From Anaerolineales bacterium (GTDB lineage Bacteria; Chloroflexota; Anaerolineae; Anaerolineales; E44-bin32), in assembly GCA_034430695.1 (NCBI GenBank), contig DAOUEE010000158.1, forward strand, positions 1 to 64,000: a DNA stretch of 64,000 nucleotides. The letters are read 5' to 3'. Under the pieces are notes generated by a model. It saw only the letters and a list, made by a program, of their open reading frames with translations. It ran no database searches and had not been told where the DNA came from. Below, in pieces: positions 1 to 64,000 of this stretch. The translations under genes and the position numbers were made by a program. The stretch's first letter is position 1, and each line of letters starts with the position of its first letter.

Positions 1-378
1 ATAATCGTCGACGAAGCCAGCTTGATCGCCAGCGACGTCATCGTCGGCACGCAGATCGGCACGACCAACGAAGCCAAGGCGATTGAATTGGTCGGCGAGG
101 ATCGCGTCCAGAGTTACGACACCTTCGACCTGCCCATTCAGGCGCTCATTTCCGGCGACGTCGGTGCGGTCATCATGGACGAGGAAGCGGCTAAAGGATT
201 TGTCGATCAGAATCCGGATAAAATCATGCTCCTTACGAATCCGGTAACCGGAGCCGAGGAGCTCGGTTTCGTCTTCCCGCCGGGAAGCGGACTTGTAGAG
301 CCATTCAACTACGCCATCGCAGAACTCGACGCGAACGGCACGCTGGACATCCTTTACGACAGATATTGGGGTGAATAA
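1..378 (+). CDS. Amino-acid ABC transporter substrate-binding protein, C-terminal fragment (gene starts upstream of window)
   Basis: Frame-1 ORF is open from nt 1 and ends ...YDRYWGE*. It is followed by a cognate permease and ATPase. The type-2 periplasmic-binding-protein-like C-terminus is inferred from operon context. Confidence 0.55.
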   Translation: MIVDEASLIASDVIVGTQIGTTNEAKAIELVGEDRVQSYDTFDLPIQALISGDVGAVIMDEEAAKGFVDQNPDKIMLLTNPVTGAEELGFVFPPGSGLVEPFNYAIAELDANGTLDILYDRYWGE

Positions 379-397
379 GAATTACGAGCGGTACAAA

Positions 398-428
398 GGG
401 GCCGCGGGCTAACCGCGGCCCCTTTTTT
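398..428 (+). terminator. Rho-independent terminator (GGGGCCGCGG-gctaa-CCGCGGCCCC + TTTTTT)
   Basis: Perfect 10-bp GC stem, 5-nt loop and a T6 tract directly after the stop at 378. All seen in sequence. Confidence 0.7.
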
Positions 429-449
429 CTAACATGCTGGAGGGTTTTC

Positions 450-1403
450 TTGTCTGAATCCAATCCAAATTCTGCATACAAGCGGAAAGAACCGGGGATT
501 GTACCCGTCTCGACGCGTTTAAAGAATCTTCCGTGGTGGGCTCTTTTTTTGCTGTTTCTCGGTGTCCTGCTCGTGTATGCAATTATTAATCGCGAAAATT
601 ATCGGGACGCTTTCGAGTTCATCGCCCCGGGTTTACAGGTAACCCTGACGGCCAGTGTGATTGCTTTCGCCATCGCCCTTGTAGTCGGTTTGATCATGGG
701 CATGGGACGCATCTCCTCGAACCCTATTACATACAACATTGCGACTTTCTACGTCGAAGTCGTGCGCGGCATCCCCATGATCGTAATCATTATCTACGTT
801 GCTTTCGTATTGGTGCCGCTCGTCGTTCAGGGAGCGAATGGCCTCGGCAATCTCATCCTCGAAACGAATTGGCTTTCATTTCTCAAAGGATTTGGCACAA
901 CTATGTCCACCCTGGACATCACGCAAATCGATCCGCTCGTGCGCGCAATCGCCGGGTTGGCCTTTGGATACGGCGCATACGAAGCGGAAGTATTCCGAGC
1001 GGGCATCCAATCGATCGAGCGTGGTCAGATGGAGGCGGCGCGTTCGTTGGGCATGAACTATTTCCAGGCGATGCGTCACGTCATCCTCCCGCAAGCCATC
1101 CGTGTGATCCTTCCACCCCTCGGGAACGACCTCATTGCCATGCTGAAAGACTCTTCCCTCATCTCGGTTCTCGCCGTCCGTGACTTGACGCAGTTGGGAA
1201 AGCTGAATCGCTCGCGCACGTTTCGAACCTTCGAAACCTGGAATACGGTCACTTACCTGTACCTCTCCATGACGCTGCTGGGTTCGATGGGAGTGAAGAT
1301 CCTGGAAAAGCGATTACAATCCGGAGAAGCTATCACGACTTCCATCAACAACGTATTTCGCCAGTTAAGACAAAGCCTGACTCGGAAACAAGTCATCGAT
1401 TGA
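450..1403 (+). CDS. Polar amino-acid ABC transporter permease (HisM/GlnP family)
   Basis: TTG start with GGAGGG RBS at 438-443. Multiple TM helices. The EAA-like loop '[26 protein letters not shown]' is typical of the His/Gln/Glu permease family. Confidence 0.85.
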
Positions 1404-1440
1404 AAATTTTCATCCGTCACAGCAAAGGAGTTACCGTACG

Positions 1441-2178
1441 TTGAGCGAAAAGATCATCGAAATTCGGAACGTGTCCAAAAGCTTCAAACACGTCCAAGCC
1501 TTATCGGATATCAGTCTCGACGTCAATCGAGGTGAAGTCGTCTTCATCTTCGGACCGAGTGGCGGGGGAAAATCGACCTTGTTGCGATGCATCAACCGTC
1601 TCGAAACCGTCGACGAAGGCGAAATCATCGTCGATGGAATCCGTGTTACGGATGCGAAACCCGATCTGGATAGTCTGCGGGCTGAAGTGGGAATGGTTTT
1701 CCAATTGTTCAACCTTTTTCCCCACATAACGGTACTCAACAACATAACACTGGCCCAAGAACTGATTCGCAAACGCGATCGCGCAGAGGCGTGTGAAATT
1801 GCCATGAACCTGCTCAAACGCGTTGGCCTGCCCGAGAAGGCGGATGCCTTTCCCGACCAGCTCTCTGGTGGGCAAAAGCAGCGTGTTGCAATCGCTCGCG
1901 CGCTTGCCATGAATCCGAAAATCATGCTCTTCGACGAACCCACTTCAGCGTTGGACGCCGAGATGATACGTGAGGTATTGGACGTGATGATGGTGCTGGC
2001 TCAGGAAGGGATGACGATGGTCGTCGTTTCACACGAGATGGGTTTTGCAAAAGCGGCATCCGATCGGATGATCTTCCTGGCCGAAGGTAAACTCATCGAG
2101 CAAGGTCCGACGGATGAAATTTATGCCCATCCCAAAGAGGCAAGGACTAAAGCGTTTTTCGACCAAATCCTCTATTAG
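1441..2178 (+). CDS. Amino-acid ABC transporter ATP-binding protein (GlnQ/HisP-like)
   Basis: TTG start with AAGGAG RBS at 1425-1430. Walker [10 protein letters not shown], signature [15 protein letters not shown], Walker [12 protein letters not shown]. Confidence 0.9.
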
Positions 2179-2222
2179 GGGAAAAAGTAAGGGGATGCAT
2201 TCTTGCATCCCTCTTGTGAGAG

Positions 2223-2304
2223 TGCGCTGGGCGGGGGTCGAACCCGCACGCCTTGCGGCACATGGCCCTCAACCATGCCTGTCTGCCAGTTCCAGCACCA
2301 GCGC
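2223..2304 (-). tRNA. tRNA-Leu (anticodon GAG), class II with long variable arm; CCA not encoded
   Basis: Reverse complement reads GCGCTGG-TG-CTGGAACTGGCAGACAG-GCATGG-TTGAGGG-CCATG-(variable arm)-GCGGGTTCGACCCCCGC-CCAGCGC-A. The 7-bp acceptor stem pairs perfectly. The T-loop is TTCGACC. The anticodon loop TTGAGGG gives GAG. The D-loop AACTGGCAGA resembles Leu tRNAs. Confidence 0.75.
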
Positions 2305-2458
2305 GTGATCGTAATTTTTTAATTCTGCGGTATTATAGCCCAGGCACGACGATTGTCAACATATGCGCAGGACACCATTATGAATTCCAGCGGTTGTAAT
2401 ATATGTCTGCGCTCATGGAACGATAGATGATTTATATATTGATTGGAGGGTATTCCCG

Positions 2459-3478
2459 ATGCGAATCGTAGTTGACGCGATGGGCAGCGATAATCATCCT
2501 CAACCGGAAATCGATGCCGTGATACAAGCCGCAGAGTACTGGACTGAGCCGATCCTTTTGGTGGGCCAGAAGGAACTCCTCCAGCCGATACTCGACGCTC
2601 GAAAGATACCCTCTGAACTCGTCGAGGTCGTCCATGCACCCGAAGTGCTCGAGATGACCGACAAACCGGCTTCTGCAGCACGCGGCAAATCCACGAATTC
2701 CATGGCCGTTGGAATGGATTTGTTGAAGAGCGGCAAGGCAGACGCATTTGTCACGGCAGGCAACACCGGCGGTGCGATGGCCAATGCGCTGTTTCGCATC
2801 GGCAGGATCCGTGGTGTTAAGCGGCCCGCCGTCACCGGAGGCATTCCCGTCCAAGGTGGTTTCGCCGTCGTACTCGATATCGGCGCAAATGCGGATTGCA
2901 AGCCGGAATACCTGTATCAATTCGCCATCATGGGTGTTGTCTATGCCGAGAAGGTCTTTGGCATCGAGAAACCAAGAGTGGCGCTGCTCTCGAACGGCGA
3001 AGAACCCGGGAAGGGCAATATGCTGATCAAGGAGACGTTTCCAATCCTAGAAGCTTCCGATTTGAATTTCATCGGCAACGTCGAACCAAAAGAAGTCTAT
3101 CGGGGGGAGGCCGACGTTATCGTGAGTGACGGTTTTTCCGGGAACGTGTTCATCAAAACCAGCGAAGCCGTTGCCAGTTTCCTGATCAATACCATTCGCT
3201 CCGAGATCAAACAATCACCGGTCTCTTCCGTCGGAGGTCTGTTGGCAAAACCCGCCTTCAGCCGGGTTGGAAAGAAGCTCGATTCCTCCGAGTACGGGGC
3301 TGCACTGCTTCTCGGCGTGGATGCGTTGGTTTTCATCGGCCATGGCCGATCGGATAAAAAAGCGATGTTCAACGCAATTCGCATGGCCAGGCAAGCCGTT
3401 CAAAAAGACGTTCTTGAGGCCGTTCGGAAGGCGATTCAATCCCGTCTCGATGTCGTGCGCAATAAGGAGACAGAATGA
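2459..3478 (+). CDS. plsX: Phosphate acyltransferase PlsX
   Basis: MRIVVDAMGSDNHP... is a hallmark PlsX N-terminus. It is 339 aa and overlaps the fabF start (ATGA). Confidence 0.9.
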   Translation: MRIVVDAMGSDNHPQPEIDAVIQAAEYWTEPILLVGQKELLQPILDARKIPSELVEVVHAPEVLEMTDKPASAARGKSTNSMAVGMDLLKSGKADAFVTAGNTGGAMANALFRIGRIRGVKRPAVTGGIPVQGGFAVVLDIGANADCKPEYLYQFAIMGVVYAEKVFGIEKPRVALLSNGEEPGKGNMLIKETFPILEASDLNFIGNVEPKEVYRGEADVIVSDGFSGNVFIKTSEAVASFLINTIRSEIKQSPVSSVGGLLAKPAFSRVGKKLDSSEYGAALLLGVDALVFIGHGRSDKKAMFNAIRMARQAVQKDVLEAVRKAIQSRLDVVRNKETE

Positions 3479-4728
3479 TTACTGGCCGCCGCCGTGTAGC
3501 AGTTACCGGATTGGGGGTGGTTACGTGTCTTGGTTCGGATGTCGAACAATTCTGGCAAGCGCTGCTCAAGGGTGAATCCGGCGTTCGACGCATCAACACA
3601 TTCGATACTTCAGATTTACCCTGCCAGATCGCCGGCCAGATACAAGATTTCGACCCGGGGGATTTCATTCCCGTAAAACAAGCGCGACGAATGTCGAGAG
3701 TATCTAAATTGTCTTTGGTCGCCGCGCATAAGGCCGTTACCGATTCCAAACTGCCTCTGCCCCTGGAGAATCCCGAGCGCGTGGGAGTATATTTCGGCAC
3801 GGCGATTGGCGGGCTGGAACGCGCAGATGAAGGTCTCCAACAGATGCGAAGCACGGGATGGTCACACGTAAATCCTTTCATCATCCCCTCCGCACTGCCT
3901 AACATGCCTGCATTCCATGTCACGTTGCATTACGGTGCATATGGTCCCAACTGTACCTACACCACGGCTTGCGCGACGGGAACCCAGGCCGTCGGTGAAG
4001 CCGCACACGCCATTCGCTATGGCAAGGCAGATGCCGTGATCGCAGGTGGTGCAGAAGGCATGATCCAGCGCTACACTGTCGCCGGATTCGCAAACATGCG
4101 GGCTTTACCTACAAGTTACAACGATGATCCGGAACGTGCGTCCCGGCCGTTCGACGCCAAGCGGGAAGGATTCGTGTTCTCTGAAGGCGCTGCATTTCTC
4201 GTTCTCGAGAGTCTGGAACACGCACGTGAGCGTAATGCAAAAATCTACGCAGAATTAGCTGGATATGCTTGTTCCAATGACGCCTATCACGTCGCAGCAC
4301 CGGATCCCTCTGCCGCCGGCGCCACGCGCACCATGGAGTGGGCGATCCGGGATGCGGGCATCCTACCCGAACAGATCAGTTATATCAACGCGCATGGCAC
4401 GTCGACGCCTGCCAACGACGCCATGGAGACGAAAGCGATCAAGAAGTTGTTCGGTGAACACGCCTATCGGTTGCCGATCTCTTCGACGAAATCGATGATC
4501 GGTCACGCCATGGGAGGCTCCGGAGCCATCGAAGCCGTGGTCTGCGCGCTGAGCATCGACCGGGGCAAGATTCATGGTACGCTGAATTACGAGTACCCGG
4601 ATCCGGAACTCGATCTGGATTACGTGACGGATGGCATGCGGGAATTAAACTACCTCGATTCTGCGCTTTCAAACTCCTTTGGTTTGGGAGGCCAAAATGC
4701 TTGCATCGTGCTTCGTCGCATCGATTGA
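3475..4728 (+). CDS. fabF: 3-oxoacyl-ACP synthase II (KAS II)
   Basis: Has the N-terminal VAVTGLGVVTCLG motif. The active-site Cys sits in YTTACATG. Catalytic His residues sit in HGTSTPAND and MIGHAMGGSG. Length is 417 aa. Confidence 0.9.
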   Translation: MITGRRRVAVTGLGVVTCLGSDVEQFWQALLKGESGVRRINTFDTSDLPCQIAGQIQDFDPGDFIPVKQARRMSRVSKLSLVAAHKAVTDSKLPLPLENPERVGVYFGTAIGGLERADEGLQQMRSTGWSHVNPFIIPSALPNMPAFHVTLHYGAYGPNCTYTTACATGTQAVGEAAHAIRYGKADAVIAGGAEGMIQRYTVAGFANMRALPTSYNDDPERASRPFDAKREGFVFSEGAAFLVLESLEHARERNAKIYAELAGYACSNDAYHVAAPDPSAAGATRTMEWAIRDAGILPEQISYINAHGTSTPANDAMETKAIKKLFGEHAYRLPISSTKSMIGHAMGGSGAIEAVVCALSIDRGKIHGTLNYEYPDPELDLDYVTDGMRELNYLDSALSNSFGLGGQNACIVLRRID

Positions 4729-4776
4729 GGTATCGTCCTTTCCAGGAGACAGTATGTGTCAGGAGGCACCTGAGAC

Positions 4777-6069
4777 GTGACGAAAAACCGTAGCGCCCAT
4801 TCTGGAGCTTCACCAAGTACGACAAATCGCCGGGTCGTGATCACCGGTCTGGGCATGATCACCCCGGTCGGCCTCAATATGGAGGACACATGGACCGCAT
4901 TCAAGGCCGGAAGATCCGGCGTGGTCCGCATCACTTCGCTGGACGCCAGCAAATACCCATGTCAGATCGCAGGCGAACTCAAGGGATTTGATCCCCTTAA
5001 TTACATACCGGCCAAGAAAACGCGTAACATGGCTTCCTCCAGCCAACTTGCAGTGGCTGTGGCCACGGAAGCGCTCGAAGATTCATTCCTGGATCTCGAT
5101 CGCATCAATCGCGACGACGTCGCCGTAATCCTCGGTCACGCCGGTGGAATGAGCGTCGAAGAAACTGAAAAATCAATCCAACAGTTGGCTTCGAGCCGTC
5201 TGGGACGTTTATCTCCTTTCCAAATTTTAAAGGGCTGGCCGAATACACCCTCGTACTTTATTGCCGAGAAATATCAATTCCGCGGCTACAACAGTACCGT
5301 GACCACGGCCTGCGCCGCGGCGACACAGGCGATCGGTGACGCAATGCGTCTCATTCGTTTGGGGGAATTCGATGTTGCCGTCACCGGCGGCGCGGAATAC
5401 ATGGTATCCGAGATCGCGCTGGCCGGCTTTTGTGCCATGCGTGCTTTGGCGACGAATTACAACGACGATCCCCCAAAAGCCATGCGGCCGTTCGATGCCG
5501 ACCGGGAAGGCTTTGTTTCCGCCGGTGGAGCCGGCATTTTGATTCTCGAAGAGTTGGAGCACGCACTTGCTCGTGACGCTCGTATCTATGCGGAAATTCT
5601 CGGCGCGGGGGTTTCCAACGACGCCTTTCACATGATCATACCGGATCCGGATGGCACTGGCGCAGCACTTGCGATTCAGCGCAGTCTCGAAGATGCCCGC
5701 CTATCGATTGAGGCTATCGACTACATCAACGCTCACGGCACTTCAACACCTGTTGGGGACATTGCCGAGACAAAAGCGATCAAGCAGGTGTTTGGGGAAA
5801 GAGCCTACGACATCCCCATTAGTTCAACCAAATCCATGATCGGACATGCCATGGGAGCTTCGGGCTCGATCGAGGCGATCGCTTGTGCGCTCACCATCCG
5901 CGACGAAATCATCCATCCCACCATCAATTACGAAACGCCGGATCCCGAGTGCGATCTGGATTATGTCCCCAATCAAGCACGCGAAGCCAGGATCGACGTC
6001 GCCCTATCCAATTCATTCGGCCTCGGCGGTCAAAACGCTTGTCTGCTGATAGGCCGTTTCGAAGGTTAA
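4777..6069 (+). CDS. Second 3-oxoacyl-ACP synthase II paralogue (FabF-like)
   Basis: GTG start. Has VVITGLGMITPVG, TTACAAATQAIGD (Cys), HGTSTPVGD and MIGHAMGASG. The full Cys-His-His triad is retained. It carries a 17-aa N-terminal extension. Confidence 0.85.
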   Translation: MTKNRSAHSGASPSTTNRRVVITGLGMITPVGLNMEDTWTAFKAGRSGVVRITSLDASKYPCQIAGELKGFDPLNYIPAKKTRNMASSSQLAVAVATEALEDSFLDLDRINRDDVAVILGHAGGMSVEETEKSIQQLASSRLGRLSPFQILKGWPNTPSYFIAEKYQFRGYNSTVTTACAAATQAIGDAMRLIRLGEFDVAVTGGAEYMVSEIALAGFCAMRALATNYNDDPPKAMRPFDADREGFVSAGGAGILILEELEHALARDARIYAEILGAGVSNDAFHMIIPDPDGTGAALAIQRSLEDARLSIEAIDYINAHGTSTPVGDIAETKAIKQVFGERAYDIPISSTKSMIGHAMGASGSIEAIACALTIRDEIIHPTINYETPDPECDLDYVPNQAREARIDVALSNSFGLGGQNACLLIGRFEG

Positions 6070-6112
6070 CTCCCAGAAGCGAATTCCAACAGGCTACAGA
6101 CACGAAAAGAAA

Positions 6113-6134
6113 GCGCCGGGCAAATGCCCGGCGC
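6113..6134. terminator. Bidirectional terminator hairpin (GCGCCGGGC-aaat-GCCCGGCGC) between convergent fabF' and SPFH genes
   Basis: A 9-bp perfect GC stem. It is flanked by a T-rich run on the minus strand (TTTCTTTTC) and CGTCGTTTATGTT on the plus strand. Confidence 0.6.
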
Positions 6135-6157
6135 CGTCGTTTATGTTAGTCGGAAAT

Positions 6158-7192
6158 TCACTCACTCAGAAAGCCGTCCAGGGCTTCTTTGCTGATGCGG
6201 TACGCTTTGCCAATCTTCTTGGCCTTCAAATCCCCCGCTTCGATGGCGGCGATCACGTCCTCTTCTGCGACCTTCAAGTACGCTGCCGCTTCCGAGGGAG
6301 TCATCACGTCCGGCACACTCGCGGCTCCACCACCTTGCTCCGCACCTGCATTTCGTCCACGGATCGCGTCCGACAGTGCGTCCCCGATGCCCATTCCTGC
6401 ACCGATCCCGGCGGTCAGGCCTGCACCACCGGAAGGATTCTGCGCCGCATCGCGCATGGCGTCAGCAGCTTGAAGTTGGGTGTACGTCGCCATGTCGAGC
6501 ATGCCCATTGCGCGCAGCTCTTCGGCGGATTTATCCGAAGGTTTGAGGCTTTCGATGTAAAAAGACTTCAAAGTCAAACCAAGCGCCTTGAAATCATCTT
6601 GAGCTTTGGCCCGTACTCCAGCGCCGAGCTCCTCCACCAATCCGATCAGTTCCGGGACTGTCTTGGCGCTTGTCGTCTCGCCGAGCAGATCCTGCAGCTT
6701 TGAGAGCAGCATGGATCGCAGCCGGCCTTGAATTTCCTTCGTTGAGTAGATACCTGCCGTACCCACGACTTGTGTGACAAATTGCTGCGCATCGAAGATT
6801 TGAAAACTGTAGGTGCCGTATCCCTGAAGCAGCGCTACGCCCAAAGCCATGCCTGGATTGCGAACCAGAATGGGTTGCGGCGTACCCCACTTTTGATCCA
6901 CGAATTCACGCATTGATACGAAGTAGACCTCTGCTGTGAATGGTGAACGTCCCTTGAAGGCCGTCCCCAGCAGATCGATGAGCAAGGGGATGTTTGCCGT
7001 ACTTATCGTGTGGCGTCCTGCGCTAAAAGTATCCAACGCCTTCCCGTCTCGGAAGAACACCGCATTCTGTGCTTCCCTCACGATGACCTGACTGCCAATA
7101 CGGAAATCCCCCGCTCCACTATCCGGTATGCGATGAACGATCTCATCGCGCATTTCATCCGGGTTTTCAACAACGTCGAATATCCGAGCCAT
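6158..7192 (-). CDS. SPFH/Band-7-like (PF13421-type) protein with Gly-rich linker and C-terminal excisionase-type HTH (HTH_17-like)
   Basis: The N-terminal 250 aa resemble the SPFH 'Band_7_1' family (YdjI-like). The C-terminus 'MTPSEAAAYLKVAEEDVIAAIEAGDLKAKKIGKAYRISKEALDGFL' matches the excisionase/MerR-like HTH pattern. Confidence 0.65.
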   Translation of the reverse strand: MARIFDVVENPDEMRDEIVHRIPDSGAGDFRIGSQVIVREAQNAVFFRDGKALDTFSAGRHTISTANIPLLIDLLGTAFKGRSPFTAEVYFVSMREFVDQKWGTPQPILVRNPGMALGVALLQGYGTYSFQIFDAQQFVTQVVGTAGIYSTKEIQGRLRSMLLSKLQDLLGETTSAKTVPELIGLVEELGAGVRAKAQDDFKALGLTLKSFYIESLKPSDKSAEELRAMGMLDMATYTQLQAADAMRDAAQNPSGGAGLTAGIGAGMGIGDALSDAIRGRNAGAEQGGGAASVPDVMTPSEAAAYLKVAEEDVIAAIEAGDLKAKKIGKAYRISKEALDGFLSE

Positions 7193-7208
7193 GTTATTCT
7201 CTCCTCAT

Positions 7209-7736
7209 TTATTCAAGTTCGCCGGCTTCGAGGATGACCTCGTCGCGTCGATCATACGCAGCGATTGCTTGCTGGCAAACGGTAACCAGATTGTGAATGG
7301 AATCCGGCAGCTCTTCTGTGTCCATTGCGGATGTGAGCCCGTCGATAGCTGCAGATACTTCATTCACACCTTCCAGCAACGCGAGATCAAACTGGTAGAG
7401 TCTGTCCAATTCTTCTTGATTGATGCGAACCGCATCGAAAAATCCCGCATATCCATACGACGAACCAGCGATGCGATCGATAAATCCACGAAGTTTGACG
7501 GCCGCCGATTCGATATCATCGACGTACTCGAGTTTTCCTTCGGAGACCAGTTGCCTTTGCAGCTCCGAAATGCGGCTCCACTGTTCCTCATAGCGTTCAG
7601 CGACAGTTTCGCGCAGCATTTTATCGGCATCTCTTCGCCGTTCCCTATCGTAATACCCGAAAAAGCCTGCAATGAAATTCTGGATTTTACCGACTAAATC
7701 TTTTCCCTCCGTGGCTTTCTCCATGGGATCGCCCAT
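7209..7736 (-). CDS. Hypothetical acidic helical protein, operonic with the SPFH-HTH gene
   Basis: 175-aa ORF lying 17 nt upstream of the SPFH gene on the same strand. I recognised no motif. Confidence 0.45.
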   Translation of the reverse strand: MGDPMEKATEGKDLVGKIQNFIAGFFGYYDRERRRDADKMLRETVAERYEEQWSRISELQRQLVSEGKLEYVDDIESAAVKLRGFIDRIAGSSYGYAGFFDAVRINQEELDRLYQFDLALLEGVNEVSAAIDGLTSAMDTEELPDSIHNLVTVCQQAIAAYDRRDEVILEAGELE

Positions 7737-7982
7737 GATTCACTCCTTGTAGCTTTATGCATCTTCCAAGCGGTCTGATCAGATTATAGCTTGTCCCAGT
7801 TCGAGCAGCAACCGAAACCATCTTACCCGATATTCACGAGAGCTTACATAGTACTTCGATATGCGCCCATCCCGAGTATAATCTACGCAATCTGGGTGTC
7901 GGCGTTGTGAGAAATCGGATGTTGCAGATATCGTCTGCAGCATCGTTCTACCATCACCATCCGCAGTAGATGAGTCTACGAA

Positions 7983-8486
7983 ATGCCGTTATCTGACCAG
8001 AACATCCAACCCGGGCGCTATTCCATCGTCCCGCGCACCCTCTGCTTCCTCCTGAAAGATGAGCAGCTGCTTCTGCTGCGTATCGCAGCAGATCGAGGGG
8101 CGTGGAGTGGAAAGCTCAACGGAATCGGCGGACACATTCAACGCGGCGAAGATCCACTGACTTCAGCCAAGCGTGAAATCCAGGAGGAAACCGGTCTGAA
8201 GCCCTCGACTTTACGCCTGTGTGGCGTAGTGATTGTCGACGTGCAAGAGGAAACCGGTATTGGTCTTTACGTCTTCGTCGGGGAAAGTCCATCCGCAGAG
8301 ATTCGACCCAGCCCGGAAGGCGAACCGCTTTGGTTTCCGTTGAAGTCCCTCCACGATCTGGATTTGGTGGAGGACCTGCCCATAATAATCCCGCGGGCGC
8401 TTGACTGCTACCGATCGGGGGAGCCATTTTCTGCCGCGTACCGCTACGACGAAGAGGGGAAACTAACTATCGATTTGATGCCGTGA
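7983..8486 (+). CDS. NUDIX hydrolase
   Basis: Nudix box GGHIQRGEDPLTSAKREIQEETGL (GX5EX7REUXEEXGU). Confidence 0.8.
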   Translation: MPLSDQNIQPGRYSIVPRTLCFLLKDEQLLLLRIAADRGAWSGKLNGIGGHIQRGEDPLTSAKREIQEETGLKPSTLRLCGVVIVDVQEETGIGLYVFVGESPSAEIRPSPEGEPLWFPLKSLHDLDLVEDLPIIIPRALDCYRSGEPFSAAYRYDEEGKLTIDLMP

Positions 8487-8490
8487 GCGA

Positions 8491-9054
8491 TCATTCGTCC
8501 CCGCGTAGATAGAAAATCAAAAGTGTATTCCCGTACTTCCTTCGATCGAACTCCGCAAGATGCTGTAAATCAAGTGCTTCAGCTTCCTTCGGGTGCATTT
8601 GGGCGATCACCCAGGCATCCGGATTGAGTAAACTTGGGTTGGAGTCAATCGTTTTTACGGCCCGCAACCAGAGCCCTTTGTACTGCGGCGGCGCAACGTA
8701 CACGTAGTCGAACGGTTCTTCAACGTTACGAGAGAGAAGCGATAATGCGTCGGTGTGTAAAACCCGCGCTTTCGATTGAAATCCAGTCAGCTCTAGATTC
8801 TTTTCGACGGTTTCGATTGCGCGGCGGTTGTTATCCACGAATACGACTTGCCGTGCCCCCCGGCTGATCGCCTCGATGCCGACACTTCCCGTTCCCGCAA
8901 ACAGATCTAAAAATGTGCTTCCATCAATTTCAAGGCCGATAATGTTGAAAAGCGCTTCTTTTACTCGATCACCAATAGGACGCACCCCTCGATCCGGAAC
9001 GCGGAGTAATTTGCGCCCTTTTGCCTCCCCGGCAATCACACGGATTCCACTCAT
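8491..9054 (-). CDS. rsmD: 16S rRNA (guanine966-N2)-methyltransferase RsmD
   Basis: The 187-aa size, the start MSGIRVIAGEAKGRKL..., the SAM-binding motif FLDLFAGTGSVGIEA and the VAPPQY motif are typical of RsmD. Confidence 0.8.
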   Translation of the reverse strand: MSGIRVIAGEAKGRKLLRVPDRGVRPIGDRVKEALFNIIGLEIDGSTFLDLFAGTGSVGIEAISRGARQVVFVDNNRRAIETVEKNLELTGFQSKARVLHTDALSLLSRNVEEPFDYVYVAPPQYKGLWLRAVKTIDSNPSLLNPDAWVIAQMHPKEAEALDLQHLAEFDRRKYGNTLLIFYLRGDE

Positions 9055-9076
9055 CCTATATTATCTCGTATTATGG

Positions 9077-10057
9077 CTACACGCAATCTACTGCGTTGCG
9101 AACGGCTAAGATGTTTGCGTGCGGCGCGATGACGGGAACCACACAACCGGTCCCGAGAACCAGGCCGCGACCGTCCGTCGACGTAAATGCATCCCGCGCC
9201 TCCTCCGCTATCGCAGTCGCATCTTTATACACCATCGATGCCCGGCGCACGCCACCACACACTGCGCCTCGAACGTGGGATTTCCCCGTGCCTAGGTCCG
9301 GCCAGGTCTCTCGATCGTGCCAATTCACGACTTGAACCGGATATTCCTGCGCCAGGTCGAAAATGAGCGCCTCACCATGCAAATGAAGCACGTTGCACCA
9401 CCCACTCGCAGTTCGTTCCAAGATCCGTTGATCGTAAATCCTTCCAAAACGATCGTACGATTCCGAGTCAAAATAGCGATACGATGCGTGTTGAATCGCA
9501 TAGAAAATCCCATCGATGCCCATCTCGAAAACCGCATCAACGAAGGCGACCGTGCTCTCGGTAATGACCTCAAGCCCCGCTTCGACTTTCTTTGGGTCAC
9601 GATGAATATCGGCTAACAAAAGATCGATCCCGGCCAGATTCTTCGCTTGTGCCAGCGGGTTGAATATCGTTTGAATGACGGGAACATCTGCGTCTAGATT
9701 CGTTTTGAGGTGTTCCAGACAACGCAGCTGGTTGCCGAGGAAACCCTTTCGAGGATCGAGCTTTGGCAACTTCGGCCAGTCATCGGGGGATTGAATCACT
9801 CGCTGTGTGTAATCCCGCGTACCTTCCGTCGCGCCTCGCCACTCGTCATTCACCCCCCAATCCTTTAGACAATAAGAGGACGCCGGTGTGACCTTCACGA
9901 AATCAAAGTCGTACGTCTTCTGAAACAGCGCGGCCGCTTTGGCAAGTAGTTCAGGGTCCTGGTCATCAACCGGGAAATGACGCCATAAAGCGACCGGAGG
10001 CCGGTCTGCCACCTCCCCAGCGAATGCTGCTTCCAACCGCTCCCGTTTTGTTGTCAT
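9077..10057 (-). CDS. Uroporphyrinogen-decarboxylase (URO-D) family protein (MtaA/CmuA-like methyltransferase fold)
   Basis: 326 aa. The N-terminus 'RLEAAFAGEVADRPPVALWRHF' and overall composition resemble the URO-D/MtaA family. The assignment is by family only. Confidence 0.6.
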   Translation of the reverse strand: MTTKRERLEAAFAGEVADRPPVALWRHFPVDDQDPELLAKAAALFQKTYDFDFVKVTPASSYCLKDWGVNDEWRGATEGTRDYTQRVIQSPDDWPKLPKLDPRKGFLGNQLRCLEHLKTNLDADVPVIQTIFNPLAQAKNLAGIDLLLADIHRDPKKVEAGLEVITESTVAFVDAVFEMGIDGIFYAIQHASYRYFDSESYDRFGRIYDQRILERTASGWCNVLHLHGEALIFDLAQEYPVQVVNWHDRETWPDLGTGKSHVRGAVCGGVRRASMVYKDATAIAEEARDAFTSTDGRGLVLGTGCVVPVIAPHANILAVRNAVDCV

Positions 10058-10112
10058 TTAACTCCCTCGATCACCACACCTACAGTTCGTCGAAAATAGA
10101 ATATTGACCGGA

Positions 10113-10973
10113 TCACAACAAGGCCGGTATCGCTTCAGGTTGATCCGCTACAATCACCCCGGCGGATTCCAGTGCTTGAATTTTATCGACCGCCAACCCA
10201 GAACCACCCTCCACGATCGCTCCGGCATGCCCCATGCGCTTCCCGGGCGGCGCAGATTGTCCCGCGATGAAGGCTACCACGGGTTTCGTCATGTGATCGC
10301 TGATATATTCCGCGGCGAGTTCCTCATCCTTGCCGCCAATTTCTCCGATCATCACAACCTTATCGGTATGCGGATCGGCCTGGAACATGCCCAACACATC
10401 GATAAAGGACGTCCCGTTGATCGGATCTCCGCCAATTCCGACGCAAGTCGACGTGCCGATGCCTGCCAGCTTCAACGCATAAAGAACTTCGTAGGTTAAC
10501 GTTCCCGATCGAGAGACGAGACCCACCGAGCCAGGCTGTGTGATGTGACCGGGAATGATGCCGGCCTTGCACTCTCCCGGAGTGAGGATTCCCGGACAAT
10601 TCGGGCCAACCAAGCGTACACCCTTCTGGTCGATGTACTGCCGGACTCGCATCATGTCCTGAACTGGAATGCCTTCCGTAATGCAGATACACAACCCTAT
10701 TCCGGCGTCTGCTGCTTCGAGCATCGCGTCGACGGCAAACCTGGCCGGCACGAAAATCACGCTGGTGTCGGCGCCGGTCGTCTCCACCGCGCTTTTCACC
10801 GTGTCGAAAACCGGGATCTTCCCTTCGTAAACCCACTCTCCGCCCTTGCCGGGTGTGACACCCGCCACGATCTTCGATCCGTACTCGATCATCCGTACGG
10901 TATGGAAGAAACCTTCACGGCCCGTGATTCCCTGTACCAGAAGATTCGTGCTCGCATCAATGAGAACGCTCAT
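10113..10973 (-). CDS. sucD: Succinyl-CoA synthetase alpha subunit
   Basis: [45 protein letters not shown] plus the catalytic-His region 'GHAGAIV'. Confidence 0.95.
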
Positions 10974-12115
10974 ACTGACTTCCCCTCCGACGCTAACTGA
11001 ATGGCCTTTTGTGCGGCATCGCCAAGGGAAGTCGCCACAACCATATCCGCATTGCGCAGCAAGTGCCGTCCCTCTTCCTCGTTGGTTCCTACCAGCCGGA
11101 CGACCATGGGAAGATTTCCTTCGACTTCTTTCATCGCCGCGAGTATCCCGCGCGCCACTTCATCGCAGCGCGTGATGCCGCCAAAGATGTTGATCAATAC
11201 CGCATGCACGCTTTCATCCCTCAATATCAGGTTGAACGCCGCAGCGACTTTATCTGCGCCGGCGCCTCCACCGATGTCCAGAAAGTTTGCCGGCTCTCCA
11301 CCGTAAAGCTTGATCACGTCCATCGTCGCCATGGCCAATCCCGCGCCGTTGACCATGCAGCCAATGCTTCCGTCCAATTTCACGTAGGACAGGCTGAATC
11401 GCCGCGCTTCCCGTTCGGTCGGTTCCTCCTCATCCAGATCCCGCATCTCCGCCAATTCAGGGCGGCGAAACAACGCGTTGTCGTCGATGATCATCTTTCC
11501 ATCCAGGGCGAGCAAGCGGTCATCACCGGAGATTACCAGGGGGTTGATTTCTGCCAGGGTCGCGTCGGTGTTAACATACGTGTCGTACAGCCCGCAGACG
11601 ATGGTCCCGAACTGCTGCCAATATTCCCGAGACAATTCAATCGATGCCGCAAGTTGACGCGCCTGGTACTGGCGCATACCCAACAACGGATCGACGTGAA
11701 CCCGCACGATTTTCTCGGGCTTCGTTCGCGCCACTTCTTCGATGTCTACACCGCCTTCAGCAGAGGCGATGATCACCGGACAACGCCGGCCGCGATCGTT
11801 CGTGACGCTGAGATAAATTTCCGACTGAATGTCAGCTGCCTCGTCGACCAGGACTCGCCGTACGGGCAAGCCTTTCACGTGCATCCCCAGCACGTGCGTG
11901 GCGATCTCTTCCGCTTCCTCTGGCGAATCGACCAGGCGGATTCCTCCTGCTTTACCTCGTCCGCCAACCAGTACTTGCGCCTTGATCACCACACGGCTCC
12001 CCAATTCCTGCGCCACAACCTTCGCTTCCTGGGCCGTCATGGCAACCCGGCCACGCGGGATCGGGATGCCGTGTTGAGAAAATAACTGCTTGGATCGGTA
12101 CTCATGAAGCTTCAT
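10970..12115 (-). CDS. sucC: Succinyl-CoA synthetase beta subunit
   Basis: [22 protein letters not shown], an ATP-grasp domain, and overlap with the sucD start. Confidence 0.95.
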
Positions 12116-12123
12116 TCAGACTC

Positions 12124-12918
12124 CTATTCCCCTGCCTGTTGGTTTTTACTCCCTGCTCCAGACCCTCCAGGATTGCGTGTCCGACGGGTGGAAGGTTGTT
12201 TTTCCATCAGCAAGCGCCGCAGCACTTTTTGCTCGGATTTCGATAGAAAGCGCCACGTTCCAGGCCGCAGGTTTCCCAGTTGAATTGGGCCAATACGCAC
12301 ACGGATCAATCTTCGAACTTCCAATCCCAACGTGCGCATCATCTCGCGAATCTGCCGCTTACGACCCTGGCGGATGACAATGCGCACCCAGGATGTGTTC
12401 GTAGACGAGTTTTCCCGCCAGACCCGCGCCGGTAAAGATTTTACCCCTTCTGGAAGTGTCACGCCGTGTGCCAAGACGGATAACTGAACGTCATCCGGAA
12501 TTCGGTCCAACAAAACGCGATATTCTTTTTCATGTTCGTAACGAGGGTGGAGCAGAAGGTTGGCCAGTTCGCCGTCATTGGTGAGCAGGATTAAACCCTC
12601 ACTGTCCAGATCGAGTCTTCCCACGATGAAGGTGCGTTGAGGGATGTCCACCAGATCGAAAATCGTGCCGTTTCCGCCCTGAGAACGATGCGACGAAAGC
12701 ACGCCCCGAGGTTTGTACACAGCAACGTATACAGGCTTCTCACTGGCATCGATACGTTCACCGTCTACTCGAATCTCATCCACATCTGCGTCCGCTTTCA
12801 TCCCGATCGTGGCGACACGTCCGTTTACCGTCACACGGCCATCACGGATAAAAGTCTCACAGGCACGTCGAGAGCCAATCCCCGTTCTGGCAAGTATCTT
12901 TTGCAATCTTTCCGACAT
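12124..12918 (-). CDS. rluB: Pseudouridine synthase, RsuA/RluB family (S4 domain N-terminus)
   Basis: The S4-like start 'LQKILARTGIGSRRACETFIRDGRVTVNG' and the catalytic-Asp region 'VGRLDLDSEGLILLTNDGE'. Confidence 0.85.
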   Translation of the reverse strand: MSERLQKILARTGIGSRRACETFIRDGRVTVNGRVATIGMKADADVDEIRVDGERIDASEKPVYVAVYKPRGVLSSHRSQGGNGTIFDLVDIPQRTFIVGRLDLDSEGLILLTNDGELANLLLHPRYEHEKEYRVLLDRIPDDVQLSVLAHGVTLPEGVKSLPARVWRENSSTNTSWVRIVIRQGRKRQIREMMRTLGLEVRRLIRVRIGPIQLGNLRPGTWRFLSKSEQKVLRRLLMEKQPSTRRTRNPGGSGAGSKNQQAGE

Positions 12919-13568
12919 CAGACTTCCGATTGGGTTTCCCCTTGATCCTCCGAAGCAGTGGACTCTTCAGTCGAAGGAAGTGATTCGAGATTCAATGGAG
13001 GAAGCTGATCCAGAGATTCGATTCCGAATTGCTGGAGAAATTCCGTAGTCGTCGCATAGAGGATCGGTCTGCCGGGGCTTTCACTTCTGCCGGTCTCTTC
13101 GATGAGACCATAACGCAGCAAAGTCCGCAGCACGCTGTCCGAATTGACGCCGCGTACGGCATCGATCTGTGGACGAGTGACAGGCTGCTGGTAGGCGATT
13201 ATAGATATCACCTCCAACGCCGCCGGGGTTAGACGCGAGGTGCTGTCCAACTGAAGGAATCGTTCCACATCTTCCGATAGTTCGGGCGCTGTAGTCAGTT
13301 GGAAAAGAGACCGGTGGTGCTGCAGCCTCAACCCCCGTCGCTTCAGGTCCTCATCCAACGTATCCAAGGCTTTCTGTATCAAACGAGGCGAGACGTCGAG
13401 TGCGGTCGCCAATTGTGAAACGGAAACCGGCGCAGGCGCAACGAAAAGCAACGCTTCGACGCGCGCGGCCAGATGATTCGTATTTTCCTCGGAAGCGGAC
13501 GGACGAACAGCCGTGCTATAATCACCTTCGGATTCTTTTTCTGGAGTGGATGTTTTTGTTGTCACCAA
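12918..13568 (-). CDS. scpB: Segregation and condensation protein B
   Basis: LEALLFVAPAPVSVSQLATALDVSPRLIQKALDTL... winged-helix repeats typical of ScpB. Confidence 0.8.
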   Translation of the reverse strand: MVTTKTSTPEKESEGDYSTAVRPSASEENTNHLAARVEALLFVAPAPVSVSQLATALDVSPRLIQKALDTLDEDLKRRGLRLQHHRSLFQLTTAPELSEDVERFLQLDSTSRLTPAALEVISIIAYQQPVTRPQIDAVRGVNSDSVLRTLLRYGLIEETGRSESPGRPILYATTTEFLQQFGIESLDQLPPLNLESLPSTEESTASEDQGETQSEV

Positions 13569-14143
13569 ACCTGCTCACCAAGAGTCGAATTTATACGCTT
13601 GCGGCTGCGATCATGATCCTGATTGCAAATCTCGCCTGCCAGTTGAACTTGGGCGGGCCCGAACCCCCCGGAGATCCGATTCCCACACAGGAAAACGCCG
13701 CCTTCAATCTCACAGAAATGTGGCAGTCTGCACTGCAGGATGCCGTTGAATCCGGCCAGGTCATCGTTATACTGAACGAAATTCAGCTCACGTCACTGCT
13801 CGGCCAGCGGATGGCGCAGAAAGAAAATCCGCTCTTGCTCGAACCACAAGTCTTTTTGCGTGACAAAATGATCCAAATTTACGGCACGACGAAAAACGGA
13901 CCCTTCACCGCCAATGTGCTGATCGGCATAACGCCGGTCATTAACGCTGATGGCGAGCTTTCTTTCGACCTCACCCGAGCCGAGTTTGGCCCAATCCCTG
14001 CACCATCAGCTCTCAAAGAAACCGTTTCCGCCATTCTCACCGAAGCCTTTACAGGCACGATCGGTTCTCTGGCGACGGGGATCAGAATTAGTTCGATCGC
14101 AATCTCCGACGGGGAGATGGGAATTGTCGGTGAGATACGCTAA
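13550..14143 (+). CDS. Hypothetical lipoprotein (internal start chosen over the ORF-track 13400 start)
   Basis: A signal peptide and lipobox-like 'IANLAC' follow the Met at 13550. The upstream 150 nt of the track ORF lie antisense inside scpB. Confidence 0.45.
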   Translation: MFLLSPNLLTKSRIYTLAAAIMILIANLACQLNLGGPEPPGDPIPTQENAAFNLTEMWQSALQDAVESGQVIVILNEIQLTSLLGQRMAQKENPLLLEPQVFLRDKMIQIYGTTKNGPFTANVLIGITPVINADGELSFDLTRAEFGPIPAPSALKETVSAILTEAFTGTIGSLATGIRISSIAISDGEMGIVGEIR

Positions 14144-14185
14144 TCGTCAAGTTTGACATTATACCAGTGCGAAGAATGACCAGCA

Positions 14186-15781
14186 ATGAAACCTGAGCAG
14201 AGACTGTTAAAAACCCTTCAAATCGCGTTCTCGGTCGCCTTCTTGATCGCTTCCTGTTCCGGTCCCCAAACGACAGCGGAGCAGATACAGGTCTCGATCG
14301 TCGTCGACGGCGAAGAAACCAAGTTGTCGATCCCGTCCGGATCGACGGTTCAAAATGCCATCGATATCAGCGGCATTACATTGGGGTCGCTCGACCGCCT
14401 CGACCCGCCGGGTTATACCCTACTCGACGCCGGTTCGACGATCATGATTACGCGCGTCGGCGAACGCTTCGAAATCGAACAAATCGAAATCCCCTTCGAA
14501 CGTCAAACCTTGCGCAACGAAGCCCTTCCGATCGGCGAATCCCACCTGCTGCAACCGGGATCGAACGGGCTGCAAGAGATCACCTACCGCATTTTGGAAG
14601 AAGGCGGCGTGGAAATTTCACGAACTCCGGTCAAGAACACGATCCTGGTCGAACCCATCCCGGAAATTGTCATGGTCGGGATCCAATCGGCTTACACACC
14701 GGTCTCCATCGAGGGGAGATTGGCTTACATATCGGGACAAAATGCCTGGATCGTCCAGGGCGACACCGGCAACCGCCGGCCGCTCGTGCTGACGGGCGAT
14801 CTGGACGGCTACATATTCAAACTCTCCGACGACGGGCGTTTCTTGCTCTTCACCCGCCAGGTCGAGGACGATGAGGATACGATCAATCGCTTATGGGCCG
14901 TTTCCACTACGGATGCAAACGCTGAACTCATCGATCTGAAAGTGGAGAACATCGTCCACTTCGCGGATTGGATGCCCGGCATCGATTCCCGTATCGTTGC
15001 CTATTCGACCGTCGAACCCAGCCCCGCCGCACCCGGCTGGCAGGCCAACAACGACTTGTTCACGGTTCGATTCACGGAATCGGGAGTTGTCTTCCGTCCA
15101 GAAACGGTGATCGAACCCAACGCCGGCGGCCAGTATGGATGGTGGGGGACGATGTTCGTCTGGGGCGAAGACCACCTTCACCTGGCGTACGCACAGGCGG
15201 ACAGCATCGGTTTCGTTGATTTCGACACCGCCAGCTTCGTCCCGGTTCAAGAGATTACGCCCTATCGAACGCTGAGTGATTGGGTTTGGGTTCCCGGGCT
15301 CACCTGGGGACGTGACAATCGGACTCTCTTTTTCATCGATCACGGAGCTCCGATCGCACTCGAAAATCCGGACGCCTCACCAGTATTCGACCTCGTGGCA
15401 CTCAGCGGTCAGGGCGGCTTGCGTCTGCCGCTTGCGGAAAGAACGGGGATGTTCGCCTTCCCGACGGTCTCCCCGGCCAGCCTGCTGGATACCGGCGAAA
15501 TCGAATACAAGCTGGCATTTTTACAGGCAATCTCACCGCTGGAAAGCGATACGAGCAATTACCGATTGACCGTCTTGGATCGAGACGGCAGCAACCTTCA
15601 GGGAATTTTTCCCCCGCTTGGTGAAAGCGGTTTAGAACCGCAGCCCGTCGTATGGTCACCAGGAGCCAATCAAATTGCCGTCATTTACCGTGGAGATCTC
15701 TGGATCGTGGATGTCGCCAGTGAACTGGGGCAAAGGATCACCGCGGAAGGCCTGACGCTCTCGATGGATTGGAGTCCCTGA
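14186..15781 (+). CDS. Lipoprotein with DUF348-like + G5 domains and a C-terminal TolB-like beta-propeller
   Basis: Lipobox LIASC. A YabE/RpfB-like segment 'VSIVVDGEETKLSIPSGSTVQNAI' is followed by a G5-like '...ISRTPVKNTILVEPIPEIVMVG'. The C-terminal propeller repeat is 'WSPGANQIAVIYRGDLWIVDV'. Confidence 0.55.
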   Translation: MKPEQRLLKTLQIAFSVAFLIASCSGPQTTAEQIQVSIVVDGEETKLSIPSGSTVQNAIDISGITLGSLDRLDPPGYTLLDAGSTIMITRVGERFEIEQIEIPFERQTLRNEALPIGESHLLQPGSNGLQEITYRILEEGGVEISRTPVKNTILVEPIPEIVMVGIQSAYTPVSIEGRLAYISGQNAWIVQGDTGNRRPLVLTGDLDGYIFKLSDDGRFLLFTRQVEDDEDTINRLWAVSTTDANAELIDLKVENIVHFADWMPGIDSRIVAYSTVEPSPAAPGWQANNDLFTVRFTESGVVFRPETVIEPNAGGQYGWWGTMFVWGEDHLHLAYAQADSIGFVDFDTASFVPVQEITPYRTLSDWVWVPGLTWGRDNRTLFFIDHGAPIALENPDASPVFDLVALSGQGGLRLPLAERTGMFAFPTVSPASLLDTGEIEYKLAFLQAISPLESDTSNYRLTVLDRDGSNLQGIFPPLGESGLEPQPVVWSPGANQIAVIYRGDLWIVDVASELGQRITAEGLTLSMDWSP

Positions 15782-15784
15782 AGA

Positions 15785-16750
15785 ATGCCCAAAGCGCGAA
15801 TGCGAATCGTTGTGACCGGTGGAGCCGGGTTTATCGGTTCACATCTCTGCGATTACCTGCTTCAAAGAGGTCATCAAGTCGTCATCATCGACAATCTCCT
15901 CACGGGCAGCCTGGAAAATATTGCCCATTTCGAAGGAAATGGAGACGTACTATTCATCGAGCAGGACGTATCGGAGCACATCTCCGTTCCGGGCAGGATC
16001 GACGCTGTGATGCATCTCGCATCACCGGCCAGTCCGAACCAATCGTCGCCGTACGGCTATCCGCAATTATCGATTCAGACATTGAAGGTCGGCTCGCTAG
16101 GCACACACAACGCTCTCGGGGTCGCGCGGGCACACGATGCAGCGTTTCTGCTCGCCTCGACTTCTGAAATCTACGGCGATCCGGAAGTCCATCCGCAGTA
16201 TGAAGAGTACTTCGGCCATGTGAACCCCGTAGGAATCCGCTCCGTGTACGATGAAGCGAAGCGCTTTGCGGAGGCCATAACGATGGCCTACCACCGCAAA
16301 CACGGCTTGCGCACGCACATCGCTCGGATCTTCAACACCTTCGGCCCTCGCATGCGCCTCGACGACGGTCGCGTCGTACCCAACTTCATCGGCCAAGCTC
16401 TTCAAAATAAACCGTTAACGGTGTACGGCGATGGCAAGCAGACCCGTAGTTTTTGCTACGTAAGCGACACCGTCGAAGGCCTTTATCGTTTACTTCAAAG
16501 CGACTACAATCTGCCGGTCAACATCGGGAATCCGGTCGAAATGACGATCATGCAATTGGCCGAGTTGATCAACCGCCTGACGAAAAACCAGGCCGGAATT
16601 GAAACCCTGCCCGACTCACGCGCGCCGGCCGATCCACAACGCCGGCAACCGGACATTTCACGCGCGCGGGAGATTCTCGATTGGACACCGCAGGTAGACA
16701 TCGAAGCAGGATTGGAACGGACCATAAAGGATTTTCAAAGCCGCTTATGA
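15785..16750 (+). CDS. UDP-glucuronate decarboxylase-like NAD-dependent epimerase/dehydratase
   Basis: Rossmann motif [12 protein letters not shown], YxxxK motif YDEAKRFAE, and a UXS-like C-terminus. Confidence 0.8.
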
Positions 16751-17241
16751 ACGCAACTACAAGAAGACGTCGGGAAATCATACGCTTTGTCAAGTTTTCA
16801 GTCGTTGGGACGATCGGAGCCGTCGTCGATTTCGGCACCTTCAACCTGTTGAATTCCGTTGTTGGCCTGGACAGCCTGCCGTCCAGTGTGTGCTCCTTCA
16901 CGGCTGCAATCATCAGTAATTTCATCTGGAATCGCTATTGGACCTACCCGGATTCGCGTTCCAAACCCATCCCCCATCAAGCCACGCAGTTCTTTGGCGT
17001 AAATCTGATCGGCCTGCTGATCCGCACTCCGATATTTGCTTTTTCGGAGGACCCCATGACTCGGCTTGCAGAATGGCTGCTCGCCAACATCCCTTCCACG
17101 TTTCCACCCGGCGATGCTTCGTTCCTTCCGATCGAGAGCGCAGTCCTGGGCAGCAATCTGGCACTCGCCACGGCGGTCATCGTCGTCCTGTTCTGGAATT
17201 TCACGGTAAACCGCATTTGGACCTATTCAGACGTCTCCTAG
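16747..17241 (+). CDS. GtrA-family membrane protein
   Basis: ATGA overlap with the upstream gene. '[23 protein letters not shown]' is a GtrA-like N-terminus. Four TM helices. Confidence 0.7.
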
Positions 17242-17306
17242 AATAGATCAAGCAATCATGCGTAATTGAGGATCACCTGGCTGTACAGATACGGGTTCGA
17301 CGAAGT

Positions 17307-17322
17307 GTAAGTTTAAACTTAC
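17307..17322. promoter_or_regulatory. Perfect 16-bp palindrome GTAAGTTTAAACTTAC with TGTATAAT -10-like box (17360-17367) upstream of gene at 17398
   Basis: Seen directly in sequence. The palindrome lies about 40 nt upstream of the -10-like element and about 75 nt upstream of the ATG. Confidence 0.3.
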
Positions 17323-17397
17323 GATGTAATTACAAAACTTTCGAACAATTTCGTGGGCTTGTATAATGGATCACACCTCAACGGAGCTTGACAATCG

Positions 17398-17778
17398 ATG
17401 ACCAAGAAATTGAGAAAGCCGATCCCGATTTATACTACCCCCGGAGATTGGTCCGCCTTACTCGTTTTCCCGTATATCTACAACACGCTGGGCGAATGGA
17501 TCGGTTGGGTGACACCGAATAAAGAGGTTTTCGATGTCAACGGGGTATACGTCGGATGGCTGACGAAAGACCCCCGCATACTCACCAAACGCATCCCACA
17601 ACGTCCGCTCGTTCGTAGAGATCCGCCCGTAGAACCCCAACGCATCCGGCCCCCCGCGACCGTCCCGCTGCCACCAATGATGTCCGATCTTCCCTTCGAA
17701 ATCATCGATGTACTCGACGAAGCCCCGGACCGTCTGCACACGACGGATGCCGCTGGATACCGGGAGGACATGGATTAA
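17398..17778 (+). CDS. Hypothetical small protein with internal repeats (GEWIGWVT / GVYVGWLT) and Pro-rich C-terminus
   Basis: 126-aa ORF with a promoter-like element upstream. No recognised family. Confidence 0.45.
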   Translation: MTKKLRKPIPIYTTPGDWSALLVFPYIYNTLGEWIGWVTPNKEVFDVNGVYVGWLTKDPRILTKRIPQRPLVRRDPPVEPQRIRPPATVPLPPMMSDLPFEIIDVLDEAPDRLHTTDAAGYREDMD

Positions 17779-17782
17779 CCGA

Positions 17783-18283
17783 ATGCCGCACGATGAAATC
17801 GAAGCCAAACCCGTGCACGCCTCCAGGGTCGTACTCAGTCAACTCATGCAACCGGGACAAGCCAACTCTCGAGGGGACGTACACGGAGGGTGGATCATGA
17901 AGTTGGTCGACGAAGCGGGCGCGCTGGCAGCCATGCGTCATGCGCAATGCAGAGTCGTTACCGTCGCCATCGATCAGATGTACTTCCTCGAACCCATCCG
18001 TATCGGCGATTTGGTCATCCTGGAAGCGGAAGTAACTTATGTCGGCCGGACGTCCGTCGAGACGCGCGTGCAGGTACATGCGGAGAATCCCGTAACCGGT
18101 CAAAGGACGCACACCAACACCGGCTTCCTGGTCTATGTGGCACTCGACGACGACCGCAATCCGAAGACCGTCCCCAGACTGATTGCGGAGACGGAAGACG
18201 AAAAGCGGCTTTTGGCCGGCGGGAAACAACGTCAAGCTCATCGACTTGCCCAGCGAAAGCAAGATATACGCGAAGGCACCTGA
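17783..18283 (+). CDS. Acyl-CoA thioesterase, hotdog fold (YciA-like)
   Basis: 'SRGDVHGGWIMKLVDEAGALAAMRHAQCRVVTVAIDQMYFLEPIRIGDLV' is typical of YciA/Acot-type hotdog thioesterases. Start chosen at ATG 17783. Confidence 0.75.
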   Translation: MPHDEIEAKPVHASRVVLSQLMQPGQANSRGDVHGGWIMKLVDEAGALAAMRHAQCRVVTVAIDQMYFLEPIRIGDLVILEAEVTYVGRTSVETRVQVHAENPVTGQRTHTNTGFLVYVALDDDRNPKTVPRLIAETEDEKRLLAGGKQRQAHRLAQRKQDIREGT

Positions 18284-19449
18284 TGACGACCAACTTGAAA
18301 TCTCTCAACGAATTAATCGAACAAGCAAGTGCAAAACGGTTTCTCGATGTCGAACCCGCGGAGGATAAAGGGCTGGCGGAGCCGCTGGTCTTTCCGTATC
18401 TATCCCTTGTCGGACAACAAGACATGAAAGTCGCTTTGCTTCTCGCACTGATCAACCCCCACATTGGCGGCGTGCTGCTCATCGGGCCCAGAGGCACGGG
18501 CAAGACGACGGCCGTGCGAAGCTTGATCGATTTGATGCCGGACATTCAACGCAGCCGCTGCGAATATGGCTGCACGCCCGAAGATATCGAAACCAGCGGC
18601 ATCGACTCGGTTTGTCCGAACTGTGCACAGCGCTACGCCCAGGGAGAACCCCTGACGTACACAGACCGGGTTCGTCTCTTCGAACTTCCCCTCAATGCCG
18701 GCCTGGAGGACGTAGTCGGCGGCATCGACGAGCGCGCCGCGGTACATCAGAGATTACGCCTGCGCCGGGGAATCCTCGCCCGTGCGGATCAGAACGTGCT
18801 CTACGTCGATGAAATCAATTTACTCGATGACGACATCATCGATGCCATACTCGATGCTGCTGCACAAGGTACCTACTCGGTCCATCGCGGCGCCCTCGTG
18901 GCGACGTACCGCGCCAGATTTGTACTCATCGGTTCGATGAATCCGGAGGAAGGACGGCTGCGCCCGCAGATCCTCGATCGTTTCGGGCTGCGCGTGATCG
19001 TTCGCGGTTTGGAACACCGCAGCGACCGGCTTGAGGCTTATCGGCGCACAATCGCCTTCCGCAACAACCCGCGAGAAGTGATCCGGGACTACGCAGAAGC
19101 CACGACCTTGTTCCGGGAAGAACTGGAAATCGCAAGACAGCATCTTCCGGAAGTGGCGCTCACGAAACAGGCAGAAACTCTAGGACTGAAATTGGTCCAG
19201 GAATTGGGAGTGGATTCCTTGCGTGCGGAGATAACGCTCTTCGAAGCCGCCAAAGCTCATGCAATCGCGGATGGCCGGGAACGCGCCAATCCACAGGACA
19301 TTCGCACCGTCGCACCGATGAGCCTGCGTCTGCGGCGTTCACAGTTTATGCAAGATTACATCTCTTCAGTTTCCAAGGAAGAAGAAGAGATACAAGCGTT
19401 GTTGAAAACGAAGAAACGATCCCCTGCAAGAAAATCGAAGAATAAGTAG
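18283..19449 (+). CDS. ChlI/BchI-like AAA+ ATPase (Mg-chelatase subunit I family) with Cys4 zinc-ribbon insert
   Basis: Walker A GPRGTGKTT, Walker B LYVDEINLLDD, sensor/Arg-finger 'GSMNPEEGRLRPQILDRFG'. The insert is CEYGC...CPNC. Start at 18283 (TGATG overlap). The ORF-track N-terminal extension is rejected. Confidence 0.8.
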   Translation: MTTNLKSLNELIEQASAKRFLDVEPAEDKGLAEPLVFPYLSLVGQQDMKVALLLALINPHIGGVLLIGPRGTGKTTAVRSLIDLMPDIQRSRCEYGCTPEDIETSGIDSVCPNCAQRYAQGEPLTYTDRVRLFELPLNAGLEDVVGGIDERAAVHQRLRLRRGILARADQNVLYVDEINLLDDDIIDAILDAAAQGTYSVHRGALVATYRARFVLIGSMNPEEGRLRPQILDRFGLRVIVRGLEHRSDRLEAYRRTIAFRNNPREVIRDYAEATTLFREELEIARQHLPEVALTKQAETLGLKLVQELGVDSLRAEITLFEAAKAHAIADGRERANPQDIRTVAPMSLRLRRSQFMQDYISSVSKEEEEIQALLKTKKRSPARKSKNK

Positions 19450-19490
19450 TCAGACACGCCCGAGGAAAGTACAGTAGAGATAGAAAACGA

Positions 19491-19517
19491 AATAGGCCGG
19501 GTTTCCGCCGGCCTATT
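19491..19517. terminator. Terminator hairpin AATAGGCCGG-gtttccg-CCGGCCTATT downstream of acpP (minus) and ChlI-like gene (plus)
   Basis: A 10-bp stem. T-rich flank on the minus strand (TCGTTTTCTA). Confidence 0.55.
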
Positions 19518-19538
19518 CTTACATGATAATCGAAATGG

Positions 19539-19802
19539 TTATTTCAGTTTGGCGTCGATGTAATCCACTGCCTCGCCGACAGTCGTGATCTTCTGCGCAT
19601 CCTCATCAGAAATCTCGCCGCCGAATTTTTCCTCGAACGCCATGATCAATTCGACGAGGTCGAGTGAGTCTGCCTCGAGATCTTCACGAAATCTCGATTC
19701 CTTTTTTACTTTGGATTCGTCGATTCCGAGTAACTCTACAATAATTCCTTTTACATCTTCAAAAGTGTCGGACATCAGGAGCCTCCTTGATTCTATGCTC
19801 AC
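19539..19802 (-). CDS. acpP: Acyl carrier protein
   Basis: 87 aa with the phosphopantetheine-attachment motif [11 protein letters not shown]. Confidence 0.9.
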
Positions 19803-19924
19803 CTATGAGGATAATGGGGATTGTAAAACAGTCGCGTCCGCTATACAAGGTCTCTTTTTCAGATATACTCAGCCTTAAAATGCGCTCGCTATTTTAAGCG
19901 CTCTCAACCTAGGAACACTTTGAT

Positions 19925-20956
19925 ATGACCAAAGTTACGCCGACTTCAGAACGCAAAGAAGACCACATCCGCATCAACCTCGAACAGGATACGAGATCGG
20001 GTCTGACCACAAATCTGGAAAATTTCCACTTCAAACACAATGCCATCCCAGAATTGAATCTCGACGAGATCGCCACTTCGACAACGTTCCTCGGAAAGCC
20101 ACTGACCTACCCACTGCTGATTTCGTCCATGACCGGAGGAACGCTGCAGGCGGCGGAGATCAACGCCGCGCTCGCCGAAGCGGCGCAACAACATGGTATC
20201 GCCATCGGATTGGGATCGCAGCGCGCCGCGATCGAAAACCCCGAACTTGCGGACACCTATCGCATAAGGAAGATTGCACCGGACATCGTCATCCTGGCCA
20301 ACCTCGGCGCAGTGCAGCTCAATTACGGTTACGGTATCGATGCCTGTCGCCGAGCTGTCGAGATGGTGGAAGCCGATGCCTTGATCCTGCACCTCAACGC
20401 GCTGCAGGAAGCCCTCCAGCCGAATGGCGACATCCGTTTTGCCGGCTTGCTGAAGCGAATCGAAGTGGTCTGCCAGAACCTCGAGGTTCCGGTCGTCGCT
20501 AAAGAAGTCGGCTGGGGAATATCCGCCGACGCAGCCAAGCGGCTCGTCGATGCCGGCGTCTCCGCCATCGATGTGGCAGGAGCCGGCGGAACATCCTGGT
20601 CTCAAGTGGAACGGCATCGCGCCGAAACAAAAGCGCAGGAAACGCAGGCGGCGATCTTCAAGACGTGGGGAATTCCAACCGCCGATGCTGTCGTCCAGGT
20701 CCACGAAGCGCTGCCCGATGTGCCTTTGATCGCCTCGGGAGGCTTGCGATCCGGCATCGATATCGCCAAATGCGTCGCACTCGGTGCAGACTTGTGTGGT
20801 ATCGCAGGACCATTCTTAAAAGCCGCCACGCATTCAGCCGAACGCGTATCCGAATGCATCCGGCAGTATGTCGACGAACTGCGTGTCTGCATGTTCGCAG
20901 CGGGTGCCGCTGACCTGCACGCCCTCGGGGATAAAATCCTGCGGATTGATTCATGA
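19925..20956 (+). CDS. fni: Isopentenyl-diphosphate delta-isomerase type 2 (FMN-dependent)
   Basis: [15 protein letters not shown] and a TIM-barrel FMN site '[10 protein letters not shown]...ASGGLRSG'. Confidence 0.85.
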
Positions 20957-21963
20957 AACCAACCTACGCCACCCTTCAAGAACAGATGCTGGCCGCAATC
21001 GAAGAGGATTTACAGCGATCTGTTGCATTCCTCGACACGCCGACTTACGCCGAAATGCACCGCATGATCTCCTACCACATGGGATGGTCTGAAACGCCCC
21101 ATGCTCGAGGAAAGCGTGTGCGCCCGCTATTGACTTTGCTATCCTGCGCAGGCGTGGAGGGAATCTGGCAGACAGCTCTTCCCGCCGCATCGGCGATCGA
21201 ACTGCTGCACAACTTTTCCCTGATCCACGATGATATCGAAGACCGAAGTGAGATGCGTCGAGGGCGCCCAACATTGTGGTCGAAATGGGGGATAGAACAA
21301 GCGATCAACACTGGCGACGCAGTGTTCACACTCGCTCATCTTTCAATGCTGCGCATGGGGGAGAAAACAACTTCGAGCGACCTCATCCAGGACCTCATGC
21401 TGCAGTTCGATCGTGCATGCCTGTCGTTGACGCAGGGACAGCATCTCGACATCGGCTTCGAGACCCGATCCACGGTGAGCAGTAGCGAGTATTTGAACAT
21501 GATTGACGGGAAGACGGCTGCGTTATTGGCTGCCTCCACCGCCATCGGTGCGCGTGTCGGGCAAGCGGAAGAAGGACGCGTAGCCCATTTTCATGAGTTC
21601 GGCCGTCACCTGGGATTGGCGTTTCAAATTCTCGACGACGTGCTGGGAATCTGGGGTGAACCGGCACGCACCGGCAAATCCCAGCAAGACGATATTCGCT
21701 CCCGAAAAAAGACCTTGCCGGTCTTATACGCCATGGAAGCCTCGCCTGATATCGCCGAATTGTGGCATCAGGGCAATGAACTGGATCGTACCGAGGACAT
21801 CGTAGATGCGTTCGAAAAAACTGGAGCACGTGAATATTCGCACACGCAAGCAAGAGAGCACACCCGACTTGCGCTTGCCGCGCTCGAAGCCGGCTCACCC
21901 ACCGGGCCGCCAGCCGAGGCGCTGCGTAATCTGACCCACGAATTATTATCGCGCGATCAGTGA
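20953..21963 (+). CDS. Polyprenyl diphosphate synthase (trans-isoprenyl, GGPP/longer-chain type)
   Basis: FARM '[18 protein letters not shown]' and SARM 'FQILDDVLG'. ATGA-coupled to idi-2. Confidence 0.85.
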
Positions 21964-22031
21964 AAAACGAGACCAGAGAGAGACTCTACTAGTTCATTAG
22001 TCCTTCAGCACGTTGCGCGTCTAAGCTCTCA

Positions 22032-22040
22032 TGCTATAAT
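22032..22040 (+). promoter_or_regulatory. Extended -10 element TGCTATAAT upstream of the kinase operon
   Basis: TGnTATAAT lies about 28 nt upstream of ATG 22068. RBS GGGAAGCGAGG. Confidence 0.3.
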
Positions 22041-22067
22041 TTTCGAATAATAAGGGAAGCGAGGTTA

Positions 22068-23942
22068 ATGCGGAAAAGTACGAAAGCGCTCGAGGGACAA
22101 ACCGAGCATCTTGAACGCATCCAGCCCGGTACGACTCTTCAAGATCGTTATTTGATTCTTGGATTGCTCGGCGCGGGCGGTATGAGCAATGTGTATAAAG
22201 GTCGAGATCTCCATTTTCCGAACGTCCAAAAGCTGGTGGCCATCAAAGAAATGACCAGCATGGTCTCGGACCAGACCATGCATGAAATGATCGTCACGAA
22301 CTTTGAACGAGAGGCAGATCTCCTGGCCACGCTCTCGCACCCCGCAATCCCTCGAATTTACGACTACTTCATCCATAACAACAGCCTATACCTGGTGATG
22401 GAGTTCATCGATGGCCTGGACCTAGAAGCCTTACTCGCCGAGAGTGAGGAATTTTTATCGGAACAACAAGTCGTCGAATGGGCCATCGAACTGTGTGATG
22501 TGCTGAGCTACCTGCACAACCATCAACCGGAACCCGTCGTCTTTCGCGACATGAAACCGTCCAACATCATGATCGACCAGCATGGTCACATTCGGCTGAT
22601 CGACTTCGGCATCGCCAGGGTGTTTCAACCCGGTCAGAAAGGAACCATGATCGGTACCGAAGGATATTCGCCACCCGAACAATATCGTGGTGAAGCTTCA
22701 CCGCCTGGCGACATCTACGCGCTGGGCGCTACACTCCATCATTTGTTGACCAGGCGTGATCCGCGCATCGAACCTCCCTTTTCGTTTGCAGAACGACCGA
22801 TTCGCGAGATCAATGCGGACGTGTCACCTGAGCTCGAAGCCGTGATCAGTGCCTCACTTGCCTACGATCCCAAAAACCGCTATCCAAGTGCGGAACAGAT
22901 GAAGCAGGCGCTGATGGGCGTCGTACAAGAAACCGGCATTCTGGTGAAACCCCGCACAGCAGCCATCGTCAGCACGGGAGATTCCGTCGAACCGGTCTGG
23001 ACCTTCGAATGCGAGGATGAAATCCGCGGCACGCCCCTCATCCATGACGGGACGGTGTACATCGGCTGTTATGACAACAATTTATATGCGCTGAACGCCG
23101 AAACCGGTGAATTCCTGTGGAAGTACGCTACCGAGGGAGGCATCACGGGAAAACCGGCCATTGAAGCCGATATGATCTTCATCGGTTCAGAAGACAATCG
23201 ACTGCATGCAATATCTGCGGACCACGGCAAACTCATTTGGATGTACTACGCCGAGGGACCCATCCGCTCATCCCCTGTCGTATCGGACGGACACGTTTTC
23301 TTCGGAGCAGATGACAGCCGCATACACGTGGTCAACATGATTACCGGGCGCAGAGCGTGGAGAGAGAATACAAGCGGACCCATTTGGTCCTCTCCCGCCG
23401 TACACGAAGAGCGCGTGTACTTTGGATGCGAAAGCGGCGATTTTTACTGCTACGATTTTCGCGGCGAGCAGAAATGGCGCAAAAAAATTAAGCGGGCAGT
23501 AACCTCCTCACCGGTGATCGCCAACGGAATGGTCTATTTCGGATCGAAAGACTGGACGCTCTACGCGCTCGAAATCGAAAACGGTTGGCAGGTATGGCGC
23601 TTCAGGATGGGCGGACCTACGATTTCGTCCCCCGCCTACGCGGACGGGAAAATTTTCATCGGCTGTGGCGATAACAACATCTACGCCATTCAGGCCAAAC
23701 ATGCCCGAGAGGCTTGGCGTTTTGCCACGGAGCATCAAGTAACGGGATCTCCTATTGCACATGAAGATTCGATCTATTGTGGCTCCGTAGATGGTTCACT
23801 TTACTGTTTGGAATTTCGCTCGGGACGTTTGCGCTGGCGTTTCGATACCGGCGGTGCGATAACGGGTACCCCAGCCATTTCGAACAACATGGTTTACATC
23901 GGATCGACCGACCATAAAATTTACTCGCTGTTGATTGTGTAA
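22068..23942 (+). CDS. Hanks-type Ser/Thr protein kinase with C-terminal PQQ-repeat beta-propeller
   Basis: Gly-loop LGAGGMSNVY, VAIK, catalytic loop HRDMKPSNIM, DFGIA, SPPE. The C-terminal 300 aa carry repeated 'G.VY.GS.D..LYAL....G...W' PQQ-type blades. No TM segment. Confidence 0.85.
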   Translation: MRKSTKALEGQTEHLERIQPGTTLQDRYLILGLLGAGGMSNVYKGRDLHFPNVQKLVAIKEMTSMVSDQTMHEMIVTNFEREADLLATLSHPAIPRIYDYFIHNNSLYLVMEFIDGLDLEALLAESEEFLSEQQVVEWAIELCDVLSYLHNHQPEPVVFRDMKPSNIMIDQHGHIRLIDFGIARVFQPGQKGTMIGTEGYSPPEQYRGEASPPGDIYALGATLHHLLTRRDPRIEPPFSFAERPIREINADVSPELEAVISASLAYDPKNRYPSAEQMKQALMGVVQETGILVKPRTAAIVSTGDSVEPVWTFECEDEIRGTPLIHDGTVYIGCYDNNLYALNAETGEFLWKYATEGGITGKPAIEADMIFIGSEDNRLHAISADHGKLIWMYYAEGPIRSSPVVSDGHVFFGADDSRIHVVNMITGRRAWRENTSGPIWSSPAVHEERVYFGCESGDFYCYDFRGEQKWRKKIKRAVTSSPVIANGMVYFGSKDWTLYALEIENGWQVWRFRMGGPTISSPAYADGKIFIGCGDNNIYAIQAKHAREAWRFATEHQVTGSPIAHEDSIYCGSVDGSLYCLEFRSGRLRWRFDTGGAITGTPAISNNMVYIGSTDHKIYSLLIV

Positions 23943-23974
23943 TACATTTTAGCTAGACAGGACAGAGATAGCGG

Positions 23975-24871
23975 ATGCAATTTCTAAAGAAGACATTCAA
24001 GGGGTTATTTGGAACTCTCGGGCGATCCGGCTCAACGAGATCTATGTCCGCTGCGCGACGCGGCTCGTCCACGTCTACTGCATGGTCATTGACCTGCGAG
24101 CAATCGATTCAAGTCGGTACGGGCCATTCCACCGGCATTGTCCGTTCACACAACGAGGATGCCCTCTTCGTCTTGACCGGGAATTCATTCGGCGACGATC
24201 CGCTAGATGGATTCGGCCTGTTTCTTGTCGCTGACGGCATGGGAGGCCATCGCGCAGGAGAAGTCGCCAGTGCCGTTTCCGTACGAACCGTCGCCAGAAG
24301 GTTGACGGAAGACACGATCATCGACCTGTTGGCACAAGAACCTCAAAACGACGCCGATTCCATCCAGGACATTCTGCGCCTTGCACTACAGGATGCAAAT
24401 CAAGCCGTGGTAAATAAAGTGCCCGGCGGCGGTACGACGCTGACGGCGGCGCTCGTTCTCGACGGCCAGGTGGTCATCGGTCACGTCGGTGACAGCCGGG
24501 CTTACGTCATTGAAAACGATTCGATGAAAGCGATCACGCGAGATCATTCGCTCGTGGAGCGTCTGCGGGAACTTGGACAACTCACGGAAGAGGAAGCGGC
24601 TGTACATCCACAACGCAACGTTCTCTACCGGGCGATCGGCCAGGGTGCAAATCTCGAGATCGACACGTTAACCCATCCCGTTCCGAAGGGCGGTTATCTA
24701 CTCCTCTGCTCGGATGGCCTGTGGGGAGAAGTCTCCGAAGATGTGATACATCGCATCATTTCCGGCTCCAACCATCCACAAGAGGCCTGTGAAGCCTTGG
24801 TCAGAGCCGCCAACGCTGCAGGCGGACCGGACAACATAACGGCGGTATTGGTGCAATTTCCGAAGGGGTAA
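23975..24871 (+). CDS. PP2C-family Ser/Thr phosphatase
   Basis: Metal-binding motifs 'FLVADGMGGHRAGEVAS' and 'LLCSDGLWG'. Ends ...GGPDNITAVLV. Confidence 0.85.
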   Translation: MQFLKKTFKGLFGTLGRSGSTRSMSAARRGSSTSTAWSLTCEQSIQVGTGHSTGIVRSHNEDALFVLTGNSFGDDPLDGFGLFLVADGMGGHRAGEVASAVSVRTVARRLTEDTIIDLLAQEPQNDADSIQDILRLALQDANQAVVNKVPGGGTTLTAALVLDGQVVIGHVGDSRAYVIENDSMKAITRDHSLVERLRELGQLTEEEAAVHPQRNVLYRAIGQGANLEIDTLTHPVPKGGYLLLCSDGLWGEVSEDVIHRIISGSNHPQEACEALVRAANAAGGPDNITAVLVQFPKG

Positions 24872-24882
24872 AAGGCGGACCA

Positions 24883-26364
24883 GTGTCTAGTGAGAGGGAT
24901 TATTACTCAATTCTCGGGGTACCGAGAAACGCGACGCTGACTCAAATCAAGCATGCGTATCGTCAAGCGGCGTCCCGTCTCCATCCAGACAAGAATGTCG
25001 CTCCGGGTGAAACGGAGCTATTCCTCGACGTCAGCCGCGCTTACGAAGTTCTAAGTGACCCGGATCAAAGAGCGGCGTACGATGAAGAACTGCAAAGCAT
25101 CGAAGAAAAACTAGCCGAGGAATCGGTTTTCCGCTGCAGCATAACCCACAGCCGCTCTCAGATCCTGCGCTTGGACGAACCCCAGGTACATTACGTTCTG
25201 ATGGACATAGAAGCCACCGCTGATCTGCCGGCCTCACGTCCGCCGGTCAACATGGCCATCGTCGTCGACCAATCCACATCGATGCGAGGGCAGCGTCTGG
25301 ATCGTGTTCGTGCAGCGACGCTTACCATCCTGGACGACATGCAACCTGAAGACGATGTTTCCGTCATTACGTTCAGCGATCGCGCTGAAGTCATCATATC
25401 CCCGGAACAAGCAAAGGATATCAAAACCGCGCGTGCCCGCCTCAGTCTCCTGCAGGCAGGAGGCGGTACGGAAATCGCGCAGGGTATGGAAGCGGGCCTG
25501 GCGGAAATCGAAAACAACCTGCGTAAAGAAGCCGTCAATCAGATGGTGCTGCTCACCGATGGCCGCACCTATGGCGACGAAGATCAATGTATCGCACTGG
25601 CAACAAAGGCGGCCGAGCAAGGGATTTCGATCAATTGCATTGGGATCGGATCTGACTGGAGCGACCGCCTGTTGGATGATTTGGCCACTCGCAGCGGAGG
25701 AAGCGTCGTATTCCTCAATTCCCCCAAGGCCGTTCAGGAACTGCTCGAAGAGATATTCACTTCCCTCGGCATGGTCGTTGCCAGTCGTATGCGTATCGAG
25801 GGCGCGATTGGACAACAGGTCGATCTGCGCTCAGCCTTTCGCATCCAACCTAACCCCATGCCGCTGGGTGACGTTCTGCCAATGTCCTTGGGACACCTCA
25901 TGCGGGACTCTCAAATTCGCGTGATCCTCGAGTTGGTTGTCCATCCGATCGGAGATATGCAGACGCTGCAGCTTACCCACACAAAAATCACCGGAGACAT
26001 TCTCTCCGGCGAATCGGAAACGACCTCCCTTCCCGTGAACCTGCAGATCCCCGTATCCCGGGATCCTGACCTGGAGCCCCCGCCCGATACAATCGTGGAT
26101 GCACTGAATTTGATCGCCTTGTATCGCATGCAGGAAATGGCACGGCACGAATCTGAATTGGGCCAATCGGTGCAAGCTGCGAAGCGATTGGAAAACCTGG
26201 CCACCCACCTGATCGCCTCGGGTGAGCGGGATCTCGCAAAAGCGGCTCTTAGTGAAGCCGTGCGACTTTCTCGTACCGAGCGATTATCCAGCGAGGGTGA
26301 GAAAATCCTGAAATACGGCACCCGTGCCCTGCTTTTACCGCCCTCCGAGAAGATGAGGCAATGA
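24883..26364 (+). CDS. J-domain (DnaJ-like) + von Willebrand factor A domain protein
   Basis: J-domain 'DYYSILGVPRNATLTQIKHAYRQAASRLHPDKN' with HPD. The vWA domain has MIDAS DQSTSM...T...D (res ~118-290). Confidence 0.75.
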   Translation: MSSERDYYSILGVPRNATLTQIKHAYRQAASRLHPDKNVAPGETELFLDVSRAYEVLSDPDQRAAYDEELQSIEEKLAEESVFRCSITHSRSQILRLDEPQVHYVLMDIEATADLPASRPPVNMAIVVDQSTSMRGQRLDRVRAATLTILDDMQPEDDVSVITFSDRAEVIISPEQAKDIKTARARLSLLQAGGGTEIAQGMEAGLAEIENNLRKEAVNQMVLLTDGRTYGDEDQCIALATKAAEQGISINCIGIGSDWSDRLLDDLATRSGGSVVFLNSPKAVQELLEEIFTSLGMVVASRMRIEGAIGQQVDLRSAFRIQPNPMPLGDVLPMSLGHLMRDSQIRVILELVVHPIGDMQTLQLTHTKITGDILSGESETTSLPVNLQIPVSRDPDLEPPPDTIVDALNLIALYRMQEMARHESELGQSVQAAKRLENLATHLIASGERDLAKAALSEAVRLSRTERLSSEGEKILKYGTRALLLPPSEKMRQ

Positions 26365-26876
26365 TCGAATGCCCCTCTTGTAAGCACCAGCATTTTGTCG
26401 GTACGCTATACTGCAGCGAATGCGGGACGAGACTCGCCCCTTCAAATCCTGCACCGACAATGACCGGAGCGAGGCAGCAAGCGAGAGAAGATCCAGCCGT
26501 AACCAAGCCACATATTCCTGAAGGACCGGAACTGCACACGGGTGCCTTGATGGGATTACGGGTTCTTGCCACTGGCGACGTCGTTTCACTTCTGGGGAGA
26601 TCCAATTACACACTCGGTCGATCCATAAAGGAGCAGGCTGTCGTCCCCGATATCGATCTGGCGAATTACGATGCATACGAATACGGCGTGTCCCGACTGC
26701 ATGCAGAGATGAAAATCGAAAAAGACGGCGTGTACGTCGTCGATCTCGAAAGTGCAAACGGCACCTTAATCAACGGACAACGATTGGAATCGTTAAGGCC
26801 ATCTCCCTTGCTCCATGGAGACGTTCTCCAACTCGGTCGGATGCAGCTGCAACTCATTTCAAGGTACCATAGATAG
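26361..26876 (+). CDS. Zinc-ribbon + FHA domain protein
   Basis: N-terminal CPSC...CSEC ribbon. FHA core 'YTLGRS...VSRLHAEM...GVYVVDLESANGTLINGQRL'. ATGA overlap with the vWA gene. Confidence 0.8.
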   Translation: MIECPSCKHQHFVGTLYCSECGTRLAPSNPAPTMTGARQQAREDPAVTKPHIPEGPELHTGALMGLRVLATGDVVSLLGRSNYTLGRSIKEQAVVPDIDLANYDAYEYGVSRLHAEMKIEKDGVYVVDLESANGTLINGQRLESLRPSPLLHGDVLQLGRMQLQLISRYHR

Positions 26877-26885
26877 AGGTGAAGA

Positions 26886-27128
26886 ATGCCCATCAGTGTT
26901 TTGGTCCATTTGAGTGGTGAGGATCCCGTACTCGGTGAGATCGAAGACCTTCCCGGCACGACGGACACAACCATTATCATCAATAACCCACGTAAACGAG
27001 ACGAGAAAGATTTACCCTATCTGGCGGAAACGGTCGTGAGCGTCATGTGGCCGATGCACCGGATCAACTTCATTGAGATCCTGCCAACGCGAGAAGAAGA
27101 AGAGCTGATCGGCTTCGTGAGAGAATGA
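26886..27128 (+). CDS. Small acidic hypothetical protein (80 aa)
   Basis: GAGGTG RBS 8 nt upstream. It fills the gap between the FHA and RR genes. No recognised motif. Confidence 0.35.
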   Translation: MPISVLVHLSGEDPVLGEIEDLPGTTDTTIIINNPRKRDEKDLPYLAETVVSVMWPMHRINFIEILPTREEEELIGFVRE

Positions 27129-27134
27129 GCGATC

Positions 27135-27857
27135 ATGACTCTTGATCCCTCTGGACGTCGACGAATCCTGGTCGTCGATGACGAGCCTCGAATGATTCAG
27201 GTCATTCGTATGAATCTCGAACACGATGGCTTCGAAGTATTCGAGGCACCATCCGGCACGAAGGCACTCGAGAAATTGCGCGATCAAATCCCCGATCTCA
27301 TCATCCTGGACGTGATGATGCCGGATCTGGATGGTTTCGAGACTTTGCGTTTGATTCGTGAAATATCCACTGTCCCCGTCATCATGTTGACAGCGAAAGG
27401 GGAGGAGGACGATCGTGTGCGCGGTCTCGAACTGGGCGCAGATGATTACATCACGAAGCCCTTCAGTCCCCGCGAATTGGTCAGCCGAGTTCGCGCCGTA
27501 CTGCGTCGAACTGAAATGCCCAGCATGCCGACGCACGAGGTCATCCAGGTCGACGATCGCTTGAAATTGGATTTCGACCGGCGGGAAGTGTGGGTGGATG
27601 GAGAACTCGTTAATCTCAGGCCGACCGAATATCGGCTTCTTTACCACCTGGTACAAAATGCGGGCTGGGTCGTTCCCCACGAACAGCTCCTCGCCAAGGT
27701 GTGGGGCTACGAGTACCGGGATGAGACTCACTACCTTCGCCTTTATATCAACTATCTACGCAAGAAGCTGGAAAAAGACCCCTCGAATCCAAAATACATC
27801 CTCACCGAACGCAGCGTTGGCTACCGCTTCGTAGACTACAAAAGAGACAAGGAATAA
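27135..27857 (+). CDS. OmpR-family response regulator (REC + winged helix)
   Basis: REC with the phospho-Asp in 'LIILDVMMP'. The C-terminal '[31 protein letters not shown]' is a trans_reg_C domain. Confidence 0.9.
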
Positions 27858-27914
27858 CGCTCCCCTGAAACTCCCTCAACGTAGCTCAAGAATGCATCGA
27901 GTAAAGATATCGGC

Positions 27915-28622
27915 TTGTTATCCCATCTCGACTCGGATAGAATCATATTGAAAGGGGAAAGTATATTTGTGACGCGTCAAAGAATTCTCGTTGTTGATGA
28001 TCATGAAGTAGTTCGACTTGGACTGCGTGCACTGCTCGATGAACATCCAAATTTCGAGGTCGTCGCAGAAGCTGCGACGGCTCGTGAGGCGATCGAAAAG
28101 ACCGAATCATACGAACCAGACGTGGTCGTAATGGACATCCGCCTGAAAGGCGGCTCCGGAATCGAAGCCTGCCAGGAAATCAAATCCTCCTCCCCGGATA
28201 CCAAAGTCATCATGCTGACGTCTTACGCCGAAGATGAGATGCTGTTTTCCGCCATCCGTGCCGGAGCGGCCGGATATGTCCTCAAACAGATCGGCGGAGA
28301 CGACCTCGTGCGGGCAATTGAAGCGGTCGGCCGCGGAGAGGCGCTGCTGGATCCCACCGTGACCCAGCGTGTCTTTCAAGAGGTTCGAAAAGCGGCACGC
28401 GAAGAAGAAGCTTCTGCGTTCGCCGAATTGACCCAGCAGGAGATGCACGTTTTACAGCTCGTATCAGAGGGGCGCACCAATCGCCAGATCGCTGAAATGC
28501 TTTACCTGGGGGAAGGAACGGTACGCAATTACGTCAGCAGCATCTTGTCTAAACTGAACGTACGCAACCGTGCAGAAGCTGCCGCGTATGCCGTGGAACA
28601 CAATCTGAAAGATTATCTCTGA
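27915..28622 (+). CDS. NarL/LuxR-family response regulator (REC + HTH LuxR)
   Basis: REC '[18 protein letters not shown]...DVVVMDIRL'. LuxR HTH '[43 protein letters not shown]'. The true start may be a GTG/TTG near 27966. Confidence 0.85.
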
Positions 28623-28673
28623 CGTTCGACGATCTCGCTTCGACAGACCTGGACTCGGTCGCCGTCGTAAAAC

Positions 28674-29228
28674 TCAATGCTCCGGTAAGCCTCGCTCGTC
28701 GAGGTGCCTCACATCGAAATCGTGCGCGTGTTCGTAAACCAAGCCGTAAATCCAATCTTGAACGGCGTGCTCCAATTCCTCTACAAGTACAAGCCTGCCG
28801 GTCAATTCAGAGACCTTGTCGCCGGTCTCATTACAAATTTCTTCGACCAGCACAGCCCGGCTCTGCCCTAATTCCAGGGCAGCTGCTTGCGCTTCGCGAG
28901 CGAGGTCTTGATCCCGCCACCAGGATTCGAGATTGCTGGTGAAAATCACGTCCGGCAAGCGGACGCCGAAATCCGATAGCGCCTGCTTGAAATCCTGGCG
29001 AACGTCTAGACTCTCCTGATTCAATTTCGATTTCAATATACGGACGGTCTGCTGCAAGTCTCGGAGTATGAAGAGAGACGCTGGTCCGGCCGATACCAGT
29101 TCGTGAAGTAATTCGTTGATCGGGGACAGATCGCCGTCGTGAACACAGGAAGCGATCAGCAATTCCGCTTCCATGCGAATATACGACTGCTCTGCCAGGC
29201 GGAGAAGATTGTCAAGCTTTCGACTCAT
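28674..29228 (-). CDS. Hypothetical helical protein (possible DinB/YfiT-like metal-binding four-helix bundle)
   Basis: 184 aa with His-rich motifs (HELVSAG, EHAVQDW, EHAHDFDVRH). The family call is tentative. Confidence 0.4.
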   Translation of the reverse strand: MSRKLDNLLRLAEQSYIRMEAELLIASCVHDGDLSPINELLHELVSAGPASLFILRDLQQTVRILKSKLNQESLDVRQDFKQALSDFGVRLPDVIFTSNLESWWRDQDLAREAQAAALELGQSRAVLVEEICNETGDKVSELTGRLVLVEELEHAVQDWIYGLVYEHAHDFDVRHLDERGLPEH

Positions 29229-29569
29229 CGCCGTCTATCCTCTGCCGGCTCCCCGGGAGATAAAGCCTTCAGGTAATCCCACGAGTAGATCCCATACGCA
29301 TGCCCATCATCCCAGATCAAACGAAGTGCGTAATTGCCTACCTTCTCGACGCTGCGGAGGTCCGCCGACGCTCCGGGCGGAAGATGCACCTCGAGGGAAA
29401 TCGGTGATGCTGCGGCATCTTTCTCATCGCGCCTCAGTCGACATTCGGCACATGGGCATGCTGCCCGCAAGCCAGCAAGCGGGTACGCCACCCGCTGCCC
29501 ATCATCCCACTCGATAACGAGTACGGCTTCGGATCGCCGCACGGTTATACTAATTGGTTTAGACCCCAT
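29225..29569 (-). CDS. DUF971 (gamma-butyrobetaine hydroxylase-like N-terminal domain) protein
   Basis: 'IEWDDGQRVAYPLAGLRAACPCAEC' and 'VGNYALRLIWDDGHAYGIYSWDYL' match the DUF971 signature. An internal Met start was chosen (the ORF-track start is 29842). Confidence 0.6.
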   Translation of the reverse strand: MGSKPISITVRRSEAVLVIEWDDGQRVAYPLAGLRAACPCAECRLRRDEKDAAASPISLEVHLPPGASADLRSVEKVGNYALRLIWDDGHAYGIYSWDYLKALSPGEPAEDRRR

Positions 29570-29627
29570 CCAACCTCGCCGAACAACAAAGGCGGACCAC
29601 TGCTCTCTTTCATCAGCAGGTGTCCGC

Positions 29628-30197
29628 TCAAGGATTCTCCATCCTGCGCAGATAGTTCTCCACCGCCCATCCCGATTTTGAGCCGTCATACGGATTGACG
29701 AGGTACCACCAGACATAACCGTCCCGGTCCTCGGGTCCACCTTCGATCTGAAAGACATCGTTTTCGTAGGCCAGAAATTCGATTTCACTCGATAGACCCG
29801 GCTGCGTTCGTATTCTGAGGCGGTCCCCCTCCGTGCCGGCAACGATGACCCATTCCCCGACGTCGATCTCCGCTTCCGCCGAAGGGAGCAAAGTGGGTGA
29901 TTGCGTGGCCGTCGAAGCTTGCGTCGCCTGGGACGTTGGATCGGGCAGCGTATCGGTCGGAATGGCCACGACTGTCAAAGCCGGCAACACGGATACCTGA
30001 CCCATGTTCGAAATCCGCGAGATGTAACCCTGGATCAGCGCAGCGACGAACACGAGCATGCCCAAACCCATCCCCAATGCAAACCAGCGCCAATTTCGCA
30101 AGAGATGTTGCTTGAATTCGAGGAAGTAACGATTTCGCATCGAAACTAACGCCTGACCAACGTTTGACGAACGCTGAGTAGAATGACGTCCCATCAT
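29628..30197 (-). CDS. Membrane-anchored protein with C-terminal bacterial SH3 (SH3b) domain
   Basis: A TM helix 'WFALGMGLGMLVFVAALI' and an SH3_3-like 'GEWVIVAGTEGDRLRIRTQPG...YVWWYLVNPYDGSKSGWAVENYL'. The start is uncertain. Confidence 0.5.
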   Translation of the reverse strand: MMGRHSTQRSSNVGQALVSMRNRYFLEFKQHLLRNWRWFALGMGLGMLVFVAALIQGYISRISNMGQVSVLPALTVVAIPTDTLPDPTSQATQASTATQSPTLLPSAEAEIDVGEWVIVAGTEGDRLRIRTQPGLSSEIEFLAYENDVFQIEGGPEDRDGYVWWYLVNPYDGSKSGWAVENYLRRMENP

Positions 30198-30289
30198 CGG
30201 ATGAGCAAGATTATAACCCGAACGTAATGGTTCGCCACGATGGTTGCCGAAAGTGAGCGGCGTGGTTAGAATTCCCAGCGGGAGAGACA

Positions 30290-31333
30290 ATGATCAACAG
30301 CTATGGAGCACCATTGGGAGGAAGGTACGAAATCGTCGGCTCGCTCGGCCGTGGAGGCATGGCCGAAGTCTACCGCGCCCGTGATTTGAGCCTCCAACGG
30401 GAAGTCGCTATCAAACTGCTGCGAGACGATTTCACTTCCGACCCCGCCTTCCAGGCAAGCTTTCTTCACGAGGCGCGAGCAGCAGCCAACCTGGCCCACC
30501 CCAACATTGTCACGATATTCGATTTCGGTATTGACTCGGGTCGATACTTCATCGTATTGGAATTGGTTCCCGGTACGGACCTGAAGACCCTCATCCGGCG
30601 ACGAGGCGCCCTGCCCATTCCGGAAGCGGTGGACTTGATGATCCAAATCTGCGCCGGGGTTGGCTATGCGCACCGAGCAGGTCTCATCCATTGCGATCTC
30701 AAACCTCAAAACGTGCTGGTGGGCAACGACGGCGTAGCCAAAATAACCGATTTCGGCATTGCCCGGGCATTCGCATCCATCCAGCCGGACGAACACAGCG
30801 AGGTCGTTTGGGGTAGCCCCCTGTATTTCGCCCCGGAGCAGGCTGCTGGCCGTCCTCCGACATTCGCTTCCGACGTGTATGCACTCGGCATCACGTTCTT
30901 CGAAATCCTGACCGGCCGCACTCCCTTCCAGGCGGACGATGCCGACGAACTTGCCCTTCTGCATCAGACTGCAAAGCCTCCACGCATGAGTCAGTTCCGT
31001 CCGGACATCCCCGAAATACTCGAGCAAATTACTGCGAAAGTGCTTTCAAAAGAACCTTCCGCACGCTATCGTACTGCAGATCAATTCGGCCGTGTTTTAA
31101 TGACCTGTGCCGAACAACTGCAATCGCTCCCCGTTCGATCCTACCAGATGCCGCCTCCAGCCGAAAACGACCCCGATGCGTCCACTTCGGCCATGGCATT
31201 TCCCTCGCCTGTACGTATCGATTGGGTTGCCGTCATCCTCGCCCTTCTCGCCTTTATCGCCGTCGGCGGCTTGATACCGCTATGGTTGTGGGTATGTTTG
31301 CTCTATCCTTCCTGTCCGCTCAATTCACCATAG
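30290..31333 (+). CDS. Hanks-type Ser/Thr protein kinase with C-terminal TM anchor
   Basis: LGRGGMAEVY, VAIK, HCDLKPQNVL, DFGIA, APE. The C-terminus 'VAVILALLAFIAVGGLIPLWLWVCLL' is a TM segment. Confidence 0.85.
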   Translation: MINSYGAPLGGRYEIVGSLGRGGMAEVYRARDLSLQREVAIKLLRDDFTSDPAFQASFLHEARAAANLAHPNIVTIFDFGIDSGRYFIVLELVPGTDLKTLIRRRGALPIPEAVDLMIQICAGVGYAHRAGLIHCDLKPQNVLVGNDGVAKITDFGIARAFASIQPDEHSEVVWGSPLYFAPEQAAGRPPTFASDVYALGITFFEILTGRTPFQADDADELALLHQTAKPPRMSQFRPDIPEILEQITAKVLSKEPSARYRTADQFGRVLMTCAEQLQSLPVRSYQMPPPAENDPDASTSAMAFPSPVRIDWVAVILALLAFIAVGGLIPLWLWVCLLYPSCPLNSP

Positions 31334-31485
31334 TGCCGGGTACTTGTACTTCATTCCGGATAAGTCATCGAATTTCAATTTCTGCTCCACGTGTCCCGCA
31401 CGCATCCACGCACGAATCGATAGATGATATAATTCGGAAGAACTGGGTTTGTACAAGTTCGTGTCGTTTTATTTAGGAGGTTGAT

Positions 31486-33360
31486 GTGAATGCTCCCCGA
31501 AGCAGGAATTCTGTTTTTTTTATACTCCTGCTGCTGAGTATTGTCGTATTGCTTTTTTTCATGCGTGACAGCGCCAACCAACCAGAGCGGTTGTCGTTCA
31601 ATGAACTGGTCGATAAGATCAAAGCCGGTGAGGTCTCCAAAATCGTCGTCAATGACAACGATCTCGAGGTGGAATACAACCAACCGGGAAAGACGGCCAT
31701 TAGCCGTAAAGAGCCCACGAAGACTCTCGTGGGACAGTTGATCGATTTCGGACTCACACCCGAATATCTGGCTCAGAATCCCTTCGAACTCGAGATCAAA
31801 GAACCGAGTGATTGGAACACGGTCCTTAGCCTGATAACGTACATCCTGCCAGCGCTGCTCGTTGTGGGATTGATTTGGTTCATGCTGCGCCAGGCGCAAG
31901 GCAGCAACAACCAGGCGCTTTCGTTTGGCAAGAGTCGGGCGCGCATGTTCACCGGTGATCAACCGACGATCACTTTCGAGGACGTTGCCGGCGTCGAGGA
32001 AGCCAAGGAAGAGCTGCAGGAGGTCGTAGAATTCCTCAAGGAACCCGAAAAATTCATAACCCTCGGCGCACGGATCCCTAAAGGCGTTCTTCTGATTGGC
32101 GCCCCAGGCACCGGGAAAACCATGATGGCGAAAGCGGTGTCCGGTGAAGCGGGCGTGCCTTTCTTCTCGATCTCGGGTTCAGAATTCGTCGAGATGTTCG
32201 TCGGCGTTGGCGCAAGCCGTGTGCGCGATCTTTTCGATCAGGCCAAACGTCACTCACCATGCATCGTCTTCGTCGATGAAATCGACGCCGTCGGGCGCCA
32301 TCGCGGTGCGGGTCTCGGCGGCAGCCACGATGAGCGAGAACAAACGCTGAATCAAATGTTGGTCGAAATGGACGGCTTCGACACCGACACCAATGTGATC
32401 ATCATGGCGGCGACCAACCGGCCCGACATTCTGGACCCCGCCTTGCTCCGCCCGGGCAGGTTCGACCGGCGTGTCGTTCTCGATCGTCCGGACATGCGAG
32501 GACGCGAGGCGATTCTCAAGGTCCACACGAAGGGTAAACCGTTGGAAGTCGATGTGGATCTCAGTATTATCGCCAAATCCACTCCCGGTTTCGTCGGCGC
32601 CGATCTCGAGAATCTGGTCAACGAGGCTGCGATCCTCGCCGCTCGACGAGACAAGCGTACGATTGGACAATCGGAGTTCGAAGAGTCGATCGAACGCGTC
32701 ATCGCCGGCCCTGAAAGGAAAAGCCGCATCATCAGCGAGGAAGAGAAACGCATCGTCGCTTATCACGAGGCGGGGCACGCCATCATCGCACACGTCATCC
32801 CGGAAGCAGATCCCGTGCACAAGGTGAGCATCATTGCGCGAGGCATGATGGGCGGATATACCCTGGCCTTACCGGAAGATGACCGTACGCTAACGTCGAG
32901 AAATAAAATGAAGGCAGACCTCGCCTTCGGACTCGGTGGTCGCGCCGCGGAGGAGATCGTCTTTAACGACATCACTTCCGGGGCGTCCAACGATCTCGAA
33001 CGAGTCACCAAGCTGGCCCGCTCGATGGTCACCCGCCTGGGGATGAGCGATTCTCTCGGCCCGATGGTCTATGGCCAGAAAGAGGAATTGGTATTCCTTG
33101 GACGCGAGATCGGCGAGCAGCGCGACTATTCCGAAAACATTGCCGAATTGATCGATGATGAAGTGCGGCAACTGGTTCAGGAGGCACACGCTCGGGCGCG
33201 CGACATTCTCACAAAATACCGGGATCAGCTCGAAACCATAGCGCAGCGTCTCATCGAGGTGGAAACACTCGACCGCGATGAGTTTGCGCAGATGTTCGCG
33301 GAACCGGTTCAGCCAAAGAACAGCGGAACCCCAATACCCTTGCCCACTGCCGGTGACTAG
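31486..33360 (+). CDS. ftsH: ATP-dependent zinc metalloprotease FtsH
   Basis: Two N-terminal TM helices. AAA module with Walker A GAPGTGKT and second region of homology. Zn site HEAGHAI. Confidence 0.95.
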
Positions 33361-33385
33361 GTTAAAAGCAGCCAATGGAAATGAA

Positions 33386-33415
33386 GGGCTGTCCGACGAT
33401 CCAGACGGACAGCCC
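33386..33415. terminator. Hairpin GGGCTGTCCG-acgatccaga-CGGACAGCCC between convergent ftsH and fadD
   Basis: A 10-bp perfect stem seen in sequence. The flanks are only weakly T-rich. Confidence 0.45.
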
Positions 33416-33459
33416 CTATCATTATTCGTTGAGGGTCGAAAGCTAAAGCGTAAGCCAGG

Positions 33460-35157
33460 CTACGTTTCTTTTTCACTTTCCCGGTGCTGGCGTACCAACT
33501 CACGGCGCAGGATCTTCCCGACCGTCGTTTTGGGCAGTTCTTCCCGAAATTCTACTTGTGTGGGTACCTTGTACGCCGCCATCCTCTCCTTGCACCAGGC
33601 ACGAATGTCATCGACCGAAGCCGTCTCGCCGGGTTTGAGTACGACCCAAGCCTTGACGGTTTCTCCCCGATAGGCGTCCGGAATACCCGCCACGCCAACT
33701 TCCAAGACGGCCGGGTTCTCGGAAATGACTTCCTCGACCTCACGCGGCCACACCTGGTATCCACTCGGTTTAATCAGCTCCTTCTTGCGGTCGACGATGA
33801 AGAAATATCCATCCTCATCCATGCGGGCGATGTCGCCGGTATACAACCAACCATCCCGCAGCGCGTTCGCCGTCTCTGTGGGCATGTTGTGATAGCCCTT
33901 CATGACCTGAGGTCCCTGGATCACCAACTCGCCAACCTCGCCGGGGCCGAGCACCGTTGTTTCATCGTCGAGGGAAATGATGCGCGCATCGACATCGGGC
34001 AGCGGCAGTCCAATCGAACCTTCCTTATTCAGCCCGTACAGCGGATTGCAATGCGTTGCCGTCGGCGCCTCCGAGAGGCCGTAACCCTCGACCAGTTTCC
34101 CGCCGGTCTGTTTCTCGAAAAGCGTCTTGGTCTCGCGCATCAAAGGTGCCGATCCCGAGATACATGCCTGGATCGAACTCACGTCCGTCTTACCTGCCTG
34201 CACATCGGGATGGTTGTTGATAGCGTTGTACATCGCGGGTACGCCCGGGTAGATCGTGGGCTTGTATTTGGATATCAAAGCAAGTATTTCATCAGTTTCA
34301 CGCGGATCGGGTTGGATCACCAGCGTGGCGCCCGATGAAATGCCGAACGTCATGCCCGCCACCAATCCGTAGACGTGGAACATCGGGATGGCCATCAATA
34401 CGACTTCTTCTCCCATCCTCAAATTGGGATTGAAAGCCCGGATTTGGAGCGTGTTTGCGACGAGATTGCGGTGCAAGGCGATGGCCGCTTTGGAAAGGCC
34501 GGTGGTGCCTCCACTGTACTGAAACAGGGCAATATCTTCCGGACCAACATCCAGCTGCGGGACATCATCAGGAGTGTGTTTATCGATCATGTCGCGCATC
34601 CAGACATCCTGTTCGTCGAGAGTGACCCGATGTCCGCCCTTCTTTTCCATGGTCAGCGTAAAAAGGAACCGCAGTAATCCGGGCAGCGCTTCTTTCAAAT
34701 TGGTGACCACTAGGGTTTTCAGGGTCGTCTGTTCTCGGACGGCCTTGATTTTCTCGTAGAACATGCTCGCGGCGATCATGATCTCGATTCCGGAATCGTT
34801 GACCTGATGCACGATCTCGCGTGCCTTATACAGCGGATTAAACGCGACGACAACGCCACCCGCTTTCAGAATGGCGTAGAAGGCAAGCACGAACTGCGGA
34901 AGGTTCACCATGAACATACCGACAGGGGTGCCTTTCCTGACGCCAAGATCAGCCAGACCTGCAGCGAGTCGATCCGAAAGGGCATCCATTTCAGCGTAGG
35001 TGATTTCCGCACCTTTGAAAATTGTACAGGGCCGTTGCGGATACGCTTGCGCCGATTCTGTAAGCATGTGGTGGAGATTGATCTTTGGGTATTCAATATG
35101 TTTAGGGACCCCCTCATCATAAAATTTAAACCAAGGATGTTCTTTCATCATCACCAC
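33460..35157 (-). CDS. fadD: Long-chain fatty acid-CoA ligase (AMP-dependent synthetase)
   Basis: AMP-binding motif 'LFQYSGGTTGLSKAA'. The size (565 aa) and C-terminal 'GKILRREL' are typical of FadD/ACSL. Confidence 0.9.
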   Translation of the reverse strand: MVMMKEHPWFKFYDEGVPKHIEYPKINLHHMLTESAQAYPQRPCTIFKGAEITYAEMDALSDRLAAGLADLGVRKGTPVGMFMVNLPQFVLAFYAILKAGGVVVAFNPLYKAREIVHQVNDSGIEIMIAASMFYEKIKAVREQTTLKTLVVTNLKEALPGLLRFLFTLTMEKKGGHRVTLDEQDVWMRDMIDKHTPDDVPQLDVGPEDIALFQYSGGTTGLSKAAIALHRNLVANTLQIRAFNPNLRMGEEVVLMAIPMFHVYGLVAGMTFGISSGATLVIQPDPRETDEILALISKYKPTIYPGVPAMYNAINNHPDVQAGKTDVSSIQACISGSAPLMRETKTLFEKQTGGKLVEGYGLSEAPTATHCNPLYGLNKEGSIGLPLPDVDARIISLDDETTVLGPGEVGELVIQGPQVMKGYHNMPTETANALRDGWLYTGDIARMDEDGYFFIVDRKKELIKPSGYQVWPREVEEVISENPAVLEVGVAGIPDAYRGETVKAWVVLKPGETASVDDIRAWCKERMAAYKVPTQVEFREELPKTTVGKILRRELVRQHRESEKET

Positions 35158-35334
35158 TCTCCTTTAGGTACTCACACTTGAAGAGACGGCTCCTCTACAC
35201 TCTTTATACATCGGATTTGAACGCACGCAAAATCCGAATGATATAATTACGAAAACAAACCCGATTCCTTTCTGGAGAAACCATCCGTACCACATAAATC
35301 GTTTGAGCATAATTCCACCCGGAGGCGAAAAAGG

Positions 35335-36657
35335 ATGCGAAATCTTTCTGTACCAGGAAAGAATGCAAAACGATATCTTAAACGCGACGAGAACGTGATT
35401 TCTCCTTCCTATCCACGTGTTTACCCGTTCATGATGGATCATGGTTCGGGCTCCGAAGTCTGGGACATAGACGGTAATCGTTACATCGACTTTACTGCTG
35501 GCATTGCCGTCTGCTCCACCGGGCACAGCCATCCGAAAGTGGTCGAGGCGATCCAAAAACAAGCAGAACGGTATATACACATTTCTTCCGACTTCTACCA
35601 CCCGATCTGGATTGAGTTTTCGGAAAAACTCGCCTCTACTGCCCCTTTCAAAGAGAACGCAAAAATCTTTCTGGGAAATTCCGGAACGGAAGCCGTTGAA
35701 GCGGCCATAAAATTGGCCCGGTTTCACACCGGTCGTCAACAATTTATCGGCTTCCTTGGCGGTTTTCACGGCCGGACGTTGGGTTCATTGGCCTTCACCG
35801 CCAGCAAACCCACCTACCGGCACGGATTCTTCCCGATCCTAAATGGTGTGACGCATGTCCCTTATCCGAACCCCTATCGGCCGCTGCTTGCATCGACGCA
35901 CGAGGATTACGGCGAGAGCGTGGTCCAATACATCCGTGACGTCATCTTTCAAAAGGTGCTGCCGGTGGAGGATTGCGCCGGTATCCTCGTTGAACCGATC
36001 CAAGGCGAAGGCGGCTATGTCGTGCCAACCGACGGATTCTTCCCGGCATTACGTGAATTGTGCGATCAACACGGCATCCTGCTCATCGTGGATGAAGTTC
36101 AATCGGGCGTCGGTCGAACGGGCAAATGGTGGGCGATCGAGCATTGGAACGTCGAGCCGGACATTGTCTGCACGGCGAAAGGCATCGCCTCGGGCATTCC
36201 GCTCGGAGGGATCATCGCCAGGGAAAGCGTCATGGATTGGCCCAGCGGAGCCCACGGAAACACCTATGGGGGCAACCCAATTGCATGCGCTGCCGCTCTG
36301 GCGACGTTCGAATTGATCGAGAATGGCATGATGCAGAACGCTGCGGAAGTCGGCCAGTATACGCTGGACGCACTTGCTGAATTGCAGGCTCACCATCCGA
36401 GCATCGGACATGTTCGAGGCAAAGGTTTGATGATCGGCGTTGAGTTCGTTCAGGACCGTGAGACTCGCACGCCGGCGAAATCTCTACGCAAACGCGTCGA
36501 GCAGCACGCCTTCCACAAGGGATTGTTGACGCTGGGATGCGGTGAAAGCACGCTGCGCATAGCGCCCGCGCTCAACATCACGACCTCGCTGATCGACGAG
36601 GGGCTAGAGATTCTCGATCACGCCATTAATGAAGCCGAGCAAGAAGAGCTAGACTGA
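35335..36657 (+). CDS. Class-III PLP-dependent aminotransferase (GabT/ArgD-like)
   Basis: 'LIVDEVQSGVGRTGKWWAIEHW' and the PLP-Lys region 'DIVCTAKGIASGIPLGG'. Confidence 0.9.
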   Translation: MRNLSVPGKNAKRYLKRDENVISPSYPRVYPFMMDHGSGSEVWDIDGNRYIDFTAGIAVCSTGHSHPKVVEAIQKQAERYIHISSDFYHPIWIEFSEKLASTAPFKENAKIFLGNSGTEAVEAAIKLARFHTGRQQFIGFLGGFHGRTLGSLAFTASKPTYRHGFFPILNGVTHVPYPNPYRPLLASTHEDYGESVVQYIRDVIFQKVLPVEDCAGILVEPIQGEGGYVVPTDGFFPALRELCDQHGILLIVDEVQSGVGRTGKWWAIEHWNVEPDIVCTAKGIASGIPLGGIIARESVMDWPSGAHGNTYGGNPIACAAALATFELIENGMMQNAAEVGQYTLDALAELQAHHPSIGHVRGKGLMIGVEFVQDRETRTPAKSLRKRVEQHAFHKGLLTLGCGESTLRIAPALNITTSLIDEGLEILDHAINEAEQEELD

Positions 36658-38220
36658 ATGCTGCCCGATTTTCGTGTTCGCCAACGCGATTACCTGCTTG
36701 AGATATCGCGTGTCATTACGGAAGAACTCGAACTCAATCGCGTGCTCACACGGATCGTACGCGTGTCCGCCGAGCTCCTCGCGGGCCACGCCGGCATCAT
36801 TGCACTGCGCGACGAGGGCGGCTGGCGAATCGCTTCTTCGTACGGCATTAATGCGGAATTCCTGAAGAACCTCGAACCCTTGCTCGCCGACATCCCCGAT
36901 CAAGGTGATCCTGCCCGTTTCGCCCTCCCGGAAATTAACCGCCGGCTGCAACGTATCACAGCCGCGACGAGCATGGGATTATTGACCGGCGTCGGTTTGC
37001 CGATGATTGCCCATTCGGAGGTCGTAGGCGTCATTTTCGTCTTTCGTTCTTACCCGGGTCGGTTTTCCAACGAGGATCGGAAGCTGCTGCAGGCATTTGC
37101 CTCGCAAGCCGCGATAGCGGTTCACAACGCAAGGCTCTATACAGAACTCTCGCAGCAAAAACAGCACATCGATGCGGTGCTCGAATCCTCGGCCGATGGC
37201 ATCTTTATTCTCGACCCGAGTTTCTGCTTCGTTCGTTTTAATCGTGCCTGTGCACGACTCACCGGATACGAACCTGAGGAAACGACCGGGATACCCCACG
37301 CGAAAATCATCCGCTGGCTGCGGCGCGAGCCTGGTTTGTCTTTGGAAGAGGCTGAAGCCGGTGGCTGGCCGCTTTCTGCCCAGGCCGTGCTCTATGTCGA
37401 AGGTGATCTAATCAAGAAAAACGAAGAGGCAATTAGTGTGGGCATCCGCTATGCACCTACGATCTCCCCGGAAGGGAAATTGAGGAGTATCGTCGCTAAC
37501 GTGCGCGATATTACCAAATTTCGGGAAGCCGAAGAACTGAAGGACACTTTCATCTCCATCATCAGCCACGAATTGCGGACGCCCGTGGCCTTGATCAAAG
37601 GGTATGTAGGCACGTTGCGGAGAGAGGATGCGGAGTGGGATCCAGACACCGTACGCGATAGTTTAGCGGTGATCGAAGAAGAATCCGATCGACTCGCGGA
37701 CCTGATCGACGATCTGCTCGATGCCTCACGGCTCGCTGCTGGTGCACTGTCCTTGAACTTTTCCGAGGTGGGGATTAAGGAGTTGGCCGAAAGATTGGCG
37801 AAGCGATTTACAACCCAATCCGCTGCGCACAAGTTCGTCGTCGATTTCCCCGGCGACTTCCCCACGGTACTCGCGGATGAAGACCGATTGACACAAGTCC
37901 TGACCAACCTTCTATCGAACGCCGTCAAATACTCGCCCGATGGCGGCCAGGTGACGATCCATGGACGGGCGCTCAAAGACGACATCGTAGTCTGCGTGCA
38001 GGACGAAGGCTCGGGTATCGCCATGGAAGACGTGCCGCACGTGTTCGATCGTTTCTATCGGTCGAAAGAAGCCTCGCGGAAAACGAAGGGAGCTGGATTG
38101 GGACTCTTCCTGGCCAAAGCGGTGGTCAAAGCCCACAAAGGACGGATCTGGGTAGACGAAGAAGTCAAGCACGGCACAAGAATCTGTTTCGCCCTTCCTC
38201 GACATCACACACGAGAATGA
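36658..38220 (+). CDS. GAF-PAS sensor histidine kinase
   Basis: HisKA 'ISHELRTPVALIKGY'. HATPase N/G boxes 'LTNLLSNAVKYSP', 'QDEGSGIA', 'GAGLGLFLAK'. TGA-ATG abutting the upstream gene. Confidence 0.85.
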   Translation: MLPDFRVRQRDYLLEISRVITEELELNRVLTRIVRVSAELLAGHAGIIALRDEGGWRIASSYGINAEFLKNLEPLLADIPDQGDPARFALPEINRRLQRITAATSMGLLTGVGLPMIAHSEVVGVIFVFRSYPGRFSNEDRKLLQAFASQAAIAVHNARLYTELSQQKQHIDAVLESSADGIFILDPSFCFVRFNRACARLTGYEPEETTGIPHAKIIRWLRREPGLSLEEAEAGGWPLSAQAVLYVEGDLIKKNEEAISVGIRYAPTISPEGKLRSIVANVRDITKFREAEELKDTFISIISHELRTPVALIKGYVGTLRREDAEWDPDTVRDSLAVIEEESDRLADLIDDLLDASRLAAGALSLNFSEVGIKELAERLAKRFTTQSAAHKFVVDFPGDFPTVLADEDRLTQVLTNLLSNAVKYSPDGGQVTIHGRALKDDIVVCVQDEGSGIAMEDVPHVFDRFYRSKEASRKTKGAGLGLFLAKAVVKAHKGRIWVDEEVKHGTRICFALPRHHTRE

Positions 38221-38242
38221 CTGTAAAGGATAAAAATTTTCC

Positions 38243-39610
38243 ATGACCCAAGCGATGACTCAAATTCAATGCCCCAACTGCAAAGCGCCGATCATGGCCT
38301 CCATCGAACAGCTCATCGATGTCGGCCAGGATCCGGGCGCAAAGGCCAGGCTACTTTCCGGAAGTATAAACCGCATCAAGTGCCCTTCCTGTGGCTTCGA
38401 AGGCCAGATCGCGGCGCCGCTCGTGTATCACGATCCCGAAAAGGAACTGCTGCTGACGTTCATGCCCGTCGAACTCAACATTTCCAAAGACGAACAAGAA
38501 CGTGTAATTGGCAAGATGATCAATAGAATCACGGAGAGTCTGCCGCCGGAACAACGAAAGGCATACCTGTTTCAGCCCCAGACTACGCTCACGATGCAGG
38601 GAATGTTGGAACGAATATTAGAGCAGGACGGTATATCCAAAGAAGAAATCGAAGAGCAGCGCGCTCGAATGCGCCTCTTCGAAGAATTGATTCAAATCCG
38701 CGATGAGGATCTCGACGATTTCATCAAGGAACATGACGAAGAAATGGACTCTGCATTCTTCCAGATCGCCGCTATGGCGATTGGTTCGATAACGGATGCG
38801 GACATGAAGCAAGCCGTTACCCAACGCTACGAAAAGGCCGTTCAACAAAGCGCGTTTGGACGCAGGATCCAGGCCCAAGAGGATGAATTCAAACAGGCCA
38901 TCGAAAGCATCAACGAGCTCGGGAAGGACGTGACCCGCGAAAACATCCTGGATTTACTGATCCAGGCTCCCAACGACGACCGCGTGCTCGCCATCGTCAA
39001 TCTCCTGCGGCCAGCGTTGGATTATAGTTTTTTTCAACTGCTAACGGACCGCATGGAGTCGAGCGATGCAGAACAACAAGAGAAGCTTTCTGTGCTCCGG
39101 GATCGCATACTCGAAATTTGCCAGGAGATCGACAAAGTCCAGGAAGCCCGCGCCACGCAAGCGGCCTCTTTACTGCAATCGCTGATGCAAGCGGATGACC
39201 TCGATCAGGCGATTAGAAACGCACTGCCCATCGTGGACGACTATTTCCTGGGGATTTTGCAGGCAAATATCCAGGCAGCAGAAGAACGGAATAATGCGGA
39301 AGCCCTCAAGAAACTCGACGAGATTCGGGACAAATTGCAGACCATTGCCGAAGAAACCGTCCCTGAAGAACTCCGTTTTGCTCAACAGCTCATTAACATC
39401 GAAGACGACGAGGAAGCGCTCCGCCTCCTGGAGACGTCAATTAAGCAGATCAACGACCAGGTATTGTCTGCATTGATGGCCACCGCGGATCGACTGGCGG
39501 AAAACGGCGATCAAGAAAATGCCGATCGCGTGCGTAAGCGGTATCGTCAGGCGCTGAAATTAGCGATGAAGGCAAAGATGAGCGCCGATGAAACGGACGA
39601 GAAAACCTAA
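38243..39610 (+). CDS. CpXC-domain protein with long C-terminal helical region
   Basis: N-terminal 'CPNCKAP...CPSCGF' (CpXC). Otherwise an acidic coiled-coil-like sequence. Confidence 0.55.
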   Translation: MTQAMTQIQCPNCKAPIMASIEQLIDVGQDPGAKARLLSGSINRIKCPSCGFEGQIAAPLVYHDPEKELLLTFMPVELNISKDEQERVIGKMINRITESLPPEQRKAYLFQPQTTLTMQGMLERILEQDGISKEEIEEQRARMRLFEELIQIRDEDLDDFIKEHDEEMDSAFFQIAAMAIGSITDADMKQAVTQRYEKAVQQSAFGRRIQAQEDEFKQAIESINELGKDVTRENILDLLIQAPNDDRVLAIVNLLRPALDYSFFQLLTDRMESSDAEQQEKLSVLRDRILEICQEIDKVQEARATQAASLLQSLMQADDLDQAIRNALPIVDDYFLGILQANIQAAEERNNAEALKKLDEIRDKLQTIAEETVPEELRFAQQLINIEDDEEALRLLETSIKQINDQVLSALMATADRLAENGDQENADRVRKRYRQALKLAMKAKMSADETDEKT

Positions 39611-39711
39611 CCAAGACGGAGCTCGAACACAGCGTAGATCATCGGGAGCAACTGAACTCGAACCCCGTGTCCATGATGGCATAGGGTTCTTTATAGTGAC
39701 CCGTGATGAAA

Positions 39712-40071
39712 TTATTCGAGCAATTCCTTGATACTATCCCGCGTGTCCATGGCTTGACCGAGCATGAAGCCCAGAATCGCGAGAAATATTATCGCTCCAA
39801 ATCCGATGACCTCCCCCCACGGAGGCTGGACGAAGTCGGGCACGACGATTAACACCACGACCCCGATCGTCAGCCCCAGGACGAGACCCAAGAACTTGTT
39901 CGGTGTCTCCTCGATCATCGTACGCAAAGAGAAGCGCGTCACGGACTTTTTCCGACGCCTGGCAATCGAATGTTGAAGATCGTTGACTTTCTTTTGAGGG
40001 TCACGAAGTTGGATCTGCCGGTCGCGAATCCTTTTTAACCGCTCTTGCTCCGAATTTTGTGAACTCATCAC
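39712..40071 (-). CDS. Small membrane protein (2 TM), hypothetical
   Basis: Basic N-terminus followed by two hydrophobic helices. Confidence 0.4.
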   Translation of the reverse strand: MMSSQNSEQERLKRIRDRQIQLRDPQKKVNDLQHSIARRRKKSVTRFSLRTMIEETPNKFLGLVLGLTIGVVVLIVVPDFVQPPWGEVIGFGAIIFLAILGFMLGQAMDTRDSIKELLE

Positions 40072-40123
40072 ACACCTCCAAGTCTCGGGATCGCGCGATC
40101 CGATATCGTTCGATGGCCGAATT

Positions 40124-40648
40124 CTATTTATCGAAATCCAGCCAAAGATCGTGGACGAAATCCGGGCAGTAATCTTTCAGACTGCGCTCGTTTGCCCACT
40201 TGATGACGCCGGAATTCTTCGCTGCAGGCGTACACAGCCGCTGCGGATCGACACGGATACCCGCTCGTGCCAAATCCAAACGATCTGCGTCATAGCACGT
40301 TTGAACGGTAAGGTTGTTGTGATTGCGTTCATCGGTGTGATTGGCGCACGCAGCGTAGAGTAATGCATACTCCTCATCCAAAATCCCGAAATAAGATCCC
40401 CGCAATGTCTGCATGAATTCCGCAGCACGTTTGCCGTGGCCCGGATCAATGCCTTCGTTTACCCGCCGTGAGTCGTGGAATACTGCAAACAAGCCTACGA
40501 CCGTCAAATTGGCCCCGTTTTGCTTGCCCAATTTCATGCCGTTTTCATACACACGCGCCCAATGCCGAATCCCATGGATGCCGAAGAGCGGCAGGGTGTA
40601 GCTTTCGAGAATTTTCGCCACCAATACAGGGTTGATGCTGTCGATCAT
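40124..40648 (-). CDS. Putative HD-domain phosphohydrolase-like protein
   Basis: H...HD...D pattern (GIRHWARV ... AVFHDSRR ... CYDADRLD). The family assignment is tentative. Confidence 0.45.
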   Translation of the reverse strand: MIDSINPVLVAKILESYTLPLFGIHGIRHWARVYENGMKLGKQNGANLTVVGLFAVFHDSRRVNEGIDPGHGKRAAEFMQTLRGSYFGILDEEYALLYAACANHTDERNHNNLTVQTCYDADRLDLARAGIRVDPQRLCTPAAKNSGVIKWANERSLKDYCPDFVHDLWLDFDK

Positions 40649-40681
40649 TCCCTCACTCAGCGCAAAACTCAGGATCGCCTG

Positions 40682-41041
40682 CTATGCTTTCCCCTCGGTC
40701 TCACCAACCGGCTCGAGGTACGTCCGCAGCGATACACGCTCATCCTTGGGCGACCAGGCGATGTATATCGGTTTTTCATTCCGCAGCGTATCGAGAACGG
40801 ACACAATTTCGTCCGTGGACAAATGACACATCAAGGTCGGTTTGGGACCAGACGGAGTACGCAACGAATCCTTTTTCGTCCATAATTTTTGGGGTTGGTA
40901 AAAGCGTAGTTCTGCCGCAACGCCCTTGACATCCTCACTGAAGAGCATGATCCGAGCACGTAAATCCCGATCCTCCGCGGATTCACTGTTCCCAAAGAAT
41001 TCAATGGCGTAGTTGAAAACTTTATAGCTGATCTCTTCCAT
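40682..41041 (-). CDS. Hypothetical protein
   Basis: 119-aa ORF co-directional with the HD-like gene. No motif recognised. Confidence 0.35.
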   Translation of the reverse strand: MEEISYKVFNYAIEFFGNSESAEDRDLRARIMLFSEDVKGVAAELRFYQPQKLWTKKDSLRTPSGPKPTLMCHLSTDEIVSVLDTLRNEKPIYIAWSPKDERVSLRTYLEPVGETEGKA

Positions 41042-41216
41042 TGATACACCTCGATCAAGTGGGGTGTCGTTTCGTTAGGCAGCGCATGAGGGTAGTGTAT
41101 ATGCGAAAATGCAAATTCACAACGAGGTGACTTCAGATTGCCATTCTTGACATTGATTAATTCACGGCCAAACAGAAATTCTTACCTGATCTGTGGATTC
41201 TCCGATTGGTGAAACT

Positions 41217-41531
41217 TCAATGCGAGGCGCAGACAGCGAGGCGAAAAGGAAACAACTCCGGAACCATGACACCTTCCGCCACGGCAGGATCCGACTGCAC
41301 GATCTTGAGTGCATCGTTTTCGGATCGAGCTTGAAACACAACGATGCCGAAAGTTCGCTCGTCGTCTGTATCCGTGCGGCCTGCGAATTCTACAACACCT
41401 TGAGCCGCCAATTCAGAGAGATAATCAAAATGCTGAGTGATAATTTCAGTTTCCCGATCCGTGGGACCTTCGGTCAGCATCTCGATCCGGATAGGTCGAA
41501 TTGTGTACAGAAACTGCTGATCATCTGGCAT
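41217..41531 (-). CDS. YciI-like (YCII-related) small protein
   Basis: 104 aa. 'FLYTIRPIR...HFDYLSELAAQGVVEFAGRTDTDDERTFGIVVFQARSENDALKIVQSDPAV' matches the YciI-family fold pattern. Confidence 0.65.
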   Translation of the reverse strand: MPDDQQFLYTIRPIRIEMLTEGPTDRETEIITQHFDYLSELAAQGVVEFAGRTDTDDERTFGIVVFQARSENDALKIVQSDPAVAEGVMVPELFPFRLAVCASH

Positions 41532-41543
41532 GGGCTTCCACTT

Positions 41544-42707
41544 TCACACGAGCTGCGGTTGAATCGATCGCACGCGCCTCTTCGTGTTTCGAGAGAAAAG
41601 GTGAATTTCAGTTGGCACCATTTGCAGTTCCGAACCGATGCGCAGGATTCTGTTATCGGGAATTCTGGCAACGATTTGTTCATCTCCGATACGCAGCGTA
41701 ACGATGTTTACCCCCTTGACCGGCATTTCGAGAATGTCGTTCACTGTAGCTTTGAGCGTATATTCTGGAGTTCCAACGTCAGCTAACAAAAGAGCTTCCG
41801 GCCGAATGCCGATCAGATAACGATCAATCGGCGGCGAGACCAATGAGCCATCGATAATGTTGATCGCCGGCGTATCCATGTCCATGTTCAGGAAATTCGC
41901 CACAAAAGTATTTACCGGATTCCGGTAAATACGGTCGTAGGTTGCCACTTGTTCTATGGTACCGATATTCATGATCGCCACCAGATCGGCCATCATTATC
42001 GCTTCTTGTTGATCGTGCGTTACGTACACAGCCGTAACCCCGTAACGTTGCAGCAACTTTTTCAGTTCGACTCGATAGCGCAAACGCAGTTGTTGATCGA
42101 GATTCGAAATCGGCTCATCCAGAAGAATGACCCTGGGGTCTCTGGTGATGCAGCGTCCCAACGCCACCCTTTGTTTCTCTCCCTGAGAAAGGCTATCCGG
42201 TTTACGATCCAATAGATATTCGATTTCCACACCTAAAAGCTGGCTCGTTTGCTCGAATTTCTCCTGTGCGATTTTGTTCAATTCGGGGGTCTGCTTCTTG
42301 AAGAAGAAATACGACAGGATGTTTTGCTTCGCCGTTAGCGGTGGATAGAGTGCGAACTGCTGGAAAACGATCCCGATCTTTCGCTCTCCCGGCGACGTGC
42401 CTTGCATGTCGACGCCGTCGTAGCGAACGCTGCCCGAATCCGGCTTTGTCAAACCGGCGATAATTCGAAGTAGAGTGGTCTTGCCGCATCCACTCGGCCC
42501 AAGGAGCACGACGGTTTTCTTGTCCGGAATGATCAGATTCAGGTTATTCATTTCGAAATCAATTTTCCGCGCTCCTTTATTGGATGAAGTCTTACTCTCC
42601 TCACCTTTATCTTCACCTGACTCCTCAAACACGAAAACGTCCCTGGAGACTTTTCGGCGGCGATTCCTGAATGTCTTCGAAATTTCTGTTAACTCTATGG
42701 TTGCCAT
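41544..42707 (-). CDS. Orphan ABC transporter ATP-binding protein (MalK/PotA-like with C-terminal TOBE-like domain)
   Basis: Walker A GPSGCGKTT, signature LSQGEKQRVALGRC, Walker B ILLDEPISNLD. A ~40-aa Glu/Lys-rich insert precedes Walker A. No permease or SBP gene is adjacent. Confidence 0.8.
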   Translation of the reverse strand: MATIELTEISKTFRNRRRKVSRDVFVFEESGEDKGEESKTSSNKGARKIDFEMNNLNLIIPDKKTVVLLGPSGCGKTTLLRIIAGLTKPDSGSVRYDGVDMQGTSPGERKIGIVFQQFALYPPLTAKQNILSYFFFKKQTPELNKIAQEKFEQTSQLLGVEIEYLLDRKPDSLSQGEKQRVALGRCITRDPRVILLDEPISNLDQQLRLRYRVELKKLLQRYGVTAVYVTHDQQEAIMMADLVAIMNIGTIEQVATYDRIYRNPVNTFVANFLNMDMDTPAINIIDGSLVSPPIDRYLIGIRPEALLLADVGTPEYTLKATVNDILEMPVKGVNIVTLRIGDEQIVARIPDNRILRIGSELQMVPTEIHLFSRNTKRRVRSIQPQLV

Positions 42708-42814
42708 CCAACGCTCCCCAAGCTTGAGTGAAATGGATTCGAGAGAGTCACCCCAACCTTCATTATACGAGACGTTCGAGCGTCAACTCAAAGCAAGCGC
42801 TTCGGTCGTGCCCC

Positions 42815-43699
42815 TCAATTCGATAGCATCATGCAATCGGTGTCACCGTATTCGATGTCGATCGTGATGTGAGAGATGTTCATTTCTTTTACGAGATTGC
42901 GAATATCTTGTTTGACACATTTCACGCTTTCTCTTGGCGTATCCTCGCGGACGACGACGTGGGTTGTCAGGACGTGGTGAACGCCGTCCAACGACCAGAT
43001 GTGCGTGTGATGAACCGACTCGACGTTCTCGATTTGAAGTAAGCGCTTGTCGATGTTTTCAATTTCATATCGTGCGGGAACAGCTTGAAGAAAGAGGCTT
43101 AGGGTCTGTCTCAAGTTTTTTATTACATTGTACAGCACGTAAATGGAGATCAATATCGACAGCAATGGATCGAGAATATAAAGATCGGAAAACAAGAGAA
43201 CGATGCTGACAACGAGTACGGCGATCCAACCGAGTACGTCTTCGATAAAATGCCAGCCGATCGTTCTGGCGTTGTAAGTTCCATCCCGCCGAAGCCGAAG
43301 TGCTGCGATCCCATTCACGAGAATACCGCCCAGAGCCAGAATTGCCATCCCCTGCGCATTGGGCCTTTCCGGCGAGAACAGCCTTGGAATCGCTTCGAGT
43401 GAAATGTAGAGCGCCCCCACGATGAGAATGATCGTGTTGATCAGCGCGCCAAGAAGCGAAAACCTCCGATACCCGTAGGTATATCGTCGATCGCTTTCCT
43501 TTTGGGAGTAGTGTTCTAAATACCATCCCAGTCCAAGAGAGACTGCGTCACCGAGATCGTGCATGGCATCCGACAAGATCGCCAGGCTGTTGGTCAAAAC
43601 GCCACCGACGATTTCGATGACGGTGAAAGCCAGATTCAGAAAAAAAGCCGTTCGCAGACCGGCAGTCGTATGGTGATTATGTCGATGCTGATTCCCCAT
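42815..43699 (-). CDS. Cation diffusion facilitator (CzcD-like) transporter
   Basis: His-rich N-terminus and the motif 'LAILSDAMHDLGDAVSL' in TM2. Six TM segments. Confidence 0.85.
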   Translation of the reverse strand: MGNQHRHNHHTTAGLRTAFFLNLAFTVIEIVGGVLTNSLAILSDAMHDLGDAVSLGLGWYLEHYSQKESDRRYTYGYRRFSLLGALINTIILIVGALYISLEAIPRLFSPERPNAQGMAILALGGILVNGIAALRLRRDGTYNARTIGWHFIEDVLGWIAVLVVSIVLLFSDLYILDPLLSILISIYVLYNVIKNLRQTLSLFLQAVPARYEIENIDKRLLQIENVESVHHTHIWSLDGVHHVLTTHVVVREDTPRESVKCVKQDIRNLVKEMNISHITIDIEYGDTDCMMLSN

Positions 43700-43807
43700 T
43701 GAAACCCTTCTTCCATCCCAAAGTCACATTATCTATTATATTCGCTCCCTCATCGCTTCTCGAAGACCTGCAACTGGTGACATGAAGTTATCCCCGGTCA
43801 GACTGCT

Positions 43808-44590
43808 TCATTCCGCTGACCTCCGCTGCGTGAAGCGCAAACCGGACCAGACCGGGTCGATCGAGCAAATCTTGTAATCGACCATTTCGGATGCCAAACC
43901 AACCTTGCGGACAACGTTCTGTGAGACGTCGCTCTTCACTCCGGAGGACTTCTTGGGCCAGATGATCCAAAGTCCCCCATTGAGGGAATACGGAGTCATC
44001 TCTCCGATACTCCGCTCGAGTCGATCTCTGGAGCGAACAAACCAAAGCGTGATATCCGCCGAAGGGAGATCGCCTCGCTGAATTCGCACGCCTTCCGGCA
44101 GCTTCCCCAGCGTGCATTCGAATTCCTCCGGTGCATCGATCAGAAGTATGCTTGAATTGGATTCGATCCCCAATTTCTTGGGCAGCGGAGTTCCTTTGTA
44201 CGCTTCGAACACACTTTCAGGAACGGCCGGCGATTCCGGCTGATTGGCGACCGCTTTTTCGATCGCCGGTAGAACCGTATCCCACGAAGAGAACACTGCG
44301 TCCGGGAAATGGTCTTGGATTTTCTCGACCTTCTCCGGTGATCCCGCACAGAACACGAGTGGAACGTGCCTCGTCACCTTTGCCTTCCGCAGCACAAACC
44401 CCATGTCGCGACCTTGTGAGGGCAATCGGCTTAGATCGATTACGATCACATCCGGAATATTTTCCTGGATCTTGCGCAAAGTATTTCGAGAGAATTTCTC
44501 GAATTCGGGTTCGAACCCACCCTCTCGTATCCGCTCCAGGCACGCTTGCGCTTCAATTTCGTTCCAATGGATCAAACACACACGTTGCAT
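43808..44590 (-). CDS. DUF3052-like protein with receiver-like N-terminal domain
   Basis: The C-terminal 'LWIIWPKK...VDYKICSIDPVWSGLRF' resembles DUF3052. The N-terminus looks like a flavodoxin/CheY-like fold. Tentative. Confidence 0.4.
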   Translation of the reverse strand: MQRVCLIHWNEIEAQACLERIREGGFEPEFEKFSRNTLRKIQENIPDVIVIDLSRLPSQGRDMGFVLRKAKVTRHVPLVFCAGSPEKVEKIQDHFPDAVFSSWDTVLPAIEKAVANQPESPAVPESVFEAYKGTPLPKKLGIESNSSILLIDAPEEFECTLGKLPEGVRIQRGDLPSADITLWFVRSRDRLERSIGEMTPYSLNGGLWIIWPKKSSGVKSDVSQNVVRKVGLASEMVDYKICSIDPVWSGLRFTQRRSAE

Positions 44591-44644
44591 TTCCTATACC
44601 TTTGAACTGCATAATGCATCTCGCCATATTGGCTATGCGCAATG

Positions 44645-45631
44645 CTAGATGCGAAGCTCCACAACGTCGCCATCCTGCAAGACATAATCACGTCCGACCA
44701 TGATGCCGTCGTGTTCGGCGCTGCCCCACACGCGCGCGCTTTTGAGTTGCTTATAAAAGTCTTGATGCACTTTACCGGCAAACGCCTCCACCGTACATCC
44801 GCGTTCCAGGATGAACGGCGAATCATAATCGGGTTCCCTTCCAGGCGCTTTCGAATAAACGCGAATGATGTCCAATCGCTCGAAAATGATCTCCTTCAAG
44901 CGCTTCAGATTCCTTCCCGTCTTCGCCGAAATGGGCAGGAGCGGCCAATCCTGCTCGAGTAAGGCCTTGAAGATCTCGAAGTTTTCGTCTGTACCCTCAT
45001 CGTCGTTTTTATTGGCCAGGACGAGAACGGGCTTTACTGAAAGGGCTTGATTGGCGGCATCCTCTTGGGAATGATGCACCGGGACGATTCTGTTTTCCCG
45101 TAACAGATCAGCGACGGAGTGTAATTGTGACAGGGGATCTGCCCGAATATCCACCACGATGAGAATGAGATCAGCCCGGCGGATGAGTTCGATCAATTCC
45201 GGTTCGATAAATTCACGATTGGTTGGAGGAGTGTCGATCAGTTGAAATTGCACGTCGTCGTAGCGCATCATCCCGGGGGTTGGTTTCCTCGTTGTGAAAG
45301 GATAATCAGCGACTTCGGGTTTGGCGTTGGTGAGTGTAGACACGAGCATGGATTTGCCAACGTTGGCATGCCCGATCACAGCGATTTGTCCCGCGCCTTC
45401 CTTATCGATGTGAAACGCAGATTCCTGTCTGCTGACAGATTTTCGAGCTTGTGCAGTCGATTTCAATTTGGATAATTTCTTGCGCAGATCACCGCGAAGT
45501 CTGTCGGTTCCCTTGTGTTTGGGAATCTTGGTGAGCATTTCCTCGAGGCAGGCCGCCTTCTCCTCCGGCGTGCTCGCCGATCGATATCGCGCTTCAACCT
45601 CGAAATAGTCAGGGGGGAGATTTGTCGGCAT
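44645..45631 (-). CDS. Obg/DRG-family GTPase with C-terminal TGS domain
   Basis: G1 GHANVGKS, G2 FTT, G4 NKND. The TGS-like C-terminus is 'VEAFAGKVHQDFYKQLKSARVWG...DGDVVELRI'. Confidence 0.7.
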   Translation of the reverse strand: MPTNLPPDYFEVEARYRSASTPEEKAACLEEMLTKIPKHKGTDRLRGDLRKKLSKLKSTAQARKSVSRQESAFHIDKEGAGQIAVIGHANVGKSMLVSTLTNAKPEVADYPFTTRKPTPGMMRYDDVQFQLIDTPPTNREFIEPELIELIRRADLILIVVDIRADPLSQLHSVADLLRENRIVPVHHSQEDAANQALSVKPVLVLANKNDDEGTDENFEIFKALLEQDWPLLPISAKTGRNLKRLKEIIFERLDIIRVYSKAPGREPDYDSPFILERGCTVEAFAGKVHQDFYKQLKSARVWGSAEHDGIMVGRDYVLQDGDVVELRI

Positions 45632-45875
45632 CGCAATTCAATCTAATCACAATGAACGTTACGGAACTGTACAGAAGCCTCGAAGTCGATTCACGCATCG
45701 GTTCAGGCCAACTTCGCCTTATGATTATATACGCATTCGGTCGTTGAAATTAACCAACGTTTCAGGTGTATCAATCGACATTCATTCGATGTCGAGCCCC
45801 GCAGGGAAAACGAGAAATAGACGAAGCGATGTATTTCGAGATAAAATTAATACGTACATAAAAGGAGATAGATGA

Positions 45876-46751
45876 ATGGCACCTGGATTTAAAGAACAAG
45901 TATCCCAATTGCGGGATCAAGTCATCAAGGAATCCCTGAGGTTCCTGCATCTTTCCCACGACACCGTGTCCGGGAAAATCATCGGCGGCGTGCTTGCATC
46001 GCCCGCAATGCGGCTCGCCGAGCTGGTGCAGTCCTTCGATCAACTCGTTGCGGGGTCCGGGTTACACGAAGCATCCCGGCGAATGCTCGATCGCTTCGTC
46101 CGTTATTTCGTAGTCGAGGGGCTCGAAAACGTGCCGAAGAGCGGTCCCTTGCTCATCGCTTCCAATCATCCCGGAATGGTTGATGGCTTGTTGGTCGCTG
46201 CAAGCCTGCCGCGTCCTGACTTGAAGATCGTAGCCAGCGCCATGCCCCTTTTCGCTGACCTGAAGGCGATGCGAAACCATTTCATTCTCGTCTCGCGTAA
46301 CACGTTCGAACGCCTCGCCGTCGTACGTGAAGTGATTCGCCATCTGCAAGAAGGTGGTGCCGTACTGATATTCCCGCGCGGTTTAATCGAGCCCGACCCG
46401 CAGGTATTGAGTGGCGCGACAGAATCCCTGTCGCGCTGGTCCCCCAGCCTCGAAGTCATATTGCGGCGTGTTCCACAAGCGCACATCTCGGTCACCATCA
46501 TTCGTGGCGTGTTGTCATCCCGGTCGATCAAGAACCCGCTTACCCGCCTTCGCAGAAGCATACACGACAAGCAGGTGATTGCCGAAATCAGTCAGGCCGT
46601 TCAACATCTGTTCCTCCCCCGTACACTAGCAATTGCACCGAGACTCAATTACGCACCCCCGATGACGTTCAATGACATCATCGATAGATATCGTGGATCG
46701 AATCCAATGGACGTCATTCGCCAGACCGCAGCTCGATTGATCGACAATTAA
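45876..46751 (+). CDS. Lysophospholipid acyltransferase (PlsC/LPLAT family)
   Basis: HX4D motif 'SNHPGMVDG' and an 'IFPRG' block. Confidence 0.7.
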   Translation: MAPGFKEQVSQLRDQVIKESLRFLHLSHDTVSGKIIGGVLASPAMRLAELVQSFDQLVAGSGLHEASRRMLDRFVRYFVVEGLENVPKSGPLLIASNHPGMVDGLLVAASLPRPDLKIVASAMPLFADLKAMRNHFILVSRNTFERLAVVREVIRHLQEGGAVLIFPRGLIEPDPQVLSGATESLSRWSPSLEVILRRVPQAHISVTIIRGVLSSRSIKNPLTRLRRSIHDKQVIAEISQAVQHLFLPRTLAIAPRLNYAPPMTFNDIIDRYRGSNPMDVIRQTAARLIDN

Positions 46752-46800
46752 TCGAGAAACGACGCACTCAGATAACTCGCTGCGTATCCATCGAAAAGAA

Positions 46801-46836
46801 AAGATCCACCCGAACGCGGGGAGGATCTTTTTTATT
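46801..46836 (+). terminator. Rho-independent terminator (AAGATCCACCC-gaacgcg-GGGAGGATCTT + T-tract)
   Basis: Imperfect 10-bp stem followed by TTTTTTATT, directly after the stop at 46751. Confidence 0.6.
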
Positions 46837-46854
46837 GATGTTTACAGGAATGGT

Positions 46855-47526
46855 TCAGTGCGAATCTACACCGACGAGGTCGCGCCCATAGTGGATGGAA
46901 GTGCTTATAAACAACGTGAACAACAGCAGTGCAATGACGAGAATCAGTGTATCGAAGGCCGTGATTGTTAAGCCCAGAATTTCGTACCCCGGATTGCCGA
47001 AGAAGAAGATCAGCGTGTTGGCGATGATGGCGATCAACCGCACCTCAGTGGGACCAATCTTTGCGTACGATATACGAAAGACGCCGGTGACAAATGCATA
47101 GACGTACGCCAAGATCGAAAGCAGCAAGTAGCCACTCAACGCAAGGCAGGCGATGTCCAGGCGAGCATAGGACGACACGCCGAGGCCGGTGAAGACCACC
47201 ACCTGACTGAAAGCATCGACGATGTGATCGATGTAGAAGCCAAATTTCGGCCTCTCGATCTTGCGATAGCGCGCCAGCGTCCCGTCCAGGCTGTCGCCGT
47301 ACCAATTGAGGACGAACCCGAGACTCGCCAGCCACAAAAAAGCCGGCGACGCTTTCGTGAGTGCGTATCCCACGAAGATAACCAACGATCCGATGATGCC
47401 AATAATCGTCAAGGTATCCGGCGTAAACCGCTGCGGTAACCTCTCCGCGAACCAGTGTAAAACGCGTCGTTCGATGGGATCCAAGATGCTGTTTTGTACG
47501 CGGGTTTGTGATTCTACGTCTGGCAT
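46855..47526 (-). CDS. CDP-alcohol phosphatidyltransferase family protein
   Basis: Signature DG(x)2AR(x)8G(x)3G(x)3D in 'GDSLDGTLARYRKIERPKFGFYIDHIVD'. Multi-pass membrane protein. Confidence 0.8.
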   Translation of the reverse strand: MPDVESQTRVQNSILDPIERRVLHWFAERLPQRFTPDTLTIIGIIGSLVIFVGYALTKASPAFLWLASLGFVLNWYGDSLDGTLARYRKIERPKFGFYIDHIVDAFSQVVVFTGLGVSSYARLDIACLALSGYLLLSILAYVYAFVTGVFRISYAKIGPTEVRLIAIIANTLIFFFGNPGYEILGLTITAFDTLILVIALLLFTLFISTSIHYGRDLVGVDSH

Positions 47527-47598
47527 ATCATTCCTCCTGCTGTTTCATCCATGAAAACCCAAAACCGAGGACTTCGATGTGCCATATCTACCGAGTAA

Positions 47599-48192
47599 TC
47601 ATTCGAACTGTTCGAGCTGCGGACTTTTTATCCAGCTTTTCGGAAACTGTCGATTGGGATCCATAAGCAGATTCAGCGCCTGACGGACCTTCGTTCGGAT
47701 GGCAACGCTCTCGCTTTGCTTTAAGTGCTCGATCTTTGCCAGGACCTCACTACAGAACTGGGGATATTTACGGGCCACGATGCACAGACTGACGATCGAC
47801 CAGGATTGAACGAAGGCGCTCTCATCACCGAGAAGGTGGTACAGCGTGTCCGTGATTTTTTCGACGTGGGACGTATAAATCGACAGATAACCGAGGATCA
47901 TCGCCAGATGCCAACGAACCATGGCGACTTCATCATACTTCGCTATGTCCACCATCGAATCGACATGATCGACGATTAACTCTGGCGAAGAACGCGCAAC
48001 TTTCTCTATTGCATCCGCCGCATGGCCGCGTACGACTTTATCGTCGTGACGTAATCCCGCTAACAAATCTGCGATCAAGTCCGGGTGCTGCAGTACGAGT
48101 TCGGCGACTTCGTTCGCCGAACCATCGGAACGCAAATCACCGTCTGAAAGCCACTCTGCAATTGAACTCACGATGCACTTGCCTTCATGCAA
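47599..48192 (-). CDS. HEAT-repeat protein (DNA alkylation repair AlkD-like fold)
   Basis: Helical repeats with 'VRGHAADAIEKVA' and 'VAMVRWHLAMILG', typical of HEAT/AlkD-like proteins. Tentative. Confidence 0.4.
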   Translation of the reverse strand: MHEGKCIVSSIAEWLSDGDLRSDGSANEVAELVLQHPDLIADLLAGLRHDDKVVRGHAADAIEKVARSSPELIVDHVDSMVDIAKYDEVAMVRWHLAMILGYLSIYTSHVEKITDTLYHLLGDESAFVQSWSIVSLCIVARKYPQFCSEVLAKIEHLKQSESVAIRTKVRQALNLLMDPNRQFPKSWIKSPQLEQFE

Positions 48193-48243
48193 CCTGACCA
48201 GCCGATTGGATTCGTGACATCTCGTGCGATACTAAATTATCAA

Positions 48244-48816
48244 TTATTGCTTTAACTTTTCGGCGAACTTTGCGCGGAACTTGACGACCTTGGGAGATAT
48301 CACGGCGCGGCAGTATCCCGCAAAAGGATTCTTTTTAAAGTAATTTTGATGGTAGTCCTCAGCCGGATAAAAATGCATCAACGGCTCCAGCTGTGTTACG
48401 ATGGGCCGTTCCCAAATTCCCTCATCTCCAATTTCTTGAATCTTTCGTTTGGCGGCCTCTTCCTGCTGCTCAGTGTGATAGAAAATCACAGAGCGGTATT
48501 GCGTACCGACGTCTGCGCCCTGACGATTCAACGTCGTCGGATCGTGGATACTGAAGAAAACGTCCAACAGGAAATCGTAGCCGATCTGTTGCGGGTCGTA
48601 CGTGATTTGAACGACCTCGGCGTGACCCGTAGAACCCGTACAGACTTGCTCGTACGTCGGATCGGCGACTTCACCTCCCGCATACCCGGAAACGACCTGC
48701 TTTACACCCTCCAGGTCTTGAAACACAGCTTCCAAACACCAGAAACATCCTCCGCCAAACGTGGCGATTTCATCATCCTTCGACTCACCCTGCCTAGCAG
48801 AACGATCCTTCACCAT
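48244..48816 (-). CDS. msrA: Peptide-methionine (S)-S-oxide reductase
   Basis: Active site '[15 protein letters not shown]'. Confidence 0.9.
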
Positions 48817-49010
48817 AGCATACCTCTCCCATCATAAATTGAAACCAATGCTTCTCTATTATCATAATACCGCACAGGCCAAGGTCTTTCTATCGAAACA
48901 CGGTCAAACATGGTCGACTCATGCTCTTTCGAAGGTCGTATGGACTCTATACCTCCGCACTGCTTGAGTACGGAAACGCGGCCCTTATTCATGCGCTGAC
49001 TAACGGGCAC

Positions 49011-49547
49011 TCACAGATCCTCGTCGAATCTTGCGGGTACGGTCAATGCAAATTCCGGATTCGGCGTATGCGGCTCATCCATTTGCAGGCAGGGATTGCG
49101 GCCCGCATTCGCAGTAAATTCATCTCGCAGATGCGCTTTCACTGCCGCCTCAAGCGCATACGCCGTCGCCTCGATGTCTATCTCCTTCCCGTAGCCATGC
49201 CGGATGAATCCCCACAGGTATTTGGCATAGAACTTGACAGGCTTGTATCTTTCGTACTGTTCGACGTGTTTTAGTTCATGTGCGATCAGGGCCAAGCCTT
49301 TCGCATTATGCGGTTGGAACTGATCCGCATCGCAGAAGTGAATGGTTCTTCCAAGCGTGATCGCTTTTGTCTTCACTTTCGAAACTCGCTCGCTGCTCAA
49401 AAATGCAGCCAATCCACTCGCCAACTTGAGTTTCGTCCGGCGCACGACTCCGGGATCCGCATACCACTCACCCCGGGCCAGAAGGCGTTCCGCGCAATCC
49501 GGGATTCTCTCCGGGATTAATTCACTCATCGCATCCTCCCTCAACAC
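49011..49547 (-). CDS. Stand-alone DUF4157-like zincin (HExxH) domain protein
   Basis: 'LALIAHELKHVEQY' contains HELxH. The domain is 178 aa with no extension, resembling the DUF4157 'eCIS-associated' metallopeptidase-like domain. Confidence 0.55.
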   Translation of the reverse strand: MLREDAMSELIPERIPDCAERLLARGEWYADPGVVRRTKLKLASGLAAFLSSERVSKVKTKAITLGRTIHFCDADQFQPHNAKGLALIAHELKHVEQYERYKPVKFYAKYLWGFIRHGYGKEIDIEATAYALEAAVKAHLRDEFTANAGRNPCLQMDEPHTPNPEFALTVPARFDEDL

Positions 49548-49584
49548 GCATTATGGCTTCGACGCACTAACTGCTGAATCCATA

Positions 49585-50715
49585 TCATGGCAACGCGATC
49601 TGCGCGACGTCTCTTGCGGAGGTCAGGACCCAAACGGAACTCCCGGGCACTGCCCAGTCGATCATGCCATCCACCTCGCCCAGCAGTATGCCGTCCGTGA
49701 GTTCCAGCGAATCTCGATCGAGACGATAGTACACAAGCGGACTCGGTCCATCCATTTCCCTCGACGCCATTGTGGAGAGAGTCAGCAAATGCGATCCATC
49801 GATGTCCCAAATGACGCCGGTGAGTGCGATCGTGGCCCACCATTCATCCGCCAATGCTTCGTCCAGGGCCAGGTCGAAGGCGCCGCTTCCGTCTGCCATT
49901 GCCAGGATCAAACGTGGTTCGTCCGGTCCTCCCCAATGCGAGAGAATCAGTTCCCTGCCGTCGGGAGACCAGTAAGGTCGATCGGTTACGCTTCCCGTTC
50001 CGGAATTATCCACGTCGGCGATCAACCTTTCTTCCCCGGAAGCAACATCGACGACATAAAGTCCCGCTTCGATATCGAGCCCATATCCGGATTCTCGTGT
50101 AAAAGCAACAGCCCCTCCAGACGGCGCTATACTCCAGGTGAAGGTCACATCGTACGCTAAAATGCGATCGACGGCGTCAGTCGTACGCCAGTGCAGTTCA
50201 TACGTCCGATCGGTGGCCAGGATGTAGGCGATAGCAGCTCCATCCGGAGACCACAGCGCTTTTACGACGTCATCCCCAAGTAATACTTCCACGGTGCCGT
50301 TCTCGAGATCCAAAATCGATAAATCGCTGACGGACACCCCGGCCGGGCCGGCCCCTCGATCCGGGAAATCTCGCGCCATAAGGATCTGGTCCGTTTGCGG
50401 GTTGTATCCGTAATACTCGCCCATGCTTACCGGGAGATCAAGCGTAGATGCTTGTGCTTCTTCCAGCACAAAGACTTGGCCGCCCGATGACTGATAAAAA
50501 GCCCAGAGGATTTTAGAATGAAGTTGAGATGTGGGTGCAATAGACGTATCTTCCCATCGGGGTGTGTTCGGTACTGCTGCGCGTGTGGCAGTTGCGCTAT
50601 GAATTGGAAACTCGTTCTCCACTTTCGAAGCAACCGGGGCGACCGTGCAACACGCCGTGATCAGGACCAGGAAAAGGGCGGCGAGGCCGAACCACTTCTC
50701 ACACCCATCACTCAT
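49585..50715 (-). CDS. Secreted/lipoprotein beta-propeller protein (TolB/WD40-like)
   Basis: Signal peptide with 'LITACCTVA'. Repeated 'WSPDG..IAY', 'YWSPDGRELIL' and 'FTWSIAPSGGAVAF' blades. Confidence 0.55.
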   Translation of the reverse strand: MSDGCEKWFGLAALFLVLITACCTVAPVASKVENEFPIHSATATRAAVPNTPRWEDTSIAPTSQLHSKILWAFYQSSGGQVFVLEEAQASTLDLPVSMGEYYGYNPQTDQILMARDFPDRGAGPAGVSVSDLSILDLENGTVEVLLGDDVVKALWSPDGAAIAYILATDRTYELHWRTTDAVDRILAYDVTFTWSIAPSGGAVAFTRESGYGLDIEAGLYVVDVASGEERLIADVDNSGTGSVTDRPYWSPDGRELILSHWGGPDEPRLILAMADGSGAFDLALDEALADEWWATIALTGVIWDIDGSHLLTLSTMASREMDGPSPLVYYRLDRDSLELTDGILLGEVDGMIDWAVPGSSVWVLTSARDVAQIALP

Positions 50716-50718
50716 GGC

Positions 50719-51702
50719 TCACCACAACTGATGGACGAGGTTGCGAATATCTCTTTGGTAGATTTCGTCCACCTTGCGCATCACGTCATCAGAGAGTTCG
50801 GGCAGGTCGGCGGCGGCCATATTTTCCTCGACTTGTGAGATCCGTTTTGCCCCGGGGATGGTGCACGTTACCGCGTCGAACATCAATATCCAGCGCAAAG
50901 CCATCTGGACCAAGCTCATCCCTTCGGGAACGATTTCCTTCAATTCCTCGACGGCTTTTAGCCCGGTTCGATAATCGACGCCGGAAAATGTCTCGCCGCG
51001 ATCGAACGCCTCTCCGTGACGGTTGAATGCGCGATGATCGTCGCTGTCGAATGTCGTTTTGGCAGTCATCTTGCCGGTCAACAATCCTGACGCCAGAGGA
51101 ACGCGGGCGATGATGCCCACCTGCCGTTTCTGCGCCTGTTCGAAAAACAGCTCCGCAGGCCGATGACGGAACATGTTGAAAATGATCTGGACGCTCTGCA
51201 CGTTCGGAAATTCGATGGCTTTCAGAGCTTCCTCCACCTTTTCCACACTCACGCCGTAATAATGAAGTTTACCGGCTGCGACCATATCGTCGAGGATGCC
51301 AAAGACTTCCGGCATGTAAAAGACTTCCGTAGGCGGACAATGGAGTTGAAGCAAGTCAATCGTATCTACCTGGAGATTCTCCAGACTGCGATCTATAAAT
51401 TCTGTCAGGTTCTTGCGGTTGTATCCGCTGGCTGTATGGGGATCTAATCGACGGCCCGCTTTGGTGGCAATGTATATCCTCTCGTCGCGCTGCTTGCGTA
51501 ATTCCGCGAGCAGACTCTCACTGCGCCCATCCCCATAAACGTCGGCGGTGTCGAAGAAATTCACACCCAGGTCGACGGCTCGATGCAATGCGGCCAACGA
51601 GTCTTGATCATCGACGTGACCCCAGGTCCCTCCGATCGCCCATGCCCCAAAACTTATTACGGACACCTGCCATCCCGTACGGCCCAGATTACGATATTGC
51701 AC
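50719..51702 (-). CDS. Aldo/keto reductase
   Basis: 'MQYRNLGRTGWQVSVISFGAWAIGGTWG' and a catalytic tetrad context (D, Y, K, H). Confidence 0.9.
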   Translation of the reverse strand: MQYRNLGRTGWQVSVISFGAWAIGGTWGHVDDQDSLAALHRAVDLGVNFFDTADVYGDGRSESLLAELRKQRDERIYIATKAGRRLDPHTASGYNRKNLTEFIDRSLENLQVDTIDLLQLHCPPTEVFYMPEVFGILDDMVAAGKLHYYGVSVEKVEEALKAIEFPNVQSVQIIFNMFRHRPAELFFEQAQKRQVGIIARVPLASGLLTGKMTAKTTFDSDDHRAFNRHGEAFDRGETFSGVDYRTGLKAVEELKEIVPEGMSLVQMALRWILMFDAVTCTIPGAKRISQVEENMAAADLPELSDDVMRKVDEIYQRDIRNLVHQLW

Positions 51703-52086
51703 GGCAACACCTCCTCCATCGAATTCTGTATCTCACGAAAGACAGTGAAACATACTGCCTGTTTAATCTACACCACAATGGAAGAACAGTAAATTCCACG
51801 GGCTCAAATTAGATCGGATCCAAACGGTCTAGCCAGGAATGGTCCAGACCATTTTACACAAATCGCGAAGCAGAATATAATGGTGGTTCACTTGCGTCGC
51901 ATTAGAAACCATTGGAATGTGAAGTCGAGCACGTTTCCCGAAATGCCGTCAGGTGTTTTTTCATACCAGGACAGATGTTGAGGTGACTTTGCAAGCCAAA
52001 TGAAAGGTCTACTTTCTCACTTATGATGTACCCTTAGCTTAGATTCAGCGGTAATTCAGGAAGGCAAACGCTTTGGGAGAATCGAC

Positions 52087-53052
52087 TTGACGAATCAAGG
52101 TGCAGATACCAGGCATTTGCTCATCGTTGACGATGAGCATGAAATCTTGAAGGCCCTGACCAATTACCTGAGTAAACTATACGATGCGTATACGGTCGAT
52201 ACGGCAAATAGCGGCGCGGCTGCCCTTGAAAAGATCAAAAAAGGTTCATACGAGCTGATCATAACCGATTACATGATGCCGACCATGAACGGCCTGGAAT
52301 TGGCCAAGGCTGCTCGTGAAATCTCTCCGGATACGAAGGTAGTCCTTATTACAGCATACGGAAATAAGGAGTTGCGTTCGTCCGTCGAAGATTTGAATCT
52401 CGAGGGCTTCATCGATAAACCCTTCAGCATGGCACAGATTCGGGAGATCGTGGAAAAAGCAATTGGCTCGATGAACGGCGACGACCAACCCAACATGCAA
52501 GGTCTTAGCGAACCACTGCGGGACAAATTGAATAAATTGCAGGCCGATTCCGGAGCTTCATGCGTTTTACTGCTGAGCGCAAACGGCTACACGGTCGAAA
52601 CCGCAGGTGTTACGAGCGGTATGGACACTTCAAACATCAGTGCACTCGTGGCAGCGAATTTCGCAGCTTCGTCCGAATTGGCCAGAATCCTGAAGAGTAA
52701 TTCCGTTTTCAAATCCAGTTTCCATGAAGGGCCAGAATACAACATTTACGCTCACGATGTGGATGGCGACTTCCTCCTGGCGGTAATTTTCGGTTCGGAA
52801 ACCAAACCTGGTGCGGTATGGCACTACACCAAACAAACGGCCGTCGAATTGGCGCCATTGATCGCCGATCAGAAGGAAGCGGAAATCGATTCCGACAACC
52901 TGGCGGAAGCGATGAATGCCGAACTCGACAATTTGTTGGATGATGAGATCCTGGTGGACATCGGTACAGGAGAATTAATCACGTTCGAAGACGCCATGAA
53001 TGCCGGACTCGTTCCATCCGAGTTGAAAGAATCAAAGAAGGGCAAAATGTGA
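52087..53052 (+). CDS. Response-regulator receiver fused to Roadblock/LC7 (MglB-like) domain
   Basis: TTG start with GGGAGA RBS. REC 'LLIVDDEHEIL...LIITDYMMPTMNG...VVLITAYG'. The C-terminal 'CVLLLSANGYTVETAGV...FLLAVIFGSE' has a Roadblock pattern. Confidence 0.75.
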   Translation: MTNQGADTRHLLIVDDEHEILKALTNYLSKLYDAYTVDTANSGAAALEKIKKGSYELIITDYMMPTMNGLELAKAAREISPDTKVVLITAYGNKELRSSVEDLNLEGFIDKPFSMAQIREIVEKAIGSMNGDDQPNMQGLSEPLRDKLNKLQADSGASCVLLLSANGYTVETAGVTSGMDTSNISALVAANFAASSELARILKSNSVFKSSFHEGPEYNIYAHDVDGDFLLAVIFGSETKPGAVWHYTKQTAVELAPLIADQKEAEIDSDNLAEAMNAELDNLLDDEILVDIGTGELITFEDAMNAGLVPSELKESKKGKM

Positions 53053-53140
53053 CGTTTTCAAGGGATGAGGTTTGTGTGTAGCGTTTGAAGTGTTGGTGAG
53101 TTGACGTTATATTTCGGCTTATGATGGAGGAACTACCAAG

Positions 53141-53713
53141 ATGTATATTAACCAAAAGCTGGGCGAGTTGCACATCAAAATTGTATACTACGGCCCTGCT
53201 CGCAGTGGAAAAACGACAAACCTGCAATTCATCCACGGACACATCAACCCAAAAGCGCGTGGTGAATTGGTTTCTTTGAAAACGCGCGAAGATCGAACGA
53301 TTTTCTTTGATTTCATGCAATTAGAACTCGGGAAAATCAACGGCCTAAAACCTAAATTCAGCCTGTATACGGTGCCTGGGCAGGTGTATTACGAAGCAAG
53401 CCGAAAACTTGTCCTTCAGGGTTCCGATGGAGTCGTGTTCGTTGCCGACTCGCAGCGCGATCGTTTATCTGATAACATCAGCGATCTCAAGGCGCTGGAA
53501 CAGTACTTGATACAGCTGGGGACGCCGATGGATTCATTCCCGTGCGTCATTCAATTCAACAAGCAGGATCTACCCGACGTGATCGAGCCCGATGATCTAA
53601 AGACGCAGATGAATATCAACGGTGTTCCTTGTATGGGCTCGTCCGCGATCAAGGGCCATGGCGTATTCGATACTTTGAAAACCATCATAAATCTTGTGGT
53701 TAAACAACTATAA
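53141..53713 (+). CDS. mglA: MglA-like Ras-superfamily small GTPase
   Basis: P-loop GPARSGKTT, intrinsic Arg finger 'EDRTIFFDF', switch-II 'TVPGQVYY', G4 'NKQD'. It is collinear with M. xanthus MglA over its full length (190 aa). Confidence 0.85.
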   Translation: MYINQKLGELHIKIVYYGPARSGKTTNLQFIHGHINPKARGELVSLKTREDRTIFFDFMQLELGKINGLKPKFSLYTVPGQVYYEASRKLVLQGSDGVVFVADSQRDRLSDNISDLKALEQYLIQLGTPMDSFPCVIQFNKQDLPDVIEPDDLKTQMNINGVPCMGSSAIKGHGVFDTLKTIINLVVKQL

Positions 53714-53739
53714 ATCTTAGGAAACAAAGGCATTAACCT

Positions 53740-54450
53740 ATGGCAGTTCAGGGGAATCTTATTGACATCAGTCTATCCAGTCTGATTAGCATTAATTGCA
53801 ACGAGATGAATCAAGCACGCCTGCTTGTGAAACATCGGGATCAAGAAGGAACCTTGTTTTTCGATGAAGGGGACATCGTCCATATGACCCTGGGTTCACA
53901 AGAAGGAGAAGACGTGATCTTCGAACTTCTTACCTGGGAAGACGGAACGTTCGAATTAACGAGGGACATACGCGCACCAAAACGCAGCGTCGAGACCAAC
54001 TGGTCCCATTTGCTGTTGGAGGGACTGCGGCGCATCGACGAGCAAACCCTCATGAAAAGCGGTGACGATGACGATGCCAATCGCGAAAAACAGAAATCGG
54101 AACATGAAGCTGCCGAACGCATGGCCAAAGATTTCACGCGGATCAATGGCATCGAAGGTGCACTTGTTACTTCGAAATATGGTGATGTACTAGGTTTCGA
54201 GGCAATGAAAAATCCCAAAGCGACGGCGGCTCTCGCAGCTTTCGCAGGACGACGGGCAGAAGAATTGGGCATCCTGTTGAACGCCGGGGCGCTTCAGCAA
54301 ATCACCATGTCTGGCGATGGCTGGAGAATGATCGTCTTTCCGTCTGAAAAACACTTGACGGCATTATCCATGGATCCCAAAATTTCAGTGAGTGCTACAG
54401 CCAATGCATTACAAGCCACGAAGAGAAGGCATCGAAAGGAAAAAGTTTGA
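53740..54450 (+). CDS. DUF4388 + Roadblock/LC7 two-domain protein
   Basis: The N-terminal 'GNLIDISLSSLISI...GTLFFDEGDIVHMTLG...LTWEDGTFEL' is DUF4388-like. The C-terminal 'INGIEGALVTSKYGDVLGF...WRMIVFPSEKHLTALSMD' is Roadblock. Confidence 0.7.
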   Translation: MAVQGNLIDISLSSLISINCNEMNQARLLVKHRDQEGTLFFDEGDIVHMTLGSQEGEDVIFELLTWEDGTFELTRDIRAPKRSVETNWSHLLLEGLRRIDEQTLMKSGDDDDANREKQKSEHEAAERMAKDFTRINGIEGALVTSKYGDVLGFEAMKNPKATAALAAFAGRRAEELGILLNAGALQQITMSGDGWRMIVFPSEKHLTALSMDPKISVSATANALQATKRRHRKEKV

Positions 54451-54542
54451 TGCATTGAGGACAGACCCGGAAATTTCTATTCGAGCGATCGTCGAAAACG
54501 GAATGCGTTTCGACAAAGATTGGCTCTCATAGGAGAATTGAG

Positions 54543-55553
54543 ATGTTATTACCAAAGGGAAAACCGATCTACGAAAATCTGAACACATCATTTACGAGTT
54601 TCGGCAAGTTGCTGCTGGATCTCAAGTCCAATGGCTTCACCGGATACGTCTACATCAGTTTCTGGGACTACGAAGCCGCTTTGTTCATGGACAACGGCAA
54701 CATCATCAACGCCATCGAAGAAACCGGCGGAAACAGGAAAACCAGCCACGATGCCGTCGGTAGCATCACTGCAAAAGTCAATCAGAAGGATGGTTCCATC
54801 AGCGTGTACAGCCTCTCACCAAAGAAGGTAACCATGCTCGCCAGTACAGTGAGAAGCGAAGTGCGCTACAAGGACCTCAACACTGATTTCACCAGCCTCG
54901 AAAAACTTATTGCAAAACTGAAGAGCGAGGGGCACACCGGTTACATCGAGGTCAGGATGACGGGTGGTGATGGTATAGCCATTGTCTTCCTCGAGAACGG
55001 TGAAGTCGTCGAGAGCATCCTCTCGATGCAGGATGAGGCGATATCCGGTGATGCGATCTTGCCTCACATTATCGAAAACGCTTCGACATTGGGCGCAGAT
55101 TTCAACGTGTACAACGCCGCCATTGAAGCCTCATTCGCCGAAAGTGAGGAAATCGAAGCCGGCTTCGACCTGCCGCGATTGCTGGCCGTGTGGGGCGAAA
55201 CGATAGGTGCGATCGAAAGAATGGCGGACAGCACAATCGGTAGAGGACAATTCCTCGAAGCCTTCAAATATGTCATGATCGAGAAGGCCAATGAATACCC
55301 GTTTCTGGATCCTTTTGCCGGCTTGTTTCAATACAAGGACGGCAGAATCCAATACAGCGGAGATGCGAAGAACCTGAGCAAAGGTCTCAGTGATTGTCTG
55401 AGTACGACAATCGAGCAGCTGGCCTCCCAACCGGCAGCCGCCGATCTGGAACACAGAATCCAGACCGAAATGAAGGCGGTCAAGGACAAATACGACGACA
55501 CGATCAAGCGCTTGGGCTTGGGGCCATTCATCCTTGGTTTCACGGCCGATTAA
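54543..55553 (+). CDS. Protein with two tandem DUF4388-like repeats and helical C-terminal region
   Basis: Internal repeat 'LNTSFTSFGKLLLDLKSNGFTGYVYISF...NGNIINAIE' versus 'LNTDFTSLEKLIAKLKSEGHTGYIEVRM...NGEVVESIL'. Confidence 0.55.
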   Translation: MLLPKGKPIYENLNTSFTSFGKLLLDLKSNGFTGYVYISFWDYEAALFMDNGNIINAIEETGGNRKTSHDAVGSITAKVNQKDGSISVYSLSPKKVTMLASTVRSEVRYKDLNTDFTSLEKLIAKLKSEGHTGYIEVRMTGGDGIAIVFLENGEVVESILSMQDEAISGDAILPHIIENASTLGADFNVYNAAIEASFAESEEIEAGFDLPRLLAVWGETIGAIERMADSTIGRGQFLEAFKYVMIEKANEYPFLDPFAGLFQYKDGRIQYSGDAKNLSKGLSDCLSTTIEQLASQPAAADLEHRIQTEMKAVKDKYDDTIKRLGLGPFILGFTAD

Positions 55554-55562
55554 GAGCAAATC

Positions 55563-56000
55563 ATGGACCAAGTACTCGCAGAAATCAACGCGTTGGACGG
55601 TGTACTCGGATCGTTCATCTGCGATAATCGCGGCAACGTGATCGTGAATGCTGTTCCCGCAAATCTGAACATCGCTGTGCTGCGGGGAATCAGCCGTCAA
55701 GTGACGCAAGCAATCGCTGCCAGGATACAAAACGGCATCCAAGAAATTGACCTAACCTATGAAGGAATCCGGGTGCTGATTCGCGCCCTCAACCAGGCCG
55801 CACTCGTGGTAATCTGCGAATCGAATGTGGACATCGCCCTTCTTCGACTGACATTGAATGTCAGCTTATCCAAGCCGGAATTCGGATCACAGCTTACCAA
55901 CATAGCACCCAAGGAACAGGTTATCCGGATCGTGCAGGAAGTCGATGTCGATGAAATATCCTGGCGCCTATATCGATCCATTAATGAGGGAGTCATGTGA
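55563..56000 (+). CDS. Roadblock/LC7 (MglB-like) domain protein
   Basis: 'INALDGVLGSFICDNRGNVIV...ALVVICESNVDIALLRL' is the classic Roadblock pattern. 145 aa. Confidence 0.7.
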   Translation: MDQVLAEINALDGVLGSFICDNRGNVIVNAVPANLNIAVLRGISRQVTQAIAARIQNGIQEIDLTYEGIRVLIRALNQAALVVICESNVDIALLRLTLNVSLSKPEFGSQLTNIAPKEQVIRIVQEVDVDEISWRLYRSINEGVM

Positions 56001-56788
56001 TGGCAGAAGCTTTACGGGGTGATCTACACCAATTATCACTCCCGAACATTATTCAGTTGTTAAAATCGGGGGGCCAGACGGGAAAAATTGATTTGACGGA
56101 CGGAAACAACACCGGCGAGATTTTCCTCGAGAACGGCAACATCGTCCACGCGATTGCCGGCGTTCTAATTGGGGAAGAAGCCTTCTATTCCCTTTTATCA
56201 TGGTTGCACGGAGATTTCAATTTCGTCAGTGGTATTGAAGCCCCAGAGGAAACGATTTCAACCTCCACAGAGCTGCTCCTCGCCGAGGGAGAAAAACGCA
56301 TCCAGGGATGGTCAGAAATCAAAAACGTAATACCTTCGATGCAGGCGATTTTCAATCTTGCCGAAGGAACAACGGGAGCGATCAACCTCGATCCGAACGA
56401 ATGGAAAGTCCTTGCGCAGGTAAATGGCGTTCGCACGATCAACGATATCGCCGCATCTCTCGGATGGGATGAATTCGAAGCCGCAAGCGTCCTGGCCGCT
56501 CTCGTAAAGACGGGGCTGCTTGAAATAGTTGAAGAATCCAAGTCACCTCCCGTCACGGCCATCGACAACGAGTTTTTCGATCGGCTCAATGATGAATTTA
56601 TTGAGGTAATCGGTCCTGTTGGGCCGGTGATCATCGACGAAAAGATCGCTTCGTTGAATGAAACCAGAGAGTCTTTCCCGCGCAACAAAGTCGCTGACCT
56701 GGTGGAACAAGTAAGTACGGAAATTGAAGACACGGATCAACGCATGCATTTCCAACAGATCATGTTGGATCTGTTGCGAGGAATCTAG
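55997..56788 (+). CDS. DUF4388 domain protein
   Basis: 'LRGDLHQLSLPNIIQLLKSGGQTGKIDLTDGNNTGEIFLENGNIVHAIAG...EEAFYSLLSWLHGDFNF' is a near-consensus DUF4388. ATGTGATG overlap with the upstream gene. Confidence 0.75.
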   Translation: MMAEALRGDLHQLSLPNIIQLLKSGGQTGKIDLTDGNNTGEIFLENGNIVHAIAGVLIGEEAFYSLLSWLHGDFNFVSGIEAPEETISTSTELLLAEGEKRIQGWSEIKNVIPSMQAIFNLAEGTTGAINLDPNEWKVLAQVNGVRTINDIAASLGWDEFEAASVLAALVKTGLLEIVEESKSPPVTAIDNEFFDRLNDEFIEVIGPVGPVIIDEKIASLNETRESFPRNKVADLVEQVSTEIEDTDQRMHFQQIMLDLLRGI

Positions 56789-56872
56789 CCCGGCGATGAA
56801 GGAGTACTTACCACTGTAGCCATCTGCGGTTTGCCGGATTTTGCGATGACGAGTAAGGAGATCTAAACAAAG

Positions 56873-57655
56873 ATGAGATTGACCATCGGTAGAAAATTAG
56901 GACTTGGCTTCGGAATTCCATTGGTCCTGTTGGCTTTGATCGGGATTGCTGTTTTCATCGGATTCAACACGCTTACCAACGCAGCGCGAGATTCAATCGC
57001 AGCTCAGCAAACGATTGAATTCATGGAAAGAGGCATGAAGCTCCTGCTGACGGAACGTATCTTGTTGAGCCATCAATTCGCAACCGGTGAGGAAACAACG
57101 GCGGCTGAATCTCGAAACGACTACATGCAGGAATGGGCGCTCGTCGTAGAAAATACAAGCACTCGATATTCGGATCTAGTGATGGAAATCCAACGAGCGG
57201 TCACGATATATCACCAATATCTAGATAGGGCACAATCAACCTACGAGACCAATCCAAATGACGCCCCCGACGCGTTACGCGAACTGGATGAAGCCGATAT
57301 ATTCTTCATTCAAATTGTACGACCTACCATGGACGATTTACTTTCCACTGCCGTTACAGAAAAATCACAACTCGTCGATGTCCTTGAAAATCAAATTATC
57401 GGCATTACGAGAATCGCGCTCCTCGTCGTCGTCATTGGAATCATTATTTCTGTATTCAGCGCGCTCACAATCCGGCGTGGCCTTACGAACGCGGCCTTGT
57501 ATCTGAGCTCTGCAGCCGAGAGCATCAGCCGCGGCGATTTGGACACTCCCATTATCGCTGAGACTGGTGACGAGATGGAAGATCTTGCCCGCTCGATTGA
57601 GCGCATGAGGGTCAGTCTGAAAGCTGCGATCGAACGATTGCGGAGAAGAACATAA
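56873..57655 (+). CDS. Membrane sensor: TM - four-helix-bundle extracytoplasmic domain - TM - HAMP, no output domain
   Basis: TM1 'LGFGIPLVLLALIGIAVFIGF', TM2 'ITRIALLVVVIGIIISVFSALTI'. The HAMP-like 'RRGLTNAALYLSSAAESISRGDLDTPIIAETGDEMEDLARSIERMRVSL' is followed by the stop. Confidence 0.65.
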   Translation: MRLTIGRKLGLGFGIPLVLLALIGIAVFIGFNTLTNAARDSIAAQQTIEFMERGMKLLLTERILLSHQFATGEETTAAESRNDYMQEWALVVENTSTRYSDLVMEIQRAVTIYHQYLDRAQSTYETNPNDAPDALRELDEADIFFIQIVRPTMDDLLSTAVTEKSQLVDVLENQIIGITRIALLVVVIGIIISVFSALTIRRGLTNAALYLSSAAESISRGDLDTPIIAETGDEMEDLARSIERMRVSLKAAIERLRRRT

Positions 57656-57835
57656 CCATGTGTTACAAGCAAGTTTGTCGGGAAATCAACACCACCCTTC
57701 ACATACCTGACGATGGGACGAGCTTTGAACTCACCCAAAATCCGTCGTTCCAGCGTAAATTCGGCGGGACTTCCAACAACGTCTGCATGATTTCGGACTT
57801 GAAAGTCAACGCCAACCAATTTCGGGAGGTACCCA

Positions 57836-58327
57836 ATGCCAGATAAAGTGGTAATACCCCCAGCTCTGATGACGAAGATCATCAAGATCATGTCGCAATT
57901 GCTGGAGAAAACTCAAGCATGCTGTGTCTTGCTTGCGGACATCAGCGGTCAGCTGATCTGCCAACAAGGGTTTACCAAGACCTTTGATCCGGTCATCTTG
58001 TCTGCTTTAACCGCCAGCAACATGGCTGCAACGGCGGAGATCGCCCGCCAGATCGGTGAGGAAAATCCATTCAAACTCATGTTCCACGAAGGGGACGATC
58101 AGAATATCTACCTTTCGAACGTTGCCGGCAGTTTCCTGCTCGTTGTCCTGTTCAGCACGAAAGTCCAGATCGGTCTTGTACGCCTATTCACCGGGCAGGC
58201 CGTGAAGAACCTCATTCCACTTGCCGCGGAGTTCGAACGCGTACAAAAGGAACAGGGACGCATTGTCGATGATGAATTTGGTCAAGCATTGACCACAGAG
58301 ATTGAGAGTCTGTTTGGCGATAATTAA
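57836..58327 (+). CDS. Roadblock/LC7 domain protein
   Basis: 'ACCVLLADISGQLICQQG...FLLVVLFSTKVQIGLV' has a Roadblock pattern. Confidence 0.65.
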   Translation: MPDKVVIPPALMTKIIKIMSQLLEKTQACCVLLADISGQLICQQGFTKTFDPVILSALTASNMAATAEIARQIGEENPFKLMFHEGDDQNIYLSNVAGSFLLVVLFSTKVQIGLVRLFTGQAVKNLIPLAAEFERVQKEQGRIVDDEFGQALTTEIESLFGDN

Positions 58328-58360
58328 CATTCGATACTTTGTGGCTGAAGGAAGGTTACG

Positions 58361-58753
58361 ATGAATTATCAACAAGTTGATTTGGCCACGTACCAACCGG
58401 TAACACTCGATGAACTTCTGCTCACCTTGCACGAGCAAGGTCAATTCGAGACTGCCGTCCTCGCGAGCGGTGAGGGATTGCCTATCGCGACCGTACCTGC
58501 GAACTTCGATACGGATAAAGCGGCAGCCATGATTGCGATGCTTAAAAGAGTGAGCAAGGAGGCACGTGATCAGTTTCCACTTGCAGAAATTGATGAATTT
58601 TCCATTCTTGATTCCAATCGGATGCGTTTGGTTTGCCGATATTTGAAAGCCGGCGGCGAGGAAATGATTCTTGCGGTCATTGCGCCGCCAGACCACAGCT
58701 ACCGCCGTATGACGAACCAGGCCATTAAACAAATCGTTGAATTCCTTTCTTGA
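58361..58753 (+). CDS. Roadblock/LC7 domain protein
   Basis: 'TAVLASGEGLPIATVPAN...MILAVIAPPD' has a Roadblock pattern. 130 aa. Confidence 0.65.
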   Translation: MNYQQVDLATYQPVTLDELLLTLHEQGQFETAVLASGEGLPIATVPANFDTDKAAAMIAMLKRVSKEARDQFPLAEIDEFSILDSNRMRLVCRYLKAGGEEMILAVIAPPDHSYRRMTNQAIKQIVEFLS

Positions 58754-58780
58754 TTTCGAAGGTTGATCGATCCGTGATTT

Positions 58781-60010
58781 GTGAAATGTATTCAGGTGAT
58801 GAACGGAACAGGCGGAAGTATCTCAGAAGTTGGTATCAAATCTCTCTCGACGATCGACCGATCGTGTGAAAGGAAAGAGTTCGAAGAATTCTTCCATGGT
58901 CAATTCGATCAATATTTCGCGCGTAGCGAGACGCGACAACAAGCCCTGCATTACGTCCAATCACTGCTCTTAGATTCAGATCCCAAATCCAACGGTAAGA
59001 AACCCCCTGCCTATAGGAAATTCTCGAAGTCCGCCCAGAGGTTGTTTTTCGGCGCGCAATGGGACGACGAAGCCGTACACCACCGTCTCCAGGATTTCAT
59101 CGTTGCAGAATTGGGCCATGAAAAAGGCGTATGCCTCATTGGTGTGACGTATTTCTCTAAAAAGGGAGAAAAAACGGTCGGAGTACAGTCGCAATTCAAT
59201 CGCAAACTCAAGAAGGACCAGAATTGTCAGGTTTGCCTGTTCCTGGGGTATGCCTCCCCGAAGGGTTGTACATTTCTCGACCGTCGTCTCTACCTTCCCG
59301 TGCAATGGACGGAAGACCAAAAGCGCAGAGCCGAAGCGAAAATCCCCGAGGACATCGAATATCGAAGCAAGTCCGATCTTGCCTTGGACATGCTTCAATC
59401 GGTCCATGCCATCGGAGCACCCATTCATTGGGTGGTTGGCGGCGAACCATTCTGCAGCGATACGAATTTACGCAACGTCATACAAGCGGCTGGCATGAAT
59501 TACATTCTCTCCGGCCGGGATACGGATTCGAGTTTCCGAAACTTGAATCACAAGCAAACAACGTCTGATCCGAACAACCAGGAAGATGAAGCCTGTGATT
59601 CTTCTATCTTCAAGATCGTAACCAATTGGAACGAGAAGAAATGGAAGCGCGTAATCGATCGTTCGAACGGAGATGAAATCTGTGTCTTCGATTGGGCTTC
59701 GGAGCGTGTTCTCGAGTTCCAGAACGAAACCGATTCCCAGGAAGTCTGGCTGTTGGCTCGCCGGCCGGTGAGTCAGCGATGCGAAACCGCGTATTTCATC
59801 TCCAACGCTTCACAGGACGCAACTCTTTCCAACCTCGCCGAGAAAATCAGCGGCTTGGGGATACTCGATCAGATGGTATCAGAAGCATGCACGAATTTTA
59901 TGATGGACGTGTACGGAGTGCGCCACTGGAACAGCTGGCATCGTCATATCACTCTATCGATGATCGCCCATGCCTGGTGGGTATACAAAGGGAAAAGGAC
60001 GTTACGATGA
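58781..60010 (+). mobile_element. IS701-family DDE transposase homolog with apparently substituted catalytic residues (possible domesticated/decayed transposase)
   Basis: Family blocks recalled from memory: 'F..F...F.R.E.R..A..Y..SLL', 'KKGEKTVGVQSQF...NCQVCLFLGYAS', 'LDRRLYLPVQWTED', 'WVVGGEPF', 'VRHWNSWHRHITLSMIAHA'. At the positions expected for D-D the sequence reads IGVTYF (not DETGF) and GGE (not GDE). It lies 27 nt after the upstream gene and has an ATGA overlap with the downstream gene. Confidence 0.65.
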
Positions 60011-60447
60011 ACCATCCTCCATTTTCGATAGAAGGATGTGATCAGACGCTGCAGGAAGAGCAGACCAATACGTGCGGACAAGGGAAAACCATCCTGTTTG
60101 TAGAAGACAATGACTTGATGCGAGAAATCGGCGCGCAGATATTGGAGGATTTGGGGTATCGAGTCATCTGCGCCGCGAACGGTCAAGAAGCGTTTGACAT
60201 CTTCAATGAGACAGAGCATATCGATTTGATATTCACCGACGTAGTGATGCCTGAGATCAGCGGTGCAGCTTTGCTCCAGAAAATTCGGGCAGCCGGTTCG
60301 CTCGTTAAAGCCGTTGCCGTGACGGGCCACGTCCTGGCGGAGGACCTGGATCGATTACGGGAAGTGGGTGTCACATCGATTATTCGAAAACCCTACGACG
60401 TCGACATCCTGGCTGATGCAGTCCGTGAAGCGTTGGAAAATGGGTAA
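60007..60447 (+). CDS. Stand-alone CheY-like response-regulator receiver
   Basis: 'TILFVEDNDLMREIG...DLIFTDVVMPEISG...AVAVTGHV' with Asp and Lys at the expected receiver positions. Confidence 0.8.
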   Translation: MNHPPFSIEGCDQTLQEEQTNTCGQGKTILFVEDNDLMREIGAQILEDLGYRVICAANGQEAFDIFNETEHIDLIFTDVVMPEISGAALLQKIRAAGSLVKAVAVTGHVLAEDLDRLREVGVTSIIRKPYDVDILADAVREALENG

Positions 60448-60474
60448 TTGCGGTTGAATGGATCGGGAGAAATC

Positions 60475-63400
60475 ATGGCGACTGAGAAGAGCAAGAAGGC
60501 ACATTTATCGCAAGCGGACGACACTCCAACTGCCCGTCCGACACTCGCCTTTCTTACCGCGACCATGGAAGATCACTTCAGCCTGGCCATGTGGACCGCG
60601 ATCGTCGAAGCCGCCCACGAGCGAAATGCAAACGTGATCAGTATCGCGGGTGGGAATTTGAATGACGCAGACGACGATGTCAGCGCAATGAGGTCAATCT
60701 ACCGGGCTGCGAATGAAGACTTTATCGATGCCATCATCATCTACGGATCGAGATTAGGAACCTACGTATCCCCAAAGACGTTTCGTGATTTTTGCGGTCA
60801 ATTCACATCCAAACCGTCTGTCAGCATCGGCCAGCAAGTCGAGGGGATCCCCGCTGTTCTTTCCGATAACTACGTCGGAATGCACCTTTTGGTCCGGCAT
60901 CTCATTCACGACCACGCATATCAACGTATTGCTTTCGTTCGGGGACCAGAAGGACAGATCGAGGCAGAAACACGATTCCAAGCTTATAAAGACGCGCTCA
61001 TTGAATCCGGCCTTGATATCGACCCCGGTTTGATTTCAGAACCTGGTATATGGGAGTCTATATCCGGCGAGGAGGCCGTTCGATCGTTCGTCGACGAGCG
61101 GGATTTAGCTCTCGATGCAATCGTCTGCGCAAACGATACCATGGCCCTCGCAACGATGTGGGCTTTGAAAAACCGAGGCCTGGCTATTCCGGACGATGTT
61201 GCCGTCGTGGGATTCGACAGCCAGGCCATTGCGAAAGCGGCTACACCGCCCCTCTCTACGGTCCGGCAACAATTGAAAGAACAATGTCGGCATGCCGTCG
61301 ACATCGTGTTAACCCAATTGGCGGGCGGCGACGTCCCCGATCGGATCGAAATTCCCACAAAACTCTGCATCCGTCAATCGTGTGGCTGTACCTCGTCCGC
61401 GGTTGGACGCGCGATCACGAAAACAAATCTCGATAACGGCGGCAGGAAAATTTCGGACGCAAAACGGGAAGACATTCTTTCGGAGATCGCGCACATCGTT
61501 GATACGACAGTCGCAGGGTCGGACGCCAAGTGGAGTAATAGATTATTCGATACATTTCTCGCAGATATTGAAAATAATCTCTCGAATTCATTCCTGCGAG
61601 AACTCAAATCTTGTATCGAAGACACGATTTCCCTCGAGACTGAAATTAACGAATGGCAAAGAGTAGTATCGTTGCTTCGCCATTTTACGCGGAGTAAGTA
61701 TGCCGACGAGGCGACCACGGAGCGAATCGAGGAGCTGAGTAATCAAGCACGTGTGCTGATCGGCGATAAAGTCCAACAAATCGAAACGCATCAATCGCTG
61801 ATCTACGATCAACAATACGCCAACCTGCGAGACACGACCAGGGCATTATCGACGGCTCTCGAACTCGACGATTTGCTCGACACCCTCCATCGCAGTTTGC
61901 CCCGCTTTGGAATACGAAGTTGCTACCTATCTCTGTACGAAAAAAACCTTCCATCTATTGAGAGCGAAACAAAAATCGGTTCGTTTCCTTTAAAGATGAT
62001 TCTCGCCTTCGACGACAAAGGCATATTGCCGCTCGAGTCCGAAGCAGCAGACATTTCGACAAACATACTTCCACGGCGAAAAATTTCGACCATTTCCGGC
62101 AAATGGTCTTTCGTAGTCAAAGCACTTGAGCGTGCAGATGATCCACTGGGGATCGTTCTCTTTGAAGTCTATCCTCCGGACGGAAGATCCTGCGACATGC
62201 TGCAAGAACAAATCAGCAGCTCACTCGCCTACGCATTGCTTCTCCAGGAACGACAGCAAGAGCATGAAGTACTCCAACAAGCCTACACGGAAGCTGAGAA
62301 GCAGGCCAGGGAAAAGGAGATCGAGCTGGAGTTTGAGATCGTAGACCGTGAGCAGGCCCAACAAGCACTTCTGCGAGAGCAGCACCTGTTACGCATACTC
62401 ATGGATAACTCCCCGGACGCTATCTATTTCAAGGACAAGGAAAGTCGCTTTATTAAGGTCAACCAGTCGTTTGCCAAAATACACGGCAAAGAAACCTCAG
62501 ACGATCTTCTGGGATTATCCGATTTCGATCTGTTTACCGAGGAACACGCGAGCGAAGCATTCGAAGACGAGATGCGCGTACTCAAGACAGGCGAACCGAT
62601 TGTCGGCAAAGTAGAGAAGGAGACTTGGCCAGACGGCCACGAAACCTGGGTCTCGACGACCAAATTGCCCATGCGGGATGATAAGGGGAACATAACGGGG
62701 ACCTTCGGTATTTCCCGAGATATAACCGAATCCAAACTAGTAGAGCAGGAACTTCGTCGCCATGCCGCCCATCTCGAGGCGATCAACACCATCATAAGCT
62801 CTACTTCGACAGCCGTCGATTTTCAAGATCTGCTGAAAATTTCCCTAGATTTATCTCTCTACGCGGTTGAAATGAATATGGGATTCATCTGGCTTCCGCC
62901 TCACACCGTATCTCGAAAATTGCTGCCGCCAGAGAACGAATTCCCTCACTACGATTTCGATCCCGAAAGTGCCGAACTACCGGAGATTCTCGTTGTCGAT
63001 GATTGGCAAAAAGTGCCGCAAGAAGATTTGCGTTTTCGTTTCTACGAGACATATCTCAAACCGCATGGCGTTCGGGCCTCGATCACAGTTCCGATTAAAG
63101 CCGAGGAAGGGAATCGACTCGGCGGGTTATGTATCGCTTCTCCCCAGGCATTCAAATGGACCACAGAAGAGTCTACACTTTTAGAAGCGGTCGGCTACCA
63201 GATTGGAATTGCAGCCGAGCGGCTGCGGCTGGTCGATCAGATTCGCGAACAGATGCAGCAGGTGCAGCAAATCACGGATACCGTCCCGGATGGTGTTCTC
63301 CTGCTTGATTCGAGCCATCGCGTCATTCTCGTAAATCCGGCAGGAACTCGAGATTTGCATTCGCTGGCGAAAGCTTCTGTTGGGGACGAGATTTCCCATC

Positions 63401-63999
63401 TCGGTGGTTGTTCCATTGCCGACATTCTACAAACCGACACCGATGTCCCCTGGCATGAAGTTCTTGCAAACAATCGGATTTTCGAGATCGTTGCACGACC
63501 CATCGACACCTACGGGTCTTCTGAGAGTTGGGTGATCGTGATCCGGGATGTGACCCAAGAACGGGAGACGCAGCGCCAGGTTCAGCAACAGGAACGGCTT
63601 GCAGCGGTCGGTCAACTCGCCGGCGGAATCGCCCATGACTTCAATAATCTGCTCACGACCATCATGCTCTATGCTCAAATGCCATTACGCAAACAACAGC
63701 TTCCCGAGGAGCTGAAAAAGCCCCTCGAGACGATTCTCAGCGAGTCACGCAAGGCAGCGAGTTTGGTTCAGCAGATCCTCGATTTCAGCCGGCACGCCCC
63801 GATCGAACGACACCCCATAGATCTCGGACCGTTCGTGAAAGAAGCCGTGCGAGTCCTGCAACGGACGATCCCCGAAAATATCTCCTTGTATATCGAGATC
63901 GACCCGAATGAGTACCTCGTCGAAGCCGATCCGACCCGCATTCAACAGGTGTTGATGAACCTGGTTGTGAATGCACGTGACGCCATGCCGGAAGGTGGA
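60475..63999 (+). CDS. Large multi-domain sensor histidine kinase, 3'-truncated by window end: PBP1 (LacI-type sugar-binding fold, no HTH) - GAF/PAS - PAS - GAF - PAS - HisKA - HATPase(start)
   Basis: My own frame-1 translation from ATG 60475 has no stop through nt 63999. It is absent from the ORF track, presumably because no stop falls in the window. PBP1 block 'AIVCANDTMALATMWALKNRGLAIPDDVAVVGFD'. PAS 'LRILMDNSPDAIYFKDKESRFIKVNQSFAKIHG'. HisKA 'ERLAAVGQLAGGIAHDFNNLLTTI'. N-box 'VLMNLVVNARDAMPEGG'. Confidence 0.75.
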   Translation, partial: MATEKSKKAHLSQADDTPTARPTLAFLTATMEDHFSLAMWTAIVEAAHERNANVISIAGGNLNDADDDVSAMRSIYRAANEDFIDAIIIYGSRLGTYVSPKTFRDFCGQFTSKPSVSIGQQVEGIPAVLSDNYVGMHLLVRHLIHDHAYQRIAFVRGPEGQIEAETRFQAYKDALIESGLDIDPGLISEPGIWESISGEEAVRSFVDERDLALDAIVCANDTMALATMWALKNRGLAIPDDVAVVGFDSQAIAKAATPPLSTVRQQLKEQCRHAVDIVLTQLAGGDVPDRIEIPTKLCIRQSCGCTSSAVGRAITKTNLDNGGRKISDAKREDILSEIAHIVDTTVAGSDAKWSNRLFDTFLADIENNLSNSFLRELKSCIEDTISLETEINEWQRVVSLLRHFTRSKYADEATTERIEELSNQARVLIGDKVQQIETHQSLIYDQQYANLRDTTRALSTALELDDLLDTLHRSLPRFGIRSCYLSLYEKNLPSIESETKIGSFPLKMILAFDDKGILPLESEAADISTNILPRRKISTISGKWSFVVKALERADDPLGIVLFEVYPPDGRSCDMLQEQISSSLAYALLLQERQQEHEVLQQAYTEAEKQAREKEIELEFEIVDREQAQQALLREQHLLRILMDNSPDAIYFKDKESRFIKVNQSFAKIHGKETSDDLLGLSDFDLFTEEHASEAFEDEMRVLKTGEPIVGKVEKETWPDGHETWVSTTKLPMRDDKGNITGTFGISRDITESKLVEQELRRHAAHLEAINTIISSTSTAVDFQDLLKISLDLSLYAVEMNMGFIWLPPHTVSRKLLPPENEFPHYDFDPESAELPEILVVDDWQKVPQEDLRFRFYETYLKPHGVRASITVPIKAEEGNRLGGLCIASPQAFKWTTEESTLLEAVGYQIGIAAERLRLVDQIREQMQQVQQITDTVPDGVLLLDSSHRVILVNPAGTRDLHSLAKASVGDEISHLGGCSIADILQTDTDVPWHEVLANNRIFEIVARPIDTYGSSESWVIVIRDVTQERETQRQVQQQERLAAVGQLAGGIAHDFNNLLTTIMLYAQMPLRKQQLPEELKKPLETILSESRKAASLVQQILDFSRHAPIERHPIDLGPFVKEAVRVLQRTIPENISLYIEIDPNEYLVEADPTRIQQVLMNLVVNARDAMPEGG

Positions 64000-64000
64000 G

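Follow-up and report, generated by a model that had tools for sequence, protein, structure and literature searches.

A probable domesticated IS701-family transposase in a GTPase, Roadblock and phosphorelay operon of Anaerolineales

We describe a gene derived from an IS701-family transposase that lies inside a signalling operon of Anaerolineales and that has very probably been domesticated (exapted) by its host. Judged from sequence, the gene carries every hallmark of domestication, combining a dead active site, absent transposon ends, fixed synteny, purifying selection and lineage-specific gain. The original prediction of an immobilised, possibly co-opted transposase within a signalling operon is thus supported by the alignment, the ends, the synteny and the selection analysis. 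The gene was analyzed in a 64-kb stretch of DNA (hereafter, the window) and at orthologous loci; every sequence comes from a metagenome or a MAG, and all fall within a single narrow lineage (Anaerolineaceae/Anaerolineales). The features of the locus are collected in Table 1, where the genes at 52087..57655 (+) constitute the upstream portion of the same co-directional cluster.

Table 1. Coordinates of the transposase-derived gene, its altered catalytic positions and the neighbouring features in the window
Feature	Coordinates	Strand	Basis
REC-Roadblock fusion	52087-53052	+	Pfam scan
Arf/MglA-like small GTPase	53141-53713	+	Pfam scan
DUF4388/PATAN protein	53740-54450	+	Pfam scan
336-aa DUF2226-like protein	54543-55553	+	Pfam scan
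145-aa protein	55563-56000	+	co-directional cluster
DUF4388+DUF8082 protein	56000-56788	+	Pfam scan
HAMP membrane protein	56873-57655	+	Pfam scan
163-aa Roadblock/LC7 gene	57836..58327	+	Pfam scan; conserved in outgroup operon L025
130-aa Roadblock/LC7 gene, directly upstream	58361..58753	+	Pfam Robl_LC7
45-nt spacer, Roadblock gene to ATG	58754..58798	+	alignment of 9 loci
IS701-derived dead transposase homologue	58799..60010	+	403 aa; 409 aa from alternative GTG start at 58781
Pro/Lys/Asn-rich variable loop, residues about 58-76, low confidence	58970..59026	+	model and alignment
GGT, Gly115, first catalytic Asp site (DETGF to GVTYF)	59141..59143	+	alignment columns
GGC, Gly215, second catalytic Asp site (GDE to GGE)	59441..59443	+	alignment columns
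Former R-(3)-E-(6)-K block, now L353 ... D357 ... C364 (LGILDQMVSEAC)	59855..59890	+	alignment columns
146-aa single-domain CheY-like receiver	60007..60447	+	Pfam Response_reg, E = 5e-22

Family membership, active site and predicted fold

The open reading frame predicted at 58781-60010 is real, lies on the forward strand and encodes 409 aa from its GTG codon. The 27-nt gap originally reported between it and the Roadblock gene holds to that GTG, but translation probably begins at the ATG at 58799, because all orthologues begin at the corresponding ATG, and the gap is then 45 nt. The IS701/DDE_5 homology ascribed to the product is borne out by Pfam DDE_5 (E = 3.8e-35) and by the NCBIfam IS701 equivalog NF033540, which scores 245.8 bits (curated cut-off 150 bits) over profile positions 4-359 of 363, placing the window protein in the IS701 transposase family and indicating its descent from a transposase. 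With IS701 transposases it shares this full-length homology, an identity of 34-38% to the nearest intact-triad members found, a Tn5-like domain architecture and the invariant structural motifs KKGxKxVGVQ, NCQ, FLDRRLYLP and VRxWxSWHRHITLS.

Residues at the catalytic positions were counted in the columns of a 119-sequence alignment containing 110 canonical IS701 proteins and 8 members of the clade formed by the window protein and its orthologues. All five signature positions are substituted in the clade, with D, D, R, E and K replaced by G, G/S/A, L, D/N/K and C, respectively. The first catalytic Asp (D1) is present in 110/110 canonical proteins and is Gly in 8/8 clade members; the second (D2), likewise Asp in 110/110, is replaced by Gly (5), Ser (2) or Ala (1). 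The catalytic Glu, found in 109/110 canonical proteins, gives way to Asp in the window protein, a conservative replacement, and to Asn or Lys in two clade members, so that the triad of the window protein reads G115, G215 and D357. In the (Y)REK motif the Arg (110/110) is Leu and the Lys six residues past the Glu (110/110) is Cys throughout the clade, and the R-(3)-E-(6)-K arrangement of the YREK motif, defined for the IS4/IS701 families (PMC2266710), is consequently absent from 8/8 members. The alignment thus confirms, at the canonical positions, the originally noted IGVTYF for DETGF and WVVGGE for W.TGDE, together with the loss of the basic residue after the catalytic Glu. By its sequence, the protein would be unable to cut or join DNA.

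Most clade members keep the Glu beside D2 (E216) and have an acidic side chain at position 357, which could be invoked in favor of an active recombinase with a non-canonical active site. We regard this reading as scarcely credible and have rejected it. D1 is Gly in all members, whereas both D2 and position 357 vary, and a candidate site with such variation cannot count as a conserved catalytic centre. One DDE substitution suffices to abolish activity in Tn5 and related enzymes and, moreover, no transposon ends are available here for an enzyme to act on.

A sequence search of the PDB provided no real match for IS701, and the fold was therefore compared instead. The predicted architecture is Tn5-like, with an RNase H-like core, a beta-barrel insertion domain and long C-terminal helices, and the closest solved structure is the Tn5 transposase (IS50, PDB 1mm8), at 7% sequence identity to the window protein. 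Unlike the latter, Tn5 transposase is an active enzyme, with D97/D188/E326 and a complete YREK motif. In the ancestral helix-turn-helix, helix 2 (WQxAEAxG) has given way to the variable loop at residues 58-76. No helix is modelled there in the window protein (pLDDT <50 at 65-72), whereas the model of a canonical control (P0014) has helices at 49-55 and 62-69, the first of which is replaced by the disordered loop. This loop is also the N-terminal segment with the highest dN/dS (0.20). According to the alignment, the GRPRxxPR (GRPR) basic arm is deleted in the clade, and the recognition-helix segment QRLFFGAxW and the basic stretches KKGxKTVGVQ, RRLYLP and KRRxEAKIP are retained. In the conserved core, clade and canonical transposases have indistinguishable net charge and pI, and charge therefore neither supports nor excludes nucleic-acid binding.

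Transposon ends, orthologous loci and selection

IS701 elements are mobile, measure 1400-1550 bp, have a perfectly conserved DDE triad and generate 4-bp target duplications (De Palmenaer et al. 2008, PMC2266710). Unlike them, the window gene is devoid of the DDE triad, the (Y)REK Arg and Lys, helix 2, the GRPR arm, inverted repeats and a target duplication, and it is a single-copy gene in the window, fixed at an orthologous locus under purifying selection. Ends would have to fit into 45 nt on the left, or 27 nt if the GTG is the start, and into 0 nt on the right, where the lack of room for an inverted repeat had been correctly anticipated. An inverted-repeat search around the reading frame returned 28 pairs, the 25 longest of which are short and 70-100% complementary, with none bracketing the gene. 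Most arms of these pairs fall within coding sequence. The pairs were dismissed as chance matches on these grounds, and neither terminal inverted repeats nor a 4-bp target-site duplication were found. Neither the window nor the roughly 20 kb surrounding the orthologues contains a further IS701 copy. The gene thus occurs once in the window, and its junction is unchanged at every locus; a recent insertion was rejected. Both hallmarks of a transposon, its ends and its catalytic competence, have hence been lost.

The operon that houses the gene encodes sensors, receivers and a GTPase switch, and a Pfam scan detects no recognisable DNA-binding output in it. A promoter-like site matching 11/12 positions lies at 51853-51881; on the forward strand, terminator-like sites are absent from the intergenic spacers, and the three hits obtained all lie within coding regions. 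As originally noted, the stop codon of the gene (TGA, 60008-60010) overlaps the start codon of the receiver (ATG, 60007-60009) in the sequence ATGA. Such an overlap occurs at every locus showing the junction, spanning 1, 4 or 8 nt, with 34 nt called at two loci. Three giant hybrid histidine kinase genes come after the receiver. Homologues of the 130-aa Roadblock protein form only 7 clusters, all at least 78% identical; their gene was seen only in company of the dead transposase gene, and wherever examined a DDE_5-like reading frame begins 45 nt downstream of it.

Orthologues with 65-91% amino acid identity and dS up to about 1.9 occupy the same position, flanked by the same Roadblock gene and the same receiver gene, in about ten lineages, comprising every contig long enough to show the neighbours. 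The junction is the same in L001-L006, L009, L010 and L012-L021, the order of 11 genes is identical where 10-kb flanks exist, and the gene order upstream of the dead transposase is identical in L001, L003, L004 and L016. A more distant version of the operon in Anaerolineales (L025/L026) has the core genes and no DDE_5 gene, identifying the latter as a lineage-specific gain. A genome-collection scan with the DUF4388+DUF8082 protein returned 3 loci only, two of them from the same lineage, and a metagenome scan with the clade alignment returned 5.

The dN/dS ratio (omega) of the gene ranges between 0.09 and 0.25 (NG86, 28 pairs), with similar YN00 values where this method converged; because dS is saturated in the deepest pairs, omega is reliable for the closer pairs only, such as the unsaturated window-L017 pair (dS 0.42, omega 0.105). 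The range matches those of the faster-evolving neighbours, namely the receiver (0.08-0.25), the HAMP protein (0.10-0.29) and the 145-aa protein. Constraint extends along the full length of the protein and is strongest (0.04-0.08) at the RNase H core (79-198), the beta-barrel (279-358) and the C-terminal helices (359-398), indicating purifying selection. The GC3 of the gene (0.58) is similar to that of neighbouring genes.

An inactivated and functionless insertion sequence hitch-hiking in the operon would have some precedent, since degraded triads are common among the IS701-like cluster representatives of public data, and those checked are singletons on short contigs, as decaying copies would be; the gene is also among the faster-evolving members of the operon, alongside those for the HAMP, receiver and 145-aa proteins. 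We nevertheless deem such a decaying relic very unlikely. At this divergence a neutral relic is expected to accumulate stops and frameshifts, and the full-length, intact reading frame seen in every lineage contradicts it, as do the low omega, the spread of constraint over the whole protein and the conservation of both its position and its overlap with the receiver. A decaying pseudogene was rejected on the strength of the intact frames and of omega. A dead gene that stays intact at the same operon spot across diverged lineages is therefore likely to be used by the cell for something else.

Candidate roles for the transposase-derived protein

Most likely, the protein is a putative partner, lacking catalysis, of the receiver translated along with it, and serves it as adaptor or output, a partnership suggested by the conserved start/stop overlap and the adjacency of the two genes. 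Under the mechanism we propose, an IS701 copy would have become fixed between the Roadblock and receiver genes of a small-GTPase/Roadblock/PATAN/phosphorelay operon in one Anaerolineales lineage, and would then have lost its ends, its DDE triad, the Arg and Lys of (Y)REK, one helix of the helix-turn-helix and the GRPR basic arm. Its Tn5-like architecture would have been kept whole and inherited vertically since, under purifying selection. The resulting protein may be a binding module devoid of catalysis, probably forming dimers by way of the C-terminal helices it has kept, and its synthesis would stay in constant ratio to that of the receiver, the two genes overlapping at stop and start codon. 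Signals from the three hybrid histidine kinases encoded downstream would reach this receiver which, once phosphorylated, would act through the dead transposase, as adaptor or output, on either the GTPase/Roadblock switch or a nucleic-acid target. In this complete form, with a Tn5-fold transposase turned into a phosphorylation-controlled, non-catalytic receiver partner (dimeric adaptor or DNA-binding output) of a GTPase/Roadblock/phosphorelay switch, the proposal is a tentative one.

As a sub-case of domestication, the protein might instead be a DNA-binding regulator providing the putative transcriptional output of the phosphorelay through site-specific binding, much like FHY3/FAR1 in eukaryotes or TldR in bacteria. 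Its site would possibly be the conserved spacer that precedes its gene, as a remnant of the left insertion sequence end. The operon otherwise lacks a recognisable DNA-binding output, and the protein retains the QRLFFGAxW segment and many basic residues. The spacer is also unusual: its 45-nt length is identical at every locus, its mean pairwise identity is 0.83, against 0.48-0.71 in the operon's other eight intergenic spacers, and DNA conservation across it and the initial ~150 nt of coding sequence exceeds that of every other spacer and of third-codon positions elsewhere. Yet helix 2, the GRPR arm and the (Y)REK Arg and Lys, which knowledge of Tn5 leads one to expect to hold transposon-end DNA, are all lost. 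Furthermore, the conserved 23-mer upstream is found just once in the 64-kb window, with both strands considered and up to 3 mismatches allowed, and a promoter scan found no promoter-like site in the spacer. On balance, we consider a DNA-binding regulator rather unlikely.

Tn5 dimerises through its C-terminal helices, a region in which the clade and canonical IS701 proteins show strong mutual conservation, and dead or truncated transposases are known as Tn5 inhibitors. By analogy, a dead copy could titrate or poison active IS701 transposases encoded elsewhere in the genome, in the manner of the Tn5 inhibitor protein. Such trans-acting inhibition is highly improbable here: the nearest intact transposases are so distant in identity that hetero-oligomers are unlikely, the end-binding determinants have been lost, neither the window nor the surroundings of the orthologues contain an IS701 copy to be inhibited, and tight embedding in a signalling operon with translational coupling would not be expected of an inhibitor.

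Comparison with known systems and related proteins

Domesticated DDE transposases of eukaryotes include ALP1/ALP2 (PIF/Harbinger), FHY3/FAR1 (Mutator) and the catalytically inactive PiggyMac-like proteins, and several such proteins have lost catalytic residues and serve as adaptors or DNA-binding factors. The window protein resembles them in being transposase-derived, immobile, vertically inherited and under purifying selection, and differs from these members of other superfamilies in its bacterial host, its place as a cistron of a signalling operon and its translational coupling to a receiver. To our knowledge, transposase domestication is well documented in eukaryotes and rare in prokaryotes. 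The known prokaryotic cases (Cas1, Cas9/Cas12, TldR) mostly keep or re-use nuclease chemistry.

Among bacteria, TldR proteins are nuclease-dead derivatives of TnpB that operate as RNA-guided transcription factors (PMC10705468). Like TldR, which has a regulatory role, the window protein derives from a bacterial transposon-encoded nuclease that has lost its catalytic residues and been recruited beside host genes, but TldR/TnpB proteins are RNA-guided and have a RuvC fold, whereas the window protein has a DDE/RNase H fold. A guide RNA is not supported by Rfam, with no match in 58300-60500 at E up to 1, or by alignment folding of the spacer and 5′ coding region, for which RNAalifold yields an unconvincing covariation of -2.79 kcal/mol with compensatory changes in 4/57 pairs.

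The Arf/MglA-like GTPase, Roadblock/LC7, receiver and DUF4388/PATAN components of the operon are shared with MglA/MglB/RomR-type modules and PATAN-domain regulators, and are building blocks of the Myxococcus polarity switch and of cyanobacterial PATAN regulators. We know of no described module of either type that includes a transposase-derived protein, and the related L025 operon likewise has none. The case presented here concerns a classical DDE insertion-sequence transposase inside a signalling operon, and offers a testable example of a recycled non-catalytic scaffold. If correct, it would be the first domestication of a DDE transposase into a prokaryotic signal-transduction pathway and, together with the many IS701-like proteins with degraded triads, it would imply that exaptation of bacterial insertion-sequence transposases is under-recognised because annotation pipelines label all of them 'IS701 family transposase'. 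NCBIfam and Pfam score the window protein as an ordinary member under that same label, so such genes are hidden and counted as mobile elements. Literature searches yielded no relevant account of a domesticated IS701 transposase or of inactive proteins in this family.

The clade is a single cluster among 1.84 billion (1.84e9) representatives of 50%-identity clusters, with scores falling from 848 to 376 bits between the clade and the next match. A neighbor-joining tree places it beside other degraded IS701-like proteins, a position in which long-branch attraction may play a part. Its nearest relatives outside the clade (P0010 and P0128) lie on short contigs without signalling genes, and therefore do not reveal its origin. 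In a tblastn search against plasmids, a dead, actinobacterial-looking representative (P0201) found nothing above 43% identity, and the best plasmid match to the window protein itself is a Streptomyces protein (H1) with an intact triad.

Catalytic residues and structural model

The open reading frame (ORF) matches the Pfam DDE_5 model (E = 3.8e-35) and the NCBIfam equivalog 'IS701 family transposase' (245.8 bits for a cut-off of 150 bits, covering positions 4-359 of the 363-position profile). Among 5.8 billion protein clusters searched, the homologues fell into two clearly distinct groups: a tight clade (P0001-P0009; 65-91% identity) formed by the window protein and its close orthologues and, after a drop to a single non-clade relative (P0010) at 43%, more than 100 IS701-family homologues at 34-38% identity, all with an intact DDE triad in alignment counts. 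Residues were counted in a 119-sequence alignment (A4) that sets 110 canonical proteins against 8 clade members. The scored columns are correct because they agree with the published definition of the family, which comprises a perfectly conserved DDE triad, target duplications of 4 bp and a YREK signature complete but for its Tyr (De Palmenaer et al. 2008, PMC2266710).

Residues at the DDE and R-(3)-E-(6)-K positions in canonical IS701 transposases and in the clade
Position	Canonical	Clade
First Asp (DETGF)	D 110/110	G 8/8 (GVTYF)
Second Asp (GDE)	D 110/110	G 5, S 2, A 1
Arg of R-(3)-E-(6)-K	R 110/110	L 8/8
Glu of R-(3)-E-(6)-K	E 109/110	D 5, N 1, K 1, D 1
Lys of R-(3)-E-(6)-K	K 110/110	C 8/8

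The original prediction of substituted DDE residues is thus borne out across the clade, as is the suspected loss of the basic residue following the Glu. With these residues, the window protein could not assemble a two-metal DDE site. The second-Asp and Glu positions differ among orthologues, so catalytic constraint no longer acts there, and the same variation contradicts the reading of the protein as an active enzyme that uses alternative residues.

In the structural model of a canonical control, P0014 (pLDDT 91.1), two short helices (WQLAEAVG, residues 49-55, and QRLLYSA, residues 62-69) form a predicted helix-turn-helix (HTH). The modelled window protein keeps the Tn5-like scaffold, with a variable Pro/Lys/Asn-rich loop (residues 58-76, pLDDT <50 within) in place of the WQLAEAVG helix. 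The canonical GRPRxxPR arm between core and beta-barrel is deleted in the clade, where an acidic or polar, fast-evolving linker is found instead; overall net charge is indistinguishable from that of canonical proteins. With HTH helix 2, the GRPR arm and the R and K of (Y)REK all lost, the protein has probably given up the way in which its ancestor bound transposon ends. This makes it unlikely that the protein acts as a Tn5-Inh-like inhibitor of IS701 transposition, as do the embedding of its gene in an operon and the distance to the nearest intact-triad IS701 transposase, which is only 38% identical.

The first residues carry a clade-conserved peptide, GGSISEVGI, predicted to be disordered. 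Because an intact Streptomyces plasmid IS701 transposase has a similar N-terminus (MGGEISEVDA), the peptide is ancestral rather than a later addition.

Operon position and selection

Coordinates of features in the window and in loci from other genomes or metagenomes
Feature	Sequence	Positions	Strand	Remarks
DDE_5-like ORF	window	58781-60010	+	409 aa when read from GTG
Stop codon (TGA) of DDE_5-like gene	window	60008-60010	+
Start codon (ATG) of response-regulator receiver	window	60007-60009	+	146 aa; directly 3' of DDE_5-like gene
N-terminal segment with GGSISEVGI	window	58799-58860	+	residues 1-20
62-aa ORF	window	57658-57846		between HAMP and 163-aa Roadblock genes
Conserved spacer and first ~150 nt of DDE_5-like gene	window	58754-58950
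Operon stretch compared for divergence	window	52087-60447
eCIS_core 172-aa gene	L001	149-667	-
eCIS_core 172-aa gene	L003	194-712	-
P0010	L007	3346-5866		541 aa
N-terminus of Streptomyces plasmid transposase	L024	5998-6060
Related cluster	L025	8925-18036		GCA_964433755.1, contig CAYSSR010000002.1

The 27-nt gap first proposed behind the upstream Roadblock gene follows from the GTG start; because all orthologues begin at an ATG equivalent to position 58799 (N-termini MNG.../MSV...), the product is probably 403 aa long and the spacer 45 nt, the length seen upstream of this ATG at every locus. The proposed overlap of stop codon and receiver start is confirmed and recurs at all loci that show the junction (1, 4 or 8 nt; 34 nt if the caller took an earlier start). 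The search around the ORF also upheld the expected lack of terminal inverted repeats: no pair brackets it, and the pairs detected are short and imperfect, with most arms within coding sequence. The most conserved upstream 23-mer has no further copy on either strand of the window, and tblastn found one copy of the DDE_5-like gene in the window and no additional copy in the flanks of orthologous loci. Judged by these searches, the gene is not a mobile element.

Orthologues were located by exact look-up and scans on contigs L001-L006, L009, L010, L012-L016, L017-L019, L020 and L021, assigned by MAG titles to Anaerolineaceae/Anaerolineales, with an uncultured host. Loci with 10-kb flanks (L001, L003, L004, L016) have a gene order identical to the window: REC-Roadblock fusion, Arf/MglA-like GTPase, DUF4388 (PATAN) protein, 336-aa protein, 145-aa protein, DUF4388+DUF8082 protein, HAMP membrane protein, Roadblock proteins of 163 and 130 aa, DDE_5-like gene, receiver and three giant hybrid histidine kinases (1235-1548 aa; Peripla_BP-PAS-GAF-HisKA-HATPase-REC). 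The short contigs show the same immediate neighbours wherever neighbours are visible, so that the suggested comparison of orthologous positions yields the same junction throughout. Database homologues of the 130-aa Roadblock protein make up just 7 clusters, none below 78% identity, and wherever downstream DNA was examined the DDE_5-like gene comes next.

At some of the orthologous loci the 62-aa ORF is called as a gene. Conservation hardly differs between its codon positions (0.69, 0.64 and 0.68 for positions 1, 2 and 3), a pattern that no other operon gene shows; the ORF probably does not encode a protein. Conserved upstream of the operon in orthologous loci (L001, L003), and divergently oriented, are genes for a 172-aa protein matching Pfam eCIS_core (PF13699), a 373-376-aa protein with no Pfam match and an aldo-keto reductase.

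The dN/dS comparison among orthologues (Nei-Gojobori and YN00, codon alignments of 8 orthologues) gave an omega of 0.09-0.25 over 28 pairs, which contradicts a neutral relic. Unsaturated pairs include 0.105 (window-L017, dS 0.42), 0.109 (window-L001, dS 0.91) and 0.19 (L004-L016, dS 0.26). Values for other operon genes are 0.10-0.29 (HAMP protein), 0.08-0.25 (receiver), 0.08-0.22 (145-aa protein) and 0.015-0.16 (Roadblock proteins; 130-aa 0.03-0.07, 163-aa 0.015-0.16). Sliding windows place the whole protein under constraint. Omega is lowest in the RNase H core (0.04-0.08 over residues 79-198), the C-terminal helices (0.06 over 359-398) and the beta-barrel region (0.07-0.08 over 279-358); it is highest, at 0.30, in the linker of residues 239-278, followed by the loop at the former HTH, at 0.20. 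GC and GC3 resemble those of adjoining genes; together with purifying selection, this indicates an old, ameliorated and functional resident. The sequence comparisons show a protein maintained by selection as one operon cistron, with no ends to act on.

Divergence within the operon is mosaic. L003 is nearer the window than L001 in the REC-Roadblock fusion (92 vs 86%), the 145-aa protein (90 vs 83%) and both Roadblock genes, and much farther in the HAMP protein (71 vs 87%), the DUF4388+DUF8082 protein (85 vs 91%) and the dead transposase (70 vs 82%), which suggests recombination between lineages within the operon.

Distribution and relatives

Of about 200 homologues of the 336-aa core protein, three are 88-100% identical and none of the others exceeds 59%; this widespread family comprises about 200 clusters in the 45-59% identity range. 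One homologue, 50% identical, lies on a 722-kb contig (L025) from an Anaerolineales genome further removed from the window. L025 shares with the window the block 336-aa / 145-aa-like / DUF4388+DUF8082 / HAMP / 163-aa Roadblock, followed by an unrelated 200-aa protein, a HisKA_3 kinase, the GTPase, a PilZ protein and three additional Roadblock genes. Gene reading and tblastn found no DDE_5 gene in L025, which fits the gain of the dead transposase, the 130-aa Roadblock and the receiver in one sub-lineage.

When 1.84 billion representatives clustered at 50% identity were searched exhaustively with an HMM, the clade came out as one cluster (848 bits), followed by P0010 (376 bits) and P0128 (323 bits), with about 10,000 IS701-like proteins at E <1e-3. 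P0010 retains both D and carries D at the E position and Q at the K position; in P0128, G stands in for D1, C for R and N for E. Both are the clade's nearest neighbours in a neighbour-joining tree open to long-branch attraction, and neither has signalling context around it. Their identity is 47-52% to canonical proteins vs 41-43% to the clade, which places the clade on a long branch.

Among the 150 best matches listed, about 60 of 148 new representatives (P0128-P0275) lack at least one of D, D, R, E and K, D1 often being G. These retain the C-terminal GLDxYEVRxWxxWxRHxTL block, and NCBIfam scores all ten representatives scanned, including P0010 and P0128, as IS701 transposases. Ten looked up by cluster were singletons or pairs on short contigs, so most may be decaying copies, further domestications being the other reading, and long-branch attraction may lie behind their clustering with the clade. 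P0010 carries an N-terminal extension of ~140 residues foreign to IS701 transposases, and ~900 nt without a called gene precede its gene.

Proposed role and conserved DNA

On sequence grounds, we class the find as a domesticated transposase, here one of the bacterial DDE type and of insertion-sequence origin, whose gene lies within a signalling operon. The literature searched describes no IS701-family protein that is domesticated or catalytically inactive; the papers on domestication that were retrieved deal almost wholly with eukaryotes, TldR (PMC10705468) being the bacterial exception. The narrow distribution, a single 50% cluster, and the uncultured host limit its interest.

The dead transposase would be made stoichiometrically with the receiver, most likely its binding partner given the conserved start/stop overlap, the receiver's intact phospho-acceptor signature (DD..D..T..K, read from sequence) and the three hybrid kinases immediately downstream. 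It could serve as an adaptor linking the phosphorelay to the GTPase/Roadblock switch, or as an output linking it to a nucleic-acid target; the loss of HTH helix 2, GRPR arm and (Y)REK basic residues tilts the balance towards the adaptor.

Mean pairwise identity of the 45-nt spacer is 0.83 vs 0.48-0.71 in eight other operon spacers, third-codon identity in the first 150 nt of the gene is 0.71-0.74 vs ~0.55 further on, and dS over codons 1-40 is 0.58 vs 1.5-1.9 elsewhere. DNA conservation here exceeds the protein's needs. An Rfam search over this region returned no match; a small hairpin able to pair the ATG is almost invariant, so that covariation offers no test of it. The conserved spacer and 5' coding DNA may have a DNA- or RNA-level role.
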